DNA of 64,000 nt from Lytechinus pictus (Eukaryota), in NCBI RefSeq assembly GCF_037042905.1, contig NC_087255.1, positions 17,236,001-17,300,000 on the forward strand, read 5' to 3'. Position 1 is the first letter of the stretch. Each line of letters begins with the position of its first letter. The position numbers and the translations under genes were made by a program. Below, piece after piece: positions 1 through 64,000 of this stretch. The notes beneath the pieces were generated by a model. It made no database searches and was not told the DNA's origin. It saw nothing but the letters and a program-made list of their open reading frames with translations.

Positions 1-2619
1 AATCAATGTTTAAAGACTTACATAATTTGTTTGCCATATTGCAATTGGTTAATTTTCCGGGGCCTGGCCTGTGTTTGGCCGGCAGAACGCGTAATTTTAA
101 TTTGAGAAATTTCGAAAGCGAAAGAGCAAAGTGACTGAGCTCGTCGTGATTTTATATGCATTTTCTAAAGTGAATTTCAAGGATTTCATGTCTAACGCTA
201 AGGCCTAACGGTAACTTGTCAACCATATAATCTTCTAGATCTAACAGTTAGACTCAAGGAATTTACCCTGTAGGCATTTAACGGACTAAAAAATCATAAC
301 CTCCTAGCAGCTAGCCCATGCAGGCTGGCCTTAATTAAACCAAAGTTAGCTTGCATGGACCAACCCTCAAATGGTCTAGGTTTAGGCGTCCTATATATGA
401 CAGGGTGAAATCCGTCTGTTTTGAGTTTATTATTATTATTTTATTATTTTTTTGTTTTTGCATAGACTATCTCATACCAACAAGTCGTGCTAGATCTATT
501 CTAGATCTACTTAAAGTTAGATATCCAGTGTGGAACAACATCTTAACAGATCGAGACTGGTCAAAGCATTTGTCTAGTTAGACTAATAAAGTTAGATCTT
601 TAGACTTGGGTCTATCGATCAACTAGACAGGAATAACCGTCGTTTCTGGGGATTTATTCAGCAATTTCTGACATATTACTATAATCTCCATCGGTGAGAG
701 TGAGCCAGCGCAGTTCAGCAGAACAACCAAAATACAGAGACTGAAGCTTTGGGTCTATCGATCAACATGATCAAGATCTAAGTTAGATGTAGACTTCACT
801 TATTACTGATTGGAATGTATTTCTAAATTTATAAGTTTTTGGGAAAATGGTGAAAAGAAATGAAATACTACTGATAGATGTACGTGAATAAGTTTGTTTA
901 AAACCCATTGGCACTGCTGCCGGTTCTAATAAATAAATGAGTCACGGCCTATGGGCTGCAGATAAATGCTGATCAACGCCTAGCAGAATAAGTACCAGTG
1001 CTAGACTGACTAGGGGTTGAGATCTAAGCAGACGACGGAGCATAATGTAGCTTAAGCATAGAGTGATGATGGGTTCAGCGAAGAGCTCAGAGAAAATAAG
1101 GTGGTTATATTCAATCCCGAAATGCTTTGCGAGTGGTCACAAAATCGTCTCGGCGCAAATCACCTAATACAGCCGTCTGGTGAAATCGCTGATAACAACA
1201 ATCACCGATTTGGTAATGATTTTAGTTTCCTGAAACTTATATTTGTAAAGTTTTAAATATCAAAGTATGTTTTTATATGTATGTATATTCCTCAACATAT
1301 TTTTTAATGTTATCTTTGATATTGTTGTAGTCATATTCTTTCATATTCGTTTCTTGATCGCTACTAATTTGTTGTTGTATTGGATCGGCATTTGATTTCG
1401 TTGGCATGAACAATAAATTCGCGCGCAGCTCAGCTGCATGCGCGTATCGAGTTGACCTTCCTTATAGCAACACGCTTGTGTGTTGCTGCCCTCTACGTTC
1501 GTTGGTCTGCGCTTAACTGCATGCGCATATCCGCATCACTGCGCTCCATACACCACGCGAAGGTATGAAATTTAGCAAAATGAAAGGCTAAACAAGGCCC
1601 GAGCAGATCTACCTAGATTTATGTTAGTCCTATTCCCCTTTTCCTCTATTTTGGTTATTTGATCTACGTTCGTTGGACTATGCCTACAAATCAAGCGTTG
1701 TGTAAAACAAATATTCATTATTTTGTCATTCTTGCGACCATTCGAATATTACATTCGGTGCAAGCTGAAGCAATCTATTCATCTCCGCTTCCTGTATTTA
1801 AATGAACCCTTTCAACTTGCACGCTCATGTAATATTCGGAACGATTGCTCTTAAAAAAAACATTGAAAATTTGTATATCATATGTATGACCTATACGTGA
1901 GGTAGTTGCGTATTAGTTGTGAAATTCGTGTCAATCGTGTCATGGCACGACTTACGCTGCACAGGTCGCGACAATATTGTATCCATAATTTGTCGTGCCG
2001 AAGTTTGACAAATTCTAAATATTGCACACATCAAGCATTGTTCCGCACTGGACTGCATACTTCACGACATGGAACGACGTGGCACAAATCGATACTTGAA
2101 CTAGTCATAAACTATTCGTGTCCCAAAATAGTGCAAATTACGTCGTAGCAAAGCTAACCTTGCGTTTCTCGTATACAAATCATGCAAATCTACCAGAAAA
2201 GCCAAGACACCTTGTCGCCTTTAATCTATGCATTTGTGTTTCAAATTCATTAATGTCCACATCAAATTAAAGTTAATTAGGTTTTGTCCCCATTGGTACC
2301 AGACATGTTTCATTCCTACCTTGAACTTTCTTACATGAAATCCTGAAGTGCAGAGGCTTGATAACACCAGAGCACTGACAATAAACGATTGCTAAAGGAT
2401 ATAATAGTCAGTCGAGATTCCGTTGTAAAAGTCAACACATAAGAAACTGATAGTCAGCTATTATATAAGAGATGAATTAAGTGAAAGAAAACACTGCTTC
2501 CATGAAGGGGGAGGAGGTCTTCGAAAGATGAAGAGCCCATTCAAGTGGTTATGCACTTCGTCGAGGACGCCTGGATGTCAATGTGTACAATTAGGAATGT
2601 TTTAAATGTCCCCAACCAC

Positions 2620-4425
2620 CATGGGTGTCGATCGGTATTCTTGGTTGGGGGGGATGATTCACACAAAAGTTCTTGTGGATGGGGATCTTTCAACATTACC
2701 CCCACTAAAATCACAAGTTAGGACATTTTGGAGTAATTGATATGCATGGTGTTCTTGGAAACTCCTTCATTGTTGTAGTGTACTGTACTTATATAATTTT
2801 TTTTTGAAAATTCAATTTGTGTTACAAGTAAGCCTATTCTAAACTCATACGAAAGAAAAAAATGACAAAAATTGTCTGGACCATGTGCATAGTGATCTGT
2901 TTACTGAGCATGATGTATACACAGGGGCGTCGATCCATTTTTCAGATTGGGGGGGGGGGGATCATGAATCAACGTTCCAAAGGCGCTCGATCATACAAAA
3001 CGAACAAACTCACCCACACACTAGGCCTATATTATATATATATATGCATACATATATATATGACTCATGAGAAATAGACACATATCTTACCCTCACCAAC
3101 AATGCGAGCGCGAAGCGCGAGCTGAATTTTTTTAGTATGACACGAAAACAGGAAAAATGTACCTGTTTAGGTTTGTTTGTAGTAACTCATGAGGAGCATA
3201 AATACATGAATCTCACTAGAGAGCGAGCTAAAAATTTCTTTATATTCTGACGTGAAAGCTTGATATTCTAAGCATTTTTGGTACCAATGATTAAGATGGG
3301 TATCTAGAAGAACAATAGATGCGAGCGCAAAGCGCCAGCTGAAAATTTTGATATTTCGATCTGGAAAAAAAAGACAGTTTAATGGACGCTTTTAATAAAG
3401 AACAAGATATATATATCCATCAAAAGATTATTGCAAATCGAAGCGGGAATTCTTTTGAGGTATAGAACTGAAAGCGGGACATTCTATTCACCTATTTAAT
3501 CATGAAAAGTATGGGGTTTTGGTACAGAAATGATGCAAGCGCGAAGCGCGAGCTGAAAATTTTTATATTCCAATCTGAAAAGCAGACATTTTGAGCACGA
3601 TTTTAAATAAAAATCGAGTTGGTATCTCAATCTCGCTTGCTGGTTTCAGTGTAGCATTACAATCTTATTTTTTAGTTGCACATGCGGAATTATTGGGAGG
3701 TGGCAAAACGATATGTTCCCCCCAAATATTTTCATTGGTGGGGTGATCGCCCCCCCCCCCCCCGAATCGACGCCTCTGTGTATACAATGTCTCTCTTAAA
3801 TCTAACCCGACTGGCAATATCTTTTTTCTTAAATGCATGATGATAACATGCAGATTCGGACCAATTAAGACTAGCACAAATTACAAACTATGTGGCTTCT
3901 CGTGCGCCATCGGGCTTACCGTCATTCCATAGAGCTATTACTGTATGTAATAGCTATATGGTCATTCCTTAGACGATTTATCTTGCCACCCTTTTACTCC
4001 CGTTTATTGTCCACCCTTTTGAATTAATTGATGTATTAAAATTATTTTTTTCACCACTGGTGGGATGGAACACCCTATCAACAAAAGTTGTTTTTCGTTG
4101 GGGTCCTTTTATGTCATGTGTTAAAAATATCATATACAAAAACATTTCACTCTTTTTCATCCTGAACCTCCACCCATCTGTTTAATAGTCCTGAAAAAGA
4201 ATGTTTTTAATTAATAACAATATACACAAATTGCGAAGGAAACAAACTGATTGATGACATAATCATCACTATAATTATCATGATCAAACTTTTAATTTTT
4301 TCATCATCATTATTATAATTTTTCTACCCTAAATTATTGGGGGGGATGATAATACAGGCCATCCCCCCCACTTGAAATATTGGGGGGGATATATCCCCCC
4401 ATCCCCCCCGTGATCGACACCCATG
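2620..4425. mobile_element. hAT-like non-autonomous element (outer member of a nested pair)
   Basis: TIR CATGGGTGTCGATC / GATCGACACCCATG. 8-bp TSD CCAACCAC (2612-2619, 4426-4433). G-run and C-runs lie just inside the TIRs. Confidence 0.85.
2922..3778 (+). mobile_element. hAT-like non-autonomous element with internal GCGAGCGCGAAGCGCGAGC repeats, nested
   Basis: TIR CAGGGGCGTCGAT / ATCGACGCCTCTG. 8-bp TSD TGTATACA (2914-2921, 3779-3786). Confidence 0.88.
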
Positions 4426-5026
4426 CCAACCACCCTGGCCCCAGAAGCATACTGAGAATGAGAACGAACCTATTCAATGGTGATTTTACATACGGGCTAG
4501 ATGTAGGACAGAGGTTTGTGAAAACCGGACACATTTCAACCGTGCACTTGGCGACGTAATACAATGTATATTTTGAAGAGAGAAGAGGACAGTCTTCCGA
4601 ATTCCAGTTTGCAGGCGAGGTATCGGTTACATCGACAAACTCGTGTTCCGTGTTCAAGTGCGTTCGTTGAATAATGATCGGGGCTCATTAGGAATTCACG
4701 GTCTTTGGAGCTCACTACAGTACAATGCAAAGACTGCCTATAATGCATTTCTGGAATGACATTAAAATAATTGTGTACACGTCAGCCACTCGCTTTGTGA
4801 ATCGCAGAGTATTCTCCTGTTTCAAGGAGAACGTGGTAACATCTGTTATTTTTTCTGAATGATTTGGAAGATGTCAATAGTTAACAAGCGCAGAGCAAGT
4901 AATTTATACGTCATTAGCTTTCAACTTTATGTCGAAACCACTTTATAATCAACTGTTCAAATTCGGTACAAAAGATAAACTTTAGTCCAAAGGATAATAA
5001 TATACACGGACATAGCAACGCACTTT

Positions 5027-5210
5027 GGGGCCGTTTCATAAAGCTGCTCGAAAGTTAAGAGCGACTTTAAGAACGACTGGTGAACCTTTCTTACGCGCTA
5101 AATAATCGCAAATAAACATTTAATGGTGATTATCATTTGCCACAAGAAAGTATCACCAGTCGTTCTTAAAGTCATTCTTAACTTACGAACAGCTTTATGA
5201 AACGGCCCTC
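5027..5210. mobile_element. MITE (near-palindromic, possibly PIF/Harbinger-type)
   Basis: Long TIRs GGGCCGTTTCATAAAGCTG..TTAAGAACGACTGGTGA / TCACCAGTCGTTCTTAA..CAGCTTTATGAAACGGCCC. Confidence 0.8.
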
Positions 5211-5372
5211 AGGGCTACCAGTGTACAAAGCCTATGATGATTACAGAATTCTGTAATCAACAAGTTATTAAGTAAAGATTATTTTAGTTTTGAGAATAAT
5301 GAAAAAAAAAATAAAAAGGAAATATCTTCTATGATATTTCATATAATGCTACATAACAAAAGCTTTCTGCGT

Positions 5373-5404
<32 letters not shown>

Positions 5405-5674
5405 GGGGGGGGGGGGGGGTTAAAGACCTTATACATTGGCGTCATCGACCCGCCATCTTAGAGGATAAGACATCGCCCAGCATGCGTTGGTGATCTGCAG
5501 CTGCGCATCTTCGTTTATATAGATCCTCTGAGGGAGGGCGCTATGAGATTATTACCAACGGTATCATGGGTATTGACAATAACCCTCAACGAGTACTGAT
5601 CATGGGGAGGGTTTTGACAGTGCGTATTTCATAAATGAATGGCCATGCAAATTTTTACGGCAAGATATTAAGAA

Positions 5675-5810
5675 ATACTACTACCATCACTACTACTATA
5701 CTACCATGACTACTTCTACTGCTAATGCTGCTATACACTTCTGCTATTAGTACCTAGCACCTACTGCTAATAATGCAACTAATACTATTATTACTACTTC
5801 TACTTCTGAT
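5675..5810. repeat. Degenerate (TAC/CTA)n microsatellite
   Basis: Visible trinucleotide tract. Confidence 0.8.
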
Positions 5811-6449
5811 ATGAGCCAGGATACTATCACTATACGAATACATCGTAAAGTGATATTAAAAAAGGAAGAAATAGTATTCTTTTTCACTTTTACATAATGT
5901 ATATCTTCATCATGTCCGATGGTAAAAATTAAAAGCTGCATTAGAAACGATTGCATTTTTATAGTCTTTAGGGAATACGACAAGAGCTTGCCAGATCAAA
6001 AAGAGAGAAAGAAAAGGGGAAATATAATCTAGAGTACACTGTTTGACCTAAAAGGAAAATCTGCATCATTTTCGGATCAGGGTATAACAAAGGGGAAAGG
6101 GATGCTGCATAGAATTGCTTTATATCCTTTCTTCAAGCCATTTACATCCTTGACTCGAATGAGAATATACTGACATCGAAATAACATCTGAGCAGTCAGT
6201 GATTATGACTGTCATGGAATGCATAGACTTAATTGGTTCCTCTTTGGAGAATGGAATAGGGGGGATGTGGCCCCGGTTGCCCTTCTCAACCCTCGTCAAT
6301 CAATGATAGCCGGCAGACACTCCGAACTGAGACAGGTGAAAAATGCAATTTACTTGAGAGAGCTTCGGTACGTAGAGACGAACCCGTGCGTGTAATGTTT
6401 CCTAAAGCTAACCACGCTACAGATCCTTCGGCGGAGCCAAAATAGGGCA

Positions 6450-6650
6450 AGTAAGAAGGCGCAGGAAAGGAAGATAGAGAGGAGAGGGGAATAGAGAGGG
6501 AGAAAGAAAGACAGACTGGGAGGGAGAGTGGAAAAAAGAGGGAGAAAAAGAGAAAAGAGAGAGGGAAAAGCGGGGGAGGGGAGGGTGACGAGAGATTAAG
6601 GTAAGGGTAGAGATAGAGAAAGGCAGGGAGGCGGGAGAAGATGAGTTCAG
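6450..6650. repeat. GA-rich polypurine tract
   Basis: Low-complexity purine run. Confidence 0.8.
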
Positions 6651-7019
6651 GGTAAGTGATCGAAGAAAAAACAACTAAATAAGAATATCACTCTGCACCA
6701 TTCTGCATCAACCAATGTGAGAAAGATAATACGTATCGACACTGAAAGAAACGACAAACGAAGTGAGAACAGCCATACAGATATCACGATCGATACACTC
6801 TATACGATCCGACAGCTACACATAATTATGTATAACATCGACACAAGTGTAATAATGGATTTAGTGTTTTTTTATGATAAATGAGAGATGGAGACAAAAT
6901 TCTCCGCCGAAGTGCATAATTATTAATGATTCGATACGAACCATGCGCATGACGCGTTTCTATTCGATCATACTTTAGCTATCACAATTTCTTTCTTTTG
7001 CTTTGTAAAGGCAGACCAC

Positions 7020-7250
7020 TTGAAAACAAGATGAAGAAGGAGGAAGAGAAGATGATGAAAAACAAGAATAAGGGGAAGTGAAAGAGGATTAGAAGAAAAA
7101 AGGATAAGGAAAAGAACAAAAGTGAAGAAAGGAGGAAAAAATTATTCAAAGGAAAGGGGAAAATAGGAAAAAGAAATACTGAGAAGAAAAAAGAAGAGAG
7201 AACAACAAGGAGAGAAATAAGGATAGGGAGGAAAAGATGGGGGTCTAAAA
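7020..7250. repeat. GAA-rich polypurine tract
   Basis: Low-complexity purine run. Confidence 0.8.
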
Positions 7251-8589
7251 AAGTCGAAAAATGAATATCATCTGAACGAATATCGCAATTTCTCCTCTTA
7301 AAACATGACGATGGATTTAAAAAGACCACGTTACCCAGATATCCAAGATACATGTACCTAGTGTCTTAATATCTTCAGTAGATAACAAAAACGCTTACTT
7401 CATTTATATAAGATAGGGTAGACTTATTCTTCTGTAGAGAAGGAGATTCTGAGATGTCATGCTTTTTCTTAATGAAAAAATGATGAAGTTCGGTGATATT
7501 AGTGTGATAAGAGACTTAAAAAAAAAACTTTCATATCTTCATAAGACGACGCCTTCGGTAAAATCAGTTGAATCTGAAATAATTCCTATCGAATCGAAGT
7601 GACATATTACGCAAATTTAACAGGCAGAGGAAAAGGCTGAGGGGTGCTCTGGGTGCACGTGCACCCTTCCGCTGAGGCAGAGGAGTTCAGACACTGGCAA
7701 GCAAAACGAAATTTATACCCCTTATTTTGCTTTCAACAGCTGATTTTCCGAACATTAGTTCCACGTTCCCAAGGTGTGCACCCCCATACCACTTTAGTTT
7801 CACCTCCCAAGGATGTGCACCTCCCCATGCTCAAGCCAGCCTACGCCCTTGACAGGATAATGTTGAAGAGGTATTCCACAATAATTAAGGTCGACAAGGA
7901 CTAGGAGCAACTCTCGATTTCTTGTTCAATGTTTTACATTTTCACCAGACAGCAGCTATGGCAGTGAAGGTTCAATTTTCTATAGTAATGATGCTACAAA
8001 TAATCAATTCATTATCACGAAATGGAATATGAAGGAAGGATAGCGCTGGAATATTATTATATTAAAGCTTATTCGAACCCTTTGGCAGAGAATGCGTTGT
8101 TTATCTCCGCTTTCAATAGATAGTCGACGCAGGCTATAATATTTAATCCGTTCGGAGGTGCATATATTTTTAAAGATCATTAAATTAGGAGCCCTGTTTG
8201 CGTGGGCTGAGAGTGATAGCACCTATTATAAATTTACCCCCACTTTAGTCTTCAAGGGATTGGATGTTGGTCATAGTGGTGGTAGGGGGGGGTTAGATAT
8301 TTATAGATATACAAATGGTATGTTTGTATACTGCTTCACGTATGTAATGGAAACAGGGAAATGGCTTTCCCCCTGTTTGTCTGCGATTGATTTTCTTACG
8401 GAACTCGTTATGAAGTGTCAATCTCCCTGCATATAAAGGGGGGGGGGGGGAACCCATAAAGATCTGTGTGTGTTTTTATGGGCGGGCGGGGGTGGGTCAT
8501 GTATGTGTGAATATTTTCTTTAGATTTTGCCGGCTATAAAACAAACCATTACCGGAGTTATTTAATACTGAACATGACTTGAATACTGA

Positions 8590-9070
8590 ATGCATCGTTA
8601 TCCCCATCGTCATTATCATCATCATCAAACCACCATTATCGTCATCGTCATCGCCATCACGACCATCATCATCATTATTACCATCAAAACCATCATCATC
8701 AACATCCTCATCATCCGTATCATCATGATTACCATCACCACCACCATTATCATCATCCAATGCGTATAGATGGGAGGGGGGACCAAAAAGAAATTCACGA
8801 CCAAGAAAAAAAAAGAAGAAGAAAAGTCCTACAAAGAGAATGGTGAAATATAATACTGTTTTCAAAATATTACGTAAATATCTATCCTAAAATTTGATTT
8901 TTGCAATAAATATGTCGAAATTTTTGCTCGCTGCTTCGCTCACTCGCAACTCTAATATCTAGCCCCCTCAAAATATTTGGCCAATCATGTCAGTGTCATC
9001 ATCACCACCAACACCACCAACATCAGTGCTGCCACCACCACAGTCACCACTTTCATCACCATATCATGAA
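8590..9070. repeat. (CAT/CAC)n microsatellite split by a MITE
   Basis: Visible trinucleotide tract on both sides of 8758-8995. Confidence 0.8.
8758..8995 (-). mobile_element. Decayed hAT-like MITE inserted in a (CAT)n microsatellite
   Basis: Flanked by TCATCATC on both sides (8750-8757, 8996-9003). The left end resembles the reverse complement of the ATCTGTACGCCAGTG end seen at 13370 and 46503. It contains a reversed GCGAAGC-type motif. Confidence 0.55.
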
Positions 9071-9570
9071 CAAGTAGCCCTGTCTGAAACGAGTAAACAA
9101 AACGATGTTAATGATATGATCCAAGCGCTTCGGGTTCATCTAATAATGACATGCTAAAGAGATTAGCATTTTCCCTCCCTCCGGAGCCTGTTGAGTCCGT
9201 GTGCATCCAATCAATAAAGACCCCATGTTCCATTTATGCAGAGAGTTAATTAGCTTCCGAGGAAAAGATATGAGTAATGATCATTTTTGCACGTGGGTAA
9301 CCTTGAAACCTCCCTAAATATAATCATGACAATAGAAACATTAAAGTCTGAAATGACTATGCAGGCAAGCAATGCTATTATCGTAATTACATTGTTGTAA
9401 CATTTATCATATCCGTTATACGTGTTCATCCTTCATTCTAAATCTAGCACCATCCAATAGTGAGATTGATGGCGTTCTAAAATGTGACACAATCCATTTC
9501 AATCATTTGTTCCTGTGAAGTACTGAACAATATGCCAATTAATTTCTTGGCAACTTAATTTTTGTGAGAT

Positions 9571-9733
9571 CAGGGGGGCGTTTCATGAAAGGACTTGTCG
9601 GACGTTTTATCCGACAAATCCCATTTTATCCGACAGTTACCATAGGAACAGTGCCTCTCTGCCAATCAAAATCATGGAAAGATGTCAGATCTTACAACTT
9701 GTCGGATGAAAATATTGATGAAACGCTCCCCTG
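9571..9733. mobile_element. MITE
   Basis: TIR CAGGGGGGCGTTTCAT / ATGAAACGCTCCCCTG, with internal TCCGACA/TGTCGGA repeats. Confidence 0.75.
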
Positions 9734-10711
9734 AAAGGAGATGGAAGCAGGGAAATATAATTCGTGCTCGTTTTCCTTATACCTGTTATAATCAGTGCGT
9801 GATCTTCGAAAAAACAACATTGTTTGTTATATATTCAATATACCCCAAATCCAAGGAATTAAATTTTATATATGTGCTTTGAATGAACACAGGTTTAAAT
9901 GGCAATGCCATTCTGAAATAAGTCTCATAAGAATAACTCATATTCTATAAGAGAGACAGCGTGGATTTAGCGGCTTACACGTCGGCCACAGTGATAAGGT
10001 TTCAATAGAGTGAATGAAATCATATATATAATATATATCAGTGTAAAGTTCTAATCCCTAAAAAAACATACAGTGGCTGTAATACCACTTTTTATTGACT
10101 GATTCTTTGGGGATGTTTGAATCTTTCTATTGATCTGAATATTCCTTTAAAAAGGAGACTCTATAAACACTTTCTTCTTGATACATCTGATGCTCGAAAA
10201 GTGGTTTAATAAAAAAACAACTTTAAAATAGTGCTTATTAGTTTTAATAGCGAAATAAATGTTTCAATTTAGACATTTTAATTGAAGGTGTTACCTATAG
10301 ATATAAAATTGAAAGATTTCATCCTTCAAGCAACATGTGCTTTATGATATAAGATATACAATGCTAGCTGAGAATGAATTCACATTTTGAAAATGAATAT
10401 GATCTGCAGATATACCATTTTAAAATAAACATGCTTTGTTTAAAATAAAAATGAAATATCATAATTAATTGGCCTTTGAAGAAAAAAGATGTGGGAATCC
10501 CGGTTTCCTTTTTCCTGGGACGCACAATATATCAAGGTTCTTCCTGGATTGATTGTTGCAGTGGGTGTTATTGTTATGACAATGAAACATGTGAAACACC
10601 TGCGCTATAACGGGACCAGGCAGACAAAAGCCGGCAGCAACCAATGTCATATGATCCCCTCAAATTAAATGGTTCTATTGAGAAGACGGACAAATCTGAA
10701 TCGGAAAAAAC

Positions 10712-11255
10712 CCCGGGGGGGCCACTTACATTGACGAGTGGATACCATGCGCGACCAAAAAAACACGTAAAAAGGATGTCTTTTTCACGATAGGGCACGT
10801 TACGTACGTAACGTGATAAGGGTGTCAAAAACACAAAAATAATGAAAAAAGGGTATCTATTTCGCTAGAAAAATGACGTGTTTAGGGTCGAATTCGCGGG
10901 GATGATAAAACAAAATTAAAATGTTTTATAAAGGATGTCCTTTTTGCCCCAACACTTCGTGTTTAGAGTCCGATTTGCGAGAGGTGTAGAAGGTGGGGTC
11001 GTACTTAACCAAATAAGGTAAAGCCGACGGCCGAAGGACCCGTAACAATAAAACATTCCTGTACTTGTTTAGGGGTTCATTTCAGGAAACATGAGTATCG
11101 TTTTGTTTCCAATACTTGTTAAGGGTAGGGTTTCACACGCCAATACTTGTTAAGGGGTGCATTTTCAGTATATGGAAATTACGTGTTTAGGGTGCTTTTC
11201 GAGACCCCATGGTCGCGCATGGTATCCACTCGTGAATGGAAGTGGCCCCCCCGGG
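10712..11255 (+). mobile_element. CCCGGG-ended MITE, family A, copy 1
   Basis: ~45-bp TIR CCCGGGGGGGCCACTT..GAGTGGATACCATGCGCGACC. 8-bp TSD GAAAAAAC (10704-10711, 11256-11263). Confidence 0.92.
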
Positions 11256-11851
11256 GAAAAAACATGAATTTATATGTAGATTGCACATTGCACATTGATC
11301 AGAATAGAAACAAAGAAAATGATGAATTCCTATTTCGAATATACCAAACATACACGGGTACTTCATTATGACGCGAGACCGGAGCATTTTTTTAATAATG
11401 CTTACATATTTGCTACAGTCTTGAGTCTTGATCAAAAAGGGAATGTCAGGTTTGATAATACTTGACATCATAATCATTTCATGTCATTAATGTACTAATA
11501 GAATGCCTTGATAAATATATCCGGAACATTTGGGCTATTTCAAAGATAATAGCCTGTTTGTAATTAAATTATAAGAATTTCCTTTATGAATTTAATCTGA
11601 CTTAATAAAATAGCAAAACACACAGTGAAACACATTAATTGAAATTTGCGAAAATTTATTAAAGAATACCAAAGTTATGAATGCGAAATAGAAAATTTGT
11701 TTTAATACAGTAATAAAATATATTGAAAACTAAAAAAAATATAGTGCGATAAATTGTTGCACTATTTTACGAAATATGCAGTCACGAACCGTTAAAAATA
11801 GGGAGAATTCCCTGTTTTTATGAATCATTATAATGCATCGCCAGCGGTGAC

Positions 11852-12378
11852 CCGACAATTGCTCCGCCGACATCTGCTCCGCTGACAACTGCTACGCAAA
11901 ATACGACAACTGCTCCGCCGACAATTGCTCCGGACAGTTGCTCCGCCGACAGTTGCTCCGTCGACACTTGCTCCGCCGACAGTTGCTCCGTCGACACTTG
12001 CTCCGCCGATATTTGCTCCGTCGACATATGCTCCGCTGATATTTGCTCCGCCGACATCTGCTCCGCCGAAAATTGCTCCGCCGACATCTGCTCCGATTAT
12101 ACGACAATTGCTCCGCCGATTTTTGCTCCGCCGACATCTGCTCCGCCGATTTTTGCTCCGCCGACATCTGCTCCGCCGATAATTGCTCCGCCGACATCTG
12201 CTCCGCCGAAAATTGCATCGCGACAATTGCTCCGCCGATATCTGCTCCGTCAATGTTTGCTCCGCCGACATCTGCTCCGCCGAAAATTGCATCGCGACAA
12301 TTGCTCCGCCGATATCTGCTCCGTCAATGTTTGCTCCGCCGACATCTGCTCCGCCGTAAATTGCTCCGATATTGCGAC
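11852..12378 (+). repeat. Left arm: 15-bp tandem array (consensus ~GCTCCGCCGACAATT / GCTCCGCCGACATCT)
   Basis: Directly visible tandem units with diagnostic variants such as GCTACGCAAAATACGAC. Confidence 0.95.
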
Positions 12379-12503
12379 ATTTAAATTAATTCGTACTTTC
12401 ATGCGCATAACAATTGTAGCACAGGATGAAGACGTCAATTTACAAATGTGTATATTATAATATATATATTGCAAAGTAAATTTGATATATTACATGACAT
12501 AAA

Positions 12504-12656
12504 CAGGGGCCGCGGAACGGTTTTCAAAGTGGGGGCTGACCATGCTAAAAATCACAATCATATGGTCATTTTTACGTTTTTGTACACGGTTTTGGAAAAA
12601 AAGGGGGGAGGGGGGGGGGGGGCTGAAGCCCCCAGCCCCCGGTTCCGCGGCCCCTG
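12504..12656. mobile_element. Short hAT-like MITE nested in the foldback element
   Basis: Perfect 15-bp TIR CAGGGGCCGCGGAAC / GTTCCGCGGCCCCTG. The flanks are similar (..ACATAA) but not an exact TSD. Confidence 0.75.
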
Positions 12657-13213
12657 ATACATAACATAGAAAGAAATAGAAAAAAGGGATAAGCACAAAG
12701 GAGGGATAGATATTCTTAATTCTTATTCTTTGGGGGGCATTTGTTTAAGTTTTATTTCGTGCCTGGTGATTAAAATGAAAAAAAAATACGCGTGTTCATG
12801 TAATTATCATGACGGGACAAAAAAAAAATTCTTAGCGTCAAAATCGCTCTGGCGAAATATGCTCCGAAGTGGAGATATTTGCTCCAGGTGAAATTCAATA
12901 GGTATGCTTTATGTTTACAATAAAAAAAAATGCGTATAAATTTCCCCTTTCCAGGTTAATAACATCTCGTGCTTCGTGCTCGCATTATAAATTCAGTGCG
13001 ATGCGTTATTGGGTTTCATGAATATGTAACTATATTATTACTGGTATATATATGTGTATAATGTATATTATTGTCTTTTAGAAACAACATTATTTGTTTA
13101 TACGTTATGAGAGAGATACATACATATATTCATTTATTAAAATATATTTATATTGTTGCTATTGCACAGAATAGAAAAAAATACAACCGAAGTCTCGTCT
13201 TATAGTAACTCAC

Positions 13214-13370
13214 CAGTAGCGTAATGAGCCAACAAAAAAAATGGAGGGGGCCAGACAAGGATGACATTTAGTTTCCTTTCCTTTATTCTTTTTTTTTTCA
13301 TTGGTAGGGAGAATGGGGGGGGGGGGATCCGTGACCCCTAGCACGCCCCTCCCCTATCTGTACGCCAGTG
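13214..13370 (+). mobile_element. Short hAT-like MITE nested in the foldback element
   Basis: Ends CAGTAGCGTA / TACGCCAGTG with G- and C-tracts. A related copy lies at 46252-46503. Confidence 0.6.
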
Positions 13371-13603
13371 ATGATCATGCTTTCGTTTGAAACAAATTTA
13401 AAGAAAAAAGGTGCAAGGGTAGATAAGGCCCAAGACGTATTAAAAAATATTGATAAAAATATTAACAATTGTAATGCTGATAAATATACAATAAATCAAG
13501 CGGTAACCAATGAAAATTAATAGTGTGAAAGAACAAAACGAGAAAGAGGGAGAGAGAGGGGGGCGCAAATGTGTGGTGTATAAGTTGCTGGAAAGCAGAA
13601 GGG

Positions 13604-15397
13604 CAGGGGCTGATCTAGCCTTCGCCAATAGGAGGGGGGGGGGGGTTTATAGCCATATTTTCCCCGATCGGCCGCTCGATGATGATTTTGGTTTCTTTGA
13701 AGGGGTAGTCCTAAAGTCACTTAGCTTTATTCTTATAAATCAACATAAATATATAATATCATAATCCTTATTTATATAATGCGAGCGCGAAGCGCGAGCT
13801 AAATTTTAAAAGGAAATTTTATGTTTTTTTTTCTAAAATTGGAACATTCTGGTCAATGTTTGTTATCATGAGAAAGATGTGTATGCAATTAAATAATTAC
13901 TACGAACGAGAAGCGCGAGCAGAAATTAACTGATGGAAAAGGAACTTGTTAAAGATTGCTTGCAGATAGCCATGAAGACGTTAGATACTTTAAAAATCAT
14001 ATAAAGCGAGTGCGAAGCGCGAGCTGAAACATTTTGAAATTTTTACATAAAGAATGGAAAATTTCAATCAATTTTTGTAATCGTGAACAGGATAGCTATA
14101 TAACTAACCAATTTAAGCGAGCGCGAAGCGCGGGCGGAAAAAATCGAGATTTAGACCTAAAACGGGACACTCTATTCATGTTTTGTAAACCATGAAAAGA
14201 ATGAGTAATATGGGATCTTCCTAACTTGATAATGCGAGCACAAAGCGCGAGCAGAAAATTTTTGATATTGTGATCTGAAACTGGATAATGTTTTAAATAG
14301 AATAAACTATTTGATTTTCCGACGTAAAAAAGAGTCAATTTCTGCTCTATATTTCAAGCACTTTGTGAATTTGTGAGGTGGATATGGATTGCACTTAATG
14401 AAGAGCTGATATGTTCTATTATTACTTTGAGTTTTGACATATATAGGACCGGGACATCCTTAGGACATGTCATCATATGAAAATGATGACTATTTTCCTA
14501 TTCCTCTTGCTAAGCGCGAGACAAAACAAAAGGGACAATTTAATTTCTAAATTAATATCTTACTCATTAATGCCTAATGACGGCACGAAATCTGATGATA
14601 TTATGGTCTGAAAACTGGACATTTCAATTACTTTCGTAGTCATAAATAGGATGCATCAGTTAATATATTTTTAACCATGAATGCGAGCGCAAATCGCGAG
14701 CCAAATTTTTTGATAAACTGTCATTAAATGGGGGCTCCCTGGGTTAATACCCACTATGCATTATATACTGAGTGCCCTCCCCGGGGGTATAGGTTTCTAT
14801 AGGGTTTTTCCTCTTAAGTAGTTTATTTGTATATTCAATATTGAGAAATACATAACTCTCCATTCAAATGCGAGCGCAGCGCTAGCTGATACGTTTTGAC
14901 AATCAGACCTGAAAAGGGATATTTTGAAAACTTTACGGAATACACGAAAATAATAGGTACCTGATATATCAACATTTGCGAGTGCGCAGCGCGAGTAGAA
15001 AATGTTAAAATTCAGACCATAAAACTGACATTTTTACAGAGCACTTTTAAAAAATCAATTTTTAAATCACACAAAACAATGAAAGTTCGATTCCCGAGGT
15101 GAAATATGTTTTGTATATTGACTTCCAAACTTGATATTTAAACTCCATAATTATTGAACAAGATATGAAAAATCACCTAACAGGCAATGCGAGCGCAAAG
15201 CGCGAGGGAAAATTTTATACAGTGACATGAAAGATTCTTTTTATTTTCCAAGTCTTTCCCTCATCTTATTTTATTTACTCGTCTTCCTCCTCTTCTTTTT
15301 ACTCTTCTCTTTCCATCTTTTTTTCTTTCTTTCCTTTTTTTTTCTTGTTCAGCCAGTGGGGGAGGGGCCCTCGGCCCCTCCCCTGGATCCGCCTATG
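13604..15397 (+). mobile_element. Larger hAT-like non-autonomous element with periodic GCGAGCGCGAAGCGCGAGC motifs, nested in the foldback element
   Basis: Imperfect TIR CAGGGGCTGATCT / GGATCCGCCTATG. About 10 copies of the motif are shared with 2922-3778. No exact TSD. Confidence 0.7.
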
Positions 15398-15685
15398 GAA
15401 GAGATATTGTGTCTAGCACCCCCCCCCCATTCTCTCCCCGCTCAAGACCGGATTGAAACCAATGATAATAATATATGAATAAAAATCCAGATTCACAATT
15501 CCAATGGGGAGTGTGTCATTCCCCTTCTGCGTTACAATTTGTCAAGACAGTGGCGGCGGCAGGGAGAACAATTTGGTTTTTTTAAGCAGAAAGCTGTGAT
15601 GATAGGGGAGAATGAAATAAATAGATAAAAATAATAAGAACAAAACAACAACAAAACAATTTGTAAGATGTTCATGCAATTGTAT

Positions 15686-16090
15686 TATCGGAGCACATGA
15701 CGGCGGAGCAATAGACTGCGGATCAATTGTCGTGAAGCAAATGTCGTATAATTGGAGCAATTTTCGGCGGAGCAATTATCGGCGGAGCAATTATCGGCGG
15801 AGCAAATATCGGCGGAGCAATTGTCGCGGAGCAATTGTCGTAAAATCGGAGCAGATGTCGGCGGAGCAATTATCGGCGGAGCAACTGTCGGCGGAGCAAA
15901 TATCGGCGGAGCAGATGTCGACGGAGCAAATATCGGCGGAGCAAGTGTCGACGGAGCAAATATCGGCGGAGCAAGTGTCGACGGAGCAACTGTCGGCGGA
16001 GCAACTGTCCGGAGCAATTGTCGGCGGAGCAGTTGTCGTATTTTGCGTAGCAATTGTCGGCGGAGCAGATGTCGGCGGAGCAATTGTCAT
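15686..16090 (-). repeat. Right arm: same 15-bp tandem array in inverted orientation
   Basis: Units read TCGGCGGAGCAA..; the variant GTCGTATTTTGCGTAGC (16035-16051) is the reverse complement of the left-arm variant. Confidence 0.95.
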
Positions 16091-16211
16091 GGAACCTCGC
16101 CAGCATGTTGCTCATCTAAACATTGTCCTTGGATTATTTTTCATACGGTGTCTAGATGACTTTCATATTGATGAAGGGTCAAGATGATTTTACAGAGTTA
16201 CACTATACATA

Positions 16212-16755
16212 CTCTCTAAATGCAAATGAGCTAATATGATCCCTAATCGTACTCTTCTCAGAGTGAGATGAGGGACCAGTCCTGATGGGGTGAGATTTCG
16301 GTCTTTCAGGAGCGAATTCTCAACCCCTATTGAAGTGAGAGTGTAAAAGGATGCACACATTTACTCCCCCAAAAAGGTTGAAACGCACTCATGAAAGACT
16401 GAAATCTTACTCCATCAAGACTGGTCCCTCACCTCACTCTGAGGGGAGTGTAATTAGGGGCCAGTGTCTGACTTTGAAACAGAGGGTCGTGGATTCGAAT
16501 TCCAGCCATGGCGTAATTTCCTTCAGCAAGAAACTCATCCACATTGTGCTGTACTCAACCCAGGTGAGGTGAATGGGTACCTGATAGGAAGAAAATCCTT
16601 TAATGCTTGAGCGCCTAGGCAGCTCAGCTAAAGCCGGGGTAATAATAATAGCAGGGCCCGCTGGTAGAATAGTTTTCGAAACTGAAGTGGCTATATATTG
16701 TTATTATTATTATTATATTATCATATTATAGATTGGCTCCTTTGCATTTAAAGAG
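16212..16755. mobile_element. Palindromic MITE (TA-flanked) interrupted by a SINE
   Basis: Arms CTCTCTAAATGCAAA..GAGTGAGATGAGGGACCAGTC / GACTGGTCCCTCACCTCACTC..TTTGCATTTAAAGAG. The right arm is split by 16460-16720. Confidence 0.7.
16460..16720 (+). mobile_element. 5'-truncated tRNA-derived SINE with a Deu/Nin-like core
   Basis: B-box-like GGATTCGAATTCC (16491-16503), core ACTCAACCCAGGTGAGGTGAATGGGTACC, a LINE-like 3' segment and an (ATT)n tail. Confidence 0.75.
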
Positions 16756-17439
16756 TACTTCTTTTTTAATACTCCTTCTTCCTTTCACCACTTTTTCATT
16801 ACTTATGGCGGTCGCCTTTGCCCACGTGACACCTCTCTTGACCAATTGACTATTTGGCTGTTTATCATCCCCTGTTGAAATTCCATGATATGTTTGGTAA
16901 TGCTCACAGAGTTAAAGTTATAAATAGATAACTCACGAGAAACTCTCACCAAACACTATTAAGATCTTCTTTGATTGTTTATGCTTTTGAATAAAGCAAA
17001 ACCGACCTGACGTCAGTGGAGATTCCTCTTCAATTCAATCGCAAATATACAATTGTAGCTATACTTAGGAGAAGAAACTTTATCAGAAGAATGGATCTTA
17101 TCAATATTTGACTCTAAGCTACCATTACGCCGCCTTATCTTCAAAGGGAAATTTAACGGATCTATAATACTTCAGAGATAAGATAGTCATCTCTTTCTAA
17201 GAACCAATGAAGATAGGCAGATTAAGGAGTCTTCGGCAATAATCACCACCTTAGTCATGTTAGTATTCCGATCGTTTCAATTAGAGAGCGCTACGAGCTT
17301 TATAAACATATCTCAGGAAAAATCGTGAATACCCTGGGTACTAATTTGTTTCAAAAGCTAACTAACTTCTGGAAGAATTATTAGTAATCCCTTTCACTCC
17401 TTAGCACTTTTGCAGCGTAAAGCATGGATTTACAATCGA

Positions 17440-17850
17440 GAGGTTTTTTTTTCAAATTAACGCTCTCATATCATTCCCATCTTGAATTCGCTGCATTGGC
17501 TCCCGATAAAAAATCGGATTATATTTAAAATTTTGTTTCTTGCTTTTCATAGCATTTACGGATCAGCACTACAATAAAGTATTTCCTTTATCAATTACTT
17601 CAGACCAAGTAGGTCTTTGCGCCCATCCACTTCTGGCTACCTAGTTATTCCAAAAGATTCAAAAACTTGGGGGAAAGCTCATTCGATATGCGTGCCCCAC
17701 TTTGTGGAATAACCTCCCTGAAGACATTAAAAAATGCACCTTCTGTCGAGACTTTTAAATCTTCTGAAAACTATTTTATTAAACTATTAGCTCTTTATGG
17801 GTCTTGAGCACTCTACAGAGTGGATTTACAAATCACATTATTATAGATTT
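17440..17850 (+). pseudogene. Decayed L2-type LINE 3' fragment
   Basis: Translates in pieces to SLHWLPIKNRIIFKIL and APLWNNLPEDIK-like L2 C-terminal motifs. Confidence 0.75.
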
Positions 17851-20109
17851 ACAAGTCACATGATTATTTTTATGATTATATCGTATAAGCTGTCCACTCG
17901 AAATAATTGTAAATAGATTGAATCTTTCAACATAGAGCATTATCATTATTTTTTTCAAATATTCTTTAAGTTGCTACATATTCAAACACAGAACATTGAG
18001 CGGAAAATCATTTTCCATTTTGAAACTCAAAACAAATTTAAGATTAAGAATTTTCGGTCATAATGGTTAGGATTAAATGAAAGAATTATAAAAGTTGTAA
18101 CAAAACAAATGTTCTTATGTGTAGGTCATTCATGTTTTGGACCTTTTAAAATGATTTTAGTAAGGGGGGCCTAATCAAAAGAGCAAAGTCGAAAAGTCGA
18201 TGGCTACCTAACGGCTCAAGTCGTCATGGGAAGTATGTTGCTAATTAAAAAACAAAATTAATGCTCTTTCTGGTTATACTTTTTCGCCCCCGAAAACCAT
18301 GAACATAAAGTGTTTATAATTAGGGGTCTTACGGACCATGCTCTTCTCTTTGAATCCTTAACAATACTTGAATGCAGATATCTTACTTATAAGAGCTGTC
18401 TCGAAAATGAAAACGTCTTGATTGAAAATGCTTAGAACAATTTCGTCACAGAGTTCGAACAAATCAATTAAATGAAATTGAGCTGGACCACTTATATCCT
18501 ACATTTAGCATCTTGAAAATAACGCTGATAAATGAATGAAAGTTGGTCATCGATATATGAATTATTTAAAAGACGATTAAACATACAAGTGTAACATGTA
18601 TAATAATAACAAAATGCCACTGAAGCCACTCATTTTATCATTATCATTCCTACTGGAATTAATGCCAAGAAAAATAATAAGATATGATTCTTATAAAACA
18701 GATATTTTCCACAACAAAACCCAAGTGAGCCTCAGACGATTCCAAATCAATGGACTCTATCAAACCACAAATGAAATTAGGGGCAAAGCGCGCCCTCGCA
18801 CTGATATTCCCGCCATTTTTTCCCCGCGAGATCTCCTGATGATCGTGAACTTTACTTGACTTGCGCACTAATGGAACCCTCTTCCCCGTTCCACCGTGGC
18901 GTGTGTAGAGAGGGTCTTATTTTTTGTTTACCTGGAACCAGGTGTATTGACACAAAAATCTTAAGCCTAAATTAGAAACAAGATAAGGAGCTAGAATGGA
19001 AAGGGAACAGATCGTCTGATGGTGCTATAGAAAGATATTTCAAGAATCTGACTTGGTGGTAATGAGGAAAGGGCTATACAGTCTTGATTTAAAAATAAGA
19101 AAAAAAGAAAAAAATCTAAGATGCAATTTTAGGTAGCAGTCTCGTGTAAAGAAATTTTGTAAGTAATGGATTTTTTTTTTCAAATATGCAGTGTTTCTAA
19201 TTTCTGGCAAGAAGCATCTCTCTCGATACTTTCCAGAGTGCTGAAATCATTTCCTCGGAAATAATGTTTGTTAATACTTTCAAAACAATGAATGTATTCT
19301 TTAATGTGTGGCGACTAGCCTGTTTTGCAGCATTTGAATAAAAAGAAATATACATCCCCCGCAGCTTCGTAAGAGATATAAAAAATAATAATAATACAGG
19401 GACACGCATCATACACATATGTTTAAGAAGAGTATCAATATCACGAGGTAAGTCCTCAAATAAAAAAAAATTGGCAATCAATCGAAAAATTAAAAATGAA
19501 AATACTGTTCATTAACCTATCTGAATTTATAATCCAAATATATATGATTGATAATCATTTTACGTTATCTGGCTATGCTCAATTAATCTTAAGCATAGTA
19601 TTATACTGTCACACTATGACAGAACAAAATCACTCAACACCCTGGATCGGATTGTGAATCTCTTCGCCGGGTTATTGATGATTCATGACGCTTATGAAAA
19701 TGAGATATCGACCATAGGAATAATATCCTTTCATTTCGTTACGTAATATGTCGTAGCAAACGTCATCATCATTATCGTGAATTCATGAGGATTACAAAAA
19801 AGCAACAAAATGCAATTAGCGTGATTAGTGGGAATAAACAGGATACAAGGATTTAAGTACACTCAATTTCAAATAATTTTGATTTTTTTTTGTGAGGTTG
19901 ACATTAATAAAAAAAAAATCAGCAGCATAAGTGCTCGCTGTATAGACCTACATCTACCTGTCATAAGTGTAGCAATGTTTTTCCTACTGGATATAATTGT
20001 GCATGCAACCCTACTGATGTTTATATTTCATAGTCATAATCGTTGTAGACGAAACCCAAGGGTGTGTGTAGATATGTAGACACCGTCAAGTATATCAAAA
20101 TAAACTAAA

Positions 20110-23100
20110 TTAGAGGGCGCTGTTTCCCTAGCGCAGAGAGCAATTTGTGTTGCTGAAATTTCTCTTCTTTCGTAGACGACTAAGAAAAGTTATTCTTTCA
20201 GGTACTAGTAAGTCTCGTTGCATGTGAATCTGTAATTATTATGAACTGACTTTTGTGCAATATTGAACTATGGCTTTTGGTGTATTTTCAAGTTTCATGA
20301 AACTCTGGATGCTTTTCATTTGTGTTGTTACCACGTATACCTGTTTGCAGTGTGTTAAACCGAAGAGTATTATCTTCTCAAACGACTTTGAACTTGGAAG
20401 AAGGTCGTTTGGTCAAACTGAGGATAAAATGACCACTCTAATCGAGCAACGGACAATAGACTTACCTCGGCGCCTCACGTACTCAGTGAATGATCTTTAT
20501 AGGTTACGTAACAAACAAAAGGTGCCGTTGCCATCACAAACGAAGTTGGTTGCTAAGCAGTACGGGATTACGAGAACTCGAGGATGCAGAGGGGGCTCTC
20601 GTAAACTGCGAAAAATACCCGTTCGCGTAAATTATCGAAACGATGGACTAAGAGATCCCTCCCAAAAGAGATCATCTATTGATCGATCGAACTTGATATC
20701 CATCTCACCCTTACATGTGACAAATGAGAAAGAGAAGAAACATAAAAAATACGATTTCCCCCGTATTTTCATGTCTAATCTCAGGTCTCTATCGAACAAG
20801 TTTGACGAATTTGAAACTTTGATCCAAATAAACAAACTGGAAGTGTGCGCCATTACCGAGACATGGTTCACAGCGGATACAGCAAACTCTTTCAATGTGG
20901 ATGGATTCTTACATTTCTCAAAATGCCGTACTAATCGCAAAGGAGGGGGTGTCTCTCTGTACATTAGTGACGGCATGCAGCCGAGAACTGTTTCCATACC
21001 CGTCCCAGAAGACTTAGAGGTTGTGTGGTGTAAAATCCGCCCTTTTCGGCTTCCAAGAGATGTTTCTGAAGTGTATCTCGCTGCTGTATATTCACCTCCC
21101 AACAATGACAAAGAGCAAGAGCTCGTTGATCACATCATCAGCACTATTGACGAGTTGACATCTCATCATCCAGATGCCGGTTTTGCTATCATGGGCGATT
21201 TTAACCGACTTAATACGGATGTGATCTGCTCCAACACGAGTCTTGTCCAGGTTGTTAATTCACCAACGAGGGATGAAGCTATACTCGACAAGGTACTGAC
21301 GAATATGACGAAGTTCTACGATTCACCAGTGATTACCTCACCTGTTGGCATGAGCGACCATAATTCTATCATTTGGACACCATCGTCAACAAGTGAATAT
21401 ATGCCAAACAAAATGTCCATACGTGTTGTCAGACCAATGCGTGACTCCGATCTGACATCTTTTGGCCAGTGGATATCGTCGAATGACTGGTCATGTGTTA
21501 CAGACGCCTTGACAGCATCAGAAAAATGTGAGGCCTTTTACTCATCTCTCTTTTCAGCCATGGATGCTTACATGCCCTCAAAGACGGTAAAGATTCATGT
21601 CAGGGATAAACCTTGGGTTACACCCGAGATCAAGTCCCTCATAACAAGACGTCAGCACCTTTTTGCTAGTGGCCCGGAGAAAGACTGGAAAGCCTGCAGA
21701 AACAGAGTCATAAGATCCATCAAAGTAGCAAAGGCTCGTTTCTACCATGATCGTATTGCCCAACTTAAGACAGATGACCCTGCTTCTTGGTATAGGCATA
21801 TCAAGGTCATGACCTCCCAACAAAAGTCCAGTCAAATAATTCAAGCTCCAGGGATTCATCAGCTGGAAACTGTAAAGGTAGCTAACGCCATCAACAGGCA
21901 CTTTTCTCAAGTTGCTGCTGACATTCCTCAACTGGATTTTTCGAAATTACCAACCTTCCTCCCATCACAAACGGCGCCCCCTGTTGTCCAACCGTGGGAA
22001 GTGTATCGTGAACTTAAACGTATCAAACCAGGAAAGTCGTCAGGTCCAGATGGAATTCCTGCAAGATTGATCAAGATGTTTGCCTGTGAACTCAGTTCTC
22101 CATTATGCAGCATCCTGAACAGTTCGTATGCGGAGGGTGTAGTGCCTACTAGATGGAAACAGGCAATAGTAGTGCCAGTTCCTAAAGAACAACCTGCCAG
22201 AATCGACAAGCTGAGACCCATAGCTCTCACCGACCACTTCGCGAAGGTTGCAGAATTGTTCATCACGAAGTGGCTAATGACTGATATATCACCGGTCCTT
22301 GATGTGAAACAGTTTGGAAGTAGGCCAGGTAGATCAACAACCCACTGTCTTGTTGACATTTTGAACTTCCTAGCCAAACATACCGATAAGTTATCAACTT
22401 CTGTTACACTAGTCACAACCGACTTTTCAAAGGCTTTTGACCGAGTAGACCATTCTATCGTCATTTCGAAGCTTATTGATCTCTGTTGTCGTCCATGTAT
22501 CATCCCATGGATCATAGACTTCCTCACTGGTCGTACCCAGTGCGTCCGCTACCAAGGTGTCATATCAGACATTACTCCTATGAGCGCAGGTGTACCACAA
22601 GGTACACGGCTTGGCCCGGTGCTCTTCCTAGTTCTTATCAACGATGCTCTAGCATCATCCAAAATGGAGTTATGGAAATATGTAGATGATATGACACTAG
22701 GTGAAGTGAAAACGAGGGGTGCAGCCAGTGAGGTACAAGACACACTTGATGAGCTAAATGTATGGTGTAATACAAATAAAATGAACTTGAATGCCAGTAA
22801 ATGTCAAGTGATGAGAGTGGACTTTGGGAAGAATCCACCCCCACCACTGATTGTTGAAATAGGCAACCAGACCCTGAACGAAGTAAATGTGATGAAAATA
22901 CTTGGTATCCTTATCCAATCAGACCTGAAATGGAATGACCACATTAGTTCAATGATAGCTAAGGCTAACAGGCGAATTTACATGTTGAGGCAGCTCAGAC
23001 CTTTTAAACTCCAACAGGGTGATCTACTGACCATTTATACTGGTTACGTGAGGCCTTTGGTGGAGTATGCTGTGCCAGTTTGGCACCCAGGTCTGACTAC

Positions 23101-24088
23101 CCAACAGCGAGCACAAATCGAAAGAATACAGAAACGATCTCTCCGAATTATTCTTGGCCCACTGTACATCACCTATGAGAATGCCCTACAAATCACAAAC
23201 CTGAAATCACTCGAATTAAGACGACGGGACTTGTGTATCAAATTTGCCAAGTCCCTACAAAACTCACCCACCTTCAGATCCTGGTTGCCTAATCCTAGAC
23301 TAAACACAAAATCACTCCGAAGAATTGCTCCCTACGATCAGATTAAATGCAGAACACAAAGGTACAAACTTAGTCCAATCCCATATCTAATTAGCTTATT
23401 GAATGAATCCTAGATAAAAAAGACAATCAGTTTGTTGTGATCTGTATTATGACCTCTTCCTAAATCCTATTTTTTTTTCATATCTCCTCTCTCTCTCTCT
23501 CTTTCTTCTTTTTCTTTCTCACCCTCCATCTCCATCTCTTTCTCTTTCTCTCGCTCTCTTTCCCTTCATCCATCATTCTCTCCAATTCTTTCTCTATCTC
23601 ACCATGCAATGTGACTTATTATTATTATTGAATTAGAATAATCAGCGACTACCTGTAATGTTTCAGTAAAACGAAATAAGTATACAAAACTCTCTGTATA
23701 TAAAACTTTATTCTAATTATTTACCCATTGTTACCCACTTCCATTTCTCCTTATACTCTGAATACGTTACTAATTCGAAATATCGATATTCTCAAGTCAA
23801 ATTTATCCAATCCAATTCACTTACATCATAAATCCTTCCAATCCACTTTCTCGTATACATGTACTATATCTTAAGCAAATTTTGAAACCTCTGCAATTAC
23901 TTATATTTGAAAATATTATGTTGATTCATATTAACCCCCAAAGTACATTTTTTCATGCTTTGTGTATTTTTATAATTCTATTTTGATACTGTTATGTTTT
24001 ATGTTGTTTTTTAATGTAAAAGTTCTGTACAATTCAGCTCTTGCTGCGAACAGTCTTTGAATAAAATACCATTATTATTATTATTATT
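20110..24088 (+). mobile_element. Near full-length CR1/L2-group LINE (5' boundary approximate)
   Basis: The ORF is followed by a ~650-bp 3' UTR with a CT-rich tract, a small hairpin CAGC-TCTT-GCTG (24035-24046), AATAAA and an (ATT)6 tail (24071-24088). The 5' end and TSD are not clearly resolved. Confidence 0.85.
20270..23413 (+). CDS. Non-LTR retrotransposon polyprotein (APE endonuclease + reverse transcriptase), CR1/L2 group, intact
   Basis: 1047-aa uninterrupted ORF. APE motifs: SNLRSL, ITETWF, GGGV, AVYSPP, GDFN, ILD, SDH. RT motifs: SGPDGI, LRPIAL, QFG, DFSKAFD, GVPQGTRLGP, YVDD, ILG. The C-terminus (IERIQKRSLRII...LELRRRDLC...RTQRYKLSPIP) is typical of CR1-like LINEs. Confidence 0.96.
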   Translation: MAFGVFSSFMKLWMLFICVVTTYTCLQCVKPKSIIFSNDFELGRRSFGQTEDKMTTLIEQRTIDLPRRLTYSVNDLYRLRNKQKVPLPSQTKLVAKQYGITRTRGCRGGSRKLRKIPVRVNYRNDGLRDPSQKRSSIDRSNLISISPLHVTNEKEKKHKKYDFPRIFMSNLRSLSNKFDEFETLIQINKLEVCAITETWFTADTANSFNVDGFLHFSKCRTNRKGGGVSLYISDGMQPRTVSIPVPEDLEVVWCKIRPFRLPRDVSEVYLAAVYSPPNNDKEQELVDHIISTIDELTSHHPDAGFAIMGDFNRLNTDVICSNTSLVQVVNSPTRDEAILDKVLTNMTKFYDSPVITSPVGMSDHNSIIWTPSSTSEYMPNKMSIRVVRPMRDSDLTSFGQWISSNDWSCVTDALTASEKCEAFYSSLFSAMDAYMPSKTVKIHVRDKPWVTPEIKSLITRRQHLFASGPEKDWKACRNRVIRSIKVAKARFYHDRIAQLKTDDPASWYRHIKVMTSQQKSSQIIQAPGIHQLETVKVANAINRHFSQVAADIPQLDFSKLPTFLPSQTAPPVVQPWEVYRELKRIKPGKSSGPDGIPARLIKMFACELSSPLCSILNSSYAEGVVPTRWKQAIVVPVPKEQPARIDKLRPIALTDHFAKVAELFITKWLMTDISPVLDVKQFGSRPGRSTTHCLVDILNFLAKHTDKLSTSVTLVTTDFSKAFDRVDHSIVISKLIDLCCRPCIIPWIIDFLTGRTQCVRYQGVISDITPMSAGVPQGTRLGPVLFLVLINDALASSKMELWKYVDDMTLGEVKTRGAASEVQDTLDELNVWCNTNKMNLNASKCQVMRVDFGKNPPPPLIVEIGNQTLNEVNVMKILGILIQSDLKWNDHISSMIAKANRRIYMLRQLRPFKLQQGDLLTIYTGYVRPLVEYAVPVWHPGLTTQQRAQIERIQKRSLRIILGPLYITYENALQITNLKSLELRRRDLCIKFAKSLQNSPTFRSWLPNPRLNTKSLRRIAPYDQIKCRTQRYKLSPIPYLISLLNES

Positions 24089-25859
24089 AATGATTTTTTT
24101 ATTTTTACATACAAGGGAACCCTAAGTATACGGATATATTTGTGGTTTTAGAACGAATATAAAGTTGAAACATTCTTATTCCATGCTTTTCATCCGTAGA
24201 AATAACAATAGGGAGTTCTCGTAACAGCTACGCAGACACTTTCTGGAACGTAGAAAATCTATTGTCAAATGCCATTTTAAGACAATGAAGTCTTTGTCGA
24301 CGTCAGTGACTCTAAACAGCAGTTTCATCTGTGACTCTGGACAAAAGACATATTTGCAATTTTTCGTCCGCTCCGGAAAGCCGGACGAAACTGCTGTTCC
24401 GATCCACCAATTTTTGACAAGGACCTCCTAGGTTTCTATTGTGATTTGACATGCAGTTTCAATGCATTTGCTTCGTTCCAAGATTGATTCTGCGCAGCAG
24501 TGCGAAAGCTAGCTAACAACTCCTAAAACCTTCCTTGCGTCGTGGAGATCAATATAAATAATTCATAAACTCATAAAGCCAAATAGAAGTGCCTCTCATA
24601 GAAGTGTCTCTCATTATTACAGATAGCAAGAAATAGGCCTAATCTTCTGATATAATTGCCAGGGTAGTCATGATCGTTAAACCGACGCCAACTTTTTTTC
24701 ATCTCTCTATGGGAATAAAGTGCAGAGCCCTGTAGTTCATGGAAAAAAATTATGACGCTGGAAATATTATACTTTGATACAGAAACAAATTCAGGTTCAT
24801 TCATACCTTCACCTTTTAAACATTTGGCGCCTAGATGCATTTTTTTCTACTGGTTTCATTCATTTTCTATCAATTCGTTTCGACCAAAAAAAGTATCCTG
24901 AAAAAAACCCCTACATATACAGACTGTTCCCAAGAGATTTCTATATTATTCGTAACTGGTACTGATTACTCCTCAGTCATAACGTTGATTTAACATTTCT
25001 TTTTGCAACCATCAAAGCGGAAATCAATATCAAGTGAAAACAACTTTTAATGACGTCTCTTGTTGACTGGCGACATTTTGAAAGAAACTAACATATTCGC
25101 TGCGACGGGGGAAAGAAATAATTCTTGTCAGGAAGAATGGGAAGGAAAATGGAAAGCCAAGCCAAACAAATTGAAAGCCTTGACATTTGGCGTTAATAGG
25201 TAAGTGGATAAATCCCAGACCGCTTAATAAAATGTGAAAGGGTACATACGTTCATTGTCATTGTCTGTGTCATTTGAAAAGAAAATACAATGGCAAACCT
25301 TTAACGAATTCACGTGCGACTCGCGTATGTTTTTCTTTCTCAAATGTCTCTCAGTAACGTCCTACACGGAAAATATATCAAGGTCCAAGCCGATGATACA
25401 ACGCAGGAAAGGAAATGTTATTCAGAAAGATTCTTATGAAACTACTGAATGGTAATAACCTTTAGGTCACGTAATAGTCTCATCTTGCTAAAAGCACATG
25501 GACATACACAGCTGTGGAATTCATTCCTACGGGGGGTATTGCGTAAAATGTAAAAGAACGCTTAACAGCGAGCAAGCAAATCAAACGAGGTGAATTTGAC
25601 GGCGTTTTTTTAAGGGGGAGGGGGGTGGTGGGTATTGAAAGTGCACACTTTAAGTGTGATTTCGTGAAATATTTGGGGAAAAAAATAGATTTAAAAATAC
25701 ATTTTTTTTCCTTCCGAGGCATACGGCTATTTAGAAGTTACGTAAACTTAAACACCCTTCTGTTAAGTTGATAGTCATTGTCTAATCTTTCTAAGCTTTT
25801 CAGTAAATGAAGGATTTACATTCCTAAATATGACAGTACTTTCCTCACGATAGTACTGG

Positions 25860-26422
25860 CCCGGGGGGGCCACTTCCATTGACGAGTGGATACCATGCGC
25901 GACCACGGGGTCTCGAAAAGCACCCTAAACACGTATTTTTCATGTTCTGAAATGCACCCCTTAACAAGTATAAGTATTGGCGTCTCAAACACTACCCTTA
26001 AAAAGTATTGGAAACAAAACTGCAAGTATTCCCTGAAATGAACCCCTAAACAAGTACAGCGATATTTTATTGTTGTGTCACGGGTCCGTCGGTCGTAGTT
26101 TACCTAATTTACACACCATTTGGTTTATAGTACGACCCCATCTTCCTCACCTCGCGCAAATCGGGACTCTAAACACGTAGTGTTGGGGCAAAAAGGACAT
26201 CCTTTATACAACATTTTAATTTTGTTTTATCCCCGCAAATTTGACCCTAAACACGTAGCTTTCCTAGCGAAATAGATACCCTTTTTTCATTATTTTAGTG
26301 TTTTTGACACCCTTATCACGTTACGTACGTAACGTGCCCTATCTTGAAAAAGACATCCTTTTTACGTGTTTTTTTGGTCGCGCATATGGTATCCACTCGT
26401 CAATGTAAGTGGCCCCCCCGGG
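25860..26422 (-). mobile_element. CCCGGG-ended MITE, family A, copy 2 (inverted relative to copy 1)
   Basis: Same TIRs and interior as 10712-11255 in reverse complement. 8-bp TSD AGTACTGG (25852-25859, 26423-26430). Confidence 0.92.
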
Positions 26423-26476
26423 AGTACTGGACATGACTCATTTAACGGTCTACGAGCAATAGACCAGTTCGTAGTT

Positions 26477-26588
26477 AAGCCCCTTTCACAATTGGTGGTG
26501 CGACTGCTTACAACCGTTGCGATTGTGTGCAACATATATTGTGTCCAAGTGATCGCAAACGGTCGCACGAGCAATTGTGAAAGCCCCT
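26477..26588. mobile_element. Small Harbinger-like MITE
   Basis: Ends AAGCCCCTTTCACAATTG / CAATTGTGAAAGCCCCTT. Confidence 0.5.
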
Positions 26589-26591
26589 TTA

Positions 26592-27123
26592 CTCATGGAC
26601 AATTTTAGTCAAACGACCTTTCATTTCTTTCATTATGATAGGCAGATTTCAAAGCAAGATATTACGTAAGCTTGCCTTACATAGCAGGACGAAGAAATTG
26701 AATAGACCAGGTGACTAGAATAGCACATCAATGAACACTTTATGAAGGTATTTGTTGCATTCCTACTTTGAATGCATATCATAGCATGTTGCACAATGTA
26801 CTTGGCAAACTGTGAAATACCAGTCGTTCGTGCATGGACGCATTGTTGTTTTTTGTGGATGTAAATGAAAACCACTATTAAAAAGAATATATGAATAATC
26901 AAGACATCAAAGTTGGTGCTTATCTCATTAAATTTTAAACCACCATGTCACGTTAGTACAAATCCCTGATGTACTATTCTAGTCACCTGGTCTATACAAT
27001 GCCTTTTGTTCTTAGAATTTGAATACTCTACCGGTAAAGCTTACGCAACATCTACATTTGAAAATGATAGTGCTTATCCTAATGAAAAATCACAAAGGTC
27101 ATTTGAGAAAAGTTGATCATGAG
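26592..27123. mobile_element. MITE with ~140-bp imperfect terminal inverted repeats
   Basis: CTCATGGACAATTTT..TAGACCAGGTGACTAGAATAGCACATCA mirrored by TGATGTACTATTCTAGTCACCTGGTCTA..AAAAGTTGATCATGAG. Confidence 0.75.
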
Positions 27124-29473
27124 CTAACCGTGAACTGGCTTATTGGTTCGAGTTCGATCATGCCCGCAAACATTATGTAATATTACATACTGGATCATCA
27201 TTACTACTTGATAAGAAAGAGTAAGAACGTACTACGAAGCACTAGCATATATAAATCCATCTCCTTATTGCCTAAAATAGACGGGCAATTAAATTGAAAA
27301 ATTGATTGCATGCGTGTAAAGGGAATACACACAAGATCTTTATTCTTACGTCCCTCCCCTTGCTCCTTCTGTTGCGAGGTATCATCTAGGGATGAGAATA
27401 CTATCATGAAGCAGAGTGCATGCACGAGGCACCAAATTGAATAAAAGGGCAATTCATCGCGGAAATAAATAGCATGTCTGCGTATACAAGAACCGCATTG
27501 CCATGAGGCCGTCCTCCACTGGGGCTACAAAATCGAATTATTCCCCACTTTTCATGATTGGAGATCTAAGGTACCCGGATGTTTATTGATTCGAGTCGAT
27601 CCCTCTCCGCTTTACCGAGTTTATGTACTCTATTTTGCCAGCAGACAGCATGGGCATATGGACTTTACAGACTAAATTAAAAACAGTTAATATTTTCATG
27701 GTATTGTTATAGCTTTGGGAAAGAAGTACCTCAGAGGCACATTGAACATGTTGGGAAAAAAATTGTAAAAATTAACTATATTAGTGTGATTTGATGGAAG
27801 TGGGTGAAATTCTTGAATCCCTAATTTTTCAATAAATTTATTTCAATAAAGTTGTCTATGGCAGATGCATGGAGCTCTGTGTTTTTTCGCTCCATGGTAG
27901 ATGCATAATGAGTCAGGCAAAATAATATAATATTATCACTCCAGTGATTTACTTCCAAACATACGGAAGTTTAATCTCTTCAAATTACGACGAACTTCTT
28001 TGTTTCCAAGAAAGCGCTTGGCTGGAAATGAACCATCTGAAAACTCGGTCTGCTTTAATGTATCACATAACCACCTAACCTACGATGAGATGTTTCTTCA
28101 TGATTGCTCATGTCCATCGTCATCCCCTTTTATCTCTTGGTCAGTCCCTAGTGACCACTCACACTCAATGGTCATGACAGCATCCTGCAGTCCACATCCG
28201 GCTGGTATATTGATTAGTCTACGGGGGCAGCACTTCCCCCAATTTATTATGAAATTTCGCTGTTTTCGTTCACATTTCGAAACTAGATTAAGGTTGAAAT
28301 TGAAAGAATGCATAAAATGTTATCGTAATTGGGTCAATCAAGCTTGTTCACGTTTTAAAATGAGTGTAGAAGATCTAGATCATTTTTTTAATGATCTAAT
28401 TGTGAATTTTAACAATCATTGTAAATTCGAATTGATGTTGTTAAGTTAAATAATTATTATTAATTTGAATCATTATGGTAATTGAAAGTGTCATCACTGT
28501 GCAAATTATAGGTTTTTATCGCGAAATTAATGCAAATTCAGCCTTTGGGTAGCAAACATTGAACAAAATATATCTAGAATAATAAAAAAGCATGCAAGCC
28601 AGAAATTCGAATTTTCAAAAAAGAAAAAAACAAAACCGTATCTTCATTACACGAAATTAACAAAAGGAAAATATTTCATAATTACTAAATACTAACAGGC
28701 TTTATAACAAAAACAAATATAAAGTGAAACCGGGGAATCGTTATGCGTAGGCCTAATGATAGAAGCCCTTAGGGATCTAACCAACGTTATAAAAATCACT
28801 TAAAATAGGGCTTTATTGATATAATGATGCAAACCATCTAAGTGCCCTTTCAAAAAATCAATATAAACATGAAGAATCAAATATCAAGATTGAGGTACTT
28901 CAACACTCTGTACTTGAGTCTCAGGTAAAAATGCATCTCAGTCTGCTCTATTTTTATCTGTCATATAAATGATGTGCATTTGGGGTCGGAGTAGGCGGAG
29001 GGAAGCGATCGAACGACGGCCATCATTTGAGAAGCAGGGTCGGGTTCTGAAATAGGCTGACATTTTCATTAGGGGGATAGCATTATTGCAGCGGGTTTTG
29101 GCCGGAACTAGGACTCCCTGCCACGGTGTCATGACTTCCAGAATGACGCTTGCAAATGATTTCTTTGTTGAAATAGAGGGCACACGTCTGCCCAAGTATT
29201 TACGCCACTGACATAGCACCAGATGAGGCGTGAAGTTTGCTCACCAATCACTCAAATAACTGGCATCCGTTGCCTGATTGCTTACAGCTGGGAGACCACA
29301 GAAGGGTGGTGACCATTTTGCGATGACAAGATCAACATCTATTATTAGTATGTCCATCTTTTATGAAGGAATGTTTGGATAGGTTCAACAATGAGCACAC
29401 CGTGACCTGTTTGAAATGGCATTCACGCAATTCATGTAATCTAGCACTCTCACGAAAAAAAAGTTCGTTCATT

Positions 29474-29653
29474 ATACCTCAGTCACATTTGCCCTACGGC
29501 GACCGTACGGCGAGTCGAAAACGGCCGTTTCATTCATTTTTATTCAAACCACCTATATGTAGCTGGTACAAAAATAAAATGTTAAAACGGCTGTTTTCAA
29601 CTTGCCGTACGGCCGCCGCTACGGCGCGCTGTAGAGCAAATGTGACTGAGGTA
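29474..29653 (+). mobile_element. PIF/Harbinger-like MITE, copy 1
   Basis: TIR TACCTCAGTCACATTTGC / GCAAATGTGACTGAGGTA with TTA/TAA flanks and internal GCCGTACGGC motifs. Confidence 0.8.
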
Positions 29654-29762
29654 TAAACGATGAACGTGATGACGTAGATCCAAAGTGGTTCGATAGGATA
29701 TGTTCTGAGGGAGACATTGGGGGACTTTTCAAACTGAAGCCTCACCATTTAACTACTACAAA

Positions 29763-30712
29763 CAGTTGTGCTAAAAGGTTAGTGAAACCATGGACCTATA
29801 AGAAATGGACGATGAACGTTAGCATTCTTTTGATGCAATTATAGTCGCCGTATCCTGATTATGTGCATATTAATGAGAACATACAGGTGTTTTGAAAATA
29901 GCGGCTACCAAGGCGAATCTGATCTTTACAAAGGAATCTTTTTCCTATTCTCGGTGTTTGTTGGCTGATGTCCTGTATCAGATGATGTTTCAGATTTGGA
30001 ACAGCAAATTGAGAAGCAGACGATTTTTGTAATATCAAATAATATTATTATCGATTTGCACAGTTCTGCACACTCATAATGACCTTACTAAAAACGAGAG
30101 AGGGACGACCCCTACAAGAAACCAAACATGTTTCTCTGGAATGTTATGAGGAAAATCTTTAAAATGTGATTATGAATTACTAACAATTCAATCCAATCAA
30201 TCAATCTCATTTCATTCTCTATCTTGAAATATTCATACATTCCCCCCCCCCAAAAAAAAAAAACATGGAACTAAGATAACCATTTGTAAACCAGAACTGC
30301 ACATTAATTCCACAGAACTTAGGTTATTTATTACCTTCCGCGCATACAATTTGTCTAAGGTTAATGTCTAATCACCGAAAGCGTCTGTTAGTCATGGCTT
30401 AATTGACGGCGACCATGATGGGATCACATGAGATAGATATTAAGAGAATGTTATTCACATGACATTGACAGTCAGATGTTAGTGAATTCATTAACTAACC
30501 GATGAATGTCCAGCTTTCATTGGTCATGCCGAGTGTTGAATGTAGACAAAAACACTACAATGCTCGACGAGCCCAGAGAAACAAACTTTATTGAATGCTT
30601 TCACCATTGAATGCTGACTTCACCATTAAATTGAATGCAAAACTTGGCAGAACTTGAACACTTTAAATATTTTCATTTTCTGGTGGGGTTCACTAACTTT
30701 TGAGCACCACTG
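29763..30712. mobile_element. Decayed Tc1/mariner-like non-autonomous element
   Basis: TIR CAGTTGTGCTAAAAGGTTAGTGAAACC vs reverse complement CAGTGGTGCTCAAAAGTTAGTGAACCCC, with TA on the right flank. Confidence 0.6.
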
Positions 30713-31015
30713 TATGTACGGCATAATACCCTACTTCGTGTTAACGGCATACAAAGTTGACGGAGCGAAGCAAAGCGAGAAAATGAGCATCCCTGACATA
30801 CATGTTTAGAAGACCGAAGCGATGACGTCACTAAAACCGCGTTTTCTTTGCAATTCGGTGTTTTTTGTTTTGTTTTACTATACATCGGCAGCGCATGATG
30901 GAAATACCCAAACCCAAATTTGGTAGGATTCGGTCCATGGCAAGCATTAGGGACCCGAGATATGTCTACATAAATATAAAATTAGACCCATTTATTGGCC
31001 TAGTTTTAAATGTTA

Positions 31016-31176
31016 TAGCTTGGTCACATTTGCTCTCTGGCGGCCGTACGGCAAGTCGAAAACAGCCGTTTTAACCTTTTTTGCATCAGCTACATAGAGG
31101 TGGTTTGAAATAAAAAAGAATAAAACGGCTGTTCGACTCGCCGTACGGCCGCCGTAGAACAAATGTGACCGAGGTA
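31016..31176 (-). mobile_element. PIF/Harbinger-like MITE, copy 2
   Basis: TIR TAGCTTGGTCACATTTG / CAAATGTGACCGAGGTA with a TTA duplication. The interior is homologous to 29474-29653 in reverse orientation. Confidence 0.8.
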
Positions 31177-31271
31177 TTAGTCACATTTACAGTGACATAC
31201 TAATCACGAATGGAACCATGCAGTGAGTAATTTTCAATGGCATTATTTTTTTCAAAATTCATATAAGGATT

Positions 31272-32080
31272 TGAAGAGTTTTGTTGCAAAAGAGGTCAGA
31301 TCCACTTTGGACCATTCCGAAAAAAAAAATGTTTTTTTTAATTCTCCCATATTGCAATATTCTTATGAGAAACTAAAATGTCATGATATACTACCTTATC
31401 ATGTGAACATAAAATTGGGTATAAAATGAATCAACCTGTCTTCAATTTTTTTAATATCTATAAAAAAATCATTGTGGATCGAACCCCTTTTGCAAGCAAA
31501 CTGAAATGAATCCGATCCCTTTTGAATAAGAAAGTAGTTTTTCTTTGCCACTTTTATTCACGTTTTAATGTGAATTTCAAATTGTCTTCGGTATCATCGG
31601 AGTGACTAAAAATGTCTAGGTTTTGAGACAAAAAACAATAAAATTTATGAAAAATGGATCAAACCCCTTTTGAAAAATGAGCTCTTCAGAAGAGTTTGGT
31701 TACAAAAGGGGGTAGATCTACTCCAAGAAAATCATTTTTTTAATTCTCCCATATTGCAATATTCTTATGCAAAATTAGATTTTCATGATACCCTACCATG
31801 TGAACATAAAATTGGGTATAAAAGAAATCTACCTGTCTTCATATTTTGTAAAATATTCTTTTCCAAAAAAAATATCTTTGAGGATCTAACCCCTTTTGCA
31901 ACCAAACTGAAATGGATCTAACCCCTTTTGAAAAAAGGGATTTTTCTTTCCCATTTTTGTTCACTTTTTAATGGGAAATTCAAATTTTCTTTGGGATCAT
32001 CTTATAGAGCTATTTAAAATCTTTACATTTAGACAAAAAAAATATCAAATTTGATGAAAATGATGCAACTGAGCTCTTCA
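31272..32080 (+). mobile_element. Head-to-tail dimer of a ~410-bp GAAGAG...CTCTTC element (possibly Sola-like)
   Basis: Two diverged copies (31272-31688, ~31689-32080) share TAATTCTCCCATATTGCAATATTCTTATG and GTGAACATAAAATTGGGTATAAAA. Each ends in GAGCTCTTCA. Confidence 0.75.
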
Positions 32081-32173
32081 TTTGTATTTGCAAAAGGCCA
32101 CAACTTATGTATTTCTCATTTTATGTGAACAAACTCTTTTTATCTTATAACATGATTACCCGATAAATAACTT

Positions 32174-32388
32174 ACATTATTAAAAAAAAAATCATTCAAA
32201 TTGACTAGACCAGTAGTCAGCTGGGTGCAACTGATATGTCTAGTCACACTTCTGAATTATATTCTAGACAGAAATAACTCTGTTCTAGTGAAATACGACG
32301 AGAAAATAGTCCACTATGACTAGAATAATAGTTGCACCCAGCTGACCCTATTAACTAGTCATTTTTGACTGATTTGTTTTTAGAGTGT
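32174..32388. mobile_element. Palindromic MITE with a CACT-type right end
   Basis: GTCAGCTGGGTGCAACT / AGTTGCACCCAGCTGAC inverted pair; right end TTTTTAGAGTG. Confidence 0.65.
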
Positions 32389-32705
32389 ATGAAGATTTCA
32401 ATGGTGGAGAAAGAATCAAAGTAAACATTTCACGGTGCACAGTGCAAATTCCGTGGGCATGTGTTCGCTTCCGACAAGGACCACCAAAACCCAACATCTG
32501 GCGAATCCCCCAATTTTCTCACCGTTCCGATTTGCATTGTATTTCAGTACGATGCGAAAAGTGCCATCACATCACAGTGGGGATAGAGATGATCCGTGAT
32601 AATTGTAAATGGGTTCATGGGTCTTGACTGTTTATTCTCCATCGCACACCAATATCCGTTCCTCAGAGTTGGAATGATAGGCAGATGGAAAACAGGATCT
32701 ACGTC

Positions 32706-33194
32706 CCCGGGTGGGGGGGGGGGGGGCAGTCAAATGTATTGCTGTACACATAACATGCGTCCCCAAATTATTTCCAAACACCCCCTAAACGAGTTTTTCT
32801 ATGTGTGCAAAACAACACCCCTGAACAAGTTTTTCACGGGCTTAATTTACACATTCTGGCCCTTAAACAAGCTGTCGCCAGAATATGACCCCCTAAAAAA
32901 GTATTGTCTCGGGCCCGAACACTTAAGAAACAAGGGGGAAAAAATACTTTTAACACGTTTGGCTAGTCTTAAAAAAAAAAGCTTTGGAAAAAAAAAAAAT
33001 TTATTGTTCGACCCCGCGATTGACCATAGATCAGACTTTCAAGACCCCCCTAAAAAAGAGTAAAAATTTGTGTTTTTGATACCCCTGATGAGTGCACGAG
33101 CGACCCGCGTCCAAAAGTAAAGAAGACCCACCCCTTTCAACGCGTTTTTTTGTCACGCATGTGTACAGCAATATATTTGACTGCCCCCTCCGGG
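32706..33194. mobile_element. CCCGGG-ended MITE, related family B
   Basis: TIR CCCGGG..GGGGCAGTCAAATGTATTGCTGTACACAT / ATGTGTACAGCAATATATTTGACTGCCCCCTCCGGG. 8-bp TSD TCTACGTC (32698-32705, 33195-33202). Confidence 0.88.
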
Positions 33195-35186
33195 TCTACG
33201 TCTCACTTCGCTCTCTTCATACTCGATCTCAAAGCCCGGTCTCAAAGTCAATGAATTTGGAAAAACACCCAGTAAAAGATATTGCTTTTCTAATGGTAGC
33301 CAAAATAAGTTGTCCGTATACCAGTTGTGGTAACGACCTAAAAAGTAATTCGAACAGAATGCAATAAATGACCACTCAAGCGTTTGTAAATAATGAAAAA
33401 AAAATGTGTGTCAATTTGCTCTGGAAAACAATGTGTAATTGCAAAGAAATGAGCAAAATAAGCACGGAATTACACAAAATGTCGGGTATTTTTCCAAACA
33501 ATATTAATACACTGTCCCACATTTGCCTTTTTGTGTTGGCTATCATCAGAATTATCGGTTTTCAGCTAAGATTTCATGATTTCACAAAGAAGAGTTCATT
33601 TCAATGTACCAGATCTATATGTATGATAATAGGGTGGTAATTAACCTTGATTTTAAAAGCTCCTCGTGAAATAATTGTGGCAAATTACTTTCTTTTACCT
33701 TCAAGCGTAAGGGACGCGGGACCCTTCTATATTTTGATAATCACCCATTGGACATATAAATGAAGCAAATTTTAGAAATATGCTCACCCTCTATTTAAAC
33801 GTGCTCTTTGCGCCCCCTATATTTCAAAATCCGCCAGTGGATAAACACACACAAAGCGCGTGATAAAAAGATCTAAAAACGATAAGACATACGCGCCATG
33901 TGCAATAATAGATGAATATATATAAGGACGTGTGATCGCGTTACTTTACTTCATATTTCATCTTTTTATATGAAGTGACTGGGCCTTGATAATGGGCGGA
34001 GTGGTTTACCTCAAATCCTACCACTACATCCCTAATAACATAATCCATCAGAAACACCACCGACCCAATGTTAATTGAATTTTGGTTTTCGGACAATGCT
34101 GGCTGTAATGGTGCATTAGTCTTTAACAGATCTGTCGTCTACCACTGACGTTGACATCGTTAATGTGGCGACAATAAAGTACAGCTGATTTCACTCGATC
34201 CAGTCTCAAATTTGTCATGTTTATGTCATTATGAATAGAGGTTCCCATATATGATTTTTTTCAATTTCTCAATCCACCTTTTCGGATAGCAAAAAACTTC
34301 ATTGTAATTTACGCTGTATAAGGACTGACTATTATTATTATCATCATCATCATTATCGTTATATTACTAAGAATCTCTTTCCATGTTAACGAATAAATTG
34401 ACAAGAAGTTGTTTATACTCTAAGAGAAATCAAATACACTTTCTACTCATGCAGAAATACACATAAAAATAATTGAAAACCTGCTTGGTAGTACAAGTCT
34501 AAAAATGGTGGCGATTGAAAGCATAATCGAAGTTTTTCTTCTTGCGCTTATCGAGGACACACGCTTGAATGAACAGAAAAAGAAAAAAAAAAAGAGCGAA
34601 ACTGAAATCAAGATTATTATTAAATTTATGTTACATCGCTTACGCACAGTAAAAATGCTATCTGATTTTTTTTATTATACAACGAGGTCTACTACGAGTT
34701 ATGAACAAAAAGAATTTTTTTTTTACGTTTAACCATTCACCAAACCACTTTGAGACCGTGAGGATAAATACTAATGCTTACATAAATATTATATTCCATC
34801 TATCGACGTTCTCAAATTTCAATCAGCCAACCTAAACTCTACCCCATATTTTATTTATTCATATTTCATAGTTATCTCCATATTTTTCAATTTCAATTCA
34901 GTTGTTTTATTTTTCCACCTTCAATTTCGAATTAATATTTACAATTATCATACAATTGACAAAGTAAAACATAATCACATTTGAAGAATATACAAAATTA
35001 ATAACATTAAAACCTTACAATAGACAGTTATCAGATTGAAATATAAATAATTGGAATTGAAATAAGAGAAGAAAACTAAAAATTGACCACACGGGTACCT
35101 GTAGTGAATTCGTATTTTAAAGAATTATTGCTCTTAGAAATAATCCCTGAGTAATTTCTCAAATTTCTGAATTCGGTATTCATTTT

Positions 35187-35398
35187 GGTGACACGGTATT
35201 TGCTCCGACGACAATTGCCCCGTGCTTTATTTCGTCGAAGATGAATCGTTAGTGTTAGGGTTGCAATAAGTTTTATGTTATGTTCATGGTTAGGTTTAGG
35301 ATAGGGTACTGTGATAAATCCGGGTTGAAGTTGGTCATTCCATTAGTTTGTGAAATTCACAGCGGAGCAATTGTCGACGGAGCAAAAGTCACGTAACC
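35187..35398. mobile_element. Miniature relative of the 15-bp-unit foldback element
   Basis: GGTGAC..TTTGCTCCGACGACAATTG / CAATTGTCGACGGAGCAAA..GTAACC. Flanks ATTCATTTT / ATTGATTTT. Confidence 0.75.
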
Positions 35399-35435
35399 AT
35401 TGATTTTAGCCTTACGTGAATTACCCCCACATTAA

Positions 35436-35980
35436 AGGGATGCTCCGGACTAAAAATATTATGACATAAACAGATAAAGAACAATCAGACAAACAAAACA
35501 CTAAATATTTGATCAAAATCGGACAAAGAAAAACAAAGTTATGGCATTTTAAAGATTTGCATTATGTCTTCATGAATATTCTATGAGCAAATTGATGATG
35601 CCACATCCCAACTTGTTCTATTGTATTTTATTATATGCAATTAGGTTTATTCACATTGTTTCTACCAAGAACTGGAAAAATTGGATTGACAACAGGTTCA
35701 ATGCATTAGATATTCGTTGCTGCAACTTATTTCATTATAAAGGGGACATATCGTTCACACATGTAGAAAATATAAGACAATTATGATTTCATGTAATAAC
35801 ATAAGAAAAAGGAAAGTGGGGACGTGACATCATCAGCCCACCTAATGACGTGCATATAACTATTTTCACAAAATATTGCTAAAATTTAAAATTCAATAAC
35901 TTCGTCATTTGTTATCCGTTTTCGGTGAGATTTTTCAGCTTTTTGCTCGGTGAATTTTACTCTATTTATTTAGATATTAA
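35436..35980 (+). mobile_element. Kolobok-like non-autonomous element, right end missing
   Basis: Starts TTAA|AGGGATGCTCCGG. An internal inverted pair (ATCGGACAAAGAAAAACAAAGTTAT / ATAACTTCGTCATTTGTTATCCG) is present. Confidence 0.5.
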
Positions 35981-38789
35981 TGTTTGATGGAACCCGCGTG
36001 GGTGGTGACAAAGTAATGGGTATTTCAAGTCAGTTTTGTGAAATTATGAGGTCTACAAAACCCATAACACTCTTATGAATACATGTATCTTCAGTCTGCC
36101 TTACAATCCAATAGTGGTGGTTTCTTAATGTAAAAACATGCGAATATAAACACTAAGCACTGACCACTTTTCTTTATTCTTCTTGAGTATCGAATTTTCT
36201 ATTTTCTTTATAATTTGCCCTTTTTTAGCCCAAGTAGTCCTTTGGACTTCACTTTAACTGATGCCCTTAAACTACACTTTACACTTTATAAAACACTTTC
36301 CTGGTGTACTCTCAAAAGTAATTACCTCTCTTCAGCAAACTACAGTGGTTTTATATACTTCCATCCTCGAGTATTTTGCTGACTACGGCACGGGAGAAAA
36401 TAACACTCTTACATGACGACAGCACGCTAAATAATATAAAAATGGTTTTATAGGTGTCAACAAGTATTTCCAATTTGCAATTATCATGATGGCATATTTG
36501 AAAATGGACTAGAGATACAAATAGTTATAATTCTCAAAACTCTCGAGGCGACATGCTTTTCTTGGTTATCAGTCACTGTTCACGCGACTTGTTAGCTCTT
36601 AAAAATGGTCAAAATAACCACTTTGATGTAAAATGACTGTGTCCTACAACATTTTCTTTTTCATATGCTCTGTACCTGCATGCTGAGGTTGGAGCTACTA
36701 TCCCACTCATGCCCCAAAACAAAGACCGACACTCCAAAACACAACCCGTCGCTCAGAAAATAAAATTAGAACATAGACCAAGATTATTTACATTTTCGAA
36801 GCCTACACTACACATGAGATTGATTTTGACCTACTACTAAGAAAAAAAATCTTAACAATTCATTAGTGTGTTGATAAATTTTTTAGATCAACATAAATTG
36901 TTGCCCACCTTCGTTGGTCGTGACTTTGTTCGTTCAATAAAATAAAGTACCAACGTTTGTTATAAAGACATTTTTTTTTTGTATTTTTTTTACCGAAATG
37001 TACATGTCTCCATCCAAATTCGTATTTTGGTCAAGGATAAAAAACAATACATAAATGAATATAAATATATATACTCCGAATCATCCCAGTTCCTTCCATC
37101 TACCATCTAATGACCACGATACCAAGTCTTGACCAACGAACGCAGGGGGCAGCAACACATGTTCGTTAGCCTTTATTTTCAATACAAACAATTACAAGGG
37201 GCTGTATGCACGAAAAGGGAACTTTTTAAATTTGGTTTTGAGACAGATCATTTTCGTTTCTTTTGTAAAGAAGAAGTTGAGTCTTACCAACATTTATTTT
37301 TATTGAGATGAGTAAAATGTTACAATTGAAAGAACTTGGGAGTGACAGTTGGAAAACAATTTTCCTGGGGATATTAATAAATTGTATTTTATTACAGTTA
37401 AATATATTATTTTTAGTTCAAGAAAACAGGAAATATTGCCAACCGTACAGAAAGTGACACATGTGATTAAAAAATATAGAGATACGGAATATCAAATGGC
37501 GTTTAAAAAGGGTAAGCTGTGGGTGCACAAATCAATGCATCCTTGTCTTGATACTATAGATGCCTTGGTTGCTTCATTTTTGTTTGTTTTGTTTTGTTTA
37601 TCTTTTCAATACAGATAGATTTACCAGAGCTGGATGCATAGTGTATGTGTGTGGGTGTATTTGTGTGGATGGATGTGTGAGTATTGTGACTGGGGAAGGG
37701 GGGGGGGGGGGGGGTTGTGCGTGGTGGTGAGTTTTCAAGTGGGCATGTGTGATGGTTTGGGGAGAGTGGTGAGGGGGAGTGGGTATGATGGGGGGGGGGG
37801 AGGGGTTAAGGTAAGTGTGTAGGGACGTTTTAGGCAAAATAATGTTCCTCTAATTAACCTTCAAAAACAATATTTTTATCAATTTTTAAAAATTGTCTTT
37901 CTCGTACACTTAAGTACAAAAGAGATTTCTATTCTGTTAAAGAAAAAAAGTTACTTTAATAAAGTCTGTTTTTATTTGTCGATATATATAAACACATTTC
38001 TTCTCTGTTTTCACATTCTAAAGTAAGAGATATTGGGCAGTTATATTTAATTTGTAATAATTCTGACAATTTGTTTGTGATCTCATTGATATTGATATAT
38101 TACTTTGTTTCATATATAACGTTCAAATTTTTTTTCACCCGGACCGATATTTTACGCCTTTGGTGTTGATTCTTATTGTAACTTATCAATCATCCTCCAT
38201 TGTCTATTTATATTGCACACATGAAGTGGAGCAGTGGGTGGACTAGCGATGACGAATATCTTATTTTAACACGGGAAGGGTAAAGGGCATTATGCGCAAA
38301 TGTAAAAGTCATCACAAAAGACCAATATCATGATAATAAGGTACTGATCGGTCGAGGAATAGCGTGGTACATCACACACAGAGCAGATAATGATACAAGT
38401 CAGCCATTTTTTTTTGTAAGACCGAAACACTCTATTGCCATACATCCAATTTATGCTGCAAATGTAGTTTCACTGCTAAATACATGCGGATCACAAAATC
38501 CATCTTTTTTGGCAGTTCGAGATCTTTTGCTGACCTTTCTAGGCGTTAGATAACCTACAATAAACGGAAGCGATGTCCATAATTACCGTTTACGTGGTTT
38601 AGGTGTATAGGTCTTCTCTGTCCCAAATAATTATAATTATTTCATTATTCCGGAATCTGTAATGATTTTTGGTGGTGGTGGGCGGGAAATAATTGATGAA
38701 AAATTGAGACAACTCCTTCCTCAAAATGTTAATACTTCCGTGAGTGGGTTTTCGTTTCTGATGTATGGTATAAATAATAATAGTATAGT

Positions 38790-39440
38790 AATACTTCTAT
38801 TTAATAGCGCATATTAAACTGAAGGTTTCTCTACGGCTTTACAATAAAGGAAACAAAAATACATATACAGGTAATACAAACAAAGAAATAGATTTGTGAA
38901 CTACAAAATTACTAATTTAAACTTACAATTGTTACCAATAAAACAACTACCAATACTACACCTAGTTATGAGTTTCGGAAAAGATGAGTGTTGAGTAAGG
39001 ACTTGAAAATTGAATAAGTGGATGCCTGTCTGATATGTAGGGGTAATTTGTCCAGCAAATGATCTACTACCATAAAAGCATGTGTGGATTTTTGGAATTT
39101 GAAGAATTACTTGTTTGCTTAATCGAAGGTCACGGCGTGGGTTATAATCATTTAGTAAATTGGACAAGTATGATGGAGATAAGCCATACTGAGCTTTAAA
39201 AACTAAACAAAGAATCTTAAATGTGATTCGCTTTTCAACATAAATCCAATGTAATTTCTTCAGGGTACTGGTTATGCTGTGTTGCATAAAAGTGCGAGTT
39301 ACTATATAGCCTAGCTGCAATATTCTGCAGCATCTGTATACGGTGAATGCCTTTTTGGGAAGACCAAATAACAAGCTATTACATGAGTCGATTCGACTGG
39401 TGACAAATGCATGGACCAGGCTTTTTGTTGCCTGTTTATT
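38790..39440 (-). pseudogene. Decayed L2-type LINE 3' fragment
   Basis: ORF 38901-39554 contains LVHAFVTSRIDSCNSLLFGLP, LKKLHW..RITFKILCLVFKA..PSYL and YGSRSF, with frameshifted segments. Confidence 0.85.
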
Positions 39441-40095
39441 CAGAGGGAAAATGACAGCATGATACACTTTCCCCCTTTTTATTCCAGATCTTGGTATTAA
39501 ACCCCCTCTTGTATTAGTAAAGAGCACATTTCGTGGATAATTTTTAACCAACATTACGGAATACGCAATATTTTCCCCAAGATGTTATTACGTTCCATAA
39601 TAACCTTGCATTATGCAAAGGCCTCACATGCCTAAACCGATTTCGCAGGGCAATGCACGCTTCTGAAGTGAATTTGCTTTCTAGGTATGGGTCAGTGAGA
39701 GAATGTTCTTTTTGGTAAACCTATTGAGATCAAATATAGAAAATATACTTTTATTTACATAAAAATGCACATGGGTATAATAGTCCATGTGTGTGACAGG
39801 ATAAAAGCTAAACTTTACGAAAATTACGTAATCCCTCCATATTGAATCAATCCCAATATTTAATCTGTAATTTTCATTACCCACAACCATGCAAAAATCT
39901 CGACAGTTTTTACTACTATTTTGTTTTTCCACAGATCAGGGGGGTGTTTCACAAATACTTGCTTTTGAAACGTCGATATTTCAGAATTTGGGATGGGGGG
40001 GGGGGGGGCTATGTGACTCCCATCGCCTTAGCTTCATGTAGAGCATTTAGAAAATAAAAATCAATAATGAAACAAAATTCAGGGTTGCTTCCTTT

Positions 40096-40114
40096 TGTCA
40101 GTAGATGGCAGCAC
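40096..40114 (+). promoter_or_regulatory. Candidate CTCF-type binding motif
   Basis: TGTCAGTAGATGGCAGCAC closely resembles the CTCF core CCASYAGRKGGCRSY. This is a motif match only. Confidence 0.3.
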
Positions 40115-40654
40115 AGTGCGATGAAGGGAAACCATGGAAGATGTATTCTAATAAAAGCCCGGCATTATCAGATCATAGCCTCAATATACATGTAAATACA
40201 ATGATTATTTACTCTGCATTAAACATAGTGGCCGTGGACTCGTGTCGGTACACACTTGGCGAGCGAAATAATGGTCGTATCCATCAAAGTGTCCGGTCGA
40301 GAGAAGTCCGCTTGTGACAAATATAGATTCAATTTCACGGATTGCAACTCGAACACCCACTTCATAATCAAGGCGGGTGTTCTCATTCATAAAATAGATG
40401 GCGACAGTGCCACGAGGGTTCCACATCACTTGAAGAGAGGGCCGGAAATCCCTCCTTCTTCTAGCCTAATGGGTAAGATGCTAGATAATCCATTATAATC
40501 AATGTACCTTATAGTGCGATATGAGTGGCTGAATTGCGCCATTGGATTCAAACAATATTTGAAAGAGACTCTAATGCTACAAAATATATATTCTGATAGA
40601 GACCTTTGAAAAGATCGCGGAGATAATGGTTATGATCGTTATAATGGAGTGGAC

Positions 40655-40698
40655 AAAGAGAAAAGGAAATGAAGAAGTGGAGGGGGAGTAGTAGTAGT

Positions 40699-40731
<33 letters not shown>

Positions 40732-41000
40732 GGAGGAAAAGTAGTTGTAGTAGTAGTAGTAGAAGAAGAAGTAGTAATAGAAGTAGAAGAAGAAAAAGAA
40801 GTAGTACTAGAAGTGGAAGTAGTAATAGAAAAGAGGAGGAAGAAGAAGACACATTGAAGGAGAAGAAGGAGGGGAATAAGACAAAGAAGGAGAAGTAGTA
40901 GAAGAGTAAAAAGAAGAAGAAGAATTAGAAGAAAACGAAGAAGACACATGGAAGAGAAGCGGGAAAAAAGAAATCAGAAAAGAAACAGAAACAGAAGTAA
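40655..41000. repeat. (GAA)/(GTA) compound microsatellite
   Basis: Visible trinucleotide tracts. Confidence 0.85.
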
Positions 41001-44000
41001 AAGTACATAGTTACACCAAATCAAATAAAACTTTACAACCGAGTATTGGCTGGCAATAAAACTGTATATATCTCAATATTTGTCGTGAAAATTGAGAAAT
41101 CTCCAAAAGCTAAAACAATATTAAATGTTCTCCATTAATCAACGGATATCAATAAAGCCTCAACTTTGGCGCCAGAGAGGAAAAAGACGCCACGGTTTAA
41201 TTATTTTGTTCTTCAACATGTTGAGCCCTTAGTTTTACGCCTGCTTCGGGAATTTTTTTCATGATAATCATCGTTAACTATGATCTGTCTATGTATTTTG
41301 TGTATATTCTGATACCGCACTTAAAGTAACGTATCAGAATAAAAAGTACAACCATCATCATTTTAAATACAGTTCTTCGGGTAACAAATACTGTATTATC
41401 ATTTCAGCTACTGATTTTATTTAATTTTTTTTTCAATATGGATTGAATCACTTTGACAAAAAAAAAACTACAGGGTGTATAACTTGTCATTCAAATTAAT
41501 GCACATGGATCCATTGCAGAGAGTTGCATTTAATTGCAACTTAAAATATCAGGTGTAAGTCTCAACTGCTTGCTTAATTCTGATTGGTTAAAAATCATAT
41601 TTTTTCCGCAGCTGGCCCAAGAGTGTATCCGAAACCTAGAATGCACATGGATCCTGACCATCTATTTATCCAATACACAATACAGTTGTCAACAAAATAT
41701 GGCAGTAGGGTAGGACTAATAAATCCCATAGAGAAAAGACGACAATAAAAATACTTTTTTCTTGCCCGAAAATGTAAGGTTAGCAACGACAGAGTGAAAC
41801 TCCTTTATACACATTTTGGAATTCCTTTTGTTTTAAAATTTGTTTACTGTTATTTATCTGTATTAGTATAGGAATAAATGATTCTTTAGCATCTGAATTG
41901 GTAGTCTATTCGAACATCGGATTCACGATGCATGAATGAATGCTGATACTGTACAACAGTTCTCACCACGTGATATACCATTGCACATTACAAAAAGTAA
42001 AATAAATGGGACTAATCAACCTTGATTATTAGTGGAGATGAGAAAATGAAAAACAATTTCTCGAAGGTAAAGGACGATTTATATGAGAGACTTAAATATC
42101 ATATCTGATGATGCATTTAAAAATACATCGATATTTCGATGAAGATGGACACGTCACACTAGTATACGTAAACATCACATATTCAGAAACGCCACGAGTA
42201 TGCATTGCAAGCATATGCATTGTAACAATACAATGGGTAATACCACCACGCTGTGTTACACCAACGTGTTTTGATATTATGTGGCGTATTTTGTCTTCTC
42301 TTGCTCGTGAGCAGAGTTCGGTAAGGCAACGATATTTCACGCTTCACTTCGCTGCATTAGATTACGTCCACATTGCAACGCCATGTTCTCATAGCAACAC
42401 ACTCTAACGTATTTACTGCATATTCCATTTTCCCCCCGAGTTGCATTTTTCCAGTGGCACATCTTTCAGTGAATGCTTGAAGAAATGTGGGTGATATCAA
42501 TAACTCACAGGAGTGGGTCTGTTTTAGGGATGCTTTGCAGCTATGGGGACGTGCTGCGGAAACATGCTCTGGCAAGATGAGGCGTCACAGGGAAGCACAT
42601 AGTCTAATCAAGTTTGCTCGTCCGAATATTGGGTGAAGCATGATCGCTATGACACCGTGCGCTACCATTGCGCCACTGAGAAGGAGGTGGGGTACTGGGT
42701 TTAACCATAAGGTTCCAACGATATGGATGCCATCGTTACTACTGCATGTATGAATACCACTCTGTTAAATTGTCAATTATGAATATGAAAAAAACATATA
42801 TTTAACCTTTCAAATATAAATCATGTTAATACCTATTTCTTTATAACTATATGAAAACATACTATGCACATTTGGAATACACTACGTAATCATCATGATA
42901 AACTCTTTGGAATAAATACACTACGAAAGAGATGATCATGATGATTCCAACACTTCATACAGCTTCACTAAGTTCCTCTGTTGATCCATCTCAATATTAA
43001 ATGGGGGGACACACAATACGAAAACAAGCGGGCAAATCATTCTCATCTATAGAATTGCACTGTACGACCTGAGTAAAACAGTGGGATCATTTGGCGTGCA
43101 AGTTCGTTCATCAGCCGCTATCGAATACTGACATCGAAGCCCACACGCTAAATTACATTTCTGTCACTCACTATCTCTTCGTATTCCCTGAGCAGAACAG
43201 GTTGAGGGTCATGAACGGGCATGCATATAGTGGCAATATATTTGGAATGAAAGGGGACATCACGCAAAAATACACTCGATCACTGGTGATTTTTTCTTTA
43301 CTTTAGAAGATGTGGATAACCATACACTTATGCCATGTATCATTCATTATACATGCTTTATATTTAATGCATTCATATGTTTGTCATTTTCTTTTTCCTG
43401 TGCAAGGATTTGATTTAATCGTGTTGACATGAAATGAAATAAACTTGAACTTTTTATTTATTCCAGACTCTAGTAACTGTTTCCTTACTGCATTTACTTC
43501 ACCCGAAACTGTCGGAGAAATCAACACCACACATAAATATCTCCATCTCAATAATGGTCATGAAAGTATCATCAACATATCCCATTGTCATCAAACACCG
43601 ATAGACATATCGGGAAACGCTATCATTATGCATTACACGTGGCATTATTAACCTTTTTTCTCCCCATGACTACCATTACTACCATGACTACTATGCTTTG
43701 AAGGACCGGATAACCTCATACATGTACTTTCATCTTTTAAAACTAGTCGCACAACCGACATGGAATGTTGAACAAGTGGACGGTGCGTGGTAAGAATATA
43801 CTCATTACTGAACCTGGCGTAAAATTGGTATGAATGTCAGTCAAGAAAAACGTATTTTCCATATCCAAAAGGTGAAAATGATTCTATCACTACTTTGACG
43901 ATTTGTTTTCATAAAAGAAGGAATAGGACAATACGGTACCATCATACGAAAAGCATGTTTGAAGTAGAAAAAAAGGACATCAAACTTATGAGACATTCTT

Positions 44001-44799
44001 AATGAAAAAATAACCTTGTGGAAAATAATTTTACTAAATATTATGGAATCGGATCTTTTGAAACAAAGAAAAGGAAAAAAATAAAGTCAAATAATGATGT
44101 GTATTATTACACACCATTTTGGTTTTGAAATTGTACTTTGAATATTATTTTCGTCTATTTATTTTTCACTTTTGTTTACTCCAATTTTAGTTTTGCCAAT
44201 TGTATTTTACTCATGCTTTGATATATTTTGTTTTTCGTTCTTATTTGTATGCTTATTTTATGTTGATATTTTTTGTTATTATCATTTGTCCAAGGCCTTG
44301 CTGAATAGCAGCTTCTAGCTGAAAGCAGGCTTTTTAACCGTGATTAAAAATAACAAAAAATACAAATACCTACCACTCATTAGTTTATCGTTCATATCTG
44401 ATTGTCGTGATCATTGCAAAAGTATTTTCCATTCGCCATAAAATCGAATAAAGAATGAGTTGGAGAAGCACTGGGCATCGGGCAGAAAGCTTTTAGCGCT
44501 GCCAAATGGATCCAAACAGTCTCGACGGACGCCATCAGCTTTATTAAGAGCTAAAATGTAATTGTAAAATTGGCGGGGAAAATATTACCCTGGGATAATG
44601 ATAAATGACATGGAACCAAAGTGAAATTAAATTTTTTAAAAGTTAACAGTTAATATCAGTCGTCTTACAAAATTTAGCAATTTTTTTTATCTTCACTTTT
44701 CTCTGATATCCACCATTTGACTTGTTTATTATCTTATCATGATTTCTGAAGTCGAATGATATATATGCCTCCCTTCAGTTCATGTTTATACCCCAGTTT

Positions 44800-45460
44800 C
44801 TCTCTCTATTTGTAATTTTAAGCACGGTATTACCTTTGAAGTACAATTCAATACTGTAAAATTTGTAAATTTGTAGATTATACTTACTATCATTATTAGA
44901 TGATCTGTCAATTGAAAGATCATCTTTTGTGTTTCTACGATTTCTTTTAAATTGCTTTATTATTGATACATTTAAATAATGTTTTATCCCGTTTTCTTGT
45001 TCATGTTGTTGGCATGAAATCTCCAAAGGTCCTTCATCAATTTTCATTAAATTTTTTTTCCAGTTATGGGAGCCTTTTATATTCTGATTGTACATGCAAG
45101 TCTATGAGTTCATTTCTACGATATGAAAAACTGCTAGTTCAGCAATTTCATACAGTTAAGTGTTCCTAGTAACTATCTACTTTTTCAGATATTCTGAAAT
45201 TCGCCAAAAGGTTCACGTTATTTTTTTCTTGTATTCTTGATGTTCAACGAATGCACATCGCAGGTACCCAGCAGATGAGAGCTATCGAATTGCTTGTCTG
45301 AATATTTATTTGCGATTTCTTGGAAGTGTAATAACTAGGAGATTAGTCATTTTAGTATATGGTTCAATCTATTTGTATGATTGGTGTTCTCATTCACTGA
45401 TTTAATACTACAAAGTAAATAATAGATACACTTCTAAAACGGTAGCCTTACCATTAAAGA
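44800..45460 (-). pseudogene. Possible decayed RNase H-bearing (I-group) LINE fragment
   Basis: The minus strand gives LICWVPA followed by a degenerate ..N..V.LLA, resembling the RNase H motif WVPAH.GI.GNE.AD.LAK. It is heavily disrupted. Confidence 0.3.
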
Positions 45461-46251
45461 TGGCAGAAACGAACTTGCCAGGGAGGGGGGGGGGGGATTT
45501 CCGGCCCATGCCTCCCTTTTGAGGGTCCTAACCAATATTTTCAATGTAAATTTTTTAGTGACAACCTTTTTTTTCTTGTCAAATTCTCCTTGGGAAAATG
45601 TGACCCACCTTTTGCCATCAGAAAATGGGAAATAATGGTATAAATATTAACAGACAGAAATTTACATGGATGAGTAGTATTACTTTCATAAGTAAGATTG
45701 CTTTATATATTTCTCGAAGCATTTTTATCATGAAGAGGTATACCAGTGTAAATTTGATTACATACTTTTTTTTTCAGATGCTGACCTTTACGAATTTCTC
45801 TAAAACGACTCAACAGAGCGCCAAAGACAAAACATTCAAAGAGATATGATTCCATACCTATACCAGAGTGTAGACTTACTCCATGAGAATACCAAAGGTT
45901 AAAGTCGTACCAACAATTCAGATAGAACAGTGGAACATCCAGCGTCGTAATATTGACATTATTGAGGTAGGGCTACTTATAATATTTCGGTGTACGCAAG
46001 TGGATACGGCATTGTAGAGGTCACTCCAAAACAAGCAGCGCTTCCAGATGGAGCTCCATTCCTGGCAGATAACACGCAATACCTATTCAAATATTGACAT
46101 CCCATTAAAACACATAGTCAATATAAAGGTGTTTGGTACAATTATTATAATTATTCTCTTTTTCGAGTGAAGTTATATTTCGTCGTGTAAACCATAATAT
46201 GATGCTTATTTACATCAATCAAAACAAGTTCAAATTAGATATCAGTAATAG

Positions 46252-46503
46252 TAGTAGCATAATACAACAACAAATATTGAGGGGGGCAGACATAGCATAT
46301 GGAACAAATGGATCAGAAAGTTTGACCCCTTAGAAATAAAATTAAAATTTTGTGATAGATTTGGAATATTTTTCAGAAGGTGATATCATATTTTACCCTT
46401 TTCCCTTTCAGTTTCGACCCTAATCTCATCCCCCTTGGTCATGGAACTTTTTTTTTTTGGGGGGGATAGGCCCGAAGCCCCCCCCCCCATCTGTACGCCA
46501 GTG
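46252..46503 (+). mobile_element. hAT-like MITE related to 13214-13370
   Basis: Shares the CCCCC-ATCTGTACGCCAGTG end. Flanks AGTAATAG / AGTGATAC match at 6/8. Confidence 0.55.
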
Positions 46504-49500
46504 AGTGATACCGATTGTAAGCCTTATTTATTAGTGGACAATCACTATGATATAGCAAAAAAAAATTCACGCTTAACTTTTGCAGAAAAACACGGTAACA
46601 TATAATTCATATTTACTATATTTTTTCCCAGAATATCCCTTAACTTCCATCAAAAACCCCCCATTAAACCTTGTCTATCTTTTACGTCGTATTTGAAATC
46701 TCACTTCAACTAGAGATAAAAACAACTTCATCTGTTTTATGCTACATTACACGCCATATGGTCGAAACACAAATATCGTGGAATTTGGGATTATGGATAC
46801 GAAAGCACTCCACTGATTTTTTGTGTTTTAATTTTCTTTTTTTTTGTTTTGAAAGCCTGTGAGTAAAACGCCTTCACTTCCTACAAGCCGATTTAAAAAG
46901 CTAGCTGGGGGCAGTAGGAGACCTTTGCATGCTTCCATTCTATTCAAGATCTCGCTTCAAATCCAGGTGCATTGTTCCATGAATCGTCTTGTCAGTGATT
47001 CCGGCTGACAAATTTGCTCTGACCCATTCAGATGCAAGGATTTCAGTACCTTATAACACCTGTCAGTGGATATCAGTGCCTATTTGTTTCATGAAACACT
47101 CCCTGGTATATTGTTTCATCCGGATATCAATGACTCCTGCAGTGGAAGAAGGCAACAATCCAATCCACTTGCATTGCGGTGAAGCGGATCACTTTGGATA
47201 CGAAATCCGGAGCAAGAAAATTGCTGAAAAGGCCAATGTCTTAAAGCAGGCTGTGGTAGGGTGGGATGATTGTCTTTGCATTTTCTTTCTTGTAATGTAT
47301 TCAATAAAGTATTGTGTATATTTTTGTAGTAATTATATATATTTGTTTTACATGCATGTATTTACGTTATAAAGGACCCCATGGAAGAACAGTGGTATTT
47401 TTATAATACCGCTGAAATGTCCCATTCTCCATATTTCATATGATTTATACGATTTATTAAATTTGATCATGTACAAACAAACAAAGAAGCAAACAAACAA
47501 ACAAACAAACAAACAAAAGAGAAAAAGATTTCTTGACAGGACCGGATAAAGTGATGAAAATTTTTATCAATGGACAAATAGTTGTGCACTGAGCGCAGCA
47601 CTTACACACACAAACACACCTTCCCCCACGCATATGCACTTACATACTCATCCTCAAACCCACACACTCACACACACACACACACATAAGATAGGTGTTT
47701 TAGGATTGCATCAGGTCGATAGAATTACAATAAATATGGGAAATAGTCTTCGCACAATCGATACAATCTCATCTATATTTAAACGAGCTTTGATACCCAA
47801 GCTAAGTAAAAATAGAGTTCAGACTCCAATGTAATGCATAAGAACATACAGTCGTGCGTTTAATCGCACTTAACAGCTTTATAAAGAAACCTTTCTGTAT
47901 GCGCGAAAGAAAAACATAGCGAGTTTTTCATGAAATAAATTACAATGAGACCAACCATGTCTGCATTAAAAAAAAAGAAATAAAAACGCCCACACCAACG
48001 CTGAAAATGTCCGATGTTTGCAAAGGTTACATGCTTTCTTTTCTGCATAAGTTGTAAAATGATATTAGCTGTAAGATAATAGAATCCCACTCTAAGCAAA
48101 GACAATTGCGAAGGTTTCGAGAATTTGTTGATGCTATGCTTGTTTTTAACATTGCAGAATGAAACAAGCATTAATATTTACTGTATCTTTCTTCTGATAA
48201 CCTGTGGCATATCAAAGAAAACGAACACCCAGGCCAATCACCCTATTCAAATAATAGTGACGCCATTGGGATTGTGCCCAAATCGCCATATGCGCCGCTT
48301 CTTTATTCGTTTATCTCATTTTAAAACAATACTTACCCCCTTTTAACCCTCCTTTCTACTGTCTTTTGTCGCCCCCTAAATGTGGACTCCCACCCCCCCC
48401 CCCATTCTCAATTCGGAATGATGTTAAATACACCGCTGCTAATACCGGCATGTTGAATTGAAATGAGTTGTCAATATCAAAATGCCAAATTTTGAATTGC
48501 ATTTTTACATTTTTTTAAATTTACATGTATATTTCACTGAGGAAAACTATGTATAACCAACAGACGTATGTCGTTATAACAGTTATAAGTAAATTTTATA
48601 CTGCATTCAACTTCTAAGACACCGTACAATCAATCATCAATAGAATTAATATCAATAACTCCCATGAATAAAAATCCCAACCAATACACACAGACAATAC
48701 ACCCTCACACACACACGCACCCATACTATACCACCCATGTAAAATGAACCAATGTAAATAAATCAGTAGACTAAACATGCGAAAGGTAGTATTTGAAAAT
48801 CATTTCTTGCAAGACATGTTCCTTTAAAACATTTAATGGGATCGTGTTCCAAGTTTGCCAGTTCTTAAGAATAAATGATACCTTCAAGCGAATACGTTTG
48901 AAAGTGTAATGACACTATACAAACACACGAACATACTGTACATGTCATACATGCATCTATGCTTGCAAGATGGTATTTTGCAGTGTAAAGAACTGAGCTT
49001 CAAGACGTGATTGATTTGTATGACAATGTGCGTTGTGTGATAAGAAGAGACTCACAATAATTGAGTGTTGATCTACGGCTATCAATGCCACGATGATCAG
49101 TCGTCTTAGAGAAAAAATGCAAAGGATAAGATGTACAGCATTTTAAATGGCTGAAAACTAAACTGAATATTCACATCAAGGTCTAGCTTCCACTATTCAC
49201 TATTTTGAACAATGACCTTTCAATAATCCATCTCGTGAAGACCTCGAATCGATAAGGAGAAATTTGTGTGGCTTGCCTCATACTGCAATTATAGCAATTT
49301 CCCAATCCTCTTTTTTTTTACGTCGGCGTGCGTTCATTTAATCTATTGCCCTTGACGACCGCTGCGCATTGCAGCGAAGAAACCGTCATGAATTATGGAT
49401 GAAAGATGTTGCAAAATATAGCGAGAAGCGTTTGATCTGCTTGAACCACTTCTCGGGATATCTTAAGGATGACTCTCGGTGTCATCGTGGATAATTGAGG

Positions 49501-49931
49501 GTGATTATGAGAGCAATTGCGATGAATCCCCCTCTATGTTAATGTAATTCAATAGAGAGGATATGGGTAGTGCCAGCTATTAAGATGAAACCATTATTCA
49601 GGAAGGACTTGTGATCTGGAAATAAACCTCATCCTTGCTCCTCTCCATCTGCTCAGCCCAGGAAACGATTAGAAAGACATGTCGGATGGAAATAGCATGA
49701 TGCGATGGTATTACAGCAAGATACCTCGCAATCCCCTCTCGGGAAAACCCAACTCTAAAACCTCGATATACAAGTTTAGGACTTGACACTTCAGCGAGGT
49801 TTCTTGCCGATGGGAACCATGCATAATTATTCTCCAAGCTGACACTGCCTTCAGTTGCAAATCGAATCTCTGAAGCCATGAATGATTCAAACCCTTATCC
49901 GATCCTGCAGTAAAGATGATGTTAGCAGTCT

Positions 49932-50066
49932 CAGGGTCCCGTAACACAAAGGTTAGCGATTGATCGTACGCTTGATTTTTACGATAAATTGCACATTGCA
50001 GTCAATGCAATCAATCGTAGAAAAATGTTGTAAGATCATTGCTAAGCTTTGTGTTAGCGGCCCATG
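49932..50066. mobile_element. MITE
   Basis: GGGTCCCGTAACACAAAGGTTAGCGAT / ATTGCTAAGCTTTGTGTTAGCGGCCC inverted arms. Confidence 0.7.
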
Positions 50067-51106
50067 ACCATATCTTTTGGTCTTCGGACACAGCCGTGTT
50101 TAATACGAGAATTATTGCATTGACAAGTAGGGATTACACTAACAATATACTGTAGATGATGTGTACTCACATGGCATGGGCTTGTGAACTTGGCATAGCT
50201 TGATAACATTATAAACATTCTGGTGTAAAAGAAACATTATCAAGTTTTCATACTATTTACCATTAAGGTGGGTGTACTTGGGTAGTATACTAACATTATC
50301 TTATCAGCTTATACCGGGGAATATAATTGACAAGGAAGATGAGAAAGTGATTGGTCCTCGGAACGGAATACCATTGAGTCACACGCCATTTCCATAGAAA
50401 ATCTAATGCAAGGCCATTCCACAGCTAATCAAACTGCAATTAATTTAACTCAAAATTTTTGATTTCCTTCCTATCATCTTGGTATTATCGAATAACAAGA
50501 AAAGGCACATCTACCCTAGAAGGCAACGCATATTTTCACACACTTGGTGTATTCAGTTTGAAATATTTGCTACACGATGGCGCCAAATTGCTAGATCCAA
50601 TGTGTGACTATCATGGTCGATGCACGTCTGTTTTTTCTATTTTCTTTAAAGGAATATCTTTTGCTTAGCATTCATAGATAGGCGTCTATTGATCTGGTGA
50701 ATGAGATGGAGAGAAGAAGGGGATTGCATGATGGTGGTCTGTGTTAGTTGTGTGTGCTTATGGTTATGTGGGTGCAGAGTGAGAGATGGTGTGTTGGAGG
50801 GCTGTTGGAGAGCAGGTGGGGATGCCGTTTCGCCATTCATTATTAAGACAACTATAACAACATGCACTGGATTCCAATACCTGCAAACGGTGATCTTAAA
50901 AGGCAAGATGTATGAAAGTCATGAGGAAGATATCTTAATGGTGTGATAGAGGGTGTCCATACCTTCCATATGCCTGTAATTCCACTATACGTCCTTTAAA
51001 ATAATGTACTCTAAGAATACTTGTGCATATGCCAGCTTTTATGAGAGAACATTAATCGGTATTAAGTTTGATATGAAACAATCCCTCATGTTTATTATAT
51101 GACGTA

Positions 51107-51373
51107 CACTGTTAGAAAAAGAAATTACATAAAAATAACAGAATCAGTTTGCAAATTGTTATTAAGAAGTTTACCGCAATTTAACAGAACAGGTCCACTT
51201 TAAAATGGGGAAAACAACATGGAATTTGTAGATTTCATACATCAAATGTAATATAATTGTCTATAATTTTACACAATGCTTGTAAGACTACGGCGTGTAA
51301 TAAGATTACAGGTGTGTTTGAGACTCTGCTGCGGGAATTTCTGCGTCTTTAAGGAGAGGTTTTTGTAACAGTG
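51107..51373. mobile_element. CACTG-ended (CMC/EnSpm-like) non-autonomous element
   Basis: TA|CACTGTTAGAAAAA ... TTTTTGTAACAGTG|TA. Confidence 0.65.
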
Positions 51374-54300
51374 TACATATATATTCCATTTCAAATATTT
51401 GGAACAAGATCAAAGGTGTTGATAAAAAAATGTTGTGTAATCAACCCCCCCCCCCAAAAAAAAAAACCCTTCTCATCACATCTTACGAAGATATCGGATC
51501 ATTGCACATTCTATACGCTAGGTCATAGGTCATAAATTTTCATGACGTATGAATGATATTAAACAAACAATTATGGTAATATCAAATATAAATCAAACCA
51601 CAGCAAACTAAAAAAAGATACTATCAGGCTATTTTATTTGAGGATATTGTATTTATGATAATACTGCATTGATTTTCTTTTTCAAAAAGAGGATTTAAAA
51701 CAGTGTTCTCTTTCAAATCTATATTATTGATGCATAACATACGGTGGATGATACACAGACAACGGGCTCAACATCATAATGAATGCTGAACATGTTGGCA
51801 AATACACGCACGTAATCCCCTCAGCTTCTAATGAAATTATGATTATTTGTATACCACTCATAGGCAATCTGTCCGCTGTGGGCTTGCGTCACAATAATAA
51901 CGTGATTAGTACCGAATACAAACACACACGCACACGCGCAGCGTGAACACAGCCCAAAACTACGCACACACAATCCTCTTTCCCTATAACTACTGTATGC
52001 ATTCACGCTTTCATTGCTACATATGGGTCAAGATAATTGGGGGGTTCAGTATATAGGTATAAAGGCAATGAACTGATGGTGAAAAAAACCCAAGCAAACA
52101 TGCGGCATCATTAAGTATTCTGTTAAAAGGCGAGACTCATTAAGATAAATTGTCCTTCATCAACCAGAACTAATCAAACCCTGAAAATGACTCTCTGCAT
52201 TCTTGGTGTGCCTTTTAAACCTGAGAGTAATGATCTTTCCCGTCTGTATGTCACATCAATTTAGATGTAAAATTTGAACTTGTGGAATGCAGATGTCACA
52301 AATACCATTCGAAGGATTTTCTGACACTTCCCAAAGAAAACAAATTTAAACCAGGGAATGAACACACAATTTAATCACCCTCATTTATCCGTTTTCTTCA
52401 AAAAAGAAAGAAAGAAAAAAACAACACAGGATACTGAAATTAAAGGGATAGTGCCCTGATTAAAATGCAGAGTGTATAGTTAGGCTTGAATAATTTAATC
52501 AATATATACATGTATCTATTTATTTAATCTCTTGCTTTTTATATTCAGCTAAAGAAAATTGAAATTCATTTACTTTTTAAAACATATTTCAAACTTTTAC
52601 ATCATGTATTGTAGCCTGAAGTGTAGGTACTCATTGCAATATTCATATCAGTTACACAGAAATAGTATTCAGAATGGTTATTGCATGTTCTGAAGTAAAC
52701 TTTAGGTCATATTTGAGATTTCTTTTGAATGTAACATTCTTGCGAGAGAATAATGTAAAAGGAAGACGGGCAATTATGGTAAATATGAATGGGTAACAAC
52801 CTAATAGATGAAAAAAAAAAGGATAAGTGATATATCTTTGAAGAATTAAGTGCTGGCAAGTTGCTAAATTGTGAACCAAAAAGGAGTCGAACGATAGTAC
52901 TTTCGAGAAAGTGTCTGTAGAAATGCAGGAATGCAGGAATAGTTTGTCATTAGATCAATCAATATACACAAAAACGTAGATTAAATATACTTGATCCTAA
53001 TTTGTCAGGTTTTTTTAATCTCGCGAAGGCGAAATTAGAGGCACTTTATATCACGAATTAATATTTTCTTTGACAATGATTTTTTAAATTTCGTATCTAA
53101 TAATCTTTGGAAAATAATAGTTTTGAAGAATAGCAGTCATCTAACACGTGTTCTGTGTACTTATGTACAAGGGGGGGGGGGGTATATATATATACGTATA
53201 TTCAGTCTATTCATAAACATCTTCCTCTTGATAAGGAAAATTTATTCAATTTTTGTTTTAACTGTGTAAATTATATTTCTATATCAATTATATTAAATTA
53301 AATATCATATAACAAGTACTCTATGTACAATGGGGTTCATTATTACCATCACAGACGAACTGTCAGTATAATACATGCACATGGTGTATCTCACATTGAT
53401 AAAACAAATACCAATCCGACTGCATGTGAAGAAATATATGAAGAAACACTAAATCAATGAAAATAATATTTCTAGGTAAGGATTATAAAAAAGTAAACAC
53501 CACGTCTATACCCTTTCTGCACCCACGTCTATACCCTTTATGCACTTTAAATATGTGATCGGAATTCTCTTGATCTATTTGCAATCTTTTATTGTTGTTA
53601 TATTTTCAATAAGTACCTAATTATAAAAAAAAACGGAATAAATACCTCGATAGTTGTGATACTGGCAGCCAGTTCAGCGGCTAAATATTCCCAGTTAATC
53701 GAAAGAAAGGAAAGGAATGTCGACCAAAGACAGCACACCTCAGGTACGAGGATGAGAGACCAATCGAATACTCCTCCTGGCCCCCGACAGACACATACAA
53801 TTATCTATAATCCGCAAGAATTAGTAGCTTGGGAAACGTGTAGGCGTGGAGAAATATTTTGAAGCACATCTATGCGCTAATGAGGTATGAAAGTCGCCTT
53901 CGGGGTAAGAGGAGGAAATAGCCTTGGAGACGACGTCGATTATGATGGCAGTTTATACTCCTTCAATGACTCCAAGATGAAGACAACGTGATGGAACTAA
54001 GCAGTACGACACTGGTAGATAAATCCACCTGTAAAGTCAACAAAAATCGGATGCTGCGAGAATGCATCTAAACGAATTGGCTTCCTCGGTGAAGTGACTG
54101 TAACACACACAATACATGGCATTCATATATAGCGTGGCGCTTTTTCCATATCGAGGTACGAGCATACCATCGTGCGTTAATGCAATCGGCGATCAATGAA
54201 AAAAATCAACCAATCCGGTGTGTGACGTAAGCAAGATATCTCATGGCTGATTGGCTGGTCAAGTGATGAGTCGGCACAGTTTCAGATGCATTTTTGTCTT

Positions 54301-54954
54301 CAAAATCGTTGCGATGAATTATGCTGGGCCAGCGATGCAATATTCACGTTATTTATCTATTCCTCTGTCAACAACCGAAAATGTGTCAGTGTTTGATGTC
54401 AACTAATACCTTTGTACAAACCGTATGGTATACATGTTAAGCACTACAGAGATTTAAACTATGCATTGAGCATGTTGAGCGGGGTGAAATTCAGATTACA
54501 TTATTTCTCTCTTTAATGAAAGGATATTTTTTTAAAATCATTTCCAAGTACTATAGTACATTAAATTATGAAAACTAGAAATTGATCAAAAATTCATAGA
54601 CTTTTGACTCAAAGTTAAATTTAGGTTACCAAGTTCTCTGATAGTTAAAACGTCTCATTCATCATGAGATTCGTTCAGTCTAAATTTAGTGTACTTCATT
54701 TTACATGATTTTTAAACAGTATACGGGTTTGGTCAAAACTTTGTCTCATTAATTTTAACTGTCATTATATTTATCAAACAAGGGTATCTGTAAATGTATC
54801 TAATCCATATTAGCAAACGAGAGGGGTTAACACAATTACGGAATTTAAGAAAAGTTTTCTTTCTACATACTAGTATTCAATGCATATATTCTTTAAGGTC
54901 TATATTAAATAATATTGTGAACGTTCATTCTTGTGCAGAGATATTTTTTTTTAC

Positions 54955-55196
54955 TGGATTTCTTTGTGCACCCCGCCCCCCTTAATGATTTTTTTTTCTT
55001 CTTTTGACATTTCTACAGGATTCATGTTGTATAATCCCTAATAAAAATATATTGCCAAGTTGCAGCGATTGGTGCTCTTGGATTTCTTTGTGCACCCCGC
55101 CCTCTTAATGATTTTTTTTCTTCTTTTGACATTTCTACAGGATTCATGTTGTACAGTCCCTAATAAAAATATAAAGCCAAGTTCAGCGATTGGTGC
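54955..55196 (+). repeat. Tandem duplication, ~122-bp unit x2
   Basis: GGATTTCTTTGTGCACCCCGCCC..CTACAGGATTCATGTTGTA..GCCAAGTT..GCGATTGGTGC occurs twice. Confidence 0.9.
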
Positions 55197-55399
55197 ACTA
55201 AACACATGACAAGACATAATCAATTTGGACCCCACGGAAGAACAGTAATGTCCAAGGGCATGTACGGGTGCAATCGGCGTCCTTAATTTTCATCGAATGT
55301 GTTCCTTTTTTGCTATTTTGAAAACAAGTACAACAACGACTGTAAAAAAATTGATTGAATATGAGAGGGACATCAAGAAAAGAACAATTAGCTCACATT

Positions 55400-56950
55400 T
55401 TTTTAATGAGATAAAAGGAAATTGATCAGACACTTAAACAAACTTGGTGAAAAAACAAGCTTTTGCAATATGCAGATGATACAAATTTGACTCTAAACGG
55501 TTCTACAGAAGACCTATAAAATGTAAAAGAACTATTAGGTAACTTTGAGAAAATATCAAACCTTAAGATCAATGTTACCAAAACTTACGTATTATGGATT
55601 GGGAAAAAATAGAGCATGTAAAAAAAACAGCTACTCCCAAAGCATAAATTGAATTGGGTATCAGGAAACTACTCAAGAAACTTCGGTTTAGACTTTTCAG
55701 TGGATTTGATAGAAGTGGTGAATCACAATTACGCAGAAAATATTAAAGAAATAAAGCGCTCGATAACTTCGTGGTCCAAAAGAAAATTAACTGTACTTGT
55801 CTCTGTTGGGACCAAATTTTTTTTTTGCCTTCACTTCCTGAACCACGTTCACAAATAATGAGAGGCATAAACTCTTTTTATATCCATTTATTTGATGAAC
55901 AAGCCCGACAAAATCAAAAGAGAACAAATATGCCAATGGTATAAAAATGGTAGGGTTAAGATGATTGATTATTTTCATTCATTCTAAATCCAAAGATTTC
56001 ATGGATCAAAAGATTTCAAAATAATTCTCACTTTCGAAGCTTAACGTTTCATAATTATGTTCAAGATGCGTATTCCCAAGACTATATTTTTCTCTTTTTT
56101 TTAAGGGTTCATATTACTCTTAAAAAAATTGCCGTTTTTACTTCGAATCCTTTGTGGAAGGAGGCTCTATTAGCTTGGTCTGACTTGGTCGAACGTCTTT
56201 TTCATGGCGTTAGTAAGGACAACCTCTTTAGAATAACGAGCGAATTAAAAGAAATGAATAAGAAGTGTATTTTAAGTCTTAGAATTTACGAGGTATACGT
56301 TTTGTAAACATGGTAAATGTCATTCTTTAAACATACTGTTTTTTCTTTCATACTTTGATTTGTAAGTTTTAAACAAACTCCCTTCAATACTACTGTCTTT
56401 GTGATGGATTTCGCTCTGGTTTTGATATCAGTACTCATTTAGGCCATACGGCCACACAGCCTATCATTCTAGAAGCTTTGCACCTCGCGATTAAAATACC
56501 ATTTGGTCGTTCACTTATTTATCAGCTTTTCTCAAAATATTAAACAGTAAACGAATTCAGAGCTCTCATAAAGTGGTAAGGTATTTTGATTTGTCATGGA
56601 GTTCATATTGTATAATTCCATTTCAATTAACAATGGACGTTAATTCAAAATGGTTTCAAATAAAGATCTTAAGTAGATTACTATATATTATGTATGCTTT
56701 ATTACAATTTGGGGTTTACAAAATGTACTTTATACATGTGTTTTGTTATTGTAACTGTTCGAATGTTATATGGTCAAAGTTTGAACTTTGGATATTTCGT
56801 TATACAGGAATCATCACACTCACAAGTCAAAACAAACTGTTTGGTGTTTGTGGTAGTAACACTGATGCCCTTCATTGCATTCTCATAGTTGTAAGACGAA
56901 ATTATATCTGATCTGTATTCGTTTAATATTTCACTCTCATGTGAAAAAAT
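55400..56950 (+). pseudogene. Decayed L1/Tx1-type LINE ORF2 (RT and C-terminal part)
   Basis: Fragments QYADDT (55466), FEKISNLKINVTKT, WSKRKLT, KPDKIKR, KMID and KWFQIKILSRLL occur in collinear order with many stops and frameshifts. Confidence 0.8.
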
Positions 56951-57644
56951 GCTTGTCAGGAAATTTTCGCCTCATATCATATTATGTAATTGTGCCAAAG
57001 GTCGTGATAATTTATAACATTACGTTCGACATATAGGTTATCATCTACAATATGTTTTTATGCCGATGTATTTTTATGTTGTACAATTATCTTTTGGAAT
57101 TTATTTTCGAAACAAAGAACCCTGTCGAAGAGGAAATGAATTAGCTAACCCTATAATATAATACATAAAGATTTCATTAACATATATAAAAAACAAAATA
57201 ACTAAACTACAATGTATACGGGGATAGCGTGGACGCCTTTAATGCCTAAAAATATGAATAACTGTTTAAAATAAAATGCCTAGATTTTGACTTAAAAATA
57301 TTTAATCAAATTGATTGATATCTACAGAAAAAAAATCCAAAGTTGAAGTCCTTGGATAAAATTTTAAAAGAGGGGAGTCTTGGGGTTTAGGTTGCTGAAA
57401 TAGCACGTGTAGGTCGAATTAATAAAGGGAATCTTCAATTAAAATCAGGAATGTCCAAGGGTATGGCTGAGGTAGGTTTCCTCCAACCAATAACATTTTC
57501 ATCGACCTTTCTGCTATTTTTTCACCATTCTTTAATAGTTATTCCATTTTTAGTTTGTATGACGTATTCGTTTTGCATGGTAACTGATATTTTTGAACGG
57601 TTTCCTGTAAAAAAAATTAAGAGAATGAATACTTAATAAATTAC

Positions 57645-58110
57645 TAAATCCAGAAGGATAAAAACAGAAATGAAACCATTAAGGTATAATGTACAAGAAA
57701 GTGCAATATCTGTACATGTTTTGACGTGTTCTTGAATGTGGATTACATTGGTCAGTCCTCTATTCTCAGGTTTCTGAATAAAAAGCATCACATAAAGAAA
57801 AACGGTACAAACCATAAAAGGTAGCTTGCTAGATTATATTTGGAACATCATAAGACAAATCACCAGTCACGATTCTGAACAGACAAATCAGAGAATGAAT
57901 ACAATAAAATACTTTATCTCTGAAAACAGAAGGATAAAGTAGCAGAAATGAAACCATCGAGTTATACTGTAATTAATGTGCAATGTGTTATTGAAAATGA
58001 CCTATCTTGATCAGTCCTCTATTCCTAGGTTTCTGAATTAATCAGAATCGTATTTAAAATGGAACAAACGCATAAAAAGAGGTTGCTGGATTATAGTTGG
58101 TACATCCTGA
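57645..58110 (+). repeat. Diverged tandem duplication, ~275-bp period
   Basis: CAGAAGGATAAA..CAGAAATGAAACCAT and TCAGTCCTCTATTC..GGTTTCTGAAT each occur twice. Confidence 0.75.
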
Positions 58111-60599
58111 AGTGACAACTAGTTTTAACTACCCTTGTACGACTGGAAATTGTGAACAGATAAACAAAAAATACAACACCGAGATATTTTCCTTGATTTT
58201 GAACACGCTTCATCTTCATTAATGTGCTATAGATTTAAAATTGGGAGATCAAGAGTATCCTTCACTATTTGAAAATTACCAACAATCTGCACAAATGAAA
58301 TAAAGTACAAAACCATAATCACATGATTTCTGTCTGCACATAGTACAGTGACCATGATTGAGCTGAAATCAATCGTGTAGATTTCTTTAGCCAGTTACAT
58401 CCGTTAAACTTGATATTATCATTCCGTCTTCAAATTTTTTCGGAATAAGTATGGAATATACATTACTCTAAAGCTTTGGGGATCTGAACACTCTACATAG
58501 GAAAAAATAATATTATACGAAAATTTATTGTATGACAGTCACAAGGTAATGTTGATAAAAGAAACTTCAATTTAGATTATGAATAATTTCTAACGATTTT
58601 CAACTCACTCTAGTCATGGTAGTTGCACAATAATACAGATGTAATACACATTTATATACAATACGAGTTCAATAATAGATTTTGCATTTCCTATGTATGC
58701 GTGTAAAATGTTTTAATTAATCCATCTTGTATATTTTTTTATAATGTTTGTGATTAAGTGCATATGGAATAATGAGAAATATTGCAAAGTATAACGGACG
58801 TGATTGACCTGTATTTCAATGCAACAGAGAGAGTGAATTGTCTGTAACTGTTCGTTGTAATTTCCCGGTGACATAGCGAACTAGTTGTTTTTCCTCTTAT
58901 TTTGTATATGATTATGATTATGATTTGATTTGATTTCCAATTAATAGAATATGTGGTATGTCTATTAATTTTGAGATGAAATTTATAAAGCGGAAAAGTG
59001 TATAAGTATATTTATACAATAAGGCATATAATGGACACGAAGTTGATAAGAAAAAGTATTGAAATTTTTAATTGCCCATCTTAAACGGGGAGTGAGTTGC
59101 TGTTCTCTTATAATTTATTTTGACTTACAAGCTTGATAACCAAAGTCACCTTAGGGGCAAGGTTCATATTTTCAGATGAAAAAATGGCCCGAGCCACCTG
59201 TTTTGTATGGACAGATTTCAAGTGCCGGGCAATTTACACAAAACCATTAATTTTGCTTTTTTCCAATCTGTAATAAAAATGTTGGAAAGCAGATGGTCAC
59301 TGAAATGATGCCATACAAGATTCAAATGATCATTCTCAGTTAAAAAAATCTACCTATTAAGTTTTTGTTAATTGTTATGTAATCAACTAATCGAATCCCA
59401 CTGTGTTTCCTTTTCTCTCTGTTATGTTAAAAGAACAGCAGGTCTCTATTGTAGTTTCCTCTGTTGTAAGATACTGAATCATAGTTTTTATTTAAATCGT
59501 TTGCTTTGAAATGAATAAATATGATTACTTGCTTGCCATCTAAAGAGGGCACCATTCCAGTATTCACCTCGTTATTTATTGACCACTTCTTGTGTCTTAT
59601 CGCATGTTCTCGAGACAACGTCGGAAATGCTGGAATGATCTGCGTCACATTCATGTGCAAAACCGAGTGTACTTCATTCATCTCACATCAATCCTGATTG
59701 AATGTTGTTCATTAAAACGAGTGAAATTAAAACAGGGAAGTCATTAGTATGAAACCGTGTTCGTCCATAAGAGAATGAAGACTTAACTATTCTTACTACA
59801 ATTTTATTTCAAGACAGGATCGAGATACCGGTGAACTAGTTTCTCGAGAGTGCTCGCACCAGTGATAGAATCTTCCCACTTCACTGCGAAATATTGTTCG
59901 GAGAACGTATGTCGATTGACGGTACGAATGATCACTTGTTCGAGTTTTAATTGGGTTTGTGATTCAGATTTTAAGTTTTTAGATTGGTATTAATACATAT
60001 AAGGATCGAGACAACAGGTTAGATTCTATGTATCGCGTAACTTAGACGTGTGAATGAAAGTGAATTGAATTCTACTTTTACTATGTACAAACAAAGGTCC
60101 TATGGAAATTATCTTGCATCTCAAATTCTCTTTCAAAGGTAACAAAAAAGGAGGAAACATTCAATATTCTGCGTTCCGACGGATGTTTTACCCTGTTTCG
60201 AAAGTTACTCATAATCGTAAGATATGCACGCATCTGTATAGAATCTACATTATCAAATACGTTTTAATATATATCATTGAATTCCTCAAGGATCCATGCG
60301 TAGTCCTATATTACTTACAATTTATATTAATTACTTCGTGCAAGTACATTTGAAAATTGTTACTAAAATCAAACGACATGGTGTTATATCCCATTTTTCT
60401 TGTCTGAAGAGAATTATGTTAATTTACTGAGAATACTATTAATTTACTGAGAATAATGTTAAATTTTAGTCACATAAAATTCAATTCAGCTGGTTACGTA
60501 AAAGCAAACGAGGACTAAACGTTGACAAAACAATCTCTATGATATCAAACCGAAACAATGCTGTCAATATTATGTACATTTAATATAACTATATATATC

Positions 60600-60890
60600 T
60601 GGTAAAAATATTATAAAAACGATACTCTTGAATATCCGGGGATGCATCTTGATACCAAATTAAAATTAAATATTCATATTAACGAAATGTACACAACATA
60701 CATCAAGTTGTTATCTTAATTCCTCACCCTTCAGGTTTCATGTTAATCTCATATGAATAGGAACATAATTTACAATTGTATTTTTATTCAACTTTTTTGC
60801 ATTGTGCAGATATTGTTTTTGATTCGGCAGACAAGAGACATATTGATCATTTGCACACAAAAAAACAACCCTGGCCGCCAGTCTCATTTT
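60600..60890 (+). pseudogene. Decayed CR1/L2 LINE fragment
   Basis: YPGMHLDTKLKLNIHINE (KYLG..LD..L.W..HI motif) and a downstream CADIVFD. Confidence 0.55.
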
Positions 60891-63800
60891 ACATTTCCAG
60901 ATAAAAATAAATAATTCAGGTGAGGATTGTTGCCAGTTTAAGCCGTTTCACACGTATAATAATTACATATCATTCATTATTTCTATCGGAGCAAGAACGT
61001 GGACGCTGTCGACAATTACTTCTTCGTCGGTATACGGGGAAATATTGATGCGTAAGAGACAGAGTATGAATACAATATGCTCGAAATTTGCTAGCCAATT
61101 ATTTATACCACGTAGACAGGGAAATAATATGAGTAAGAGACAAAGTATGAGTACAATATCCTTAAATTTAGAAGTCAATTATTTATGTCCTCATGACATT
61201 TCATATTAAACAGCTGCGGCGACATCTCAGAGCCCTGTCTAACTCCTATGTATGTTTTAGACCAGACAGTAAGTTTATAGTCAACTATGACTCTAGTGAA
61301 TAAACTGTAGAGCGTTTTGATGTGATTACTGAGTACAATCGTACATCTAAATCATCCATGAAATTCAAATAACCCGACATGGCAGACTAAATGTCATAAG
61401 AGACAATTCCCTCGACTTTTCATAATAAAATTTAAATAACATACAATATACTTCATGTACTCACCCTAGTACGATTCGTTTCTGAGTCATTTTTACCTTT
61501 GATTCCCTGCAGAGTATTTGTGCACACAATATATCTCAATACATCCCATATAATATGAAGCAAATATATTAAACAGCTGTGGTGACATCTCTGATCCCTG
61601 TCTGACTCCTGTGCACAAGTTTTGATTATTTCGTTGCAGTTACTACATTCGGGTTTGACTCCTCCTCGTGTATGGATGTAGACGAAGACTTAATCCTATC
61701 TTTGAGAAATACTCTCATGTTCCAAATTTATCTGCTTTCATAATGCATATATCAACTTTTTAGTAATCAATGCTTATATTTCATTATTTATGATTATTTC
61801 ATCATCTTCCCCGTGACTATTTTTGTGTCAGTCACTTTATAATCAGCTCTCGTCTCATTTCTGATGAGCGATTGGTCTATTTTGGGGTACTAGCAGAAGT
61901 CTGTTTATTGCTTAATTAGAGCACACAATCCAAATGAATGAAATAATGAATTAGATGTCTTAACATAATCATGATAATGACGCGCCTGTTTTTATCCGGA
62001 TATATTTACATTTTTACAATTTTTTTTATTAATCGTTTAGAAAAATCAACTGAATCATCTGTGATTCCCGTCCATGTAAAATAAAATTCATGGGGTTGAT
62101 AAATTAAAGTTCTTTATCTTCTTTATCATTTTAATGCTGTTTTGCCTTCATGTGTGATTCTGTTATCATTATGAAACCTCTTTCAATATCCTTAAAATCC
62201 TTTAACTGTAATTTCTTAAATAATTGTCGATGCTTACAGAAATGGCGATGTTTTTTTTTTCTAGATATTCACACGGAGAGAATCTTGTTACTGCAATACT
62301 TCTAATCTCTACTAATTACCATTTTTACATTCTGTGTTTCTAGGCCAAAGGGAATATTTAAGACGAAGGCACTTAAGAAGTTAGATTTTGCGTGTAAACG
62401 GTTGCTTTCACGTTTCCAGCTAAAATTCGATAAATCTGAATTTCTATAACAAAGACACATAGATATGAAAGCACAAAAATGTTAGTAAAGAATTACGACG
62501 AAAAGAACACGAGAATATGACATGAAATGCCAACTCCTTCGATCAGTTCAAGACCTTTCTAAAGACCTGTCTTTTTAATATTTAGGTATTTCCACTTTGT
62601 ATATCAGTTGTGGGTTGGTCTATATGGAGGTGCACATCTTTGTTTCATTTTGTATTTGTTTTTTTTTTAATCTGAGATTTGGTAATTCGTTAATTTACTG
62701 GTTTTATTGATTACATTTTTGTTATCATATTCCTGGTAATCAATTAATAATCAGGAAATTGTGCGTTTAGAAACATATGCATTAAGCGCCTTATAAATAT
62801 CATTATCATTATTATCATTAAAAAGTGACAAATGGAAAAGGTGTTATAATATTTTAAGAGATAGTAAAGACCGGAAAGAATTAGCCAAACCACCTTGGTT
62901 ATCTGAAAAACATATTGGCTGAAGAAGAATAACTAGTAGTATAAGAAATAATCGTGATAGAAATAAGAATATCGTATTGTTCTTTATCATTACGCAAAAG
63001 AGTTCCGCAACTTCCTTCGATATATTATCATCTGAGGGGTCCACGATATACAAGTCCAGCTTCTCAGTGGACATCTCCATTTCCAGCGAAATAGTATTAA
63101 TCTATCGTGATTTTATTTGAATTGCAATGAGTATCTATTCCTTTTTGGATTTAAATTTATTACATAAAATTTAAATTGCATGTATTCTACTTTAAATGTT
63201 AAATTTTGTGATATCTCTATGAATTTTTACATTTTGTTAGAAATAAGAAAAAGTAACAATTTAAACTGAATATAGTGATTGCCGGGATTAAGGAATAAGT
63301 AAGGATAATATATCATGTTGAGAAATGTTTTACAATATTTTGATGTGAGTTCATAATTACAAAAAGAAAAACAAACATCATTTACGTCAGAAGAATAAAA
63401 GATAAACTTCACCCTCCCGCCTAAAAATAATGTTTTAACATTCAATAAACTTTTACTCGATGAAAATGTAAATTAAATGGATTACAAATACGATGAAAGC
63501 AACTAAAGTAGAATATTAAGAAGTTCTGCATCCTTTAAAACAATAATGACCAACAACTAACCATAACTTAATTAAGCACGTGAATTGATGTACAATTTTT
63601 TACAACCACTAAAAACGATTTCAGGAAATATGGACATAAAGAAGTCAACATGGTCAACAATATGGAGGACAAAACCTTGAACAAAATCACGATACAATAT
63701 CAGTACGTCCAAAGGCATAAGGATCCAATAAAAACAGTACAAGGGACGTTAAAAGTCATGAAGGTGGCACTTTAATAATGGCCGATTGAACGATTGATTA

Positions 63801-64000
63801 ACGTTTTTCGTATTAAAGACTACATTTTAAGAAAGAAAAGCTGCGGAAATCCGCTAAGAAGACAGAGGTCACTTAATGAAATATACAAGATACGTTGGCT
63901 ACATATCTCTGAATCTATTTTAGACACAGATAGGTCTAACGAAACCCAGTTTGCCAGTAAAACAATTACAACGCCATAGATGAAAAATACACTGAAAACG

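What the first reader, a model, noticed from the sequence alone, without database searches (positions are those of the whole stretch)
11838..16104. Complete 4.25-kb foldback transposon whose arms are ordered arrays of 15-bp units (TU-like), carrying nested cargo
Seen: two 15-bp arrays 3.3 kb apart are not independent minisatellites. They are reverse complements that share the same order of rare variant units (GCTACGCAAAATACGAC, GCTCCGGACAG, GCTCCGATT(A/T)TACGAC). They end in GGT...ACC and are bracketed by a perfect 8-bp TSD, TCGCCAGC. Arm lengths differ (~530 vs ~410 bp) through gain or loss of units. The middle has no transposase: ~2.1 kb is three nested MITEs and ~1.2 kb is AT-rich filler. 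Known: sea-urchin TU elements are foldback transposons with 15-bp tandem outer domains and heterogeneous middles. Inference: this is a non-autonomous, modular carrier of arbitrary DNA whose transposase, possibly Mutator- or Merlin-like given the GG ends and 8-9-bp TSD, is encoded elsewhere. The 15-mer may be an arrayed transposase-binding site.
Basis: partly seen in the sequence, partly recalled or inferred. Interest (0 to 1): 0.75.

Follow-up and report, generated by a model that had tools for sequence, protein, structure and literature searches.

The report
TU-type foldback transposon, non-coding copy
This is a real, recently mobile but protein-less "foldback" jumping gene of the kind described in sea urchins in the 1980s; it is one of about 240 copies, and its interior is the family's shared body rather than private cargo.

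Summary
Window 11846-16096 is a 4,251-bp element. Its two arms (525 and 410 bp) are inverted arrays of a 15-bp unit with the same order of rare variant units. It ends GGT...ACC and is flanked by a perfect 8-bp duplication, TCGCCAGC.

It is a non-autonomous foldback DNA transposon. The genome holds 238 left-type and several hundred right-type ends. Of 30 full copies examined, 20 have perfect 8-bp target duplications, 2 have 7/8, 5 have 9 bp and 3 have none.

The middle is not cargo picked up by this copy. Ten other copies carry the same interior at 90-99% identity, each at its own site. All 29 aligned copies share a core of about 2.45 kb. Subfamilies differ by one deletion, nested insertions of other repeats, and one inversion of the body relative to the two end 8-mers, GGTGACCC and GGTTCCAT.

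No transposase was found in any copy. No Merlin, MULE, P or hAT domain hit lies inside about 80 paired copies, so the superfamily stays open.

It matches the TU elements of Strongylocentrotus in architecture, so it is a new member of a known kind. Other first-reader notes of this scan flag similar TU-like elements elsewhere in this genome.

The parts
11838..11845 (.). Left copy of the 8-bp target-site duplication, TCGCCAGC
   Evidence: Read directly; identical to 16097-16104.
11846..11853 (+). Left-type terminal 8-mer, GGTGACCC
   Evidence: The 26-mer built on it has 238 genome matches at up to 2 mismatches, against 0 for the control.
11846..12370 (+). Left arm: 32 units of the 15-bp repeat, consensus GACATTTGCTCCGCC
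   Evidence: TRF, unit parse, arm length.
12371..12898 (.). Left inner part of the family core. It includes two degenerate 15-mer units at about 12860-12893 and ends at the junction where other subfamilies carry 2.8-3.5 kb more.
   Evidence: Collinear blocks shared with subfamilies B, C and D.
12504..12656 (.). 153-bp MITE-like insert with a perfect 15-bp terminal inverted repeat (CAGGGGCCGCGGAAC). It is present in all subfamilies, so it is old.
   Evidence: the repeat finder pair I7. Contig word depth is 100-1000 times that of family-specific parts in three runs (bins 12379-12772). It lies inside blocks shared with B, C and D.
12900..13601 (.). Central part of the family core, shared by all subfamilies at 88-89% identity
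13602..15397 (.). 1.8-kb block specific to subfamily A, flanked by the 4-bp direct repeat GAAG. It is made of very abundant repeats and holds eight copies of a 19-bp GC-rich motif, the first five spaced 104-121 bp apart.
   Evidence: B, C and D read straight through the empty site. Depth is 40,000-450,000 against 100-300 for neighbouring parts.
14734..14813 (.). 80-bp indel present only in this copy and copy L031
   Evidence: Alignment against L032 and L033.
15398..15686 (.). Right inner part of the family core
15687..16096 (-). Right arm: 25 units of the same 15-bp repeat in inverted orientation, ending with the right-type terminal 8-mer (GGTTCCAT on the minus strand)
16097..16104. Right copy of the 8-bp target-site duplication, TCGCCAGC
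   Evidence: Read directly.

Best explanation
Window 11846-16096 is one copy of a young, non-coding foldback DNA transposon family of the TU type.

Shown:
- The whole 4.25-kb unit inserted here by cut-and-paste-style integration that duplicated 8 bp of target.
- It belongs to subfamily A of a family of roughly 240 full-length copies.
- Every paired copy has one GGTGACCC end and one GGTTCCAT end. Each end is followed by an array of 9-47 units of a 15-bp repeat.
- All copies descend from one non-coding ancestor. Subfamily A arose by deletion of about 3 kb at element position 1053/1055 plus insertion of a 1.8-kb repeat block.
- Subfamilies B and C carry the body inverted relative to the end 8-mers.

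Inferred:
- The element is moved in trans by a DDE transposase encoded elsewhere. The enzyme would recognise the terminal GGT-containing 8-mers and bind the invariant 11 bases of the 15-mer (TGCTCCGCCGA, then a 4-base variable spacer). Each arm would then be an array of binding sites.
- The long inverted arms occasionally recombine, which would explain the inversion and the three copies without target duplications.
- The superfamily of the transposase is not established. Merlin and Mutator/Foldback-type are the leading candidates.
For: Structure.

Mobility as a unit:
- Of 30 full copies, 20 have perfect 8-bp TSDs, 2 have 7/8 and 5 have 9-bp TSDs, all different sequences.

Copy number and end asymmetry:
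- 238 left-type and 647 right-type 26-mers, control 0.
- About 80 of the 100 listed left-type ends face a right-type end 1.4-17.5 kb away. No left-left or right-right facing pairs occur.

Shared interior:
-.
- The A-specific insertion has a clean empty site in B, C and D and a GAAG flank.
- The junction is shared in B and C.

Inversion:
- 13 of 28 copies have the core in minus orientation relative to the end 8-mers.
- One change on the tree suffices to explain this.

Youth:
- The median terminal branch is 0.006 changes per site. This copy's branch is 0.003.

No coding capacity:
-.
- The large ORFs in longer copies are a nested LTR element, a Tc1 transposase and a LINE reverse transcriptase.

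Unit conservation:
- Over 1,167 units, positions 1, 2, 4, 7-13 and 15 are at least 98% conserved. Positions 3, 5, 6 and 14 are 62%, 42%, 76% and 84%.

Literature:
- Tandem repeats in the arms of the foldback-like element Galileo carry extra transposase-binding sites, and most foldback elements are assigned to Mutator, with exceptions (PMC4079207).
Against: - No autonomous copy was found, so trans-mobilisation and the binding-site role of the 15-mer are inferences.
- Position-specific variation in the unit could instead reflect amplification of a few ancestral variant units (a higher-order repeat) rather than selection for binding.
- Three copies lack TSDs.
- The empty-site allele could not be shown. 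Public runs were available only as short contigs that barely cover the unique flanks, and the assembly has no empty-site sequence.
- The comparison with TU elements rests on my recollection of the 1983 and 1985 papers, which the library does not hold.
Confidence: 0.85

Rival explanations
1. One reading: the arms are a modular vehicle that picks up arbitrary DNA, and the middle of this copy is its own nested cargo.
For: - Interiors differ in length from 1.45 to 18 kb.
- Three or four subfamilies differ by kilobases at one junction.
- Nested Tc1, LINE and LTR elements occur in some copies.
Against: - All 29 aligned copies share the same core blocks in the same order.
- The segments specific to B, C and D are a mosaic of related sequence with the same left and right junctions.
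- This copy's interior recurs in 10 other copies.
- Differences are explained by deletion, ordinary nested insertions with their own flanking repeats and one inversion.
Confidence: 0.1
2. The family is mobilised by a Merlin (IS1016/IS1595-like) transposase.
For: - From my knowledge of Feschotte 2004, an 8- or 9-bp TSD mixed within one family and ends starting with GG are the hallmarks of Merlin. Here 22 copies have 8 bp and 5 have 9 bp.
- The genome has at least 53 Merlin DDE matches, several with intact ORFs of 340-500 aa.
Against: - None of the Merlin hits on contigs C1-C9 lies inside any of about 80 paired copies.
- None on C1-C2 lies within 20 kb inward of a GGTTCCAT-type end.
- I could not read the ends of the Merlin copies.
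Confidence: 0.3
3. The family is mobilised by a Mutator-superfamily transposase of the Foldback/NOF, Phantom or Rehavkus type.
For: - Most foldback elements are assigned to Mutator (PMC4079207).
- Phantom has 8-10-bp TSDs and Rehavkus has 9-bp TSDs with minisatellites (PMC6446971).
- The genome has MULE-domain ORFs of 720-890 aa.
- Earlier unchecked notes (s1-323349, s1-323391) place other foldback families of this genome in Mutator.
Against: - 8 bp is the main TSD here, whereas 9 bp or more is typical of MULEs.
- No MULE-domain hit lies inside a paired copy.
- The Pfam MULE model may miss NOF-type enzymes.
Confidence: 0.3
4. The family is mobilised by a P-superfamily (Galileo-like) or hAT transposase, or by a less studied superfamily with 8-bp TSDs such as Zisupton or Novosib.
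For: - 8 bp is the main TSD.
- Galileo is a foldback-like P element with binding sites in tandem arm repeats (PMC4079207).
- Intact P-like ORFs of 817-959 aa and hAT ORFs of 823 aa exist in the genome.
Against: - From my knowledge, GGT ends differ from the CA/YARNG ends usual for P and hAT.
- A 9-bp TSD in 5 copies is unusual for hAT.
- TSD positions 2 and 7 show no T/A bias.
- No P or hAT hit lies inside a paired copy.
Confidence: 0.15
5. It is not a transposon: two minisatellites in inverted orientation produced by a local inverted duplication.
For: Only the bare architecture of this one locus.
Against: Hundreds of copies with identical ends at unrelated sites, each with its own 8- or 9-bp duplication.
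Confidence: 0.01

Closest known systems
TU elements of Strongylocentrotus purpuratus (Liebermann et al. 1983, Nature 306:342; Hoffman-Liebermann et al. 1985, Mol Cell Biol 5:991). The 1983 paper is cited in PMC4079207; the details are from my memory.
   Same: - The host is a sea urchin.
- Long inverted arms whose outer domain is a tandem 15-bp repeat.
- An 8-bp target duplication.
- A class of copies sharing a common middle that suffers deletions and insertions.
- Middle segments containing sequences repeated elsewhere in the genome.
- No transposase known.
   Different: - The host genus differs (Lytechinus, according to an unchecked scan note).
- Sequence homology of the 15-mer to TU1 could not be tested.
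- Here the inner regions next to the arms are not inverted repeats of each other.
- The two extreme ends differ in a fixed way (GGTGACCC against GGTTCCAT).
- 9-bp TSDs occur in a minority of copies.
Drosophila Foldback (FB/NOF) elements, Mutator superfamily
   Same: - Long inverted arms made of short tandem repeats of variable number.
- Mostly non-coding copies.
- Arm-mediated rearrangement.
   Different: - From memory, FB has 9-bp TSDs and units of 10, 20 and 31 bp.
- No MULE-type gene could be tied to this family.
Galileo (P superfamily) and Tetris (Drosophila virilis) foldback-like elements
   Same: - Tandem repeats inside long arms, which in Galileo carry extra transposase-binding sites.
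- Tetris has 8-9-bp TSDs, a variable non-coding middle and no autonomous copy found (PMC4079207).
   Different: - From memory, Galileo has 7-bp TSDs and a THAP transposase.
- The repeat units of both are much longer than 15 bp.
Merlin/IS1016 superfamily
   Same: An 8- or 9-bp TSD within one family, and ends beginning with GG (from memory of Feschotte 2004).
   Different: No Merlin transposase was found between these ends. Arrays of a 15-bp unit are not a described Merlin feature, as far as I know.

Membership tests
TU-type foldback transposon | Long terminal inverted repeats whose outer domain is a tandem array of about 15-bp units | tested here: met
TU-type foldback transposon | 8-bp target-site duplication | tested here: met
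   22 of 30 copies have 8 bp (20 perfect, 2 at 7/8) and 5 have 9 bp. That TU1 has 8 bp is from memory.
TU-type foldback transposon | Copies share a common middle that undergoes deletions and insertions, and the middles contain sequences dispersed elsewhere | tested here: met
TU-type foldback transposon | Sequence homology of the arm repeat or ends to TU1/TU2 | not testable with these tools
   No TU sequence or Repbase/Dfam library is on hand, and the papers are not held.
Foldback/NOF (Mutator superfamily) | Autonomous copies encode a MULE-type DDE transposase | tested here: inconclusive
   There are 17 PF10551 matches in the genome, none inside about 80 paired copies on C1-C9. The autonomous copy may lie elsewhere or escape the model.
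Foldback/NOF (Mutator superfamily) | TSD of 9 bp or more | tested here: not met
   8 bp in 22 of 27 copies with a TSD, and 9 bp in 5.
Merlin/IS1016 | 8- or 9-bp TSD and ends beginning with GG | tested here: met
Merlin/IS1016 | Autonomous copies encode an IS1595/Merlin DDE transposase between the same ends | tested here: inconclusive
   There are 53 PF12762 matches, none inside a paired copy or near a GGTTCCAT-type end on C1-C2. The ends of the Merlin copies could not be read.
hAT | Strict 8-bp TSD with nTnnnnAn bias, short ends starting YARNG, and a hAT dimerisation domain | tested here: not met
   9-bp TSDs occur in 5 copies. There is no T/A bias at TSD positions 2 and 7. The ends start GGT. 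No PF05699 hit lies inside a paired copy.
P superfamily (Galileo-like) | 7-8-bp TSD and a P/THAP9-type transposase in autonomous copies | tested here: inconclusive
   The TSD length is compatible. There are 41 PF21787 matches, none inside a paired copy.
MITE | Short (under about 800 bp), non-coding, with TIR and TSD | tested here: not met
   The element is 4.25 kb with arms of 410-525 bp. A related 212-bp MITE does exist at window 35187-35398.

The most novel reading that the evidence does not exclude
TU-type foldback elements, whose transposase has never been identified, would form their own lineage, served by a non-Mutator enzyme (Merlin-like or an undescribed DDE type). That enzyme would read a fixed pair of different end 8-mers plus an array of 11-bp sites spaced every 15 bp. 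This very young family of about 240 copies, together with its sister family of several hundred copies, would be the handle to find it.
Probability: 0.3. Interest if true: 0.55.

Novelty: new member of a known kind. Interest (0 to 1): 0.3.

Why it matters
Foldback transposons with short-repeat arms have been known in sea urchins for forty years. As far as I know, their transposase and superfamily were never settled. This family gives a clean, young data set for that question:
- It has fixed asymmetric ends and mixed 8- and 9-bp target duplications.
- Its repeat unit has 11 nearly invariant bases.
- It has clear subfamilies made by deletion, nesting and one body inversion.

That makes the search for the enzyme and a binding-site test straightforward. 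For genome annotation, it shows that the "cargo" of such elements should be compared across copies before it is called captured DNA. Otherwise it is an ordinary repeat with no sign of a host function at this locus.

Tried and rejected
1. Looked for a transposase inside copies.
- ORFs of 130 aa or more were listed in 17 longer copies.
- Pfam scans covered the largest ORFs and 10 ORFs from the B, C and D middles.
- The only hits were a nested LTR element, a Tc1 transposase and a LINE reverse transcriptase.

2. Compared the coordinates of Merlin, MULE, P and hAT domain hits with the listed ends (against 15, 16, 49). None co-locate. The lists cover only contigs C1-C9/C10, and C1-C2 for the wider end pattern.

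3. Could not fetch the remaining large pairs or the transposase loci. I did not try to get them another way.

4. Tested for an empty site.
- The joined-flank pattern is absent from the assembly.
- Public runs were only short contigs with almost no cover of the unique flanks, so no presence/absence call is possible.

5. Tried to read the TU papers and Marquez & Pritham 2010. They are not held.

6. Considered frequent flip-flop of the body. Rejected, because one inversion explains the tree.

7. Considered that the arms of one element are kept identical by conversion. Outer-arm variants are shared by both arms within B and C copies, but this may equally be descent from one ancestor. Left open.

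8. The interior of locus L010, the left end of the 17.5-kb pair, departs from the family after 798 bp and shows no coding signal.
Full report
**What is at the locus**

Window 11846-16096 is a 4,251-bp element.
- Tandem Repeats Finder reports period-15 arrays at 11852-12368 (34 copies) and 15754-16088.
- The repeat finder reports the outer 263 nt of the two arrays as 96% complementary.
- I cut both arms into units on the invariant core. The first 16 units follow the same order in both arms.
- The arms are 525 bp (32 units) and 410 bp (25 units).
- The element begins GGTGACCC and ends ATGGAACC. The 8-mer TCGCCAGC flanks it on both sides.

**It is a mobile family**

The window lies at C11:17236001-17300000 of an 812-Mb assembly.
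- The left-end 26-mer occurs 238 times at up to two mismatches, and the right-end 26-mer 647 times. The reversed control gives none.
- Of the 100 left-type ends listed (contigs C1-C9), about 80 face a right-type end 1.4-17.5 kb away.
- I saw no left-left or right-right facing pair.
- I fetched 29 further full copies. Counting the window copy: 20 have a perfect 8-bp duplication, 2 have 7/8, 5 have a 9-bp duplication and 3 have none.
- All the duplicated sequences differ, so these are independent insertions of whole elements.

**The middle is the family's body, not this copy's cargo**

- Ten other copies carry the same interior over its whole length at 90-99% identity.
- After orienting all copies on the interior, every one shares three blocks of the window copy: element positions 1-1053, 1055-1756 and 3553-4251.
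- Subfamily A, to which this copy belongs, differs from the others in two ways.
  - At position 1053/1055 (window 12898/12900) it has 3 bp where subfamilies B, C and D have 2.8-3.5 kb. B and C begin and end that segment with the same junction sequences, and parts of it are shared between B and C and between C and D. This reads as a deletion in A.
  - A carries a 1.8-kb block (window 13602-15397) at a site that B, C and D read straight through. In A the block is flanked by GAAG on both sides.
- The only change narrower than the subfamily is an 80-bp indel (14734-14813), shared with one other copy.

**Evidence from public sequencing runs**

- Contigs from three DNA runs of one organism label give word depths of 40,000-450,000 over 13561-15333 and 12379-12772.
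- The family-specific stretches 12773-13560 and 15531-15727 give 100-300. The arms give a few thousand to tens of thousands.
- Depth is not copy number. The contrast nonetheless shows that these two stretches belong to much more abundant repeat families.
- One of them is a 153-bp element with a perfect 15-bp inverted repeat at 12504-12656.

**Inversion and age**

- In 13 of 28 copies (subfamilies B and C) the shared core lies in the opposite orientation relative to the two end 8-mers.
- A maximum-likelihood tree of a 650-column core segment recovers the subfamilies with strong support. It needs only one change of orientation.
- I read this as a single recombination between the inverted arms, or an exchange of the end 8-mers. 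Both isomers then transposed, since both carry target duplications.
- The three copies without duplications may come from exchange between copies. That is a guess.
- The median terminal branch is 0.006 changes per site, and this copy's branch is 0.003. The family was therefore active recently.

**Coding capacity**

- The window copy has no ORF with a Pfam match. The 113-154-aa ORFs in the arms are stop-free repeat artefacts.
- In longer copies the large ORFs belong to nested elements:
  - an LTR retroelement in the 18-kb copy;
  - a Tc1/mariner transposase and a LINE reverse transcriptase.
- Ten further ORFs from the B, C and D middles gave nothing.
- I then located Pfam domains of four superfamilies with 8-9-bp duplications: Merlin (53 matches), MULE (17), P (41) and hAT (62).
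- None lies inside a paired copy on C1-C9. None on C1-C2 lies within 20 kb inward of any GGTTCCAT-type end.
I therefore could not read the remaining large pairs or the ends of the transposase-bearing elements, and I did not try another route.
- The transposase remains unidentified.

**How it most likely works**

- Shown: insertion of the whole unit with an 8-bp (sometimes 9-bp) staggered cut; conserved and asymmetric ends; variable arm length (147-737 bp); no coding capacity.
- Inferred: mobilisation in trans.
- Over 1,167 units from all copies the consensus is GACATTTGCTCCGCC.
  - Eleven positions are at least 98% conserved. These include four positions that did not serve as my register anchor.
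  - Positions 3, 5, 6 and 14 are only 62%, 42%, 76% and 84% conserved.
- This pattern fits an arrayed protein-binding site, as shown for the arm repeats of Galileo (PMC4079207). It could also be the legacy of a few amplified variant units.
- The same core motif, with related GGT ends, occurs in a 212-bp MITE at window 35187-35398.
- It also occurs in a sister family whose right-type end differs by one base. The wider GGTTCCAT pattern has 1,044 hits, and most of the first 100 listed are this variant.

**Which superfamily**

- From my own knowledge, a mix of 8- and 9-bp duplications and ends starting GG are typical of Merlin.
- Most foldback elements are placed in Mutator (PMC4079207). Phantom and Rehavkus have 8-10- and 9-bp duplications (PMC6446971).
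- GGT ends and the 9-bp cases speak against hAT.
- Nothing here decides between Merlin and Mutator. I give each about 0.3.

**Comparison with known elements**

- The architecture matches what I remember of the TU elements of Strongylocentrotus purpuratus: 15-bp outer repeats, an 8-bp duplication, a class with a common middle that suffers deletions and insertions, and middles containing dispersed repeats.
- The library holds only a citation of the 1983 paper. I could not obtain a TU sequence, so homology is untested.
- An earlier, unchecked note of this scan names the genome as Lytechinus pictus. Other first-reader notes flag TU-like elements with 15-, 16- and 17-bp units elsewhere in it.
- A contig from a second organism label is identical to 127 nt of the right arm.

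**Tests that failed to decide**

- The joined-flank (empty-site) sequence is not in the assembly.
- The public runs were short contigs that hardly cover the unique flanks, so presence/absence polymorphism could not be judged.

**Verdict**

The finding is real and well described. The "carrier of arbitrary cargo" reading is not supported. The element is a new member of a known kind, and its main open point is the missing transposase.

Noticed in passing
window 35187-35398: A 212-bp MITE whose ends (GGTGACAC... and ...ACGTAACC) and two subterminal TTGCTCCG units resemble those of the foldback family. It is flanked by a 9-bp duplication with one mismatch (ATTCATTTT and ATTGATTTT).
   Followed up: partly
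genome-wide, e.g. G000 C1:6064175 and C1:6177722: A sister family whose right-type end differs by one base (GACATTTG instead of GACAATTG) makes up most of the listed GGTTCCAT-type ends (1,044 in all). Its other end is not the GGTGACCC type and is unknown.
   Followed up: no
window 20270-23413 (+): An intact 1,047-aa LINE ORF with endonuclease and reverse-transcriptase domains.
   Followed up: partly
L038 3412-7964 (-), inside the foldback copy at G000 C8:32190408-32208870: A nested LTR retroelement. Its 965-aa ORF has integrase domains before the reverse transcriptase and RNase H, which is an unusual order. A neighbouring 547-aa ORF has a SCAN domain. I only observed it.
   Followed up: no
L049 2799-4247 (-) and L058 3327-4679 (+): An open 483-aa Tc1/mariner transposase ORF and a LINE reverse-transcriptase ORF, each nested in a foldback copy.
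   Followed up: partly
L031, L052 and L054 (G000 C6:17661025-17665779, C5:9916727-9923107, C5:44247255-44252859): Three full copies have no target duplication. This could reflect exchange between copies or mis-paired ends in a cluster. C5:44.25-44.29 Mb holds several ends close together.
   Followed up: no
window 13781-15207: Eight same-strand copies of a 19-bp GC-rich motif (GCGAGCGCGAAGCGCGAGC and variants), the first five spaced 104-121 bp apart, plus one inverted copy at 12966-12989. Contig joints in public runs jump between these motifs, as expected for a very abundant short repeat.
   Followed up: partly
G000 C6:17788503-17804583: A cluster of about a dozen fragments matching the P-element/THAP9 RNase H-like domain within 16 kb.
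   Followed up: no
window 11000-11393 and 16319-16712: Two unrelated, extremely abundant repeats (word depth about 1-2 million in public runs) lie 440 and 215 bp outside the element. They do not match each other.
   Followed up: partly
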